From assembly GCA_030324005.1 (NCBI GenBank), contig JARDVH010000001.1:86097106-86161105 (forward strand): a stretch of 64,000 bases of DNA. Reading direction: 5' to 3'. This document shows, in pieces, positions 1 through 64,000 of this stretch. Under the pieces are notes generated by a model. The model had not been told where the DNA came from and did not search any database. It saw only the letters and a program-made list of their open reading frames with translations. The position numbers and the translations under genes were made by a program. Each line of letters opens with the position of its first letter. Within the stretch, counting starts at the first letter, position 1. The DNA is from Negaprion brevirostris. Taxonomy: Eukaryota.

Positions 1-1204
1 GACCTAGCAGACGACACGATTAAGAAACAAATATTAAGCGTGATTATATTAGTGATAAGGGTTATTGATCTGACACAGCTTCTAAGTTTAGCTTTATTCA
101 CAAAGTCCCCATCAACAGCAACTGAAAACATATAATTTCAGGCATTACACTACCATCAATACTTTTTTCCCCAGGACATATGGCATTTAATTTCCAGAAG
201 CTATTTTGAGCTAAAGGGTGAAGCAGGAATCTTTGAAAAAACTGTCAGTTCTAAAATACTGTCATGTTTTCCACACTGCATTTTTGCTATATTTACATTA
301 CTCACAACCTTAAAATGTTCTCAACAAATGTTGTGGTCAATTTTTCATGTTTGTCACTGGCCAATAAATCTGTTTTAAAATAACCCATTCTATTTAAGAT
401 ATTGAAAATATTCTGATAAATTTTGGCCCAGATTTTCCGATCAGCATCAGTGTATTTGACACTGACTATAATTAAATATCTGCTCACATTATCATTTTTT
501 ACTGGAGCTTTTGCACCTTCCAGGTCCAGCTCCAGCAGGGATGAAGGGAGAAACAATAGTCAGGTGTCCAATTGTCCAAGTGTAATTCCAGCGAAGCCCT
601 CTTCTCTCACCATGAGTTCAAGACACTTTTAAGATTTGTCTTCGCTTCAATGAGCTACATTGTTTAAAACGGAGCTGTCAACCTGACACTGTTTAACCTT
701 CCCATCACTGACAATGCTAACACCCCCACTTCCCAGACAATGCCCCCCATCACCTCAACAAGGTTCACCCCCTCCATTTCTCCCAACAATGCTCCAATGC
801 CCCCCTCAACCCTGAAAATACTCAGCCTGCCTCACACTTCTCAGTCTGTGAAAATAGTCAACCCAAGCCCATCACTCCATGACAAAACTGACTCTTCCAA
901 CATCGGCCTGACAGGAGCCAGAGATTCCAGAAGGTGAGTCAAGAGGGTGAGCACTGTCCAGGGAGCTGGTAGGGGAGCGAATGTTGTGGGAGATGGTGTG
1001 AACATTGTCAAAAAGAGCTGTGAACATTGCTGGGGGCTTGGGAAGGGGGATGGCAGGGGCTGATGAGTACTGATGTGGTTGCTTTGACACTCCAGCTCAT
1101 TTACTCAAGTTATGCTACTTTTATATCTGACGGTCAAGACAATTCCCAATGCCAATGCTTTGGCCAAAGTTGACATGCCTTTTTATAACTTAAATCAAAA
1201 GCTT

Positions 1205-1770
1205 GGGAGAATAACTATTCCCTAGCATTTTCACCATGTTTTAGAATATGTTCCTCATATTCCAAGTCCATTTGCCAACCAACCTTTTTTCATGCAATAT
1301 GAATTGTTAAATTCTTGGCTTTGACTTGATGAGTACAAACTGGAAAAACTTTGGCTACATGCCTCATTTCTGAGCTACACTTCTTTATTATGAAAAACAA
1401 CCTTAGCGGCCCTGAAAACCTGAGCTTCTATTTGGGGACTGTCAAATTTCTCTGTCATTGTATAAACATACGCATCTGTTTCTTTTTAACTAGTTTATAT
1501 GTACTATCTTACTCCACCAAAACCATTTGCTCACTTGGTAGTACAGAACTTAACACTTGGTGGTGAAGAGTTTGGCAATTAACTATTCCCTAATGTATTT
1601 TCCATGGCAATGCCTCTACCAATCAGGATTCATTTGTTAACCATTCAATAGTACTCTCTTCACATGCAGCATAAATTGTTGTTCCCTTTGAAATTTGGTA
1701 TTCTTACGAATCTGTCCTAATGAGTGAAGGACAACAAGCTTCAAGAGCTGTCTCTCTATTCGGCAATACA
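1205..1770 (+). repeat. Two diverged tandem copies (about 1205-1375 and 1575-1770) of an old repeat, each ending in a decayed hammerhead-like motif
   Basis: Shared blocks TAACTATTCCCTA, CATTTGycAACCA and CATGCArcATrAATTGTT, then GAC-TTGATGA-GT..AC..GAAAACTT (copy 1) and GTC-CTAATGA-GT..AC-AACA-AGCT-TC (copy 2). Confidence 0.55.
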
Positions 1771-3559
1771 CAATCATTTATTTCACTGTCTGAAAAGTTA
1801 AATTAGAAATGAAGAACTTAAGCATTTTTAATTTCCTGATTTGCTGTGTGTGAATACTTCATTACAATTGGCTGTTTACCCTGCTTGCTGACATCACTGC
1901 TACTGCATAGCTGGAGATCCCCTTGACTGAGCATTTAATTTAAACTGCTGTCAGGAAAGAAGAAAACAACAGCACGAAGTTCACTAGATCCTTGCGAGCA
2001 GTTGTCTTCGTGGTCAGCAACAAAAATCCTTGCTTCACAGCTGATCAAAAAATCCAGGCTGCGATCCTCTGGAGCTCGAGAGGAAATTATAAATTCTAAA
2101 TAACTGGATACTTAAATTGATTTTTGGTTTTCCAGTAACTAGTTCCTTGGATTACGTTTTTATTATTTAAGAATATTTCAACGCATTTTGCACATTACTG
2201 CTGACTGATAGTAATCCTTTGGAAAAAAAATCACAAATGACTTTTTGTCACCTCATGACGTTAATAGTGTATTTCTAGATGATGTGGCAAGTGGATCAGC
2301 TCTGGAAGAATACATAAAAAGGCAATGCACATTAACGTCAAAGTGTCAGTAATGTGACACTTCAGCAGAGACATAAACTTTTGAGTGCCATAGCAGGTGA
2401 TTGCAGGTATAGGAAAATTAGCAAAAAGACTCATCATGTCTCTGATGGTTATATAATGAGAGCAGAAAGACAACCCTTTTCTAAGGTTAAGGTTACAGCC
2501 AGTAGAGAAAGGGAAACAGAAATTAATTGTAAATGGAAACTTCTCACAGCAGAAACTGATTACAATTGAAGATCATGAATACAAGTCTTGTAATGACATC
2601 TAAATGATGGGACATATAAATCCCACCTATTTATCATCTTTTGCTTTATCACCTTTTCTTTATTGATAAACACAATTTTTGGACAGTCCAAGATATGCTG
2701 AAACCCTTCCACACTCACTACCAACAGGCATCTCATCTGAGGACAAGAAACCAGCGTAAACATGCAAAATAATCGCATCTTAGAAAGTCAACAAACATTG
2801 GGGTCAGTGGAATTTCTGTCACTGTCAAGATGCTTGCGAGGTCCTAACAAAGCAAAGAATCCATAAGTTCTGTATGTTAATCATTTTTGTATATATCCTA
2901 CTATATATATAATGCTATCAAAATTCTTCTGGATTTAATACCACTTTTTCCCAAATGTGTCAATGTCAATAAGTCTATTTGCACAAGGATTAGGAATTAG
3001 TGCAGAAGCAAGTTGAGCAGAGTCCAATCATACCATTGCATGTACAGTTTAATTAATTCTTTCTAGCCTCTTACTACTACTTGTCATTATGTGAAACATG
3101 TTTAGAAGGCATGAGAAATGATTAATGGCAGAGTTGACAGCAGAAGTTAGCTCTGTAATTTTGTTTATTGAAAGTTATTTATATACAATTCCTCATTATT
3201 TCTTTGGGTTTTTTTATACTTATGTTACTTTCTATTTTTTCTTGTCTTTCTCTATCCCTTGTCCAAGTTTTCAGGCTTGGAAGTATTCTGGCTCTCTCTG
3301 ATGAAGTGCAACCAGAGTTGCACTTTAAAGTTACATACAGCAATCTGACTCAAATTTTGAAGAATTTAAACCACATCCCATCATTGTGTCACTCAACAGT
3401 CTAGATCTTACAGTCCTCAGACTGTCAGAGACCAGACGTACGATCTGCATTGCGCATTGGAATCCGGTGGAAGTGCCAACATGCTGACTCTGTGGGAATT
3501 GCCCAGTAAGTTTGAAATTCCAATCAGCAATTTCCCTGCCTTGTGACCATCCAAAACTC

Positions 3560-3725
3560 TCCAATTCACCTACCTGTCACCCTATCACCTGCCATCCTGC
3601 CACTCTACCCACATACTACGTTGCCCACCTACCACCCATATCATCCTACCCTCTTACCTCACCCACCTATTCATTCACTCATTTTTCCACCCTCTCATTC
3701 ACCAATTCACCACCATTCACATGGG
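3560..3725 (+). repeat. C/A-rich low-complexity tract
   Basis: Degenerate CACC/CTAC/TTCAC repeats. Confidence 0.6.
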
Positions 3726-3984
3726 ATATTTAAAGCTATCTTATGGCAGCTAATGCCATACAAAGTGGATGCATCCCTCTGAACTGATTCTCTTCATTGT
3801 GTTCTGCGAGGATTCCTACACTGAGATGGTCTTCCGCATTCTGAATCAGAGGTCTGACCTTTTTAAATGTCTCCAGGTAAATAGGTAATTTTTTGTCCAA
3901 CTTTCTTTATGCCAGGTATGACTCCAACCAGCAGAGATATCCCCCCCAACCCCAATTCCTATTAACTCCAGTTTTGATCGGAGT

Positions 3985-4322
3985 CCTTGTTACCACACTT
4001 GGTCAAATGCTGACATCAAGGGCAGTCACTCTTGCCTGACTATAGGAGTTCAGCACTTTTGCCCATGCTTGAACCAAGGCTGGAATTAGGTCAGAAGCTG
4101 AGTTACCCTGGTGGAACCCAAACTGAGCATCAGTGCTAAGTAAGTGCTGCTTGATAGTACTATTGATGACCGCTTCCGTCACTTTACTGACGGTCGACAG
4201 TAGATGGATGGGCCAGTAATTTTGCTGGTTGAGATTTCTCCTGCTTTTTGTTTACTGAATATACCTGGATAATCTTCCACATTGCTGGGTATTTGCCTGC
4301 CTTGTAGCTGTACTGGAACAGT
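3985..4322 (-). mobile_element. Decayed LINE (CR1/L2 group) ORF2 reverse-transcriptase fragment
   Basis: Minus-strand translation across frameshifts: LFQYSYKAGKYPAMWKIIQV..NYWPIHLLSTVSKVTE..DAQFGFHQGNSASDLI..VTALD. These match the non-LTR RT motifs NYRPISLL and QFGFR. Confidence 0.8.
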
Positions 4323-5981
4323 ACCTGTGTACTTAAAAGTGGGTCCCACCGGCAACAAGTATATTATCTTTCAGCGGTAAGAGGGATGGGCAGAGTTTGT
4401 GTCAGAAAATCTAGATTTCCCTGCATGCTGTGGAGTTTTGACTTGTTAGTTTTGCTTTGACAAGTTCCTTGCTCAGAAGTCATCCTGATTTGGTTTACCT
4501 TTAGTTGAGTGCGGGACACACCAAAGCAGGCCACAACCAGATTTGCATGTTTGTCACAAGCTTCATCTAGTGGGAGTTTATAAGATGGGATAGACTCTGA
4601 TCTCCCACTTCAGGGTGGTCTGCTCTTGGGTGGCTACGACCTCTGATCTCCAGGAGTTGCTGATCTCGAGGAGGTTGCTGATCCTTGACCTTGCAGAGAG
4701 TATGGAGGGAGTTGATTCGAGATCTCAAAGAGTCCGGCCACCAAACCATAGGGACAGATGCAGGGGCTGCAGTTATGTAGTCTGATGTATGGGTGGGTGG
4801 GCTGGGGTGGGGGAGGCGGGGGAGTTCAGGAAGTTGGCGAAGGCACATACAGTTGACCTAAAGCTTTGCTCAAATTCTTCCAACTGCCATGTTTCCTTAG
4901 GCCTGAGAAGCCTGTTTGATCACAGTAAAACCTGCAAAGCATGTTAAATCAGAGGCTGCCAGCTTCATTCAAATACTTAATTGGCCAACCTGCACTCACT
5001 GGGAAAGGATTGACTGCCTCTACTTGCTCTGCCTCCATTAAACCCTGGAATGGTTGGGTTGAAGGCGAGTTGGGTAGAATTTGTTTTAACATCTAACTAG
5101 ATCTGAAACCAACTGGGGAATTAAGATCCAGCTCTTTGGTTCCACATAATTTTCTACCAATTAAATTAATGGTCAGAAAATCATATATAATTTCTACTTA
5201 AATTACTAACATTCCGTCTGATAAATGGTGTCCCCTGCCAGGAGCACAAAATTGTACAATTATTTATACATTGCTCATCTTAAATATCTCCCCAGTATTT
5301 ACTAAAATCAGGACATTAAAAGATGAAAATAAGCTTATTAGAGCCAGAAATATTACAAGGTAGTATCAGCAATTGATACCAAAAAACTGAGATTATTTCA
5401 ATGCTTAATTATTATTCTCAATCGGGCCACTGTTCAAACTGGTGAGCATAAACTGATGGAATATAAAGCAGAGTGGGGAAAACGAAGGAATCACTTAACC
5501 TAAGCCTCACAAAATTCTTCATGGTCAGGTTGGGCAGCTATTGGCAATGGCATGCAGCAAAGCCATCAACCAACTCCCTTTCAACCAAAATTGTTGCATA
5601 ATCTGAGAAAACTAAGTAAAATGGAAGAGAAAAGTTACTCAAAGGAAATGGATTCCAATAGTTCAGCATAACAATTGATGTTAAAAGGGTTGTTCTGGCA
5701 GCTATAGAACAAATGCTTGCAAACTGCAAAGCTTGTACCTGGGAATCGCTGATGAATAAATTACAGTTTGATAGTGATTTGAAATCTCAGCATAGCTGAC
5801 ACTGACACTCTGTAGAAGGTATCTGCAATCAAAGTCAGATTTACTATCTTCAAAACGCAGTTATCTAATATCTTCAGATTGTTCCTATTTACAAAATTAA
5901 TTCAACGATCTGCACCTGGAATTGCCTATGATGGCTGATAATCTTCATACATTTGTTTATGTCATGATACAAATAAATTCT

Positions 5982-6174
5982 GAGGGTAAATTTGACTTTC
6001 TGTAATAGTGTAAAATGAGTTTTAGAAAATCAGCAGCCTATTTTCCACCTCTCCCAATTTCAATTTTTATCTCCATTGATGTCAGTGGAAATAAAAATTA
6101 CAAAAGGTACAAAATGGTCTATCAATTTGCTCTTGCCTGTTTTATATGCTTGTACAAAATCAAAATTAACCCTC
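5982..6174. mobile_element. Palindromic MITE (probably PIF/Harbinger-type non-autonomous element)
   Basis: Terminal inverted repeats GAGGGTAAATTTGA / TCAAAATTAACCCTC and a central palindrome AATTTTTATCTCCATTGA-TG-TCAGTGGAAATAAAAATT. Confidence 0.7.
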
Positions 6175-9149
6175 GCCCCGACTATCTATTTTCTACAAAC
6201 AATCATTCCTCATTAGCTATGATTTCTCACGCCACAACAAGGCACATTACTTTTTTACAAGGATGCTTGTTACACGGTAGCCATCAATTGCCATGCTGTC
6301 TCCATGATATTGCTCTCTGTTTTCAAGAGCTTGCTTTTAGTAATATAACAAATTCACTGATATGATATTGACAACCTTTCAGGAAAGGGTAACAATTTAT
6401 CAATTTATAGGCCAACACAGGCAATCTGTGGAGAGTTGTTAATGTGTGGAATATCCATGATGGCCCAGTGCATAATCCATGAATAGCAAAGTGACCAAAT
6501 GATGATAAACTATTTCTTTTCAGTCAGTTCTTTTCATTCCATTTAATGAAAAGAATATTGCTAATTTGGAGCAGTTATGGATTTATTTTACTGTTTAAAA
6601 CTTCTGTTGCATCCTTAACGCTATAGCAATGTTGAAATTATGTTGTAAATTTTCACCTTGAATTAAATTACCTCAGATATTCTGTCAGATAAAGTAGTTC
6701 TGGTCACTCCTGTAGGAGGATCCCTTTGTCTTATACTCAAGAGTCTGTATCTAGTGTCCATTACTGTAAAAAAAACTCTTTATGATCACAGCCAAATAAG
6801 TATGCAGAACCTTCAGCTTTGGTCAGGGTATAAAACTTATGATCTCAGGTCAATTGCCAGTTACACGCTGTCACCCAATACCCCTTCTATTTCATATGGA
6901 AATAATCAGAGTGTATTACCTCTGATGTCACAGTACTTTATCACAGACATCATTAAAAATAACAATCAATGCAGCTGTAGTTTTTAACCATTTACTCGCT
7001 GTGAATATTTAAAACAAAAACCACAGTATTGGTGAAATTTCCCTGGCTTTTCTCCTGTTTCACTCTCATAACTTTGAGTAGATGGGGTGGGGCAGAGCTG
7101 AAGAAAATCTGAAGAGACCTACCCCAGTGTAACAACATCTGTTAGCCAAGTGTCCACTTCATTTTGTAAGTGTTTATGGCAAGCAATACTCATTTAACAC
7201 AGGCTAAGATCTCAATCTACAGACTGTGACACAAAAGGGAACTAACTGAAATGAACAAGAAATGGAATACTCTTCTCTTTCCACTGTAATCAGGTTTTAT
7301 TCAAAGAAAAATAAACCAATGGCCAAGATATGCTCCAATTATCTTTATGAAGAAAAATCAACTGGGTATTCATTTTCATTAAACAGTAACTGTTGTTATG
7401 GTGCATACACTAATATTATTTTAAGGCAAATTGGATGTAATAGGCCACATTCTGTGCAAACACAGTTTGGTTTCAGAAATGCAATAAAGCATGACCATGG
7501 CCATCAACAAGAATCTATCATCCCAAATGTGCAAACTATTCATTATAATTATGTGTGTCTATTTCCATTCTGCTTATTTCTACCAAATCTTCTGTAATTG
7601 CATTGTGACTGTTAAGCACCAAGAAAATTATCTAGAGTAAACTTAATTACAGTCATAAATATTGCCCCCTTGAAAAAGCTGAGTTCTTACATCATCTTGC
7701 ACAAGTATCTTTTCTCCAACTCTGAAAGGAATTCAAATGTCATGTTTTGCTCTCTATTTGTCAAGAGCATGTACATCACTGCGGATACAACACACTTTGA
7801 ATTTGGAACCTTTGGGACAAAGTCTGGTATGCATTGTTCTACTATTATTTACAATAAAGATGATGAAGTGATATGTTTCACTTTTCTACTTGCTTGCCAC
7901 TGGAGTCTAACAGTCATCTTTCCTGTGGCTTGATGGATGGATTTTGAGTTTTCACCAGCCTGTCTTGCACACTGTTAATCTCATTTTGGGACATATGCTA
8001 TTGAACCGTGGTAAAGGGTAATAGTAACCTACACTTCATGCCTTTTTCCAGGCATGGCCCAGCTGTTTTTATCAAACTGTTGCAGTTAAGACAGTTAATG
8101 AGGGCTGATTGATACCAAGAGAGTTTCAATCACAAAATTCTTTCCAATTTCAGATGATTTTATGCAAGANNNNNNNNNNNNNNNNNNNNNNNNNNNNNNN
8201 NNNNNNNNNNNNNNNNNNNNNNNNNNNNNNNNNNNNNNNNNNNNNNNNNNNNNNNNNNNNNNNNNNNNNAGACATTCTTATAAGCTGTTGCTATAAACCA
8301 AGTGCTAATTGAAACAAGCTATTTTTATCCTTGTAACCATATACGTTGTGCATTCTATAACAGCACATGAACATTTACTGACTCTTTTTGCGAAAGTGTT
8401 ACCTTCTCTGATAAACAAAGCTATTTTTGTTCTTGCTACTACTGCTTTGCGTTTGTTGAAAAAAATCAGCGAGTAAGATTACACGATAAGTTTATGGCCT
8501 TGAAATTATGTAATTGAATTCTGTTCAACCGTTCTGTCAGAGATTTCTCTTTTCATATCATTATTGGTGTTTCCCTGTTTCAAATAAAATTAGCAACTCC
8601 ACTAAAATAACAGAGAAGTTCAGACATGTCAAATGTTTGTCTGCTAGTATCACACATCATAATTTCAGGGTCTGTGTTTTTACAATTCGAATTACAAATT
8701 AAAATATTTATGGTTCAAGTAAAGTCGTAATTTCCTACATGCTAGCAGTATTACTAATGCAAAAAGGCAAATCACCTTCTCAATTGTTGCATGCAAAATA
8801 ATTAAAAGATAAAATTTGACACACTTGGAAGTTGCTTTTTTGGAATGTGCTGATCATAATGTGTTATGTTGTTATATTATTTCAATGAATAGTAAGTATC
8901 TAGTTATACACTTAAATATCCATGATGCCACATCACTCACTCTGCACTACAGCAGTGTAAAGCCACATGTATCAGTCCACCAATCACATGGAGAATTGTA
9001 AGAAATGCATGACAAAATTTCAGCATTTGAGTCTTAAACTGATTATTCAAAACATCTTAAACTCTGTCTCCTTTTTATAAAAAGATTGGTCTCAGAAAGT
9101 GTCCTGATACTATGACACTAATAGTAGATTCTACCATTTTTCGTATTGC

Positions 9150-9460
9150 TAACATCAAGCTAACTGGCCTATACTTTGCATGTTTTCTTTCCCCTTCTTT
9201 CCTGAATAGCAGGGTTACATTTGCTACTTTCCAATCCACTGGAATCTAAGAAATTCTGGAAGTTCAAACCAATGCATCCACTATCTCTTTCAAAGCTCTA
9301 GGATGTCTGTCATCAGACCCAGAGGATTTACCAACTTTGATTTCCAGTAGTTTCTCTAGTACTATTTTACTGATTCTAATTACATAAAATTCCTCAGTTT
9401 CATTAAACCCTTTGTTTCCCAATATTTCAGGATTTTTTTGTGTGTCTTATCTTATGAAAA
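9150..9460 (-). mobile_element. Decayed CR1-like LINE internal fragment
   Basis: Resembles the CR1 ORF2 region between endonuclease and RT (CCTTCTTTCCTGAATAGCAGGGTTACATTTGC...TTCCAATCC...AATGCATCCACTATCTC). Confidence 0.6.
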
Positions 9461-11049
9461 CAGATGTAAAGGTTGGGAATTTCAACAGTTCAGATACAAT
9501 GCTGGGTCCAATGAATGCCAGCATGAGCATTGCCCATTTGTAAACACGTTCCATCTTAAAGAGCTGCCTGCTAAATCCCAACATAGCTGCTATCATTCCA
9601 GGCTGCTCCCACCTCCTGACCAAGTAGGCCATTTGCTTTTAAATATTATGTTGCAATCAAACCACAGCTCAGATGCAGGGTCAGTCCTTAGAATTCATTT
9701 AAATGCTGAGTTCCTTACAACACAATAAAAATGTCATCCCAAACCTATTTAATGGGCTAGATTTTCACAAGTTGGGACCAAATGATCTCCTTCTGCACTG
9801 TAGCGATTCCAAATTCCTAATGGGGGGCCAGATACAGAAGCCTTGCCTCCATGTCTGACTGATACAATTTTCACCGGTGACAGAAAGGGGGAATGGGGTG
9901 CGAGTCACACGCACACAGCACGAATTTGCGGAGCCATTTGAATCAGTTTAAATAGACTCCATTTTCACTGTTCCAGGAACTTTAACCTGCAGTGTGGAAG
10001 TCACAAATTTATGGAGGAGACACAAAACTTTTGAAAGGTCAATAAGGTTTTTTAACTGTCATGATCTGAAGTTATTTGAATCCCAGCTGATAAGAACTTA
10101 TAAGAAAACTAGGCTGCAGCTGTCAGAGTAAAAGAAAATGATATGCTTTTGAACAGCACTGATTGACAGGCTGTCTTTAGCAACCTAGGAAAAAACATTG
10201 CTAACTCTTCCTACAGCTCCAATGGACATTATTGTTGACACTTCCCGAAGGTTGTTATTAAGCTGACCCAATTGTGAAAGATTGGCCGAGTTTCAAAAGA
10301 TCCATATCCACTTATCTCAGCAGCGGACAAAGTTTACAAATTGACTGTGTTAAGAGCAATTAAAGAATGGGCCATCTCTAATGTGATTACTGAATGCAAG
10401 TTTTTTTATATGTAACAGATTGGACACTTCAGAAGTTTGAAATATTTGACTGGGTTTCATGAGTGAGAGTTTTTTTTCTGTATCAAGTATGTATTGAGTT
10501 GTAGAATTGTAACTCTTCTTCATATCCACATGTACATTGTGGATATGGGAGAGCTGCCAAGAAGATAGCATAGAAGGAGAATGGGGCTAGTTTGGAGTGA
10601 CTTAAAAGCCTTTTAATGAATCTGAGCCATAGTCTGAGAAAACAAAGGTAAACCTTCTAATCAGCACACCTCCACAGTCACCCACTTCTATTGTCACCTC
10701 TAAACTGTCTCCAGAGGTGGCAGGCAGCAGAGGTTTCCTTACCTGTTGATTTGCAAATAGATTTTAATCATGCTTTGCTTGAATTTATTGACATAAACTA
10801 ACATTCATCAAACCCTTCTGGAGAGTTACACAGGAAATCAATCAAACTTGTTCACTGTTATTAAACATAGAGAATGAAGGAGTGCCAAATGCAATCTCCC
10901 AGAACACTGGTAAAATATTCAAATTCCAAAACATCATGGTCAAACTTTTCATGAGACATGAGTAACTAGATGAGCCATTCATTAGAGGATTGCTAAGCTC
11001 AATTCCACACACCCATCAGCCCCAAGTTAGCTTATGTTTAAAATCGAAG

Positions 11050-11760
11050 AGCTGAATTTTAAATATTAAGCATTTTGAGCCTTGCTTTCCCTCACGGCAG
11101 AAGTCCATCGCCAGCCAAAAAACTTTAAAAAATGTTGCCCACAGCTATAATATAATCTAGTAGGGGTAGCATTAACAGAGTCATTGTTTGATTTCCACCC
11201 CTCAGAGATAGGAAATCCCACCCTCAATGGCTGATGGGTGATAAGACTGACTGGCAACTGGGCAGTTGCCTGCTGCATCAGAATTCAGCAATAGGCGCTG
11301 CAGAGACTGTATTCAGTCACCAGGAAGAAGTCAACATGTACGTCAGACTCAGGCACATCTGAGCTTTTGGGACAGAGGGGGATTGGGGACTCTTGTGGGT
11401 TCAGGGTTTGGAGGCCGAGGAGTGGTAAGAAAGGCAACACAAAGTTGAGCGGGGGGCAGGGGGGGGACATCCTATCAGGTGTTGCTTACAATGCACACAG
11501 GAAGAAGATACCCCTCCATTTCCTTCTCACCTTTCACTAAAGTTAGTGTAAAAGTGGCCTGCCCACCCTCCTCTGCTCCCATTGGCAGCAAAGGCAGAAT
11601 TAAGTCTATGGATGGATGGGATGGCAGATGCCTTAACTACCCACCATATTTTTGGGACAGCTTAGGGGTCTGCATAAAAACAGTGGACTAGTTGTCCATC
11701 CCACTTTTGTGTACCCTAGCCTCAAACACACCAGCAGAGGGCTGTAAACTTCAGTCCTTG
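11050..11760. mobile_element. Decayed non-autonomous DNA transposon-like element
   Basis: GC-richer block bounded by GAGCTGAATTTTA and TAAACTTCAGTCC, which form imperfect inverted ends. Confidence 0.4.
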
Positions 11761-11894
11761 GAACCCTGACTCCAAGTTAATAGATCACTTATACTATGAT
11801 AAACATAAACGGTTTTACTACTAATGTTTGCCAAAATGGAAACTGTCAATTAGTAGCGCTAATTAAAAAGAGCTCAGGGATATAATCAAAATGG

Positions 11895-11975
11895 AACTTT
11901 CTCGAGGGCATTTAGTAATAGACAACAAACGATGACCTAACCAGTGAAGCTCACATCCCAGGAAAGAATTAAAAA
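11895..11975 (+). mobile_element. Short LINE/SINE 3' tail fragment (same tail as 13836-14225)
   Basis: TTCTCGAGGGCATTTAG...CCAGTGAAGCTCACATCCCAGGAAAGAATTAAAAA resembles the tails at 14145-14225 and 36925-37003. Confidence 0.6.
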
Positions 11976-12291
11976 CCGGAATTGCACCTTTCCAAAAACT
12001 GGAAGAGATATTGGCATATAAATTCAAACAACAATGTTTGGTATAAAATAATCATCATCCTGTCATTGTCTTGATTCATTTTTTGACTCATTTTTTCAAA
12101 TTTCATTACCCACTGGAATACAGGAGTAATCGATTAGTAAGCAACCCTTTAACAACGTTTAAGGGTTTTAGAGATCAGATGTTCCTGGTAACGTACAAAA
12201 TACAAATGATGAAAACTTATTTATGCGAAGTGACACAATTTTCAAGTTTATACTGAGGAAGTATAAAGTTAGACACATTACAGAAGATTTC

Positions 12292-12632
12292 ATCATCATA
12301 GAAACTCTACAGCACAGAAAAAGGCCATTTGGCCCACTGAGTCTGCACCGACCACAATCCCACCCAAGTCCTACCTTCGTATCCCTACATATTTTAACCA
12401 CTAATCCCTCTAACCTATGCATCTCAGGACAGTAAGGGGCAATTTTAGTAAGGCCAATCAACCGAACCCTCACATCTTTGAACTGTGGGAGGAAACCGGA
12501 GCACCCGGAGTAAACCCACGCAGACTCGAGGAGAATGTGCAAACTCCACACAGACAATGATCAAGCCAGGAATTGAACCCAGGTCCCTGGAGCTGTGAAG
12601 CAGCAGTGCTAACCAGTGCTACCGTGCCACCC
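12292..12632 (-). mobile_element. Full-length tRNA-derived V-SINE (HE1-like)
   Basis: Minus strand has box A (GGCACGGTAGCACTGGTTAGCACTGCTG), box B (GGTTCAATTCC), the V-domain GTGTGGAGTTTGCACATTCTCC..GGGTGCTCCGGTTTCCTCCCACAG and a CR1-like tail ending in (ATG)n. Confidence 0.9.
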
Positions 12633-13469
12633 TGTTCGCTATCTTTTAGCTATCTTTTAGTGAATTGAAAGTAAAATTTCTGATGCATCATTTTTTGGTA
12701 CATAGTGTAATTGCATTTTCCGAGCTGCAATTTTTCATCTCTTTAAATGGAGACATGTTTAAGGTGGAGATTTGCCAACTGGGAGTGAAATTTGTGCTTC
12801 AGGAACATGCCTCACGACTGGGTTGTGCATCTGAATTTCTAGTCCATTAGAAATTGTTCAGAAAGATTTCTTACTTTTACTATTTTTAATAAAATTAAGG
12901 AAACATTTTTATGAATTACTTCATGACTTGGTATGTAACTGTGCATTCAGACTCAGGATGAAAAGGGATCAGGTCAACATCAGGTACCAGGATATCCACA
13001 GAAAACAGTTTTGGTGGAGGACAGGGATATCAACAACTTTCACAATGGAATCCTGGAATAGAAGGCGAGGAAGGAGAGTGACCAGAGTCTGCACATGCTG
13101 CTCTTCCAGCCCGAGTGAGACAGACTTGGGTCAGTCACAAGGGCTGGAATTGGAATTTGGTCTCATAGTAGAAGCAGAGCAGCACCATTTGCCAGCCTAT
13201 GCAATGATGCAGTTGAAAAAAATACCTAGGGGAAAACAAAATCAACAGAGGAAAGGCTAAAATGTTTATAGGANNNNNNNNNNAGGAGTTGACTGCTGCA
13301 CTTTGGGCCAATTAAAGGGATGCCCTAATACTTTCCGCATCAGAACTTGGAAAGCAAAGATCAGTTGAGACATGTTAAGGAATACCCAAATGCAGTTAAA
13401 GGACCTAGATGCTGATGCTGATAGACAATGGCATGGAGGTGTTTGCCTTGACCAAGTGTGTACCAAAGA

Positions 13470-13825
13470 CACTTTGCGTACCTATAGATGAGGGGGACAG
13501 TGCTCTTGATGCTTTTCTTGTCAACGCATGAGGTGGCTCACATCTGCCACATTCTTTGGGATGGAAGAAACCACATGGCAGGCCATCCACTGCCAGCAAC
13601 TCTAAAGGTGTTTAGCAAGGCATGTAATTTCATCCAGTTCTTCCTAGATGAACACAGCCAGACTGCCACAGCAGTGGGTTTTGCAACAACCTCTCGCTTC
13701 CCACAAGTACAGGGTGACAAATTGACTTCACAAATGTGCCTTTAAGAGCTCCCTGGCAGCAGATGATCCATCAACAGGAAAAGCTTTCACTCCCTCAACA
13801 TACAGCTGATGTGTAACCACCAGAA
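13470..13825 (+). pseudogene. Decayed PIF/Harbinger (HARBI1-like) DDE transposase fragment
   Basis: Across frameshifts: ..EVAHICHIL..GHPLPATLK..NFIQF..AVGFATTSRFPQVQG/-IDFTNVPLRAPWQQ/-INRKSFHSLNIQLMCNH. This matches the Harbinger motifs GFPxVxGAIDCTH and NRKGFHSLNVQLVCD. Confidence 0.8.
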
Positions 13826-13835
13826 TTAATCTATT

Positions 13836-14225
13836 CCACAAACATTTACTCTTTCCACCACCAGCACACACTAGCAGGAGTATGTACCATCTACAAAATG
13901 CATTGCAGAAGCTCACCAAGGTTCCTTAGACAGCATCTTCCAAGCCCATAACCACTACCATCTAGAATGAGGGCAGCAGATGTGTGGGAACACTACTACC
14001 TGCAACCTGACAACTTGACTTGGAACTATATTGCTGTTCCTTCACTGTCGTTTGATCAAAGTCCGAGAACTCTCTTCATAACAATGCTGTAGACGTGCCT
14101 ACAACGCATGTACAGCAGTGGTCCAGGAAGGCAGCTCATCACCACCTTCTCAAGGGCAATTAAGGATCAGTAAGAAATGCTGGCCTGGCTAGCGATACCC
14201 AAATCTTACAAAAAGAATTTTTTAA
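13836..14225 (+). mobile_element. 3' end of a CR1/L2-group LINE, abutting the Harbinger relic
   Basis: Encodes a decayed ORF2 C-terminus (..CTIYKMHCRSSPRFLRQHLP....KAAHHHLLKGN*), followed by a short tail ending in AAAGAATTTTTTAAAA. Confidence 0.75.
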
Positions 14226-17200
14226 AAATTCCACATGTACCAAATTGACAACAACATATTTGCCATAGGAATCCAATTATTTCAACATATTGATGAGCAT
14301 AAAAGACTAATATTTTCACAAAAAAGGACGGATTTGATAGTTGGTGATACAGAAGTAAAGATGTCAAATTTAATCCAACCCAAGTGGCAAGGCCAAGACG
14401 AGCTTGTGAAAGAGGCATATTTTACACTTTTTTAAATCTATATTCCAGAGTAAGTGCGAGCAGGATAATGCAAGACAAGTATCCAACTCATTTCTGATTC
14501 ATTCTTTCTGGGCAGGTGGTTAAAATCAGTACCAAGGATTTTACGGAGTGGCGAAAGAGACCAAAAAAATTGATTCAAATATAAGTCAGTGTTAAAAAAT
14601 AATGCATAGCTTACTGTATCTGAAATAATCATTTTCAAAGCATTAAAAGGATGTTGAGTGCAAAAGGCAGATCATCTTTTCCACAAGTAATATTTCAGTG
14701 TTTTGTATCTTGCATAACATAAAAGGTGGCCACATTACTTACGGCATGGCATGTCTTTACTACAACTAAATGCAAAAATGAGAGGTTGCTCTCACTATAT
14801 GGAATTATCCAGTTTTCTTGGCATTCCCCAATCTGTATTTAAAAGTCACATTGTGACAAATGTGTCTTGTCTTGTGGGAGCTCTTTCTGTCACAGCTCAG
14901 CAGTGCCCTGGCAACATCTGAGTTTGTAAAACAATTGCAATCAGAAGTTCAAAATTAATAGCCATGAAATCCTAGGCACTCATGAAGCATCCAGTTATTA
15001 TTGCTTCTTTATGGATATATCATCCTTGTTTCTTACAAGTGACAATATACAATTTCAGGATTCTGAAAGTTCAGCTTGGGGCTAAAACACAGAGAAGACT
15101 TCGGCTGTATGAGAAACAAAGTACTTCATTCATAGTGAAACACTAAGAAATTATAAAAGCAGAATACCAATCATGCTTTTTAAATTGAAATAGCATTGTG
15201 AGGGCTCGCTATATGAAGCAAGGTTTGAACTCCTGGTCAATTAATACAATTAATAATCAAGGAAAAGAAATAGTTCAAAGGTTCAAGGTTGCAGAATCAA
15301 GCAATACATTATCCAGTGGCAGAAGTTTTATTACAAGAAAAATGTGTTTATTCAAATCCTTTTCAAGGTATTACAACAGAAATTGAAAGATTCAATCATT
15401 TTCCATACAGCTGTGGATGAACACACTATGTGGCTATACAATGAAAGAAACTTCAGTCTGTTAATGAATCAAATGAGTCATTGTCTTGTTCACAGGATAT
15501 CCAGACTGCAATAGTCCAACTGTTGTTTTTATACAGACAGTGTCATATGAAAAGTACATCAAAGTTGCTTCGCAAAATCAGCAATGATAAGTCAATTATG
15601 GGAGGAAGCAGATCCAATTAAGTCAAGCTGCAAATTTCAAATAGGTACTTGGCATATTCAATCAATGTTGCAAATCGCACTTTCAAATGAGTTTAATTTA
15701 CTCCAACAGACTAAAGTTAATATGATCAAGTCTTTGCAGCCTTGGAATTTTCTGCAGTGTTCTCTCTTCTTTTCCGAAAGGCAGTGATTCATGCTGGCAG
15801 ACACTTTCATCAGCACTGAAATTCTCTGGTATCTTGCCTGAGCAGCTATTCTTCAGGGTTAAGCCTTTATGTAAGTTGGATTACTGTTGATCCTGAGTCA
15901 TGTCTGATTTCAACTCAAGTTAAGCGATAGTCATTGGATATAAATCTGGTTGATACAGNNNNNNNNNNACCTGGCTGAAATTAACTAATTTACGATGACA
16001 CAGAATATGGAACCAATGGAACCAACCTGCCTAGTACCACAGTGTCTATATATATATGAACCACTGAAGGATACTCTCATTTTTAAATACTTCAATGAAC
16101 ATATCCATTAGCATAGGTGTGCATATCAATACCAATACATGTTGAGGTACCATGTGCTAATACCAAATTTTGACACATTGCTGTGTCAAACCCTTTGCAT
16201 ATATTTGACTATGTATTATGTTTAATAGCAAACCAGGTAAAGGATGCAAGTGCAACACTTATGCAGAGGAAAACATTTATTTGTTATAAGTGGAAGACAT
16301 CATGAATATATGAATGACAGAAGAACACAGAATTCAAGTGCCACGTGATTGAACATTCCTGGAACCTTTGGTTATACACCCAGGAAGGTGAACAAGCACA
16401 CACATAAGGCTCTGTTATACACATAAAATGGGGCTGGAAACTTGCATGGCTCGGAAAAGTTGACCTTGGAGGTATGTATAAAAAAATAAACGTTTTTACT
16501 TAAAGAAATAGAAACCCATTTCATGTAAAGACTGACTTAGCCTGTAAAACCTATTATATATTATGCATATATTGTAGGCCTACTTATCTTTATTACAACC
16601 TGAGACAATAACTGTAAATAAATACATGGTAGCATAACAAAATGTGAAAGTTCTTGTGCAATATCTGCAGCACTAGACTATTTAATACTGGAACAATAAG
16701 TACTATTGTGAGAGATTGGCTGGAAAACAGTATAATTTAGAATTGTATGATAGTTTAGTATGATCTGTGCACTTCTATTTTCCGATGTGCAAAGTACTGA
16801 CTGCTAGCTTTCAGAGCATCTAGCCCTTAAACTAACACAAGGTGATACTCTGGATTGGAAGCAACTCAACTAAACAAAACTGGATGTTATACCCAGAATC
16901 CTGATGGAAAGTATCAGAGAATTCTGTACGACTATGACAGGTAGCCTGGAGAAGAGTTACTCTTTTGGCACCAATTTGTTGAACAAACTGACTAAAAGCT
17001 TACCTGTGAATATCATCAATGCAAATATTATGCTGGGTACAAATTCAGCATACCCAGGGATCTTAGCAGGCTGCACTTGATAAAGGCAGCTTTGTCCCCT
17101 CCTCCAGTAAGCCCTGGGCTAATGACTGATGTTATTCCCAACTTCTATTGTGTACTCCAGTGAAGGCCCTGTGGAGGATCATGGTGGAGTCCTGAAGGCC

Positions 17201-18069
17201 TTACGAAGCAACATAGGAGAGACCTCTCCAACGACTTTCAGTACAGTGACCCTGGATAGTACAATATTGATGACTGATATTGGTTTTCCCTTGCCTGTGG
17301 TCTCAATATCCTTCTGTGCTTATAGCCTCATGGACAAATGCAGCACATCTGGATGATGATGACTCATCTGTGGAGACATTAAAGACGTTGATTCATTAAT
17401 GGTTTGAACTCAACTTGCAATGGAAATGCAGAAGGTCCTCTGCAGATGCCAGAAAGGCATCGATAATTTAAATATTTCAACTGCAACTTATTAATATGGA
17501 CAGATAATGTTATTCATCTGAATTAATTACTTTACAAACACAATTTAGCAAGCTATTAAAGTAGATTTTATGTACTATGCTTTCAAACTATGTGTACTGC
17601 TCAGGGCGATTGTTTTTTTTTAAAAACACTGTATTTCAAACTTACCAGACTTTTCAGACTGCTGACACACTAATTCCCTCATGGAGTAAATAGTTGTTTT
17701 TGGCGATCATGTATTCAAGCCAACAAAGATATTTTTTGATTCAGTGCTTTGATGGCTTCTTTGTTGTCCTGTGGACTTTTTGCTTTAATTGTGTTCCACC
17801 TTCTTTTTGTCATTCGTTTGAGGTCATTATGTGAAGCAAAATAAGTGTGTGTCATTTGTGGAACTTTTGACACTTTATTGACTACAAGAGATATAATGGC
17901 CCATTCCTGCTTTTATCCTTGTTTGGTCATGGACAGTGGTTAAATTCCAAAGAGATCAGCCATTAATTTTCTAAATTATTCCAGCAAAATAAACAACGTA
18001 GTTTCTGTATATCTTTAGTCTTAAGGGTTTGTTTTCCAAGAGTGCTTGCAATACACAGCCTGGCCCACC

Positions 18070-18320
18070 GGGAGCAAATTTTGACATTTTGCAGTTCTTT
18101 CCTTATAATTTTTTTTACCCATTCACTTCAATGGGTAGATAATTATGAGGGATGAATCTTCAACGTCCACACATTTTATCCCAGCTGGAACGACTCTAGG
18201 CCTTAAGTGTGAATTTGGAACCATAGCACAATAGCTTCCAAACATATCTGCAATCATGGGGCACAATTTTAACTCGTGTAGAAGTGAATGGGTTTTGAAT
18301 GGGTTAAAATTGGGCCCTAT
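18070..18320. mobile_element. Two small palindromic MITE relics
   Basis: Hairpin ATAATT..TACCCATTCACTTCAATGGGTA..AATTAT at about 18105-18147. Mini-element GGGGCACAATTTTAAC...GTTAAAATTGGGCCC at about 18258-18317. Confidence 0.6.
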
Positions 18321-19109
18321 AGGTCATTATTGCTTGTTGAAATGGAAATAGCAATAATTTATCACTGTTAGTAAGTTAAACTTATGCATATCAAAATTTG
18401 TATAAGTGGCTTCTATTATACCCAGACAGTAAAGCATGCACAGATGTTGTCAGATTGCAGAGTAATTTTCATCATTTTCTGGATTTTATTTNNNNNNNNN
18501 NNNNNNNNNNNNNNNNNNNNNNNNNNNNNNNNNNNNNNNNNNNNNNNNNNNNNNNNNNNNNNNNNNNNNNNNNNNNNNNNNNNNNNNNNNNNNNNNNNNN
18601 NNNNNNNNNNNNNNNNNNNNNNNNNNNNNNNNNNNNNNNNNNNNNNNNNNNNNNNNNNNNNNNNNNNNNNNNNNNNNNNNNNNNNNNNNNNNNNNNNNNN
18701 NNNNNNNNNNNNNNNNNNNNNNNNNNNNNNNNNNNNNNNNNNNNNNNNNNNNNNNNNNNNNNNNNNNNNNNNNNNNNNNNNNNNNNNNNNNNNNNNNNNN
18801 NNNNNNNNNNNNNNNNNNNNNNNNNNNNNNNNTGATCATTATTGCTCGTCAAATCATACCTCAAAATGATTTGCTACCCTCAGCAGAAAAATAAATACTG
18901 GGGGACTGGAGCTCGAGGAAAATAGACAAGAGCAATGGATAAGGTATAAGAGATACATATATGATGGCAAAATACAGTAGAAGTTAAGTGATGAAAATAA
19001 CCTTACAAATGCAAGAACATAAATAGTCAACATTTCTTTCAAGCACTCCATCAAATCCATTTCTCATGCTACCATTGGACACACTGTTCCTTTTTTTTAA
19101 TTCTGTTCA

Positions 19110-19340
19110 TTTTTTATTCAATCATAGAATGTGGGTATGATTGACATCCTTATTGCCCATCCTTAATTTCTCTGAAACTTGAGATGGTGGTGGTGAATCA
19201 CTTTCTAAACTGCAGCCCATGCACAGCAAGTTATTTTGTCACAGTGGTTTGGTGCAACTTAGTGGTTTGCTCAGCTATTTCAGACTCAACCAGTTTGCTA
19301 TGAGTTGTGAATCAGGTATAGGCCAAGTTGCATGAAAGAT
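19110..19340 (-). mobile_element. Decayed SINE sharing the LINE tail (same family as 36650-37003)
   Basis: Reverse-complement similarity to 36850-37003 (TTATTGCCCATCCTTAATT..TTGAGATGGTGGTG..GCTATTTCAGA..GTATAGGCCA). Confidence 0.55.
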
Positions 19341-19469
19341 GCTTTTGCACTTTGCTGTGCAAACTTTACCTGGGGGGAGGGTTTACCAGTGCATCTTTGG
19401 GGTACGACAACCTGGAGCTCAGTGATTACGGGATGCAAGTGTTTCACGCCATGAAGGTTTTCCAGTGAC

Positions 19470-19715
19470 AGAGAGATTGGTAACCAGAGGACACAAAATT
19501 AAGGCAACTGTTGTGATCTGGAGTGCTCTGCCTGAAAAGTTGGTGCAATAAAGTTCAATAGTAACATTCAAAAGAGAATTTGTTAAATACTTCATGGTAT
19601 AAATCTCCAGGGGTATAGAGTGAGAACAGTGGAAAAGATTAAGTGAATACTTCTACCAAAGCACCAGTACTAGCATGATGTTGTGTTGACCTCTTGCGTG
19701 TTGTCTCATTCTAAG
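19470..19715 (+). mobile_element. Decayed CR1 3' end
   Basis: TAACCAGAGGACACAAAATTAAGG..TGGAGTGCTCTGCCTGAAAAG..CATTCAAAAGAGAATT is typical of the CR1 ORF2 end and 3' UTR. Confidence 0.6.
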
Positions 19716-20324
19716 TTGTGATCAATGGGATGACAATCACTTTTAGGAAATGTGCATAGTAGTAAGATACCATTGTAAACTATGCTTTTTTTTTACAACA
19801 GTTGCAAGTACACGCAAAAGTTCCACTGCAATAAGTAAACTTAGTCCATATAATTCTACTGAAATGCAAAGATTTATATATATTCAGTGAAAATAAATTC
19901 CCAAAATAGAAAAAGCTAAATTTGAAAAATTTATTTTTTGTACTCCTATATAATTTGTGTAATGTAATATATTTCTGCGAAAGCAGAAGCCAATGATATT
20001 TTTTACACTATTTGGATGTTGTTTAACATTGCCCACTTGGGCAGTTCAGAATAGGTCAGTGACAAAACAATCATACTGCCAATCTTTTTTTCAATTACTA
20101 AAATGATTAATAGATTATGAACACTTTAAACAAGCATAACAAATAATAATGCTACTTCATTAGATGCCTTGATTTGCAAGGTAATATCCTGGTATACCGA
20201 CTATATCCAGATGTCCACGTGCGAGTGTCTGTACGTGTGCTTGATATCCAAAATCACACAAGAACGATACTGCTGAAAAAATAAGGGCTTGATATCAACC
20301 CTGTCCCCACTAATGTCACAGAGT

Positions 20325-20430
20325 AATAGTCATAGCGTTTTACAGCATAGAGAGAGACCCTTTGGCCCATCATGTCCACGCTGGCCATCAAGCACCTATT
20401 TATTCTAATCCTATTTTTCAGCACTTGATT
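20325..20430 (-). mobile_element. CR1 3' tail fragment
   Basis: GTCATAGCGTTTTACAGCATAGAGAGAGACCCTTTGGCCCATC...CTAATCCTATTTTTCAGCACTT is the reverse of a CR1 tail. Confidence 0.6.
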
Positions 20431-22094
20431 GGATAGGAGGGGATCAGTGGGGGAGGTTAGATAATTAAATAGGGAGACTATGGCCCCATGTGCACACTCA
20501 ATTTAAAAAAAGGTAGCAGATATTCAGACATCCCAATGCCTTGCTATTGAATAAAAACTTTAAGTCAGACTCACAGTTTGAAACATTTAAACCTTACTGC
20601 TGTTGCACCACTTCCCAGGTGTCAGAAAACAGACAATGAAAGAGACACTGGAGCTCCTCACTCCACAAGCTCAATCAGCATTGCTGGAGGGCCTGGAGGA
20701 GCAGCACTCTGCCCAGGCCCATCAAGGAAGCCATTTAACCAGGACTTGGCAGCTTCTCCTGCCCAGAGAGATATTACAGTCTGGCTGAATTAAACGGCAA
20801 TTTAAATGGTTTGCCACATCCACCAGGGTAAAGACACGCTGTGGTAAAGCCATAGAATCCTGGCCAGGCTTCCCCCAAGTCACAATCGCCAGCCTCTCTC
20901 ACAACAACCCCCTCATAGGCAATACCCATGCCCCCCCCAAACCGCTGCCAGTCCAAAACTGCCAACTTCCTCCCCAGTGGTCCCAATCACCCCGCCTCCA
21001 ATCACAGGATTGATCCTCATCGGAGGATCATCCCCAAATGTCCCTGACTGCAGCTTCTTATTAGTGGCGTCCTCATCCAGGCAAGAGAGGTAAATGTTAC
21101 AGAAATTAATAGCTACTTATATTTTGTCACTGCAATTCAGTTACCTTACTTAATCCTGTAAATTGCACATATGTGATTTCAAATCAATAGGTTCTCTGCT
21201 TTGTTATCTCTATCATTAAAAGGTGTCAATGAGGATTCAGCAATATAGTAAATATAATTAAATTCTGTTGATTGTTATTGTAGTCATGAATCATATGTCA
21301 AAGTTAAATGATGTTTTTAATTGCTTTAGAATTTAAATTTTGTTTTACTGAACATTGTTCAACCGAGTTCAGCTTTTTCAAATACTTTACAATGCATACA
21401 ATTACACTTGGTACAATTACAACTACAGAATAGTTCTCATGTTTGCTATTTAAATCATTATAGTATGGCCTTGGCTAGAAAAATAAAATTTTTGCTTCTG
21501 TTTCCATTCAGCTCTGAGCACCTTTTAGGATGATATGCCAATAACAACGCTGTAGTATCCCAATGTAGTAAAGAAGCAAACAAATAAATAACAGAGTAGG
21601 CTGTTAATCCAATTTGCTTCTTGGAGGCAAGTTATAAGTGTGTTCAAGTGAAATGGATGCTAAAACTGTCCATTGTGCAAGAGAAATCCTTGTACCATAC
21701 ATGTTCTTTGTTGCGGGATTGAGAAACCCTAACAGAAATGGGTAAATTTTAAAGCAAAGTTAATGAGCATGCACATGATCTGTCATTGAGCAGTATCTTA
21801 ATTCAATTTCCATCTTTTAATAATTCAACAGTGGCAGAGATGCAGATTCAAATAGTAGAAAGGTGTTTTAAACAACTACCAAATGCACTGAGTCATTTTA
21901 ATTTAAAAATCCAAGACCACAGTATGGAATAAAAATGCCCACGAAGGCTAGACCAAGAACACAGAAAATATATAAACCCAGTCTCTCTCTCTCTCCTGTC
22001 TCCCGCACACTCAGTCTCCACCCCACCTGCAAACCCAACCTTCTCCCTCTTTTTCCTGCAAATCCACCAGCCCGAAACCACAAGATTCTGAGAG

Positions 22095-22715
22095 ATTCTA
22101 GAGATCAGAACTGTGCATAGTACTCCAACGGTGATCTAACCAAGGTTATTTCCTGGTTCCCTGCTTTTCAATTCGAGTCATTCTTGAAAGGAATTCCAGT
22201 GTTTGGTTTGCTTTTTTTAAAAGTTGTCTTTTAATCTGCATCACTACTTTTAGTAGCATGTAATTTTGTACTCCTTTGATCCTTTAACCCATTTCCTCTC
22301 ACTTTCCAAGAAACATATGGCCTCTTTATTCTTCCTATCAAAACATACCACTTCACACTTAGCTATATTGACATTTATTTGCCCAATCACACGGCCATTC
22401 TGCAGGATTTTTTGTATTATGTCAGATTCTTCCTTTTTTATTACCTACACCCCACTACCAACCTCCAAATTTACTGTTGTCCTCAAATTTTGAAATTCAA
22501 CTTCCGATTCCCATATCCAGATCATTAACCTAAGTTGCAGACAAGAGTTGTCCCAGTACTGATCTCTGTGGAATGCCACTTCCCACCTTCTGTCAATCTG
22601 AAAAGTTGCCTTTAATGCCTGCTTGTTGTTTTCTGTTTGGTAGCCAGACTGCCAATTGCTCTGCCCGTCCCATTCTTCAGCATTCTAACCTTAGTTATAG
22701 ATCTACTCAATGATA
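22095..22715 (-). mobile_element. Decayed CR1 RT fragment
   Basis: CAGAACTGTGCATAGTACTCCA...GTCCCAGTACTGATCTCTGTGGAATGCCACT is the reverse of the SGxPQxSVLG and LEYxxQFW motifs. Confidence 0.65.
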
Positions 22716-23462
22716 CATTTTTTAAATTTATTTTTGAGCTGTGAACCAGCATTGAGTGTCCATCCCTTCTCACCCTTGTGAATGTTGTTGGTAGCCACCT
22801 TGGTGTAGGTACATCCATAGTATTGTTAGGAAGCAAGTTCCAGGATTTTGACTCTATGACAGTGAAGTTGTAGTTCCAAGCCAAGATGGTGTGTGGCTTG
22901 GAGGGAAGTTTGCAAGTGGTGTCAGCTGGTCTCATTCTTCTGATCCAGGCAAACACAGTCACACTCCTGACTTGGGCCTTGCAGATGATAGACTTAGCAA
23001 GGGCCTATTGATAATCTAAATATGTTCTGCTTATTCAGAAAATCCAATAAAGGTGGCCAAGCATGATTAGCCCTTTGGAAACACGTATAGACTCATTTTT
23101 ATTTATATTATTAGCTTTGACTTGATGGGTTGGAGTGTCCCAAAAAAATTCTAAGTGTTGAATTTGCAGAGTAACTGGAGTAAATCCTGCTGTTTTTTTC
23201 AGTGCGAGTTTCAGAATCTCCCACCACAAGAAACCACCCCACAGAGAGGCTAGAGAATCCAGTGTCGCTGTTATCCTTTGCCAAACTCATTTTAATATAC
23301 ACCAAGGTTATTTCCTGGTTCCCTGCTTTTCAATTCTAATCATTCTTGAAAGGAATTCCAGTGTTTGGTTTGCTTTTTTTAAAAGTTGTCTTTTAATCTG
23401 CATCACTGCTTTTAGTAGCGATCAATTTTATACTCCTTTGCTTCTTTACTCCATTTCATCTA
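22139..23462 (+). repeat. Direct duplication of about 120-160 bp (22139-22300 and 23301-23462)
   Basis: ACCAAGGTTATTTCCTGGTTCCCTGCTTTTCAATTC...TTTTAGTAGC is present twice, nearly identical, 1162 bp apart. Confidence 0.9.
22716..22935 (-). mobile_element. 3' end of the same CR1/L2-group LINE as 13836-14225
   Basis: Minus ORF ..TTCKLPSKPHTILAWNY..SKSWNLLPNNTMDVPTP.. and the matching tail. Confidence 0.7.
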
Positions 23463-24034
23463 GGGCAGAGATTTTTACTTTGATTTATCAATTATCCCCC
23501 TTCTTGCTCTCTTATATGTAATTTTGGCTCACTTTTACTAATGTCAGTCCCACCTTAAATCTTTGTGATAAATACTGAGGCAAGTAACGATCCAATACTT
23601 TTGCCATTTCATTGTTGTTACCTCTAATTTATATTGTGTCCCTTAGTATCCTATCCTTATTTGATATTTTTTATTGCTGCTTCTGTTCGCACCTCTTTTT
23701 AAAATATTTTGCCATCCTTTCCTTAATTATCTATGAACTTGTATAGGACTTTATCTCTTCACTCATCCATGGCTTTTCACTCTAGTTTGTTCTTTTCTTT
23801 AAGAGGAATAGACTTCTTCGGAATGCTATTGATCAATATTTCCCACTGCTGTTCTACCAGTCTGCTTGTTAATTTTTACGATTTATCTTTCCTAGACTTA
23901 TTCTTACCCACTCAAAATGAGCTTTATTTTCCAATCCATTTGTCTCATGTCTTTCTTAATCATCATTTTAAATCATATTTTGTTACAATCGCAATTCCCT
24001 AAATGTTTTCCTCTGCTTGCTTCTTTCAAAGAAG

Positions 24035-24365
24035 AAGAATCCCTTTACTACAGAAGGACTGTCATTCGATCCATCAAGTCTGCACCGACAACAATCCCAT
24101 CCAGGCCCTATCCTCATAACACTATGTCTTTACCTTGCTAGGCCCCCCTGACACTAAAGGGGTAATTTAGCATGGCCAATCAACCTATCTTTGGATATCC
24201 AACACATCTTTGGAATTTGGGAGGAAACCACAGCCCCTAGGGGAAACCCATGCACACACAGGGAGAATGTGCAAACTCCACACAGACAGTAGCTCGAGGT
24301 CAGAGTTTAACCTGGGTCCCTAGCACTGTGAGGCAACAGTGCTAACCACTGTATCACCATGCCAT
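24035..24365 (-). mobile_element. Full-length V-SINE (HE1-like)
   Basis: Same head, V-domain and tail as 12292-12632. Confidence 0.88.
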
Positions 24366-25254
24366 GCATCTGCTCTAGTTATATTCTATTACGAGATTCA
24401 AGTGATTCCTATCTTGTTGAGCTTCCTACACCGTGTAAGAAAGGAGTCCCAACTTCTGATACTTTCCAGTTCTGACACTTTACAGTGCAGTACACCCAAA
24501 TTTCAGAAACCTGCTGCCAGCAAGTGAAGCTTCCTAATAACTAGTCAGAAAATTATCTTACTTAAAATATTAAAAGTAAATGATTACATTATTCCAATTA
24601 ATAAATGTAATGTTAAAGACATTCTCAACACGGATGTCATTATTGTTCAGCTTCATTTGAAAATTAAAACCTATAATGTAATAAATTATCATTTCCCCAG
24701 CCCACAGATCTAAAAGTGAGGGAACACATAAAATGCAGTACATGGCATGCCTGCCCCAACTTGTCTCCCAATTTAGAGGGGACAGTAAGAAGTGTTGGGC
24801 CCTCAGATCTATGAAAGCACTTAACTGGCCAATTAATAATCATTGTTACGAAATCCTGCTGGTGTTATGTGTGAAAGTGTTCCAACCTGAAACACTGGTT
24901 TTATATGTTTTCTTTTGGATATTAGCGAGAAACATTTGTAGAAACAGTGAAAATTCGTACATCTCTTTTTTTATTAAACACACTTAAACAAACAAATAGA
25001 ATGATTTAAGTGGAAGAATGACAATAAACCACTATAAAGAGCAATCTTATATTTTGACAAACTAAAATTCAGCACTTCGTCCCTCAAAGACTGAATTCCC
25101 AAAAATATCTATTCTCCTATACTTAAAATCTGCTAAAACCCTGTTTCTTGAATAACCATAAACCGACTGGTCAAAACTAGCCAGTGATGACCACATTGCA
25201 CAGCTAACTAACCAGGATTTTGGTATGGTCTTTGGTCCAGTGAAGAAAGCAGCA

Positions 25255-26305
25255 TAGAGTGAGAATTCGTTTGCACACAGGAAACAGAGTAGGAATAAAT
25301 GGGTCTTTGTCGGAGTGGCAAGTGGTGACTAATGATGAGTCATTAAGCCCAAGCTACTCACAAGTGACATCAATTATTTGGATAAAGGAACCAAGTGTAT
25401 TATTTCCAAGTTTGCTAATGACATGAAGTTTGAGGTTGGAGGAGGATTTAAGAGGATTTAGGTGATTTAGACAAGTTGAATGAGTGCGCAAATATATGGC
25501 AGATATCGTATAATGTGGATAAATTTGAAGTTATCACCCTCCAACGGAGAAACATAATGGCAGAGCATTATTTAATTGGTGATAAATTGGCAAATGTTGA
25601 CATACAAAGGGACTTGGGTGCCCTAGTACACCAGTCGCTGAAAGCAAGCATGCAGGTACAGCAGGCAGTTAAGGCAAACACTATGTTGGCCTCCACTGCA
25701 AGGCGACATGAGTAAAGGGGCAAGGATGTCTTACTGCAGCTGCACCAGGCCTTGGTGAGACCATACCTGGAGTGGTGGGTGTAGCTTTGGTCTCCTTATC
25801 TAAGACAGGATATACTTGCCATAGAGGGAGTGCAGCGAAGGTTCACCATACTGATTTCTGAGATGGCAGTACTGTCGTTTTGATGAAAGGTTGGGTCAAC
25901 TGGGCACAAATTCACTGGAATTTCGAACAGAGAGGAAATCTCATTGAAACATATAAAATTCTGACAAGGCTAAAGAGACTAGTTACAGGGATGTTGCTTC
26001 CTCTGGCTTGGTCACAATCTCAGGTTACAGAGCATCCATTTAGGACTGAGATGGAAAAACTTCTTCAGTCAAAAGGGCAATGAATCTGTGGAATTCTCTA
26101 CCACAGAAGGCTGTGGACACCAGTAATTGAATACATTTAAGAAGGTAAAGGGTAGATTTCTACGCTCTAAGAGTCAAGGAATATGGGGAGATTGATGGAG
26201 AATGGCATTGAGATAGAGGATCAGCCTTGGTCATACTGAATGGTGGACCAGGCTTGAAGAGCCTAACAGCCTACTCCTGCTCCTATTTTCTACTTTTCTA
26301 TGTCC
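25255..26305 (+). mobile_element. 5'-truncated CR1 LINE (RT C-terminus plus 3' UTR)
   Basis: Motifs ISKFANDMK, WQISYNVDKFEVI, QRDLGALVHQSLKASMQVQQAVK, LVRPYLE and RGNLIETYKIL, with tail GCCTACTCCTGCTCCTATTTTCT. Many stops and frameshifts. Confidence 0.9.
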
Positions 26306-28434
26306 TTGCCATTATATTACCTGTGGCAGAGAGAGATTCAAACTAAATAGGTTGCCATCAGTTTTTACTTCACAGCCTGGTGAAGGGCAATATTCTACCA
26401 ATATTCTGAATTTACCTGAAATCCGGCATCCATAACCTTTCCTTCTTTGGGGACAGCCTGTAATTCCAGCAGTGGTAATTGCTTGTATCTGGGGCTATTG
26501 GGACTATAGAGCTGCTAGCCAACCCGACTGTTTGGCAACTCTCTAAGACAAAACTCCCTCCCCAGATGGGGCCAGAAGTCTCAACCTTTGACAATTAATG
26601 CCCCAGACAGCAGGCCTATAAATCCTGTCCATAAAATTCAGGGTCCTTGTGAAAGGACAATTTCAAAGTCTGCAGATACAAAACATGGAAGAATTGTGGA
26701 GCAGAAAGAAAGAGTAGAACTTCAAAAGATAGACAAATTGGTGGAGTAGACAGATTAACAATTATGTGATGCTGTTAAGTAACAATACTGTCTTTCAGAT
26801 CTAAATGTGCATACCAAAGATCCTATGCTAATATTCAAAGAGAAGCAACATGCTTTCCACATTATTAACGTTGTGTGAAGGAGTTAAAGAAAAACAATCA
26901 ACAAGTCATTTGTTGTTTTTTGTAATTTGATGAGGGCATTAGCTGATTGTTTAGAAACATTGTACAGGGATACATATTATTCCTGAGAATAATATGGTTG
27001 TCCAAATTTTTCTGTCCCACCCATGATGATGCCTACTGGTGTCATGGCTGGGAAATCTCACCCTACATAATTGTTTATTTTCTTTTACTTGTATAATCAG
27101 ATACATCACTCCTGTGTTGTGACTGAATTATCAACTTTGTTCGATTAAAGTACCAGTTATATAGTTAAATTACAAAGGTGCCTTTTGGTCAATCATAACC
27201 TATGAATTACCAAATCACTGTTGATAGTTTGGCCTCATTCCGATGTAGGGATTGGCTCAAGTTGATCATTGATAGTGTAACGATTAAAAAAAACATACAG
27301 GCATTAAATGAATAAAAAGATGGACTAATTTCAGGAAAAAAAAATTCTGTATTGTCTGGGACTACCTGAAAACTTCTGACCCAAAATAATTGTGTTCTTT
27401 TATCAGCCTAAGGAGCAGCCATTAAGACAGTTACAAATGCTAATGAGGTGTCTCATGCCCACAAGAGAAAATGGACTGCCCTGAGTGGAGTAAGAAAGGA
27501 CCTGCTCCACTGTGCACTGTGTGGAGAATGGCCTGAAAACTGTCCTAGGTTAATTAGTAGGCCTCTACACTATTGACCAAATCACAGATAAGATTTTTAA
27601 TCAAAGAACAGGTAACTTTAATTGTCCAAGATACCCCTGATAAATGGAGACAGTCATATTTTAATAAAAAAGGAGGATGAACTTTAATTCTTGTTTTATT
27701 GTTCAATGGTTCTCAGCAGTGTAACATTTCATGCAGAGAAATGGGGTAATTAAGTAACAGCAAGGTAGACACCTTTTGTTAGATTTTCAGATGAATGTGA
27801 CCCCATGAAATAGAAAACAGACAAAGTAATTTTGTGAAGTCATAAATGTTTTCACTTTAATTGAACAGATTATTAGTGAGCCCATGATTAGCCAAATGTT
27901 AGGTAAAGCATCAAATTAAAAACAATCATAAACTCCCATCTCAAATAGTGATCAATGTGATTTTCCATCTTGAGGCTTTTTTGATCATATCAAATTTCTG
28001 AAAAATGAGTGTTTTTCTGGGATATTTTCTTAATTACATAAATTAAGAGTTCCTTTGCGACTAAAAATGTTGGTAATTATGTAACTCAATTACCATGCAG
28101 TCACCAGTTAATGTGTTCTTTCTTTCTGACATTGTTATATTGCAAGAGTGGTTTGTGACTGGTACCACTTTAGGTTGCCTCTAAATTGACAATACTGAAC
28201 CATACTGCTGGATCCGTATTGCTCTCTGTTCACACATGTACAGTACTCTACAAGCATAAAACAATACTCATATTTTTGTTGTACGAAGTTAGATAGCTTT
28301 ATTCAGAAACATCCTAAAACCAGCTAAATCTTTAATCATAGAAAAGACCCAGCCTGATAGTTCAATCTTCATGAACATTGAAGTTTCAATTACAAGCTAG
28401 CTCTGTAACATTGAATATGATATTCAGCGTAAGG

Positions 28435-28805
28435 TTTGATTTGATTTGATTTATTATTGTCACATGTATTAACATACAGTGAAAAGTACCGTTTCTTGTG
28501 CTTTATACAGAGCATACCATTCACAGAAAAGAAAACAAGAGAATGCAGAATGTAACATTACAGTTATCACTAGGCTGGGGAGAAAAATCAACTTAATGTA
28601 AGTTAAGTCCATTCAAAAGTCTGACAGCAGCAGGGAAGAAACTGTTCTTTAGTCGGTTGGTATGTGACCTCAGACTTTTGTACTTCATCCTGATGGAAGA
28701 GGGTGGAAGAAGAACGTCTGGGGTGCGTGGGATCCTTAATTATGCTGGCTGCTTTTCCGAGGTAGCAGGAAGTGTAGACAGAGTCAATGGATGAGGGGCT
28801 GGGTT
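28435..28805 (-). mobile_element. Rex1/Babar-like LINE 3' end with (ATCAA)n tail
   Basis: Minus translation ..TNRLKNSFFPAAVRLLN, followed by a 3' UTR and the tail (TTTGA)3 on the plus strand. Confidence 0.8.
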
Positions 28806-29459
28806 CTCAGATTNNNNNNNNNNNNNNNNNNNNNNNNNNNNNNNNNNNNNNNNNNNNNNNNNNNNNNNNNNNNNNNNNNNNNNNNNNNNNNNNNNNNNNN
28901 NNNNNNNNNNNNNGGTTCTCAGATTTATGCAAAAAAGCAACGTATCCTCATCGTTCACAGCATCACTGGTGAGTTACATTACAGTTTTTTTACAAAAGTA
29001 TAAGACAACAGAGCTATTATTTTACTGTTGTTATATATGTGTTGAATAATAATCTAATAGGAAAACTGTAATGCTGTTCAAAAACCTAATCCAATTAGTT
29101 GCTGAGATCACAGCTGCACCTGAAATATTTTGACAGGAGTGCCAACATTCCACAATGTATGTTAGCCACAATATTCAGGACACTACCTTATTCGAATTTT
29201 GGGATTAATCAGTAAATACATCAGTTAAGGATGAGTTAACTGCAACCTTTCACTTTGTGTACGTATGTTAATTATTTAATAGTACTCAGGGATATATATA
29301 GGGGTTACAGGTGGCATTGAGTGTTTGGTGTGTGGATGTGGAGTTGCAAAAGAGAATAAAGTGAGTTTGTGAAGAAGCTGGATTTGCATCAACTTTTATT
29401 ACTGCACTGCAACTGAGAGGCTCAACACATCACCAACAATAAGCTATGTTTCAATGGGA

Positions 29460-29545
29460 TCAGGATATTGAATTTGATGATCAGCCATGATCATAATGAA
29501 TAGCAGAGCAGGCTCAAAGAGCCGAATGCTTTATTCCTGCTACTA
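29460..29545 (+). mobile_element. CR1 3' tail fragment
   Basis: GATCAGCCATGATCATAATGAATAGCAGAGCAGGCTCAAAGAGCCGAATG..CCTGCT matches the tail at 26218-26300. Confidence 0.7.
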
Positions 29546-30884
29546 GTTTTGGTGTTTCTAAAACTATTGCATGCAGCACATCTCCATTTTGCAAATCATT
29601 AGCATAATCGCTATATGTTCATTTTACAAATCAATTTGAAATACTGAGTCCGCCTTTGAGCTAATTATAGTTTTACCAAATTATACATTGACTCTCTTCT
29701 GATATAACTTCAATGTAATAATATGCACAGCAAAATTGTCATACACAAAAAATAAATTTTATTATTATACACTTTATCTTCATTTGAAAATAAAAAGGAG
29801 CCTATAATTCATTTGTAATAAAATATTTAGAACATTTGCATTACTCGTGACTTCATACAGATAAATAATTCAATATTAAATTCAGAACTGTGACTTCATT
29901 TTGTGGAATGGAAATCATACCTAAATGAAATGCTAGAAAGTTGAAAATCAATCACTAATACAGAATGGACCTGAATTATTATTGTACAACTGCACAGCAT
30001 TCATAAAACCAAAAGGAAAAGATTTTCCTAAGAACAAAACAAGAGAAACCTTTTGCTACTGTATTGACTTCAATGGTCCAGTTAAAACACATCAATACAT
30101 ATCTTGTACACTTACCATATGCCTAGATATAAAATATTCCACGAATTAGTTTGTTAAAGGCTCTGACAATTCTGTCTTTCATAGCAAAGCATCTAGCCTG
30201 CACTTACTACATTCCTTATGGCACAACTATGACAAAGAATTCACCTTTATAGAGGAACGTCAGCTAAAATCTATATTTAACCATATTCTGACGTAACTCA
30301 TGCAACCATCTTGCTTTTTTAAATTCTGTTTTCTAGCTGTATCTTTTTTACTTAATTTGTATATCTTTTATTGCTCTTTTTTCACTTCTATAGATCATCT
30401 ACAGATGCATCTTTGTATCTCTTTTTGCATCATTGTTATGCTTTTGAATGCCCCTAATATTGCAAGATGGCAAAATAATTGCAGAGAAGATTCTCAAACC
30501 ATCTTCAGATGTAGAATGTCTCTTTCATGTCATGTTGGTCAGATGCGAACATAATGCTGTTGCACCACAGTATTTCATTAAAATATATCTGAACTTACAT
30601 TTTAAAGTTTTAGCTAAATCATTAAATGTTTTCTTGAATTTAATGATTGGTTTGCCCTATGTTTCTCAACTTCATCCTGAACTAGTTTCGCAGAAATCTG
30701 AGATTTGTCGCCTACTTTTTCCTTCCTATAAACTTGAGTATTTTTTATCTCCTATTATAATGAATAATTGTACATTTTATCTTAATCATTCTGGGTTGTC
30801 AGCTCTGATTTCACATTTGTCTTACAGAAATGTTCATTTGAGAACATTAATTTTCTTCAGAACATTGCACAGCTTCACCTTTGT

Positions 30885-31440
30885 ACCAGCTCATCTCCTG
30901 CTGAAATCCTCATGCCTTTCTAATTTTTAAACTTCATTATACGAATGACTACTAGCTGGTCTCCCACAGTCTACCCTCTGTAAACTTGAAGTCATCCAAA
31001 ATTCACTCACCATTCACCATTCACTCACCAACCCTGTGTTTGCTGATCTACTCCCAGTCATGCAACATCTCAATTTTAAAATCCTCACCCTTGTTTTCAA
31101 GCACCCCTCCCCCTCTTTTTGTTTTGTTATCCAACCTTACAATTTTCCAAGATATATGTGCTCCTTTAATCCTGGCCTTTTAAGCATCTCATTTTAGTCA
31201 TACCACCCTTGGTTGCCACATTGTAAGCTCGCTAGGCTCTCAACTCCAGAATTCCCTCCCTTTACCTTTCCACCTTTCTATCTTGTTTTCTTTTTTTAAA
31301 ACATTCCTCAAAGCCAATCTCTTTGATCAAGACCCTAATATTTCCATATGTAACTTGGCATCACATTTTGTTTTGTAATGCTTCTATGAAGCATCTTGGG
31401 GTTTTAAAGCACTAATTGAATACAAGTTGTGATTGTTGTT
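30885..31440 (+). mobile_element. Decayed L2 LINE 3' end
   Basis: GCTGGTCTCCCA..CCCTCTGTAAACTTGAAGTCATCCAAAA..TTTTAAAATCCTCACCCTTGTTTTCAA..GAATTCCCTCCC..tail ending (GTT)n. Confidence 0.65.
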
Positions 31441-32382
31441 CAAATAACAATGGAATACGTAGCAAAATTTAAAGATCTTTGATTAGAACAAAAGATAACT
31501 TTTTAAAATTCTTTATTGGAATATATTCCAAATAGCTTCTATTACTGGAAACTAAACTGCAGTGACCCATCATGCAGGACATCACTATTGTTCACGTAAG
31601 TGGTCAGGGCTCAAAGTAAACCGATCTTACATGAATGTTAAAGTAAAAATGATTCTGTCCAGTTTTTCAATACGACTTCAAAAGAATAAAACATTAATCC
31701 AACACTAATTCTCATCCAAAAGAATTGTCTGGTAGAACACCATCTTTTCATACTTGCTTTAGGATTTTAGATTTTGTTTTGTAAGGTAACAATAATCTTT
31801 TTCCTCACGAAGCATTACAATCTTCATTTTCAGTACAAGGGCAACCATTGAATGTAATCTAAAAAATGAAATTTTGATTAAACTTTATTAGATTGAACAA
31901 AAATGGATTTTAGAGCCAATGTCACACTAAACATGCTGAGGTTAAAAAGCATGAAATGTGCTGTGTGTTGTCCCTAGTATAAAGGAAAATGAGTTGGAAC
32001 ATGGCTGACATGCAAGCTAGAGACAGGCTAACACCCATCATTAACAAGGTCCGTAGATTTCCATTGTGATCTATGTCTTGTTATTTGATAGTTTGTTTCT
32101 GATGCTCATCATGACACAGCATAATGTTACACTGTTTACTGTGGTATTGATATCTGATGAAAGCAAACAATGCACATGTTGGCACTGATTTGGTTACTAA
32201 TCTTAATTTACAGGCTTAGACAAAATGCAAAGGTATCAAACTAACATCAATGCATTGCCGGGTATCTGGATTTCCACATTTTTGTTTCAAAGTAATGCAT
32301 TCTTCTGATTTCCTTACTTTGTTTCAACTGGACAACATGTGCTGTTGTCCAGCAACATCTAACCTATGTTCTTCATATTTCA

Positions 32383-32700
32383 GCAATAGTTCGCATTTAT
32401 ATAGCACCTTTACCATAATGAAATGTCCCAAGGTGCTTATCATAGGAGCATTGGAAAACAAAGTTTGCTAGCAAGCCAAATGAGGAGATGTTCAGGTCTG
32501 ATGACCAAACGCTCAATCAAAAAGATATGTTACAAGGAGCGTCTTAAAAGAAGAAAGTGAGGTGAAGAGGTGCAAGCACAGAATTCCAGAACTTGTGGAC
32601 CAACCAAGGCAGCTGAAAACACGGCCACCAATATTCGAGAAATTATAACTGGGAATGCACAAGAGGATAGACTTAGAGGAGTATAGATATCTCAGGGCAA
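32383..32700 (-). mobile_element. Decayed L2 LINE 3' end
   Basis: GCATTTATATAGCACCTTT..AATGTCCCAAGGTGCTT..GGAGCGTCTTAAAAG..GAATTCCAGA..GCAGCTGAA is the reverse of an L2 tail. Confidence 0.7.
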
Positions 32701-35700
32701 TATGGACCTACTGCTAGTAGGTTTTTAGATGGGGGTTGGGGAGCAGGAATGGCGGTGGCCTGAGATGGCATGAATAGGCTTCTAACTGGATTCCCACTCA
32801 TTCAACCTCTCAGCAATTTTACATTGGGGCAGGCAAGGCCTCAGACTACAGCCTCCCTTTACCACAATTGTGGCCCTTTAATGGCCAATATTTTACCACT
32901 TAAGGGCCATTTCCCACCAAGTCTCAATTTTCGATGATGGCAGGAGGATCGCCCAGGTGTGGCAGAAGCCCGAAAATGATTAGATTGAGGCCTCATTCTG
33001 AACGTGGAAGGAGGGGAGATGCACTTCTATCAGAAGCCCCCCTTTAATTATGGATGCTGCCGTTGGACACCACACACCCCATGCCCGGCCTCTCCCCAAC
33101 ATCTCACTATCCACTCCATCACACCTTCCATACCCTCCCTACCCCGTGACCCTAAAAACACACCTATTAACTCAAGGGATTAGGTTTCTTTGATGTTACG
33201 AACTTCCACTTCTGCCCACTGCAACTTCTATCACTGCGGGGACTACAGAGCAATTAGGAATGCACACAAGGACAAGGTGGAACTTCCTTCTGAGTGAGAG
33301 TGGAAGTCCCGTCTGCAGGCAATTAACATTCATTCAGGCAGGAAATCGCGGTAAGGCAGGTAGTATCAGCAAGCACTCTTCAAATGGTGAATCACTGTGA
33401 CTAACAGAAAAATGACAATGAAGGAAAAAGAAAAGGCAATCATTACAGCAGTAGAAATACAAGAAATACAGGTAGAGCTAATGAACAACAGAAAAATAAG
33501 ATGGCACTGAAGGGAGGAAATTGAGGGATGAGGGAGGAATTGTTTGAAGAATGTGAAAAAATATATAAATAGATATCAGGAGGCAAGCAACAAAAAAAAA
33601 NNNNNNNNNNNNNNNNNNNNNNNNNNNNNNNNNNNNNNNNNNNNNNNNNNNNNNNNNNNNNNNNNNNNNNNNNNNNNNNNNNNNNNNNNNNNNNNNNNNN
33701 NNNNNNNNNNNNNNNNNNNNNNNNNNNNNNNNNNNNNNNNNNNNNNNNNNNNNNNNNNNNNNNNNNNNNNNNNNNNNNNNNNNNNNNNTTTGAAACTTGT
33801 GGAAGCAAGATCTAAATCACCATGGTCAAGAACTAACTTCACAACTGGAGTCATCTGCCAATGTCTTGCAAATATTTAACTGCCAAACAACAGTAGTTTG
33901 AGGTCTTTTGTGTCAGAAAGATGAATCATTTCCACACATGCTAATTAAAAGCTTCAAAAGTATCAGAGTTATTAGTGTGAGTCACAAACCATTCTGAAAC
34001 CTATAATTAAAATAAGGATCATATCCTTATGTCAATGTTTCTTTGCATCTTAAACTGAAAGGTTTAAGTATCAGTTGAAAACCCACTGTAATCAGCAATT
34101 TTTGGTCAAAGTACTGAAGATTCCTGCCAGGAGGGAAAGGAATCTAAAATATTGTCAAAGTTTATCCAATAGATTTAATGAGCACTAACATACAATTACA
34201 TCAAAAACCACAACAGGTTCTTTTGTACTCATGATGCTGCCTGAGCATTTCTCTCAAACAGAAATTCCAAATGTATATATTTTGTTGCATTCAGTTTATA
34301 ATGATTACAAATGTGTTAAAAAGATATTAATGTTTATAATATTTAGTAAATAACTTTGCTGTTATTGTTGCTCTTCCTGTACCTACTGGTACACAAGGTA
34401 GACTTCCATCTGCTCCATAGCGATGAATTTTTCCTGGAACAGGTCACTAGCTGGTCAGCAGAGGCTTATAAGCTTGAGGGGTACCAGTCCACATTAAGCA
34501 TGGCTAACCAGGAATCTCTACCTCTCTTACTGCCAGCCATTAGCATGTGACAGAAGCATTTTGCAGGTTGATACTCAACCTGTTGGTCGTGTCTTCAACT
34601 AATCTTCCTTGGCCATCAAGTCCTGGGTTGGGACTCAAACCCAACTTGGTTCAAGAGGCAAGGAGCGGCACCACAAGACCTCCAATAAATAACATGGGAG
34701 TACAAAGTACATATTTAGTGATAATGTTGCTAAATGAGTTTGTCTTTGTTACAAGTATCAGTGTAATATTTACTAGATCGCAATATACTTTATTTAAGAA
34801 CTAAATGCTTGCATTCTCCAGTTTTTGAGTGTTTCTATAATAATGAATGGATAGGTCAGCTATGTTTCCTAACTGATTACCAAGCACTCAAAATAACATT
34901 GAGCACAATATATATGAAGTGTTACTGAAGGTATATAAAACTTATTTTTGCCAATATTATTCACAATCTATATTCTGGAGGAAGAAGGCACTTTTCTTAA
35001 TTTGACCCCAAATTTCACTTTAATATTGGACACATTCTTCATTAAAAACACAAATCCAAATGTACTGCAAAGGAAATAACTTACCTCAAGGTATGGCATC
35101 ACTAATCATCTTATATTGTTTTATAAGTTATACTTCCACCCCAATATTTTACTATCGGCTAGCATTCCAAAAACTCATGATTGAGAATAATTTAAAGGGT
35201 AATTGCTGGTCTCCGATTGCAAATAAATTTCTGTTCATTCATCCACCCAGTGTACTAAATTATGCATGGTATTTTCATGGAATTGTTACCCGATTCTAAC
35301 TACAAACTAAGTTTTCTTTAAGCAAGTGGGCAATGGACCAGAAGTAGCTGGTGCTCAGTAGGACAGTAACACAAAGCAAAGGTTGAAACCTGTTTAAATA
35401 TATTACATAATTGTCACCTTTTTCCTGATATTTTCCCAAGTTGCCTTAGCCCAAGTTTATGGCAAAATTAACCATGACAATATTGTACTGGAAATGATAA
35501 AATATTGCCCCAGTAGTTACACAGCAATCTTCATAATAATTGATGCAATGGCTTCAGGCTTTATTCAATCCCTTCTATAATCCTTGCACTGACACCTAAA
35601 TTGCAGTCATGTATAAATATATATGTGATATTTATATATACTTGACTCTTGCTGGGATTTATTTCTCAAACTACAGACCTATGGATTGATTTACCACAGC

Positions 35701-36029
35701 ACTACCAAATGAATTCCAAACATGACATGGTTTTTAAAAACTAAATTATGTAAGCTTATTAAAGAATATGATCTAACCCAAACATATTGGTTCAGTGCCA
35801 GTGTACAATGCTTGCTAAACCAATGACGTCATAATATAAGTCATTCCATTCATTCCTGCTTGATAATGTCACAGCAGGTCCTTCACTGCTGCGCAACAAA
35901 TAATAACAAGCATTGCTTAAATTAGAATGGTCTCTCTTTTAATTCAGTTTTTCTTTGAGGCAGTTGAATTCAACATCAATAGCAAACTGCTGAAGCAATG
36001 CCTACTGAATCTTCAAATAATTAACAACT

Positions 36030-36335
36030 TGGGTAGAATGCTTCGGCTAATAAAGGCAAGTATCCCATATGTCTTCTTAACCTTAATTAACCTGCCCTGT
36101 CACCTTCAGGAATCCATGGATATGCATTCCAAGGTCCCTGTGATCTTCAGTACTATCTAGGGTCCTACCATTCATAGTGTAATCCTTTGCCTTGTTAGCC
36201 CTCCTCAAATACATTACCTCACATTTTTCCAGATTGAATTCCATTTGCCACAGCCTGCCCATCAGATCAATCCATTATATCCTCCCACATTTTATGGCTA
36301 TCCTCCTCACGACTTACCACCCTGCCAATTTTCTG
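36030..36335 (-). mobile_element. Decayed CR1 RT fragment
   Basis: GCAAGTATCCCATATGTCTTCTT..CATTACCTCACATTT..ATTGAATTCCATTTGCCA is the reverse of WQMEFN.EKCEV. Confidence 0.7.
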
Positions 36336-36644
36336 GCAAATAATATTTCATTTAAAACCTCTCTCAATCCCTGTTCACAAAATGTGCAAATTAAACTCAG
36401 ACCCCACATGGCATTACAACTTCTGTAGGAACATTGCTTTTCGATTCCCTCTTTACCTCACATATTTATTTCAGTATTTTGATTCCCAATTCATGAACAG
36501 TACCAATGCCAAGATAGCCCTACAATGATAACCTGCTCTGTTGTATTGCACCTCGAGGCAGGGCAGCACTTACCAATTCACTACACTGCTGAGTCTAATT
36601 GTATGGTGGAGTGAAGAAAAGAAGTGAGGTTGGCGACATAATGC

Positions 36645-37003
36645 TTGTGTTTACACTAGACTAAAAATCCAGCAGTCCATACTAATGCTCTGGAGTTCAA
36701 AACCCAATATACAGCAGCCAATGGAATTTAAGTTCAATGAATAAATAAATTTGGAATAAAAAGTTAATCTCAGTGATAGCAATCATGGACCTACTGGATT
36801 GTTGTAAAAATCTACATGGTTCAATAATGCCCTTTAGGATAAAAAAATCTGCTGTCGGTATCTGGTCAGGCCTTCATGATTTTTAATTGTCCTCTGAAAT
36901 GGCCTAAGTTAGAAGGGATATCATCTTCTCGAGGGCAATCAGGGATGGATAACAAGCGTTGGCCTTGTCAGCGAGGTCCACATCCCATGAAAGAATGAAA
37001 AAA
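36645..37003 (+). mobile_element. tRNA-type SINE carrying the 3' tail of the CR1/L2-group LINE
   Basis: Box-B-like GAGTTCAAAACCC, internal TGGAATTTAAGTTCAAT..GATTGTTGTAAAAA..AATGCCCTTTAGG, and tail TTCTCGAGGGCAATCAGGGATGG..CACATCCCATGAAAGAAT. Confidence 0.7.
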
Positions 37004-37837
37004 TCATCATTGGCCATGATGAAAGATGGAAAGGAAAAGGAAGCAAAATTTTGTTAGAGCAACAGAGAAATGTGTCAGGGCAGAGGGTTTTCAGAGTATC
37101 CCAAAGGCAGAGGTTAGAAGAGTCTCAGAAACATAGCAGGTATCTTAAGAGACATGAAGTTTACAGAGCTTGGGTCGCCTCTGAAATTTGATCCAGATGG
37201 GAAGAGTTGGAATAGGCATGATATAGAACAACCTGCCTGCATCACTTTCAAAATTATGAAAATCCGTCAGGAACTCCTGTGCTAACTATTAATTTGCCAA
37301 GAATAATGATCCCCGACTAAGAAAAGTTAATATTTATAATCTTGTGAAGAATAATTTGATGTATTTGTATCTGTACTCATACATATGTGCATCTGGAAGA
37401 GGGTAACTGACACAGAAAGAGAGGATGAGTGCAAGTGATAAAGGTAAAATTCTCTCAGTTTCATCAAGTATAGGTTGAAAGGATTGCAAAGCAAACTGGT
37501 TCCATTCATCAGCAATCTATCCTACACAATTTTGCTCTTATGTGAGGAAGCCAAAGAGAAAAAAACAAGACTGCAAATGATCATGTAATGCCTAACTAGA
37601 GTAATTGCCAAATAATCCTGGTAGATATGTGCAAAAGATGCTGTACATTAACCAATGTTTTTCCTATTTACATTAATTGACAAGAATAGTAAACATAAAA
37701 ATCCAAAACAACTATATTTATTTATTTTGTCATTATTGCTTCTGTAAAATTACTTTTCTAACACAGAGGTAAAGCAACTTACAGGAGGAAAACTAGTTGT
37801 ATTCTCAACACAAATAATTCTTGGGCCAGTTATTTCT

Positions 37838-38325
37838 AGGTTGGTAGCACTTTAACCTCTGGGATATGGGCTGTGGATTCAAGTTTCCCTCCAGGACCAG
37901 AACACTAAACTCAAAAACTGACACTCCAGAGCAGGAGTGAGAGAATGCTGTACTCCTTCAAATTAAATGTTAAACCGAAACCCTGTCTTTCTTCTTAGGA
38001 GACACCATTTCAAAGAGGAACAGGGGAATTATCCTCAATGTCCTGGCCAACTTTTGTTCCTTAAATGATGATCCTTATCACATTACTGTTTTTGGAAGCT
38101 TGTTGTGTACAAACTGGCTGCTATATTTTCTGCATCACAANNNNNNNNNNNNNNNNNNNNNNNNNNNNNNNNNNNNNNNNNNNNNNNNNNNNNNNNNNNN
38201 NNNNNNNNNNNNNNNNNNNNNNNNNNNNNNNNNNNNNNNNTCACAACAATGGCTAAAATTCAAAATACTTAATTGGCTGTAAATTGCTTTGGTTGTGAAT
38301 GGTGCTAGATAAATGCAATTTCTTT
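37838..38325 (+). mobile_element. Deu-domain SINE (SacSINE1/AmnSINE1-related)
   Basis: tRNA-like head (GGTAGCACT..GGATTCAAGT), Deu-domain-like CTGACACTCCAG..GTTAAACCGA..GGAACAGGGGAATTATCC..GTCCTGGCCAA, and tail ATTGGCTGTAAA..GCTTTGG..TAAATGCAA. Confidence 0.8.
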
Positions 38326-40389
38326 CAGACAGCTACCTATTTAGGTCATTAGCTATTTTATATTGAAATATTATTATAAATATTATATAACATTCTTTTG
38401 ATACTAGTCTCCACACTTTATTCCTTTCTTCAATCTAAAATTCCTGCCATTTCTTAACAAGGCAGTAAAAAACAGCAACTGATATTTTAAATAGAGAATA
38501 ATCTACCTGCAGTTATCAGATTGAATTCAAAGAATATGGTGTCTTTATATAGCTCTTTAAACATTATATTACACCTTCTTGCACAATGATGACAGTACTC
38601 AGCTACGATGACAGCACTGGATAACCTCTCTGTGGACTAAAGAAAGGAACTCTAACATGTGCCATTGAAATGAAAGTGCTGCTTTCAAATTCCAACTATG
38701 GTCATATATTACCAACTGAAAAGACAAGAAAAGTATGCCTGCTTATTTAAAAATCAGTGAAACTGAAAGATGATGTACAGTACCACTATAAAGCTTTTGA
38801 AATAAGTTTGTTAAAAGGGAAGTTTGTGCCAGTAGCAATTATAACAATGTGACGCCACCTGTTGGTAAGTTTTTACTTCTTGTACTCATACTAGACTGCA
38901 ACAGCAGTTTGTTTACTGTCATTTTGCCCCCATATGTAAAAAAATTGTTAGTAAAACATTACCATTCCCACACCATCTTACCACTCTCAAATACTACTTA
39001 AATTGTTCAAACCTCATGTAATTTTTATTATACAGGATTTCTTCCTAACCTTTCTCCCACCTCATATTCAAAGTATCTTAATTATTTCTCCAAACATTTC
39101 TGCAATCACTGTTTGTTCTAAATAAGATGACAAAACTGCAATGGTCTTTGAAAAAATAATTTACAGGACTTGCATTTGGTTATTTCATCAATAATATTAT
39201 CTCATCATACTCTATTGGTTTTTTCAGATTAGAAAAATGGCAAACATTTTCAAAGAAATCTTTTAAATTGATGCCTGGTCTACAAACCATTGGAAATTTC
39301 CTATTTTTGGATACTGATGGAAATTGCATGGTGCTACATTAAAATTTAACAGAAAAGGTCAAATTAGTTAATTTCAATGCTTTACAAATATATGACCTAC
39401 TAATTATTTTATTGCCAATCACAATGGAGAAATTCCACTACACGCCAATCCCTGTACTAGAGCTGTTGCTAATTTATCCTTGAAAAGTCTATTTGCAATT
39501 CCAGCAATTCTAAAATAGTGCAGTATCTCGAATCAGTATTCTACAATTTTTATTTTTCTTAAGTGTGAAATGTGTAAATTTCTGCAAACTGAAGAGATAT
39601 CAATTCAAATGTTGCAAAAAAAAGAAATAAATGGACTGCATAAAGCATTAATGTTGTACGCAGCACTTTCACTTTTTATTTCAATTATACACAGCTTTCC
39701 CAATTCTACTCTGAACACCCCTTTTGAGTATTATATTAAATGGAATCAGATGGAAACAAAGTTAGCAATGATTCCAGCAAGATATTAAAGACACAAGAGA
39801 ACAAAAATAAATGGGACAGAAATGAAGGGATATAAAACAAATAGACACAGATTGTAGATCACAAACAAAAATGTATTGGATAAATAGAAACTGAAGAGGT
39901 AAAGAACAAAAGTGAGTAAAATTACACCAGTGCTAAAGGTAGAAGACATAACAATGCAATTAAGTGACAAACTGCCAAACAGCATCAGCAATCACTTATC
40001 CAATCACTCCAAATCCTCAACCGAGTAGCTACTGTTTTGTGCAATGGGCAGATTATTTCAAGGTGGAGGCCATCACAGGTGAACCTAGTATACCTACAAA
40101 CATGCACCTCTAACAATGGTAGCTATCATTATTTGGATAGTATAGTCAATTTTATCTGTTTGGGACACTGATTGTGATTTTTTTGCTGTGATCCAGGTGA
40201 GATTGGCTTAAGTTAAAATAGGCCAGATATCAAAGTTTATTTATCTGGCCACGTCCGCTCACTCCCACCATCACATAGTGTATTTACCCATTGAGCCATC
40301 AGATACTAACTTGGCAGATGTGTCTCTAAAAAGCAATCTTATTCTTTAAATAGATGGTCTTAAATGCCCAAATACCGTCCGACTATTTA

Positions 40390-41610
40390 GAGCCATAGAG
40401 GTTTACAGCATGGAAACAAGTCCTTCAGCCCAATTTGTCCATGCCGCCCCTTTTTTTTAACCACTAAGCTNNNNNNNNNNNNNNNNNNNNNNNNNNNNNN
40501 NNNNNNNNNNNNNNNNNNNNNNNNNNNNNNNNNNNNNNNNNNNNNNNNNNNNNNNNNNNNNNNNNNNNNNNNNNNNNNNNNNNNNNNNNNNNNNNNNNNN
40601 NNNNNNNNNNNNNNNNNNNNNNNNNNNNNNNNNNNNNNNNNNNNNNNNNNNNNNNNNNNNNNNNNNNNNNNNNNNNNNNNNNNNNNNNNNNNNNNNNNNN
40701 NNNNNNNNNNNNNNNNNNNNNNNNNNNNNNNNNNNNNNNNNNNNNNNNNNNNNNNNNNNNNNNNNNNNNNNNNNNNNNNNNNNNNNNNNNNNNNNNNNNN
40801 NNNNNNNNNNNNNNNNNNNNNNNNNNNNNNNNNNNNNNNNNNNNNNNNNNNNNNNNNNNNNNNNNNNNNNNNNNNNNNNNNNNNNNNNNNNNNNNNNNNN
40901 NNNNNNNNNNNNNNNNNNNNNNNNNNNNNNNNNNNNNNNNNNNNNNNNNNNNNNNNNNNNNNNNNNNNNNNNNNNNNNNNNNNNNNNNNNNNNNNNNNNN
41001 NNNNNNNNNNNNNNNNNNNNNNNNNNNNNNNNNNNNNNNNNNNNNNNNNNNNNNNNNNNNNNNNNNNNNNNNNNNNNNNNNNNNNNNNNNNNNNNNNNNN
41101 NNNNNNNNNNNNNNNNNNNNNNNNNNNNNNNNNNNNNNNNNNNNNNNNNNNNNNNNNNNNNNNNNNNNNNNNNNNNNNNNNNNNNNNNNNNNNNNNNNNN
41201 NNNNNNNNNNNNNNNNNNNNNNNNNNNNNNNNNNNNNNNNNNNNNNNNNNNNNNNNNNNTGCAAACTTACTAACCATGCCTCCTAAATTCTCATCCAAAT
41301 CATTAATATAAATGACAAATAACAGTGGACCCAGCAACGATCTCTGAGGCACACTGCTGGTGACTGGCCTTCAGTCTGAAAAAGAACACTCTAAAATCAC
41401 TCTCTTGTCTTCTGTCATCAAGCCAATTTTGTATCCATTTGGTTACCTCACCCTGGATCCTGTAAGATTTAACCTTATTCAATAACACACTATGTGGTAC
41501 CTTGTCAAAGACCTTGCTAAAATCCATGTAGACAACATCAATTGCACTGCCTTCATCCAACATCTTGGTTACCCTTCAAAATACTCAATCAAATTTGTGA
41601 GTTATGGTTT
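40390..41610 (-). mobile_element. CR1 LINE (RT region and 3' tail) spanning a 789-N gap
   Basis: Translations DEGSAIDVVYMDFSKVFDKVPH and [30 protein letters not shown], with the CR1 tail at 40390-40470. Confidence 0.9.
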
Positions 41611-41764
41611 GTTATTTTAATCTACTTAAACTTGTATTTTGTAAAGTAAATGGCTGTGTCTTATAGTTTCTGAAAGAAATGCTTTTTATTAGAAAAATTT
41701 TTAGAAATGTATATGCTTTATGCTTCTTCAAGGAAGAAAAAGCATATAAATATTTTCAAGAAGG

Positions 41765-42012
41765 ACCATCGAACTATAGTCTCTATAATGGGTCTTCACC
41801 AACTCTCCAAAAGAGCATTCTAACCAGGTCCTCCCTGCCACGTTATCCCCGTAACCATGTGCATTCACCACGGCTAATCCACTTAACCTGGACATCTTTG
41901 AATTGTGGGAGGAAACCGGAGCACCCAGAGGAAACCCACACAGATATGGGAAGAACTCCACACACACAGTCACCCAAGGCCAGAATCAAACCCAAGTGCC
42001 TGGTGCTGTGAG
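41765..42012 (-). mobile_element. V-SINE (HE1-like), head truncated
   Basis: V-domain TGTGGGAGGAAACCGGAGCACCCAGAGGAAACCCAC on plus and part of the tRNA head. Confidence 0.85.
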
Positions 42013-45000
42013 TTTTGAGTGCTTTATGTTGCTGATACACTCAATCATTGCTTGAACTACTTTTTTAATTACTGTACCAAATTAGAATCAAAATTGATGT
42101 GTGTGAATAATTTAAAACATTAGACACTTCATGAAATACAAATGATGAAAACAAACTCCAAAAATCAAGCTTGAAGTTTTGTTTATACTGAAGTCACTGA
42201 AATGAAATTGGAGGTGAATGGGTCAGTTATACTATATCAGAGTCCAAATGGTTGTAACTTCATAATCACCCTATGAATTCAAGAATTCTGGTCATTTTTG
42301 AACAAGCAAGTGACTGAAAGTTTCTAAAATGTCAAAACTCACTACAGTTCTTCTGGGTACAGCATCCACCAGCTTTAACTGGACTGCATGCAACTGCAAA
42401 AGGTCGTGATCTGTTTCAAACAGAAAGGTATGGAACTCTCTCCAGAAGACTCTCTCACATTGGTTTGAGGTTGCATTTTGTGAAGTATAATTCCAGCCAG
42501 TTGCAAGGCTACATTTTAAAAGTTGACCAGGTTGCTCTTCAATGTGTGCAATGTGAAAAAGAAAGTAGACAATCTATGTCATCCAAAAAGCAGATCTTAC
42601 ATTTGGGGCCAAGGATGCATGCACAGAATACTTTGTTGCTCATTTTAGGAGATCAATAGTGAAATGCAGTAGGCTGAAAACTGCATTCCACACATAATCT
42701 GGGACAAATAACTGAAATATATCTGAAGCCCAAAGAGCAGTATGAATAAAGCAGTTACATTTTGCTCACATTCATTCAGTTTTCAGATTTATTAATGCCA
42801 CTGTTCAGTTTCACGATATGAGCAGAACCTGCATATTGACATTTTTAAGGCATGTACACTGCACAATGTTCTAATACTGCAGTCTTAAATTCCCAGATGC
42901 AAATTCTTGGTAATGATGCAAATAATTTGGTGGGGATTTTTAAAATTGACAAAGGTGGAATTTATTAATGGACATGTTTTTATGGTCATTGTTTTAAGCA
43001 GCAAAACCCAAAACTGTGAAGGTTAAATTTAAATTGCACTTAACAGTTATAATTTAGTGAGTAGATGGCAAAAACAGATGGCAACCCCTCGTCCAAACGG
43101 TTATAAACTAATTTCCACAATTTTCTTTTTCAATGAAACCAGTGCCCTGGAGTTAGTTATAGAGCACATCATCCAAGTCACACAAACACTATGTCATAAT
43201 GGTTGTACAATTGTATTTTCCACCAGCAACTTCTATTGTCAAGCACTGATACAGATTGAGAAACATAAGTAAGAAATAGTTTAGTCAAAAGNNNNNNNNN
43301 NNNNNNNNNNNNNNNNNNNNNNNNNNNNNNNNNNNNNNNNNNNNNNNNNNNNNNNNNNNNNNNNNNNNNNNNNNNNNNNNNNNNNNNNNNNTTGTTAGAC
43401 TTCAAAGAGCTTTAATTCAACTTTGGTTCACTTGAAAAGGTGCATAAAATTAGTCAAGACTGAAAAGCTAATGGTATTATCAACAAAGCAAATGATTCAT
43501 TGATGCTCTTTCTACACTGAGCTAGCAGAATTGCAACTTGTATCATTTGACTTACATCCAAAAAAAACCATATCAGACAAGAGATGCTCAGCTGCCTAAA
43601 AACGTCTCATTTATCTAACTACTTTCAACTTCCTCCACACCTAGTCTTAAGAAAGGTTTGAATGTCATTAAGCATCTCACTATATTTACAATGTTCACTG
43701 TGTATTTTCATAATGTATTTGAAATACTCAATTATTTCTGCTTGGTTATGAAGATTCATAGAATTTTACATGGAAAATTTGGAATGGATTGAAGTTGTTA
43801 AGCTTCTACATAAATATTATCAGTTAACTTTAGTACCGTCTTCAGTTCCAGCTGTCAAGAAAATTCATTTGAGTAATATGCATAGCTTTTCATTTGCATT
43901 GACAACCTACCAAAAAACTCACCCAGCAAAATGTACAAAAATGTGACCAACAGATTTATTACTTGAATGAAGAGTCACTTAGTATGGCACAATAGGTATT
44001 GAAATACAAACAAATACCAGTAGCCTGAAGTTATAACTTATGTAACCATGTTTTTCCTTGACTTGAAGCTATTTTCAAGATTATGATACTTAATTTCTCT
44101 GCCACTTGAAGTACAGAATATTTATTTTACATCATGACAACAAAGAATATATCTGACCTGCAAAACATTACATAATGACCAAAACTATCATTTATGCCAA
44201 ACGACAGTGCACAAATCTTCTTGTTTTGGCCCAGCTGAACTCTTACTGAACGTTCTCAGATTAAATTAGTAGATAAAAAGTGCAATTTTCTGATGTAGTT
44301 GAACTTTAATGCTTGGATAAACATTCATAAGGTATGCCTTCNNNNNNNNNNGCAAGCAATCTGACTTAATGCAGGAATGTATGCAAACACTGTGACTGCT
44401 TGTTCTCCATCTATATCTGGGATAGTAAAAAAACCCAAAATTTGTTGTAGCCTGTTTTCATAATTTTGGGGAGAGAGTATCTGTCATTCAACACATATTG
44501 GTAACGCGTGGTTGAGTTATGCTTACGTCCCAAATTCAGTTTCTGACAAAAGGTGTTACACATCTTAATTTACTCGCCTCAGAATTACACTTTTAATAGT
44601 CTTCAGAATGGTGGTCAGAATTTTAACCATAGTCTAGAATTTTAGCCTTGTACAGCATTATTCCATTTTAATTCACAATGTTTCCAGAAAGCTTCAAAGA
44701 AATATAATAATGAAGCCATTTGAAAACATTCAACTCTGCAGTAATCAAAGGTTAAGCTGTGTGAATTAAGAAGCCATACTATTGAAGTTTGCAGAAAATT
44801 GTTTGGCTATAAATAGAAATTCTCATATTGTCCTATTTTCATTTAAAAAACAGGTCTCTACCGTTTTTAGTAGGTTAAACAAGTAAATGTCTTCTTCTAA
44901 ATTTTAAAACATAGGAATAAATGCGATTGCTAGTGTGCATGGTCTCCAGTTCAAGGATGATACTTGAGCTGCTGCGAGTTAGTTGCCAAAGCAGCAAGGC

Positions 45001-45653
45001 TAACTGTTTTAGTGATCCATTTTGGTACAGCGACACACATGCTAGAAACTTTCAAGAGATTTGTTTCAACAGTGACATTTGCAACATCTGAATTTTACCA
45101 TTAATGATTGGCATATGGCAAAATAATGATGATGTCAATACCGACACTGAACAGAAATCTCAGCAGATTTTATTTTATATGCTTATCTCACACATTACAA
45201 ATCCTAACTGAACATGAATGTACTTCAATGTAGTTGTCACTGTGAAATAGATCTGTAAGCAACTGATGTTGCACAGTAATTCGTTTTGATTCAGAGATAG
45301 AGGAGGAGGAGAAAGAGGAGGATTAGTGCAGTGACATCACACAAGCTCAATTACCCAAAATGCACAATACTAAAAGACTGATTATGTACAGTTGTGTTGG
45401 CTTTGCAATGTATATAAATTTTTAACAGAACAACATAGTTAAGTAACATTTATTCCCATTTAGGATTTAAATAATTCAAAACTCTTTCATCTGAAGTTCC
45501 AAATTTTTCTCAATCTATCTTGCAACGTCCGACATTACACTTTCACAGAAAATCAATTCTGAATGTGCATACATTATTACAAGTACATGTGTGTGTTAAA
45601 CATACAAATAAACATTGTGCATTCAAACCAGATATCTAATTTCTAAGCTACAT

Positions 45654-48600
45654 TTAGACACGACTTTGGTAATTAGTGCTTCTTACCTGCTTGCTGTACT
45701 TGTTATTGATCTGGCAGCTGTATTCAGAGCAGTGATCTGATTCAATTGAGATGTTGTCACCTGTCCCTACGAAGGTATTGGCTGGTGGCAGTTCTTGCAC
45801 TGCTTGATGTTTCTTCCCTGCAGTAGGTGACTGGGGATGAAGCTGAACAGTTGGCAATGGAGAGCTAGATTTGTAATGCCTACCGAGGTCAGGACTTCCT
45901 GGTCCACCATTCATGGAGCGATAGCGTCCCATGCCAGGGCTCTCTGTAAGTTTCTCATTCACACTATCGTATCTCTGTCCATTTGGTTTTGATGCTTCCA
46001 CAGTCACAATGCTACTATATAGAGGCTGTTTGGACTTCTTGCCCTTTTTGTCCTTCTTGGGTTTCTTAGACTTGTCATGTTGCTGGGGAGTGAAAAAGTC
46101 TTCGGGATCCTTTTTGCCAGCCTCGTATCCATTCTTGGATTTTTTGGGTCGACAGTATCTAGCCAAAACCACAACCAGGATGATCAAAATGACTGTCATG
46201 ACACCGGCAACAACCCCAATAACAATGCTAAGTCGTTGCTTGCTCATCTCGTAATTCGGATCGCCGGCAATATCTTGTCTCAGCGAAGTGCGAAGACTTC
46301 GGGCTATCTGAGCTTCCACTATTGTCGCATTGGAAACGCTTTCATTGACAAACACGTGGACCATTGCCGTGGTGTACTGCGAAGGCTGCCCGCTATCATT
46401 GACCTGCACTATCAAACGATGCAGGCCATAGTGCTTCTGGGTCAGCTTTCCCACCAAAGAGATGACCCCACTTGCAGAGTCAATCTCAAACAGTTTGAAG
46501 GGATTTCCCCCCACGATGCTGTAATTGAGGTCAGCATTGATACCAGTGTCCCTGTCTGTAGCCAGGACGGTGGCCACCACCGTGCGCAGGTTACTGGAAG
46601 GGGGTAGTAGAGTGTAAGTGGCGTTTTTGGGGAAGGTGATAGTGGGGGCATTGTCATTTTCATCCATGACATAGAGAGAAACCATGGCCGTGGAGGATTT
46701 GGGGGGGTCTCCCCCGTCCACAGCCTTCACTTTGAAGGAGTAGGTGGTCTGATGCTCCCTGTCGAAGGACATGGTGGAGTAAATGGTGCCGGTATCGTTG
46801 TCGATGGAGAAAATGTTGTCGTCCTCCTCGATGAAGAGGCTGAGCTCGGCGTTCTTGCCCTCGTCCGCGTCCATCACGGTCACCATCCCAACCGGGCTGT
46901 TGGGCGCCAAGTTTTCCTTCACGTAGAAAGTGAAGATGTCCTGCATGAAGCGGGGCTCGTTGTCGTTGGTGTCTTGGACCTGGACCACCACCATGGCGCT
47001 GCCCTCCAGGCTGGGGACGCCCTTGTCCCGGGCCACCACCCTGAACTCGTAGCGGGGGGTCTGCTCGCGGTCCAGCACCACGTTGGCGATGATGGCGCCC
47101 TTGGCGGGCTCGATGGAGAAGACGCCGGCGGCCGCCGGGTCCAGCGAGTAGGCGATCTCGGCGTTGCGGCCGTCATCGGCGTCCGAGGCCAGCACGGTGG
47201 CCACCTGGTCGCCCGGCGCGTTGTTCTCGGCGATGGCCACCCGGAAGACGGCCTGCGGGAAGACGGGCGGGGTGTCGTTGATGGCGGCGACCCGGACGAG
47301 CAGCGAGTTGTTGCTGGAGAGGCTGGGGCTGCCCGAGTCCACGGCCACGATCACCACCGAGTACTGGCGCACCGCCTCGTAGTCGAGGGGCGCCGCGGTG
47401 TGCAGGAAGTACTTCCTCTTCTGCTCGCTATCCGACTCGCTGGCCGACTTGAGCTGGAAGGGCACGTCGCCCACGATGGTGCAGGTGACGGCGCCGTTCT
47501 CGCCCTGGTCGCGGTCGGACACCTGCACCAGGGCGATGGGGGTGTCCACCAGCACGTCCTCGGCCACGCTGGCCACGCCGTCGCGCAGCACGATGCGCCC
47601 GATCTTGCGGATGTCCACCTGGGGCACGTTGTCGTTCTGGTCGCGCACGGCCAGCAGCACGGTGGCGCGGTCGGTGCGCGGCGGCTGCCCGCGGTCCTTG
47701 GCCAGCACGTTGAAGCGGAGCTGGGCCACCTCCTCGCGGTCCAGCCGGTGCAGCACGCTGAGCCAGCGGCTGCTAGCGTCCAGCCGCAGCAGGCGGCGCA
47801 CCGACTCGGTGGCGGCGCCGAAGACGTACTCGAGCTGCCCGTTGACGCCGGTGTCCAGGTCGGTGGCCCGCAGCTGCAGGATGGGGGTGCCGGGCGGGCT
47901 ATTCTCGGGCAGCTCGGCTTGGTAGAGCGCGCGCTCGAAGCGCGGGCTGTTGTCGTTAACGTCCGAGATGAGCACGCGGAGCAGGGCGGAGGAGGAGCGC
48001 GCGGGCTGCCCGCCGTCCCTCACTCTCAGGCTCAGCTCGTACGAGTCCCTCAGCTCCCGGTCCAGGGCCCCCTTGACGATCAGCTGCGGCTGCTTGTCGC
48101 CGTCCGGCGTGTCGGCCACCTGCAACTCGAAGACGCTGCTGCGGCCTGTCCCCAGCGCTCCCCCCTCCTCCACCATCTCCATCTCCTGCTGCTGCTCCTC
48201 CCCTCCTCCTGCCCCCTCGGCGGCGGCCGCCTCTCCCGCCCGGCGGCTCTCGGGCAGCAGCTGGTAGCGCTCGATGCCGTTGGTGCCGAAGTCGCGGTCG
48301 GTGGCGGTGGGCAGCAGGTAGAGGGTGCCCACCGGGCGGTTCTCCTCCACCGTCAGGGTGAGCACCGGCGACGGGAAGCTGGGCGTGTTGTCGTTGATGT
48401 CCTCCACGATGACTTTGCCGTCGTACAGGTCGACCCAGCTCTGCGCCGGCCCGATCACCGACACCTCGAAGTCGATGAAGCACTCGTTCTCGTCGAAGAT
48501 CATCTGGCACTGGGGCAGCTTCTCGCGGTCCGTCCGCCGGCCCGTCGTGCTCAGCTCGCCCGTGATTTTGTCGATCTTGAAGTAGTCGGATCCCGACTCC

Positions 48601-48773
48601 AGGCTGAAAGTCACCTCCNNNNNNNNNNNNNNNNNNNNNNNNNNNNNNNNNNNNNNNNNNNNNNNNNNNNNNNNNNNNNNNNNNNNNNNNNNNNNNNNNN
48701 NNNNNNNNNNNNNNNCGCTGGCCAGCACGGCCGCGGTCCGCACGAACAGCAGCAGCGGGAAGCAGAAGGGCAT
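45654..48773 (-). CDS. PCDH7: Protocadherin-7 (delta-1 protocadherin), large exon 1; read-through into the intron gives a short C-terminus (...KYSKQVRSTNYQSRV*)
   Basis: Open frame of about 1040 codons. It has a hydrophobic signal peptide (MPFCFPLLLFVRTAAVLAS), seven cadherin repeats with DxNDN/LDRE/AxDxG motifs, a TM segment (LSIVIGVVAGVMTVILIILVVVLA) and the tail KNGYEAGKKD..FFTPQQHDKSKKPKKDKK..HYKSSSPLPTVQLHPQSPTAGKKHQAVQ..SDHCSEYSCQ, closely matching vertebrate PCDH7 as recalled. Start placed at the ATG at 48773 (GCCATGC Kozak context); the ORF-track start at 48806 is a TTG. A 97-N gap at 48619-48715 keeps the frame. Confidence 0.97.
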   Translation of the reverse strand: MPFCFPLLLFVRTAAVLASXXXXXXXXXXXXXXXXXXXXXXXXXXXXXXXXXEVTFSLESGSDYFKIDKITGELSTTGRRTDREKLPQCQMIFDENECFIDFEVSVIGPAQSWVDLYDGKVIVEDINDNTPSFPSPVLTLTVEENRPVGTLYLLPTATDRDFGTNGIERYQLLPESRRAGEAAAAEGAGGGEEQQQEMEMVEEGGALGTGRSSVFELQVADTPDGDKQPQLIVKGALDRELRDSYELSLRVRDGGQPARSSSALLRVLISDVNDNSPRFERALYQAELPENSPPGTPILQLRATDLDTGVNGQLEYVFGAATESVRRLLRLDASSRWLSVLHRLDREEVAQLRFNVLAKDRGQPPRTDRATVLLAVRDQNDNVPQVDIRKIGRIVLRDGVASVAEDVLVDTPIALVQVSDRDQGENGAVTCTIVGDVPFQLKSASESDSEQKRKYFLHTAAPLDYEAVRQYSVVIVAVDSGSPSLSSNNSLLVRVAAINDTPPVFPQAVFRVAIAENNAPGDQVATVLASDADDGRNAEIAYSLDPAAAGVFSIEPAKGAIIANVVLDREQTPRYEFRVVARDKGVPSLEGSAMVVVQVQDTNDNEPRFMQDIFTFYVKENLAPNSPVGMVTVMDADEGKNAELSLFIEEDDNIFSIDNDTGTIYSTMSFDREHQTTYSFKVKAVDGGDPPKSSTAMVSLYVMDENDNAPTITFPKNATYTLLPPSSNLRTVVATVLATDRDTGINADLNYSIVGGNPFKLFEIDSASGVISLVGKLTQKHYGLHRLIVQVNDSGQPSQYTTAMVHVFVNESVSNATIVEAQIARSLRTSLRQDIAGDPNYEMSKQRLSIVIGVVAGVMTVILIILVVVLARYCRPKKSKNGYEAGKKDPEDFFTPQQHDKSKKPKKDKKGKKSKQPLYSSIVTVEASKPNGQRYDSVNEKLTESPGMGRYRSMNGGPGSPDLGRHYKSSSPLPTVQLHPQSPTAGKKHQAVQELPPANTFVGTGDNISIESDHCSEYSCQINNKYSKQVRSTNYQSRV
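45681..45689 (-). other. PCDH7: 5' splice donor at end of PCDH7 exon 1 (CAG|GTAAGA, phase 0 after ...KYSKQ)
   Basis: Plus strand tcttacctg reads CAG|GTAAGA on minus. It falls exactly where PCDH7 isoforms diverge in other vertebrates (after KYSKQ). Confidence 0.9.
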
Positions 48774-51200
48774 GGCTCCCGGAGTCAATGTACCAAAAAA
48801 ATACAAATCCCCCCCTGTCTCTCTCTCTCTCTCCTCCCTCTAACCGAGGGAAAATCTGCTCAAAGTGTCCGGGCTCACACTCTAATAAAGTCACTGCAGA
48901 GTCACACACATCGCTCGAGTTTCTGAGCCCCTCTCATCTCAAAACTGGATCACTGTCTTTCCCCAGTCTTGCTTTTTTTTTTGCAATTGCCACTCTCGGG
49001 ATTCCCAGCCCCAAAGAAAGCAGCATTTAAGTCAAATTGATCACCTTGAATCCGTTAGTGGTTTTTGGACATGTCTCTGGAGTCACGTTGTTCCAAGTTT
49101 GCCCTGCATCCGCAGTTAGTGTGTCTTTACCTGCGTGCTGCTGGTTACTGGACTGTGTGTGTGTGTGTCGGCAGCACTCGGAGTGCCCCAACCTTGCTAT
49201 TGCAGTCTTTCCCTTTCACTTCACACTCTTCTTGTCCCTTTTTTTTGGCTGTTCTTTCTCCGCCCGTCCGTACTGACTCCAGAGGCAGCTCCCGAGTGGT
49301 GGAAGAAATAAAAAGGGGAGGGGTAGTGGCGGGAGGTGGGGGGGCTCTGGAGCCCGATCAGAAAGTTGAAAGCTTGCGAAAGACGAATGGGGGGAACGCG
49401 ATTCGCGTCCCCGCGTCGTTGAAGATTGCGGCGAGCAAGAGGAGTCCCGCAGAATAAAAAGGTTGCAGTTAGTGACTTTCCTATTCAACCCGATAAAAAA
49501 AACTGGTACAAAAAAGAGAAGGGGTTGTCAAGCTGTGTCTAAAATGCAGATACTCCTCTGGATTGAGGGTGAATAGGGAAATCCTAGTTGGTACAACGGG
49601 AATCCGAATGAGAGCAAACTGATTGCACGATGCGGATCTTTAAAACAAACGACGGCTGCAAGTGCATTGCTTCTGGATCTGGTCCGAGCAGTTGAATAAA
49701 AAAATCCCCAATTAAAGAATGAATAGGCTGCAGCACTTTTGACAACGGCAAGTTTTCTTATTCCAGACCCCGAAGTATTCCCTGACGCAGTCGTTTCTGT
49801 GGTGCTGAATCTTTCTTAGAGGGGGGAAAAAGTCCGTCCTTGTTATTCGATTAGTCGTGGTCTGCTGAGTAGTTCATTGCTATTCCTGCAGTTGAAGTTG
49901 GGTTTGTCTGTCTCTCGCTCTCTCCCCGTACAATTCAGCCTTCTGTAGTCAGAAAGTAGCTGCAGGTTATAGCGCAAAGCCTGACTCCGAAGGCGATGTT
50001 GCTCAAAGGATCGGAGTCTACAAAAGAGTGAATGTAATAATGTTCTTTCCTCTCCCTCGGGCTAGCGATCTGTAAATTCCGTTGCTTCCCTCCTTTATAT
50101 CTGCACGTTGTTAGCTGTGAATTCAGGTTAGCAGCAGAGTCCCGATTTCTCTCTCCCACCCTCTTTTGTATGCCATCCCGCTCAGAGTGTGGGTGAATGT
50201 GAGAGTTTTCTGACTCATTTGAGGTAGCGTCACCTACACGAGTGAAAAGGAACTGAAGCGCGGTCAGGAAATGCAGAGATTCCTCTTTCTACATCATCCA
50301 TCTCTTCCCTCATTTGCTTCCTTTTACGTTCGTCGCTTCCTTTTTTCCCCTGTGCCGTTGCATTTATTTTAATACAATGTTACTTTCCCATTAAACAAAA
50401 TACTCACATTTTATTTCTTTACGTTATCTCCCTATGTTCTTACTCGGTGCATTCGGCTACGTGTTTTGGTACCCTGCGTTAAAGCCATTCAATTTTACTC
50501 AAGTATATTTGTGAAAGATTATATATTTGCACGATCGATGTTTTTTTAAAAATATCCAGTTCGTCCTGTAGCTTTGAGGGAAGGTGCGGTCTAAAATTCG
50601 TCTTTTATTCAGACGCAGAGGAGTAGAAAAGGCTCGCGTGTGTGAGAGAAACCAAGGCTGACTGCGAGTTTGAAATCGTTAAATGGTATTTTTCCCTACA
50701 TTGTTTTATTTGCAAGCATGATAAAGACGTGTATTTTCCCCGTTTGTCCTCCCCCGTCAAAGCCGAGGTTAGATTCTTGGGAACACGTATACCAACATAC
50801 TTGACAAAACACGTTTTAACAAAAGAGCCCATCGCGTTTTCCCTGAAACCGGGTGAGCTGGAGCTCCCGTGTTGCGTTTTGGGGGGGGTGGAAGGGGTTG
50901 TGCAGTGAGTGCTGCAGTTGCAAATTGCAGCTACGAATGGTGCATCGCCGCGGCGGCTTCTTTAAGCGAGAGGCAGCAGGCAGGCTCTCGCAGCCGCCGT
51001 GTTGAGGAGCTCGGGGTGAAAGTTGGCTGCTTTGCTCTCTTTGCCCCCTCCCCGCTTTTTGCTGGGCTAAGCTGGACGAAGCTCACGGACCGCAGCGAGT
51101 CTGCGGCAGCAATGAGCAGCGCCTGCGCGGGGAGGCGTGGGACAGCACTGGTGACAGCCAGAAAGTGATGACAGAGACAGGAAAAAATACTGGCGAGAGC
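46750..51200. promoter_or_regulatory. PCDH7: CpG island spanning PCDH7 exon 1, 5' leader and promoter
   Basis: Very high GC and CpG density at 46.8-48.8 kb, with CpG retention continuing to about 51-52 kb. The remainder of the window is strongly CpG-depleted. Confidence 0.85.
48619..48715. other. Assembly gap inside the PCDH7 CDS (other large gaps: 8170-8269, 18492-18832, 28814-28913, 33601-33788, 38141-38240, 40471-41259, 43292-43391)
   Basis: Runs of N in the sequence. Confidence 0.99.
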
Positions 51201-51800
51201 AAAGAGGAGCCGCAGAGAGAGAGTATATGGAAATAAATAGGGAGAGAGAAAAAAAATCTACCTGGTGACGAGCAGGTTAGAAATCAGCATCTATTTTACC
51301 TCATCAACTATTACTTATGATAATTGCAGTTTAGGATCGAGAGCCAGATTCCCGGGGAGTGGGAGAGAGGCAGCTTTAAACGGGGATTGATTATTGTGCG
51401 AATCAATCTGTCAACGTAGTTCGTGCTAATCGGTTTCAGAGACTGTTTAAAAATCAGTGTCCTCATTTGCATTTCAAAGAAACTTTTGGTGCGATTTACA
51501 TTCTTATGCGTGCAAAGTTCTCGGCAGGATGCGCAAGCGTCACTATCCGTGAATGGGAATTTTAATTACAGGACAAATGCACGCTTGCCAATAGCTTTTT
51601 GAGTACTTCGTGTTTAACACAAAGCGACTTGCAACATATCGCATTTTCAACTTTGCGGTCTTTAGTATAACAGTGGACGATCTCATTCTGCGTGTGATCC
51701 ACTTAAGCTGACAGGTCACATTATGCGGTTAAATCAACATAAGCGATACACAGCCCCGATGTGAGAAAAATCCTGTAAGATCCTGATTATATGCAAATTG
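48774..51800 (-). promoter_or_regulatory. PCDH7: PCDH7 5' leader/promoter region (TSS not determinable)
   Basis: Transposon-free and CpG-retaining sequence immediately upstream of the ATG. Contains an AP-1 TGACTCA at about 50211 and octamers ATTTGCAT at about 51466 and ATGCAAAT at about 51791. Confidence 0.55.
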
Positions 51801-53934
51801 TAACCAGCTTCCAATTCAGCTTCTTACAGTGAGCTCAGTTTCCCCAGTGTTGCGTCCTCACAGCTAGTGCAAGGTTCATATCGCTGGCAAAATGAAATCG
51901 TTAGTATCCCTGTGTAAAATTTTGAGGACACCAAGTGGGTTCCTAATGTCCGGAGCAATGCATTCATCTGTGTTCCAGATTTGAGCACATGCTTGAACCT
52001 TTGCACCAATTTTAAAATTCACATCCAATATATTTGTTTTTCCTCTCTGCTTTACAGAACACGATCCTTAGGTTTTGGTAATTAGCATGAACCGCTGAGG
52101 AATTTTCAATCCAACACAGATGTACAGAATATTAATTAATATCTTAAGGTAAAAATAGTAAATATATACGTTTATATTATACCAATATTAATAAAGCCAT
52201 TAAAGCATATATTCTGACATTTCAGATATCTGATAGCTTGTTTAGCAAATGTATTGTCATGTGACATTGAGCAATTCAGACCAAGAAAAAATAACGGCGT
52301 GTTAGAAATGTCTTCACCTTACTTGAAGTCATCAGGAAGCCTCCGATGCTGATCCGCAGCTTGAGTTAAATTATCTGATTTCGATAGTTGGGTCACCACA
52401 GTTAGTTTCAATGCCCCGGGGCTAGTAAGAGAGGTAAGAAAATCCCTATTCCCACTCATGATCACAGATTTAATGTTTCTAAGCATGTATGAACATCGGA
52501 CAAAGATGACCATCCCAAGGCAATAACACGCCGTGATGTTGTTGAATAATCATCAACGCTGAATTGCCTATGAACAATGGCCTCTTGGATGAGTTCTAAT
52601 GGTTTCCAACTTCTGTAGAACTGAAGAGTCAGTAGCGTCAGGAGACACTTTTACAGGAAAATATTGAGACTTTTCCCAAAAAATGTAATTAATATTTTTG
52701 GCAAACGAGCCAAAAGGGAATACACAATTAAATTGTTCTTTTCTCTTTAACACCAGGTAAGAGGCACATATATTTTACACACAACTTGCTTTCTTGCAGT
52801 TAGGCACAAATAGAATCCTGACAAGTGACATTTCAGCCTACCCGTAATTATAAGTATCTAATCTGCAATTATAAGCAGGGTGGAGTTGACCTTTAAGAAG
52901 ACTATTTATAGGAAAATAATGTTTTAGATTAACAGTGTGTTGTGTCGCAATCCTGTTTCTTTCCTAATGTGCTTTATTTGTTTCCCCTCATGCGCAGTAC
53001 GGTAATAAGCGGGAAATAAGGAACGTTGGTCACTGAACTGTAGAAACAGAAGCGAAAATAGCATTTGTATATCAGAAAAGCAATATCAACATGTGCTGCA
53101 ATTTGGGACATTACATATAAATGCATGCATCAACTTCCAAGCATCATTGGACACCATGCTGATTGGAGAATTTATCAGAAACAAGGGGCTATTAGGGTTT
53201 CTGTCTGCCTCCTTCTTCATTAGGCCAGGTGCCAACCAAACAAAAACGATTGAACAGTGAAGCTCTGGTCATTTATTTTTAATATTGAACGTTAAGTTTA
53301 TACTTGCAATGGGGATAATGCCAAGGGAACTACTGGATAATGTGGTGCATCAGAATAATGTGCATCAGAAAAACACACTAATGCAATGGTGTGAATTTCC
53401 CGTACCAGCTATTCTTCTGTCATCTATGAGTAAACCTGCTGAATTTTCTTCTGACACACCTAGACTCCCTAGCTTGCTCTCTAGGAGAGGGAGGAGAGAC
53501 CATTGCCCACCCCCTTCTGGAATGTGTGCAAAGAATGTCTGTAAAAAGATCCAGTGTTTTTTGTGAAGCTTTATACCAAGTAGGTCCATGATGCTGGACT
53601 CAGTGCTCCAAAGGCTATTCCCAGGATTTCATAAGATAAACATCAATCGCAGCTGGTGGACCCCCAATCCTGTGAAGGACTATCCTTGATCTTCCTGAAA
53701 CTTGCTAATCTTGACTGCAAAGAGTTTTCCATTGTTGCAAACTGGTTCGTGGCAAGGTCTAGGACTATGTGCTGAGGGATGTACAAAAGCTGCTGCTGCT
53801 GCAAAGGCACAATGAGGAAGGGTCAGGAGCACCGGCCTATCGGCCATAAGCCACCAAGAGACTGGAGACTAGGTACAAGTCCTCAGACTGTGTAATAGTT
53901 AATAAATATTGTAAATGTAGCTGGTAATACAATA

Positions 53935-54132
53935 CAATTCCTACAGGGCAGGAGGAGGTCATTTGGCCCATCGAGTCCTATCTCCATAACCCCACATATT
54001 TTCCCAATTAATCCCCTGACACTAAGAGGCAACTTAGCACAGCTGATCAACGTAACATGCACATCTTTGGCATGTGGGAGGAAATTGGAGCCCCCAGAGG
54101 AAACTCATGCAGACATGGAGAGAACATGCAAA
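53935..54132 (-). mobile_element. V-SINE fragment (tail plus V-domain, head missing)
   Basis: CTACAGGGCAGGAGGAGGTCATTTGGCCCATCGAGTC..GGGAGGAAATTGGAGCCCCCAGAGGAAAC.. Confidence 0.8.
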
Positions 54133-54134
54133 TA

Positions 54135-54422
54135 AGTTTAAGTTTATTCATGTGACAAGTAGGCTTATATTAACACTGCAGTGAAGGTACTGTGAAAATC
54201 CCCTAGTTGCCACACTCCGGTGCTTATTCAAGTACACTGAGGGGGAATTTAGCATGGCCAATGCACTTAACCAGTATGTCTTTTGGACTGCGAAAGGAAA
54301 CTGAAACATCTGGAGGAAACCCACACAGACATGAAGAGAATGTGCAGACTCCACACAGTGACCCAAGCCAGGAATTCCTGGCACTGTTGGCAGTAGTGCT
54401 AACCACGTGCTACTGTACTGCC
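54135..54422 (-). mobile_element. V-SINE of a second subfamily with a different 3' tail
   Basis: Same head and V-domain, but the tail is ..CTCAGTGTAC..GGAGTGTGGCAACTAGGGGATTTTCACAGTA..AAGCCTACTTGTCAC..AATAAAC. Confidence 0.85.
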
Positions 54423-54537
54423 AGTAACGTACAGTACTGGAAGAAACTGATTTAGTTTGCACCTTTATTTTGAGCAGTTATATAATGTCCTTTCACAAAT
54501 TTTATGAATGAAGTAGATTTCCTGGGGAAAAAAAAAC

Positions 54538-54860
54538 AGCACCGTGGCACAGTGGTTAGCACTGCTGCCTCACAATGCCAGGGACATGGATTCATTTCNN
54601 NNNNNNNNATCTGTGTGGAGTTTGTACGTTCTCCCTGTGTCTGCATTCTCCCCATGCCTGTGGGGATTTTCTGTGGGTGCTCTGGTGTCCTCCCACACTC
54701 CAAAGATGCATGGGTTTGGTTGGTTGACCATGTTAAATTGTCCCTTAGTATCAGAGGGATTAGCAGCGTAAATACGTGCAGTTACAGGGATAGGGATTGC
54801 CAGTCCAAGCTCAGTAGACTGAATGGCCTCCTTCTGCATTATAGGATTTCTATGATTCCA
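54538..54860 (+). mobile_element. Full-length V-SINE (HE1-like)
   Basis: GTGGCACAGTGGTTAGCACTGCTGCCTCAC head, V-domain and tail GAATGGCCTCCTTCTGCA..GGATTTCTATGATTC. Confidence 0.88.
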
Positions 54861-54874
54861 GGATTCTGAGCTTT

Positions 54875-55191
54875 CCATGCCAAGGTGCACAATTAGATGT
54901 TGACTAAAGTTTGGGGCAGCTGCCGCAAAGGCTCAATGGGAAAAAGACAATGTCTAAAATCCACCTGTCATTGTATACTGCAACGCTGGAGACTGTAAAA
55001 CCCATTACATGGTATCTTTGACATGAAATGTATGTTGTAAATTTCATATGTAATTGCAGTTGTATTGAGTCATCCCAGGTTGCCACATGCTGCATGGAAA
55101 CAATGTGATCAGGATTTCAGTATTGTCTACTTAGAACTGTTTGGAATTTTACAATTCTTTTTATGAATAAAGTACATTTTGGGAAAAAAAA
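54875..55191 (+). mobile_element. Second Tx1/L1-clade 3' end with polyA signal and A-tail
   Basis: LKFGAAAAKAQWEK.., 3' UTR, then AATAAAGTACATTTTGGGAAAAAAAA. Confidence 0.7.
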
Positions 55192-55679
55192 CTGTTGAAT
55201 TTGTGCCAATTAATGCAAAATTATAATGCATCAAGTTTGTCCCCTTGTTGCATTATTTATTTATAAAAGAGTACCCAAATTAGAATTCTTACAGTTATGT
55301 GTCCTTTAAAAATGAAAGTTACGCAAAATGTTCCAAAGCTTCAAAATATCTTTTTTTCTGAATATTATGGTATGAAATATGGATTAACACCCAAGTTATA
55401 TCATTCATACTGGTAAGTTGCTGGTACTGTATTTTTTCAATGATGCAAGCATTCAGCATGAAATGATATCACTCATATGTGACACTTTTGAAGAGAGAAA
55501 GCAGATCAACCTTCAAATTCTGATGATATGTTTACCAGTAAAGAAGAGACACCAGCCTATCATTGAAACTTTGGAAGTCAGTTAAGATTAATGTCAAGTT
55601 TTTTAACCTTTAATTGCTGATTAATTTTGAATTGTTGCCATTGGCAATGCAGTCACATACAATGCAAATGGTGTGAGGC

Positions 55680-56445
55680 AGCAACCTTTAACTTGATAAA
55701 ATGTCAAAGATGCTTCATAAGTTAATTATTAAATAAAATTTGATAGAGCTACATAAGGAAATTATATAAGCGACCAAAAGTTTAGTCAAAGAGTGAGATT
55801 GTTTTGTCTAGTTTTCTCTCTCTATAGATGCTGTCAGAATTGCTGAACTTTCCCAGTATTCTGTGTTTTATTTCAGATTCCAGATTCCACAGTATTTTGC
55901 ACATTAAATTTTTTTTGAGATACTTTTTAACAGGGGAATGATAGAGTGGAAAGTTTGCAGCAGAAGATAATTCCAGAGTTTAGGACATAGCCAACTGAAG
56001 ATAAGCATTGGTCATGTAAAATTCTCTCTCAGTACACCCAAATAGGTGCCATAGTGTGGCAACTAGGAGATTTTCACAGTCACTTCAATGTACTGTTAAC
56101 ATAAGCCTACTTGTGACACCTATAAATAAGCAAGTAAAAATAAGGCCATAGTCAAAAAAATCAGCTGCACAAGAGGCAATAACAGAAAGAGCACAAAGAT
56201 CTCATGGGTTGTAAAGACAGAAGAAGGTTACGGAGACATGGAGAGGTAAAGCCATTGAGGGTCATTAAAACAGAGATGTGAATTTTCAAATTGACTCCTG
56301 GTCTGGAAATGGCTCAATGATCAGTGAGCACAGGAGCAATGGGTGAACAGGACTTGGTGCGAATTGGACAGCAGAAGTTTGAATGATCTCAAGTTTTGAA
56401 GCTTCCAAGATGAAATGCCAGCCAGGAAAACTTTGGAACTGTTCA
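55680..56445 (-). mobile_element. Decayed L2 element with two inserted fragments (Penelope-like tail about 55810-55900; SINE tail about 56016-56135, both +)
   Basis: L2 blocks are similar to 32383-32700. Insert CTCTCTCTATAGATGCTGTCAGA..GCTGAAC..TTTTATTTCAGATTCCAG..CAGTATTTTGC, plus an insert matching the tail of 54135-54260. Confidence 0.6.
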
Positions 56446-58326
56446 AAGGACTTATTTACTGTTATTAATATTAAATTGACAGCTGATGTTTAAGTTTCAA
56501 CTAGGTTGAAGAATATTAACATTTTTTTGGGCAGGCTTTAATCATCCTGTCCTGGTTACAAATGTGTGAGGAGCTCTGTCCCACCAGTTAAAAATTTTAA
56601 TGTTTAGATTGGTGAACATCTAAATTAAAGTTAGGTTGATTAAAATTATGCTGAGCACTAAAGTTATTGTGAAGATCTCTTTTCCAATGGATCTCAACTC
56701 TGGGTCTTGTGTCATCTTCAGTGGAAGGTTATTTCTATTTTACCCAATGCTAAACTTGGAGCCTTTAGTGACCTCCTATCCCTGTAAACTGATGCAAATT
56801 CAGCACAGTTATACTGCAGTTAAACTGTGTAGTGTGTTCCAAAACAAATTGTCACACAAATGAGAGGTTGGAGGGTCTCTCTAGCATTGAGCTCATCAGA
56901 AAAAAAAAATTCTTCTCAACTCCTTGGTAAAATCTAAAATCATTGGTTATTAATCATGTGTGGAGACAATAAATGTCACTCCTAAAAAAGTGTATGTTGT
57001 CACAAAATAGCATGCCAACTGAATTCAGTAGTTGTGGATTTCATATGATGTCAGAAACACCTGCTACTTGATTGCATAAATGCAAATTCTGCTATCATTT
57101 GGATATCCTCATTAATCATTTTGATGCAAGTAAAAGGCATAGGAATTTCTATATTTATTCTTTCAACACTTAAAAATAATAATTTATTGTTTCAATATAT
57201 ATAAAATGTAATGTATTATATATTACATAAAATAATAGCTTTTCCTTCACGTAATACTCCTGAAAATAATGTATAGGACCACCTTTATGAATTCCAGGAA
57301 ATCTGTTCATAATTAAAAAAACAGCTGACTATGCACAGAAGCATGCGGATCAAGATTCTACACAGAAAAGCACTGCGAGCAATATCATGCTACAGGACAA
57401 ATATAGACAATAATTGTTGTCAAAAAGATTATCTTTCATGTTCAATATGCTAATCATGGTCTATAAAATTAAAATGTGACTTCTTTAAGAAAACTTTAAA
57501 AAGGCAAATTTTGACTTCTGTTTGTAATCAATTTTGATCAGTTTGCTTCAAAGATATGAATCCAAGTAAATACTGATAACCTTTTCTTCATTTGTGTAAT
57601 TATAAACCTACCACTTTAATGTGATCATATAATCTAACGTTTTTGATTCTGCTATCTGACATCAGAGATCCAACAAAACAAAAATATTATGAAGTAATGG
57701 AATGCTAGAAATTAGTAGGTGTGTATCAATAAAATGGTGCACAGATTTGGTAAGAAAATTGTGATTTTAATACTTTAAAAGAAATAGGTATATTTTGAAA
57801 AAAACTATGACTTTGAATGTCCTCTGGAGTGATCCATAGTGGAAGGTCTTATCTAAGTTTCAATTGTAAGACCTTTACAAAGCAACTAAGGTTCAAACTT
57901 TATTAACTTTTATCTTTAAAAACACTTAAAGGTTTATCTAAAAATGTAAAGAGCTGAACATATCTTTAGTATTTATTTTCTACATATATAGTTTAAAAAG
58001 TTTCTCTGTTACTTGCTTATCTGATGAGTATCACTGTCACAGGAAATTGTAATTGCTGAAGGGAAACTAATAGTGGTGATGGGTTGGTGGCACGATGGGG
58101 TGGGGATGCAAGGAGGAGAGAAAGTAAATTAATTTTACTGTAATTCATGACAATTTTAATCAGGGATTATATCCAAGCCTAACTATTTATTTAACAAATA
58201 AAATCCTCAAGCTTGCCATGCACAAGGTCAATAATATTTCTGAAATCCTTCATTGGTGGTAGTAGTTGATTTATTCACGGACTCCAGTAACTTAATTACT
58301 TTCAATGTTATGCTATCACCTATTAT

Positions 58327-58525
58327 AAAACAGAAAATTCTGGAAAATCTCAAGTTAATGTTCTTTCTTTAGGAGTTATAATAAGTTTTAAGCAAGTACA
58401 ATGACAGGGAAAATGGAAGGTTTTGGGAGAAGAACAATAGGGAAGGTCTGTGATAGGGTCAGAAGTGATTAAATGGCAAAAGGGATGATGCTGCAATGTG
58501 AAAGGGGATGATAAAGGGACAGCTT
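58327..58525 (-). mobile_element. Decayed Penelope-like fragment
   Basis: AAAACAGAAAATTCTGGAAAATCTCA..GTTAATGTT..GTTTTAAGCAAGTACA..GGGAAGGTCTGTGATAGG; recalled similarity only. Confidence 0.4.
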
Positions 58526-59079
58526 CAGAAAAAAAACCTGATGACTTAGAGGTGATGAAAATTAGAAGAGTTCTGCTAAGAAGTTATTGAAGTAATTTCT
58601 TCTTTGCCTTCAGAGAGAGCGAGAGAAGGAAAAATAGAAGTGATTCTTCCTTCATCCTTAATGTGTGCTCTGTCTGAACCAGGTCCCTGGCTCATTGTCC
58701 TTGGATGCTTCATCCTCAGTTTCTTTTCTAGGCAGTTTTTGTCAGTAGTGGTTTGCCGTTGCTTTTCACTGTCAGGGGCAGGATGAAAAGGCAGGTCCAG
58801 AGGCTACCTCAGCTGGAACAGAAATTAAACCAACACTGTTGGCATGAATCTAAACAAGCCATTTACCCAACTGAGCTAAACAGCTGCCTTGTTTTGGGAA
58901 GAGAAAGAAGTGGAGAAGTGGAGCACCACAAGTGTTGTATACAACTATCCAAAATTAGTTCAGGTTAGCAATGTTTCATGAGTCAGAGATTCTTCTGGTA
59001 GTCAATAGCAGACCTGCAGAGGCTCCTGATAGAGTAACCGCACCTTCAGCAGTTATTACATCTGTCAAGGGCATCAAGG

Positions 59080-59202
59080 TATGGAGATGCCGGCGTTGGA
59101 CTGAGGTGGACACAGTAAGAAGACTCACAGCACCCAAGCTAAAGTCCAACAGGTTTATTTAGAATCACAAGCTTTCAGAGCACTAATCCTTCATCAGGTG
59201 AT
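59080..59202 (-). mobile_element. Penelope-like element terminal fragment containing a minimal type-I hammerhead ribozyme motif
   Basis: Minus strand reads AUCAC-CUGAUGA-AGGAUUAGUGCUCU-GAAA-GC-UU-GUGAU, followed by ...AAUAAACCUGUUGGAC...CAGUCCAACGCCGGCAUCUCC. This resembles the common shark Penelope-type repeat end as recalled. Confidence 0.7.
59164..59202 (-). ncRNA. Candidate minimal hammerhead ribozyme (type I)
   Basis: Core CUGAUGA...GAAA...UH is intact, with stem I AUCAC/GUGAU, a weak stem II (GGA/UCU) and a palindromic AAGCUU in place of stem III. Confidence 0.6.
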
Positions 59203-59954
59203 GGGCACTCAAGGTGATGGTTGTCTGTTTTGTTTTTGCTCCAGGGTTCTTGAGAAATGTTGCACTTGGGTGCAGATGGGAGCATAAACTCCATTCAAGT
59301 AGGCAAGTTCCAATGAAGCTCCCAAAAGAAGGCCACTAGTAAACTAAATGATTTAGCAATATATGGGTTCCCAAAAGTCTTAATTGATAATGACTGATGA
59401 CTCATGGTGAGTAAGNNNNNNNNNNNNNNNNNNNNGACCTTTTACAAATTGGAAGGGATGCAATCTCAGTGTGTATCTGCCTTGTGACTAATGTCCACAA
59501 ACTACATAGGTTGGCTGTGCTATCTTGCATCAGCCCAATATCTTTGTCCTTTTAGATCTCAAGCAGCTAGTCACAGAGGCCTATTGGGGAACGATGCCAC
59601 TTGTAATTGCCATTGTTGATGGCATTTGTCCAGCACATGCAAATCCAACTGAGACAATTCAGGGCTAGGCTTGGAACTACCAATTAATGTAAATAGTGGT
59701 TTAGTTGCCTTGTATAATATGGACATATCCTTACATATTCATTCCACCTTCCATATCATGATCACTTGCTGCATCCTGCAACATTGTTATTGTGTGAGGC
59801 TTATCTACCACAGAAAGAATTCTGAAAAGAATAGCAGCAAATTTGATGAAGGATGTAGAGATGTTCTTATGCATGGAATTGATTTCACAACAAAAAAAAC
59901 TTCAATCAACTAGTAGAGAAGTGAAAGACGTTCCAATCATGACCAAGGGAACCC

Positions 59955-60097
59955 AATTTTCCAGCAAGGGGATCAAGGAATGTGGAGCAAAGACAGGTAA
60001 TGGATTGAAGTACAGACCAGCCATGATCTAATTGAATGCTGGAATAGGCTTGAGGCCCAGAATGGCTTATTGTTATTCCTATGTTCCTATTATGTTT
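59955..60097 (+). mobile_element. CR1 3' tail
   Basis: AAGGGGATCAAGGAATGTGG..CAGCCATGATCTAATTGAATG..AGGCTTGAGG..AATGGC..(CCTATGTT)n-like end. Confidence 0.75.
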
Positions 60098-61209
60098 GTA
60101 ACGATTGGGAGAAAATGAGCAGCAGATGAGAAGAGGAATGAGAAAGGGGAATTGCTTCTCTGACCTGTTTGTGAAGACATTTGTAGAGAGTGTTAGGGAG
60201 AAGAGTTCAATAGTGGTGAGGTGCCACAAAACTGCAAGGGAAATCTATGGCACACAGAGAAAAAGGTCACCTATGCTGACCTGGACAGTCATGAATTCTG
60301 GGCAGGCAGGAGCAGGATGGAGGGATGAAAGAGTGGTGAATTTATCTTGTGTAGTGTTAATTTAAGATTAAGGTTTAATTTGGTTCTAGCATAAAGTATG
60401 AAAGCAACACTGAAGTTGCATTGTAAATGCTAGTATCTGATCTGACGCAAAATAGGAACATAATAACCATTGTGATTATGCAAATAATTAATACACAATT
60501 TTTACATTTGTTTCAGCTTTGATACAGGGATAATATTTTAGATAAATTTCAAAACAAAGGATCTTTGGAGAAATATATTTCCAGGGAAGAAGGTGGAATC
60601 CATAATATCAGATAGAGACTGAAAAGGGAAAATTAAATGGATTAATCAGCATTTGAAACTGAGGATGATTAAATGAACCATCAATGTTCAAGAGATGAGA
60701 TAAATAGAAACCAATATTCATCAAGTCTGAGAAGGATGCAGATATAAGAGAAAAAGACAGGAAACAATACAAAAAGGATCAGAAATAATGCAAAGAAAGA
60801 CAGAGGTATGAAAAAAACTCTACAACTCCATCTAGAGGTTTGGGCAATGAAAACCTGCAGCAATTTTAAAATCACTTTTATACTTCACCAAGGGGTGCAG
60901 TATTGGCTTTATTATTACAGTGGAATAAGTGAGCAGCCATGTTTTATTACTATGAACTTAAGTCATTGTGAGGTTGCAAAACTCAGGGCTTTGTGACTGC
61001 AAACTGAATGTACACAAGTCACAGCATTCTGATCAGTGAAGATGAGTGCAATTTTTAACGACCAGAAAGCAGTACTTTTTTTCAACAATTCTCTGAAATA
61101 ATTTAAATAATAGGACCATGGACTTTGAGAGTTTGTTTGCATTTAAATGCACTGGTGTGAATCTTCCATTAAAACATCTATGATTCCAGTGTTATACCAT
61201 AACTTTCAC

Positions 61210-62200
61210 AGGTTACAGAACAGAAAAGATCATGCAGCTCATTGAGATAATTTGGCTGTCAGGTAGCCCCGCTCTCTTTCAGCTAATTTGAGCTACTCAG
61301 CTAGTCCCATTCCCTTTCCCTTCCCTGTAGACCTGCAAATATTTTCCCTTCAGATAATTATTCAATTTTCTTATGAAATCCATGATTGTGCTTTGAGCCC
61401 TAACCACTTACCCCACAAGTCCATCCTAAATCCTCTGTATTTTTCCTCAATGAAATCTCTATCAACCTGCTTTTCAAAAGATCAACCCCAGCTTTGCCAA
61501 TTTAGCCAAATACTGAAGAGTCTCATCCCCAAAATTATTTCTGTAACTACTTTTTAGCATTCTCTATGATATCTTCACATACTTCTTGAATTGTGGTGTT
61601 CAGAATTGGATACAATATTCCAGTGAAGGGCAAATCAGTGCCTTATAAAGATTCACAGTAACTTCCTGGCTTTAGTTATCTATGCCTCTATTTGTAAAGC
61701 CCAGGATCCGATGTGCCTTTTTAAATGCTTTTCCAACTTGCCCTGCCACCTTCAACAATTTCTTCACATCTACCCTCAGTTCTCATCTTTCCTTGTTCTT
61801 GCTACCAGAACATATCACCTCACATCTCTGTGCATTAAATTTCATCTACCACACATCTGCCCATTCCACAAGCCTATCTGTGTCCTCTTGAAGTCTTTCA
61901 CCATCCTCCTCACCGTTCACAATAAACCCAGGTTCTGTATCATGTGCAATATTTGAAATTATGCTCCGTGTGCCCAAGTCTAGGACATTTAATATTGATC
62001 AGGATAAACAGTTGTCCAAATAATAATCCACAAGGAACAGTAATACATACAACCTCCAATCTGAACAACAATCATTTACTACTCTTCCCTGGTTGCTATC
62101 ACTCCATCAACTTCACATCCACGGTGCCATTGTCTATTCCATTCGAGGGACTTCAACATTTGGGTTTCAACTTTGTTGACAAGTCAGTTATGTGCTATCT
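61210..62200 (-). mobile_element. Decayed CR1 LINE
   Basis: CAGAATTGGATACAATATTCCAG (reverse of LEYCIQF) and CACCTCACA..CATTAAATTTCATCTACCAC (reverse of W.MKFNA..CEV), with a CR1-like tail near 61210-61370. Confidence 0.75.
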
Positions 62201-62570
62201 CTCTTCTCCCACACTGATAACATTTGTTAATGTTCTGTTATATTTTTGACTTCAAAAGCCTAATATTTAAAACAGCTTTATGTATATCCCAGTAGAGGTG
62301 TCCTTAATTTCCCCATTCTTTTTCAATGTTAGATTGGATTTTAACCTATGCTCCTTTGCAAAATCTTCCTTTTAACTTAATAATATCGCTGACACGATTC
62401 ATAGTACCAATCATAATAAATGATAAAAACTTTAAAAAATATAGCTTTCATTGTAAAATTTGAATGAAGGGCTTGCCTAAGCTATTGTAGCTATAGCTGG
62501 AAAATTTTCTTCAAATATTTGTTTAATTTCAAATGATTTTAAACTGTTACTCATAGGTTATCTTCCCAAC

Positions 62571-62700
62571 ATACACTCACAATGGAAACAACAGTTCTCT
62601 TCTCCACTCATACTCACCTTGGAAAAACAGTTCTCTCCTCCACTCACACTTGCCTTGGAAAAATTGTTTTTCTGCTCACCTCATACTCACATTGGGAAAC
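62571..62700 (+). repeat. Minisatellite, unit of about 36-38 bp x 3.5
   Basis: Unit ATACTCACCTTGGAAAAACAGTTCTCTCCTCCACTC repeated with divergence. Confidence 0.8.
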
Positions 62701-62702
62701 AA

Positions 62703-63232
62703 TGGTGGTACAGTGACACAGTGGTTAGTTCTGCTGCCTCACAGCGCTCGGGACCCAGGTTCAATTCTGGACTTGGGTAACTGTCTGTGTGTTTACACAT
62801 TCTTCCTGAGTCTGCATGCGTTTCCTTTGGGTGCTCTCATTTCCTCTTGCAGTTCAAAGGTGTGCAGGTCAGGTAGATTAGCCATGGTAAATATGTGGCA
62901 TTACGGGGATATGGCAGGGCGGGCTGGGGCAGTGGGCAGGCCACTCTTTCAGAGAGTTGGTGCATGGAGCTTCCATGGGCCAAATAGCCTCACAGTGCCA
63001 GGGATCCGGGTTCAATTCTGGCCTTAGGGGACTGTGTGGAGTTTGACCTTCTCTGTGTCTGCATTGGTTTCCTCTGGGTGCTCCGGTTTCCTCTCACAGT
63101 CCAAAGATGTGCAGGTCGGGTGAATTAGCCATGGTAAATGTGTGGGGTTATTGCAATAGGGTGAGAGGGCAGCTCTTCTGGAGACCCTCGATGAGCCAAA
63201 TTGCTTTATTCTGCACTGTAGGGATTGTATAA
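62703..63232 (+). mobile_element. Two fused V-SINEs in tandem (62703-62991 and 62987-63232)
   Basis: The first has box A/B and the V-domain and stops at GGGCCAAATAGCCTC. The second begins at GCCTCACAGTGCCAGGGATCCGGGTTCAATTC and runs to a complete tail. Confidence 0.88.
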
Positions 63233-63824
63233 TTAATAGTCCCTTTGTTTTAGTAAAATTCACAGAAACATCACTGTAGCAAAGATATTGTCCTATGATT
63301 TATTGAAGACAATGCTATCCTACAAAATCAATTTTGGTCAAGTTGGACAAATAAAACATACCACTGTGGAGATTCCTTATATGGTAGAAACTCCTAAGCC
63401 ACATTTTTGTGAATAGTTTGAATATATATATCACACATTTTATGTTTAATTTTTTAAGATTAGGCGGATTGAGCAATCGAAAAAGCTTTGATGTAAAAGA
63501 TTATATTAGAAAAAAAAATCAATAGTTTACACTGGAAATAAAATCCATTCAAACACTGCTCCAACATTAATCTAAGGATTAGTGTAGTGCAATGTNNNNN
63601 NNNNNAAATTGGCTATGCATCATTTCACAAATAATGTGCTATTAGATGTCAATTAAGAACACCCAGATTTCAGTTAATCTTCACATGCAAGGTGAAAGCA
63701 ATTTTCTGTTTTGTTGTTGTAGATTTAGCTTTGATACCTAGAACAATAAACAATGAAAGGGAATGATTGAATGTACTTTGATTGTCAAATGGGTAAGGAC
63801 ATTTCTTCATATGATGCAAAGTCA

Positions 63825-64000
63825 TAGAGGCTGGAAGGTGCAAGTTTAATTCCTGATCTGTGCTGAGGCAGTTGAGACACTAAATGGGTCCTGCACCTTC
63901 AAGCTAGGTTAAAAATTAGCTGATACTAATTGCTATCTAGTGACCCCTGCTGGAAAGCACACATGCATGGATTTTGGATGTGAACGAGGTTGCTCATTTA
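63825..64000 (+). repeat. Old SINE-like repeat fragment
   Basis: GAAGGT..AGTTTAATTCCTGATCTGTGCTGAG..GCTATCTAGTGACCCCTGCTGGAAAG; recalled as a recurrent shark repeat, family not named. Confidence 0.4.

What the first reader, a model, noticed from the sequence alone, without database searches (positions are those of the whole stretch)
59164..59202. Near-intact minimal hammerhead ribozyme in a Penelope-like fragment upstream of PCDH7
Seen: the minus strand reads AUCAC CUGAUGA AGGAUUAGUGCUCU GAAA GC UU GUGAU. That gives the full catalytic core (CUGAUGA, GAAA, UH), a 5-bp stem I, a weak stem II and a self-complementary AAGCUU where stem III would be. Known: Penelope-like retroelements and retrozymes carry minimal type-I hammerheads with palindromic stem III that cleave as dimers. 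Inference: this is a self-cleaving-RNA relic of a shark Penelope/retrozyme family, co-oriented with PCDH7 about 10 kb upstream of its ATG. Stem II looks eroded, so this copy may be inactive.
Basis: partly seen in the sequence, partly recalled or inferred. Interest (0 to 1): 0.7.

Follow-up and report, generated by a model that had tools for sequence, protein, structure and literature searches.

The report
Decayed Penelope hammerhead at transcript start
This is a real but worn copy of a small self-cutting RNA motif from a very common Penelope-type jumping gene; this copy is predicted to be inactive, and copies like it likely record where the jumping gene's RNA begins.

Summary
The motif is there as described. 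It is the first 38 nt of a 120-nt insertion (59082-59201, minus strand) flanked by an imperfect 12-13-bp duplication. The insertion belongs to a high-copy Penelope-like element (PLE): longer copies run upstream into an RT plus GIY-YIG-like ORF with a CX4CxxC linker (Neptune-type). The family carries a textbook minimal hammerhead with covarying stem II. This copy has four changes (two in stem II, C11.1>U, C17>U), is predicted not to fold, has no partner in the window, and is identical in two related organisms. It is not a retrozyme, and nothing links it to PCDH7 beyond position.

The family adds one point. Of 66 unselected copies at risk, 35 end within -10..+1 of the core, with no peak at the cleavage site. 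A TATA-like box lies about 30 nt upstream. The non-element base before the start is G 2,029 times against 1,526 for A plus T. Such copies are likely run-off cDNAs of the uncut, capped RNA leader. This scan has already noted the family and this reading in other genomes.

The parts
59082..59201 (-). 120-nt PLE insertion: hammerhead, hairpin and tail; ends uncertain by 1-2 nt
   Evidence: 88-91% identity to the best genome hits over this span; repeat depth falls to single-copy level beyond 59203 and below about 59080
59198..59202 (-). Stem I, 5' strand (4 family pairs; A59202 gives a fifth pair only in this copy)
59191..59197 (-). Catalytic core C3-A9, intact
59177..59190 (-). Bulged A plus stem II; eroded by G>T 59186, C>T 59185 and C>T 59177 (G10.1-C11.1 becomes G-U)
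   Evidence: alignment of 74 copies; hairpin alone 0.0 kcal/mol against -5.8 in intact copies
59169..59176 (-). GAAA, AGCU palindrome (helix III only in a dimer), U16.1, and N17 = U (C or A in the family's subfamilies); predicted cut between 59169 and 59168
59164..59168 (-). Stem I, 3' strand
59095..59150 (-). Predicted long hairpin downstream of the hammerhead, closing inside the tail
   Evidence: folds; z -1.8 for the 146-nt stretch
59082..59113 (-). PLE 'tail' (32 nt here, about 35 in the family), optional among copies
   Evidence: 40 of 100 anchored copies scored as carrying it; inverted arms mostly stop before it
59203..59215 (-). Probable target-site duplication, 5' copy
   Evidence: 12 of 13 match with one gap; 0.4% of 5000 random 41-nt windows score as high
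59069..59080 (-). Probable target-site duplication, 3' copy
45654..48839 (-). PCDH7-like large exon (context only; likely ATG at 48773)

Best explanation
This is a decayed 120-nt insertion of a high-copy, likely Neptune-type Penelope-like retrotransposon whose minimal hammerhead is predicted to be inactive here, and it was likely made as a run-off copy of the uncut, capped front end of the element's RNA. Shown: family membership, link to the RT ORF, the lesions, the clustering of 5' ends, the TATA-like spacing and the G excess. Inferred, step 1: a tandem or read-through copy is transcribed from a TATA/initiator in the pLTR, starting about 6 nt before the core. Step 2: the element's protein nicks DNA and starts reverse transcription inside the RNA at the tail end, as shown in vitro for an anole PLE. 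Step 3: it copies through the uncleaved hammerhead to the RNA's 5' end, often adding a G opposite the cap. Step 4: the copy then decayed without function. In the active element the hammerhead would cut about 35 nt from the cap, as a dimer or with protein help.
For: Family: 5,057 first-look candidates; 854, 5,890 and 6,152 exact pattern hits with 0 control hits. ORF link: longer copies continue into 3' UTR, endonuclease and RT; RVT_1 E 7e-8 and 3e-8 above cut-off in 2 of 4 frames, 9e-4 below cut-off in a third; GIY-YIG E 0.0025, below cut-off; CX4CxxC linker (L076). Covariation in 52 in-register copies: stem II pair 3 A-U 33, G-U 12, G-C 4, A-C 0 (p 0.009); pair 4 G-C 31, A-U 8, A-C 3, G-U 3 (p 1e-4). 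Decay: 12 substitutions and one insertion in 120 nt, 4 of 37 in the hammerhead and 8 of 83 outside it (read); core intact in 19 of 52 copies, fully intact in 5 of 52; predicted pairing of both stems 0.0 here, against about 0.86-1.0 for most pairs in 3 of 4 intact copies. 5' ends: 35 of 66 at risk end at -10..+1, rate ratio 8.8, p 3e-17; cleavage site 3 events, p 0.43. TATAW starts 28-33 nt before A(-6) in 48 of 84 long copies. Base before A(-6) genome-wide: C 15,530, G 2,029, A or T 1,526; 18 G of 24 in loci not chosen on that base.
Against: No RNA evidence of a start site or of cleavage. The G has rival sources: in 6 of 40 G-start copies the inverted arm runs up to and includes the G, and in 6 more it ends 1-3 nt before. 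In 2 of the 3 single copies with a scored duplication the G is also in the target copy; 13 of 16 gave no call. Over all starts -8..-4 the G excess is 23 of 52 (p 0.008), but only 9 of 23 (p 0.16) in the unbiased sample alone. This copy has A, not G, at its junction, so the cap argument rests on the family. The TATA spacing is one inherited feature, not 48 events, and 23 of 84 long copies lack it. Covariation reflects a few subfamily changes. Only 9 of 32 simple copies showed a duplication-like score. No full-length pLTR-ORF 5' junction was found, and clade placement rests on one motif, without a tree.
Confidence: 0.72

Rival explanations
1. Same decayed PLE fragment, but the shared 5' end is a reverse-transcriptase stop or template switch on a long RNA at the folded hammerhead, and the G comes from target microhomology or the inverted arm.
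For: 5' truncation and inverted copies are routine in PLEs (PMC8557442 passages). Ends spread over about 10 nt. Some Gs lie in the target duplication or in the other arm.
Against: RT would stall entering a structure (its 3' side), not after passing it (inference). Ends coincide with a TATA/initiator-like spacing. G also appears in the middle of inverted pairs, away from target DNA: 5 of 6 cases not explained by the other arm under a permissive filter, 15 of 18 pairs overall.
Confidence: 0.2
2. A non-autonomous retrozyme or SINE-like unit that spreads by its own hammerhead-cut RNA.
For: Short copies with near-fixed ends are very common.
Against: No tandem array here. Ends do not match the cleavage site. 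The sequence is collinear with the end of the protein-coding element, and short copies occur in each subfamily seen.
Confidence: 0.05
3. This copy was co-opted as a working ribozyme or regulatory element for PCDH7.
For: Core intact, same strand as the gene, and 59155-59201 identical in two related organisms.
Against: About a third of copies keep the core anyway (19 of 52). At about 2.5% flank divergence only about 1.2 changes are expected in 47 nt, so identity is unremarkable. Stems are predicted unfolded. The next copy seen, about 11 kb upstream, has a broken core (L091). At least 19,085 arms exist genome-wide.
Confidence: 0.03

Closest known systems
Minimal hammerheads (min-HHR) in pLTRs of metazoan PLEs (Cervera and De la Pena 2014, PMC4209133; parts 1-2 of 4 of the main text read)
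   Same: Core, 4-5 bp helix I, unpaired base between positions 9 and 10.1, G10.1-C11.1 in the family, palindromic 15.2-16.2 without loop 3, mostly single dispersed copies from truncated elements.
   Different: Helix II is 5 bp (7-8 in Schistosoma). This copy has lost G10.1-C11.1 and has U17. Sharks are not named in the parts I read.
EN+ PLEs, Neptune clade (Craig et al. 2021, PMC8557442, passages; Arkhipova et al. 2013, PMC3846280, passages)
   Same: RT followed by GIY-YIG-like domain, CX2-5CxxC linker, 5' truncation, inverted 5' copies, optional 30-40-bp tail, short duplications; a TATA plus initiator-like pair was noted in a rotifer pLTR.
   Different: Clustering of 5' ends at the hammerhead's front edge with an extra G is not described in those passages. 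No tree was built here.
PAc (Poseidon, green anole) in vitro (Frangieh et al. 2024, PMC11167929; parts 1-2 of 4 read; figure S2 gave only labels)
   Same: Two internal RT start sites that bound the tail, downstream of the hammerhead; uncleaved RNA as the main template; cleavage seen only with protein.
   Different: Poseidon clade; its ORF starts inside the hammerhead, whereas here an ATG follows the tail (not shown to be the start codon).
Non-LTR retrozymes (bioRxiv 10.64898/2026.07.22.740005; part 1 of 5 and passages read)
   Same: Type I hammerhead, related to PLE pLTRs; reported in one chondrichthyan genome.
   Different: Defined as tandem arrays with a hammerhead in each unit; this is a single insertion.
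Untemplated 5' G of full-length L1 and SVA insertions (PMC4859970, passages)
   Same: Extra G at the 5' junction, read as reverse transcription of the cap.
   Different: Other element class; here the copies are about 90-125 nt and start internally.

Membership tests
Minimal type I HHR of PLEs | Core CUGANGA, GAAA, UH | tested here: met
Minimal type I HHR of PLEs | Helix I of 4-5 bp and palindromic 15.2-16.2 | tested here: met
Minimal type I HHR of PLEs | Stable helix II with G10.1-C11.1, in the family | tested here: met
   5 bp with compensatory pairs
Minimal type I HHR of PLEs | Stable helix II with G10.1-C11.1, in this copy | tested here: not met
   G-U at 10.1-11.1, one mismatch, predicted unfolded
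Minimal type I HHR of PLEs | Self-cleavage as dimer or with protein | not testable with these tools
   needs an in vitro assay
Rfam hammerhead families | Covariance-model match | tested here: not met
   0 matches at E up to 10
EN+ Penelope-like element | RT ORF upstream of the same terminal repeat | tested here: met
EN+ Penelope-like element | C-terminal GIY-YIG endonuclease | tested here: inconclusive
   motif visible; Pfam E 0.0025 below cut-off in one copy, none in others
EN+ Penelope-like element | Optional tail, inverted 5' copies, 5' truncation | tested here: met
   tail 40 of 100; inverted arm 41 of 82 scored
Neptune clade | CX2-5CxxC linker between RT and EN | tested here: met
   L076 and others; also a Nematis trait
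Neptune clade | RT phylogeny | not tested
   no reference set at hand
Non-LTR retrozyme | Two or more tandem units each with a hammerhead | tested here: not met
Non-LTR retrozyme | Circular RNA from hammerhead cleavage | not testable with these tools
   needs RNA data

The most novel reading that the evidence does not exclude
In this PLE family the hammerhead occupies the first 40 or so bases of the capped transcript, and the thousands of short insertions are a fossil map of the start site. Only uncut RNA is copied into DNA, so cleavage would remove the cap rather than make the template, acting as a switch that ends translation or destroys the RNA.
Probability: 0.55. Interest if true: 0.5.

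Novelty: new member of a known kind. Interest (0 to 1): 0.3.

Why it matters
The locus itself is ordinary: one worn copy among tens of thousands of a motif class described in 2014. The family matters more, because the role of PLE hammerheads is still called unclear (PMC8557442, passage). If the copies mark a capped start just before the hammerhead, that gives genomic support for the in vitro result that uncut RNA is the template. It also makes a precise test possible: map capped and cleaved 5' ends.

Tried and rejected
Rfam: no match. RNA runs: no RNA holder listed, which says nothing about expression. A peak of 5' ends at the cleavage site: not seen. A first truncation script let N match N; 5' positions were redone with censoring, and only its tail and inverted-arm counts are used. 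One search's position-by-position difference list lost register after an insertion; lesions were read. The in-register scan misplaces a few copies with indels, so 19 of 52 and 5 of 52 are approximate; 2 further rows had no register. Pfam missed four short degraded frames and one read-through frame. A shared ORF start downstream of the tail was not found among 125 tail copies. No complete intact ORF was seen in the 16 stretches fetched; several long frames were N runs. An empty site was not seen: both related organisms carry the insertion. A sequence look-up of earlier findings returned nothing. Papers: searches found no paper on shark PLE hammerheads or on a PLE start site at the hammerhead; the library lacks most subscription journals, and Repbase was not available. 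Figure S2 of PMC11167929 and the supplements of PMC4209133, which I did not see, may bear on 5' ends and on species covered.

Full report
Observation. The minus strand at 59202-59164 carries the motif exactly as reported. The bare core pattern occurs 9 times in the window, near chance. A fuller descriptor picks out only this site, with hits in 2 of 200 crude shuffles. Rfam does not detect it, and the 39-nt stretch folds no better than shuffles (z 0.17).

What it is. The motif opens a 120-nt repeat copy (59082-59201) that is 88-91% identical to the best other places in the 2.69-Gb genome; 40 of 5,057 candidates were scored. Exact patterns give 854, 5,890 and 6,152 hits with no control hits, and 19,085 for the 5' half of the motif. 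By eye, about 13 of 54 hammerhead-bearing copies match that last pattern exactly, which puts the total at roughly 70,000-80,000 arms. This is a rough estimate. At that density a same-strand copy within 10.4 kb upstream of a gene is expected about one time in seven, and about one in 27 at the hard lower bound. The position near the PCDH7-like exon therefore needs no explanation.

Parent element. Longer copies continue upstream through about 280 nt of 3' UTR into an ORF remnant. Fetched copies show RT motifs with the DKG motif typical of PLEs, RVT_1 hits, Atlas look-alikes at 0.97 among eukaryotic RT clusters, a CX4CxxC linker, and a weak GIY-YIG hit. The linker points to Neptune or Nematis (PMC8557442 passages); no tree was made. 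Many copies have an inverted partial copy at the 5' side and an optional tail, the standard PLE layout. The window holds no other piece of the element.

The hammerhead in the family and in this copy. In 74 aligned copies the majority has a 4-bp stem I, a bulged A, a 5-bp stem II closed by G10.1-C11.1, and the AGCU palindrome followed by C; a second subfamily has A there. This is the min-HHR of Cervera and De la Pena. Stem II shows compensatory pairs across subfamilies, which suggests that active elements were selected to keep the fold, though few independent events are involved. Inserted copies decay: 19 of 52 keep the core and 5 of 52 keep core, closing pair and stems. This copy has G>T 59186, C>T 59185, C>T 59177 and C>T 59169; the last two fall at CpG sites of the family. 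Its divergence is the same inside and outside the motif. The hammerhead-shaped fold is -1.9 kcal/mol against -9.5 for an alternative, with stem pairing near 0, whereas 3 of 4 intact copies fold as hammerheads. That U17 cleaves poorly is recalled, not tested. The next copy seen on the same strand, about 11 kb upstream, has a broken core, so no dimer partner was found nearby. Even intact min-HHRs were silent as monomers and weak as dimers.

Age. Contigs from two related organisms cross both junctions. They differ from the window by about 2.5% in the flanks, and all their differences on the upstream contig fall outside 59155-59201. The insertion and its lesions predate that split. Identity over 47 nt is expected about three times in ten at this divergence, so it does not show constraint. 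An imperfect 12-13-bp duplication flanks the copy.

Where copies begin. I took the first 100 exact hits of a 39-nt anchor lying downstream of the hammerhead, all on contig C1; 20 were censored by gaps or length. Of 66 copies still aligned at the core, 35 end within -10..+1 of C3, 8.8 times the rate elsewhere; the predicted cleavage site shows no excess. Junction positions are good to about 3 nt, and direct and inverted arms are mixed. This copy starts at -4 to -6. In long copies a TATAW starts 28-33 nt before the A at -6 in 48 of 84, an ordinary spacing for a polymerase II start (recalled); a TATA plus initiator pair was noted in a rotifer pLTR. Where the base before that A is not the element's C, it is G 2,029 times and A or T 1,526 times genome-wide (31 A and 69 T among the first 100 listed), though flanks are 21% G. 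Of the first 43 G cases listed I fetched 40 (three were already held). The script called 4 long (2 by eye), 6 explained by the inverted arm, 6 within 3 nt of it, 10 further from it and 14 without an arm. An extra 5' G marks copying of the cap in L1 and SVA. Against this, the G sat inside the target duplication in 2 of 3 scored cases, and the excess over all starts was not significant in the unbiased sample alone.

Mechanism. The anole element starts reverse transcription at two internal sites that bound the tail, uses uncut RNA, and cleaves only with protein present. The same layout here predicts copies that run from either tail boundary to the RNA's 5' end, which is what the short copies look like. 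An ATG follows the tail in many copies (A 102, T 90, G 61 of 125) and may open the ORF; this was not shown. I put the whole account at about 0.7, the PLE origin alone above 0.95, and inactivity of this copy near 0.9.

Novelty. The motif class and insertion layout are published. My paper searches found no report of the start-site reading, but coverage is partial. Earlier notes of this scan describe the same family type 142 times in at least 14 genomes, several times in this genome, and the capped-start reading in other genomes. I wrote that idea down, before seeing, but after one search had mentioned shared start points. Those notes are not independent evidence. Verdict: a real, ordinary, likely dead relic, with a testable family-level inference.

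Noticed in passing
window 58724-58890: A second multi-copy fragment (raised depth); on the minus strand it looks like a tRNA-headed SINE (label from recall).
   Followed up: no
window 12445-12618, 24177-24351, 41833-42031, 54034-54348, 62694-63169: Dispersed copies of a SINE-like repeat in both orientations; they resemble the shark HE1 SINE (label from recall).
   Followed up: no
L091:6426-6537 (about 11 kb upstream of the finding, beyond the window, minus strand): Another copy of the same family, with tail and a broken core.
   Followed up: partly
family stem I and core (e.g. L012:1500-1512): The antisense strand reads as a consensus 5' splice donor (CAG|GTGAGT; consensus recalled), so antisense copies in introns could offer cryptic donors. 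This copy keeps only part of it.
   Followed up: no
L020 and L101, inner junction of inverted pairs: The two arms meet at a central CG; in L020 both start with G then A(-6), as expected if each arm ended with a cap-derived base.
   Followed up: partly
L041:76-484 and 1506-2066; L085; L088: Partial tandem and inverted arrangements around RT-bearing copies; at least two subfamilies differing by 7 nt downstream of the hammerhead.
   Followed up: partly
window 40387-41370 (minus): LINE-type RT motif fragment next to a long N stretch (label from recall).
   Followed up: no
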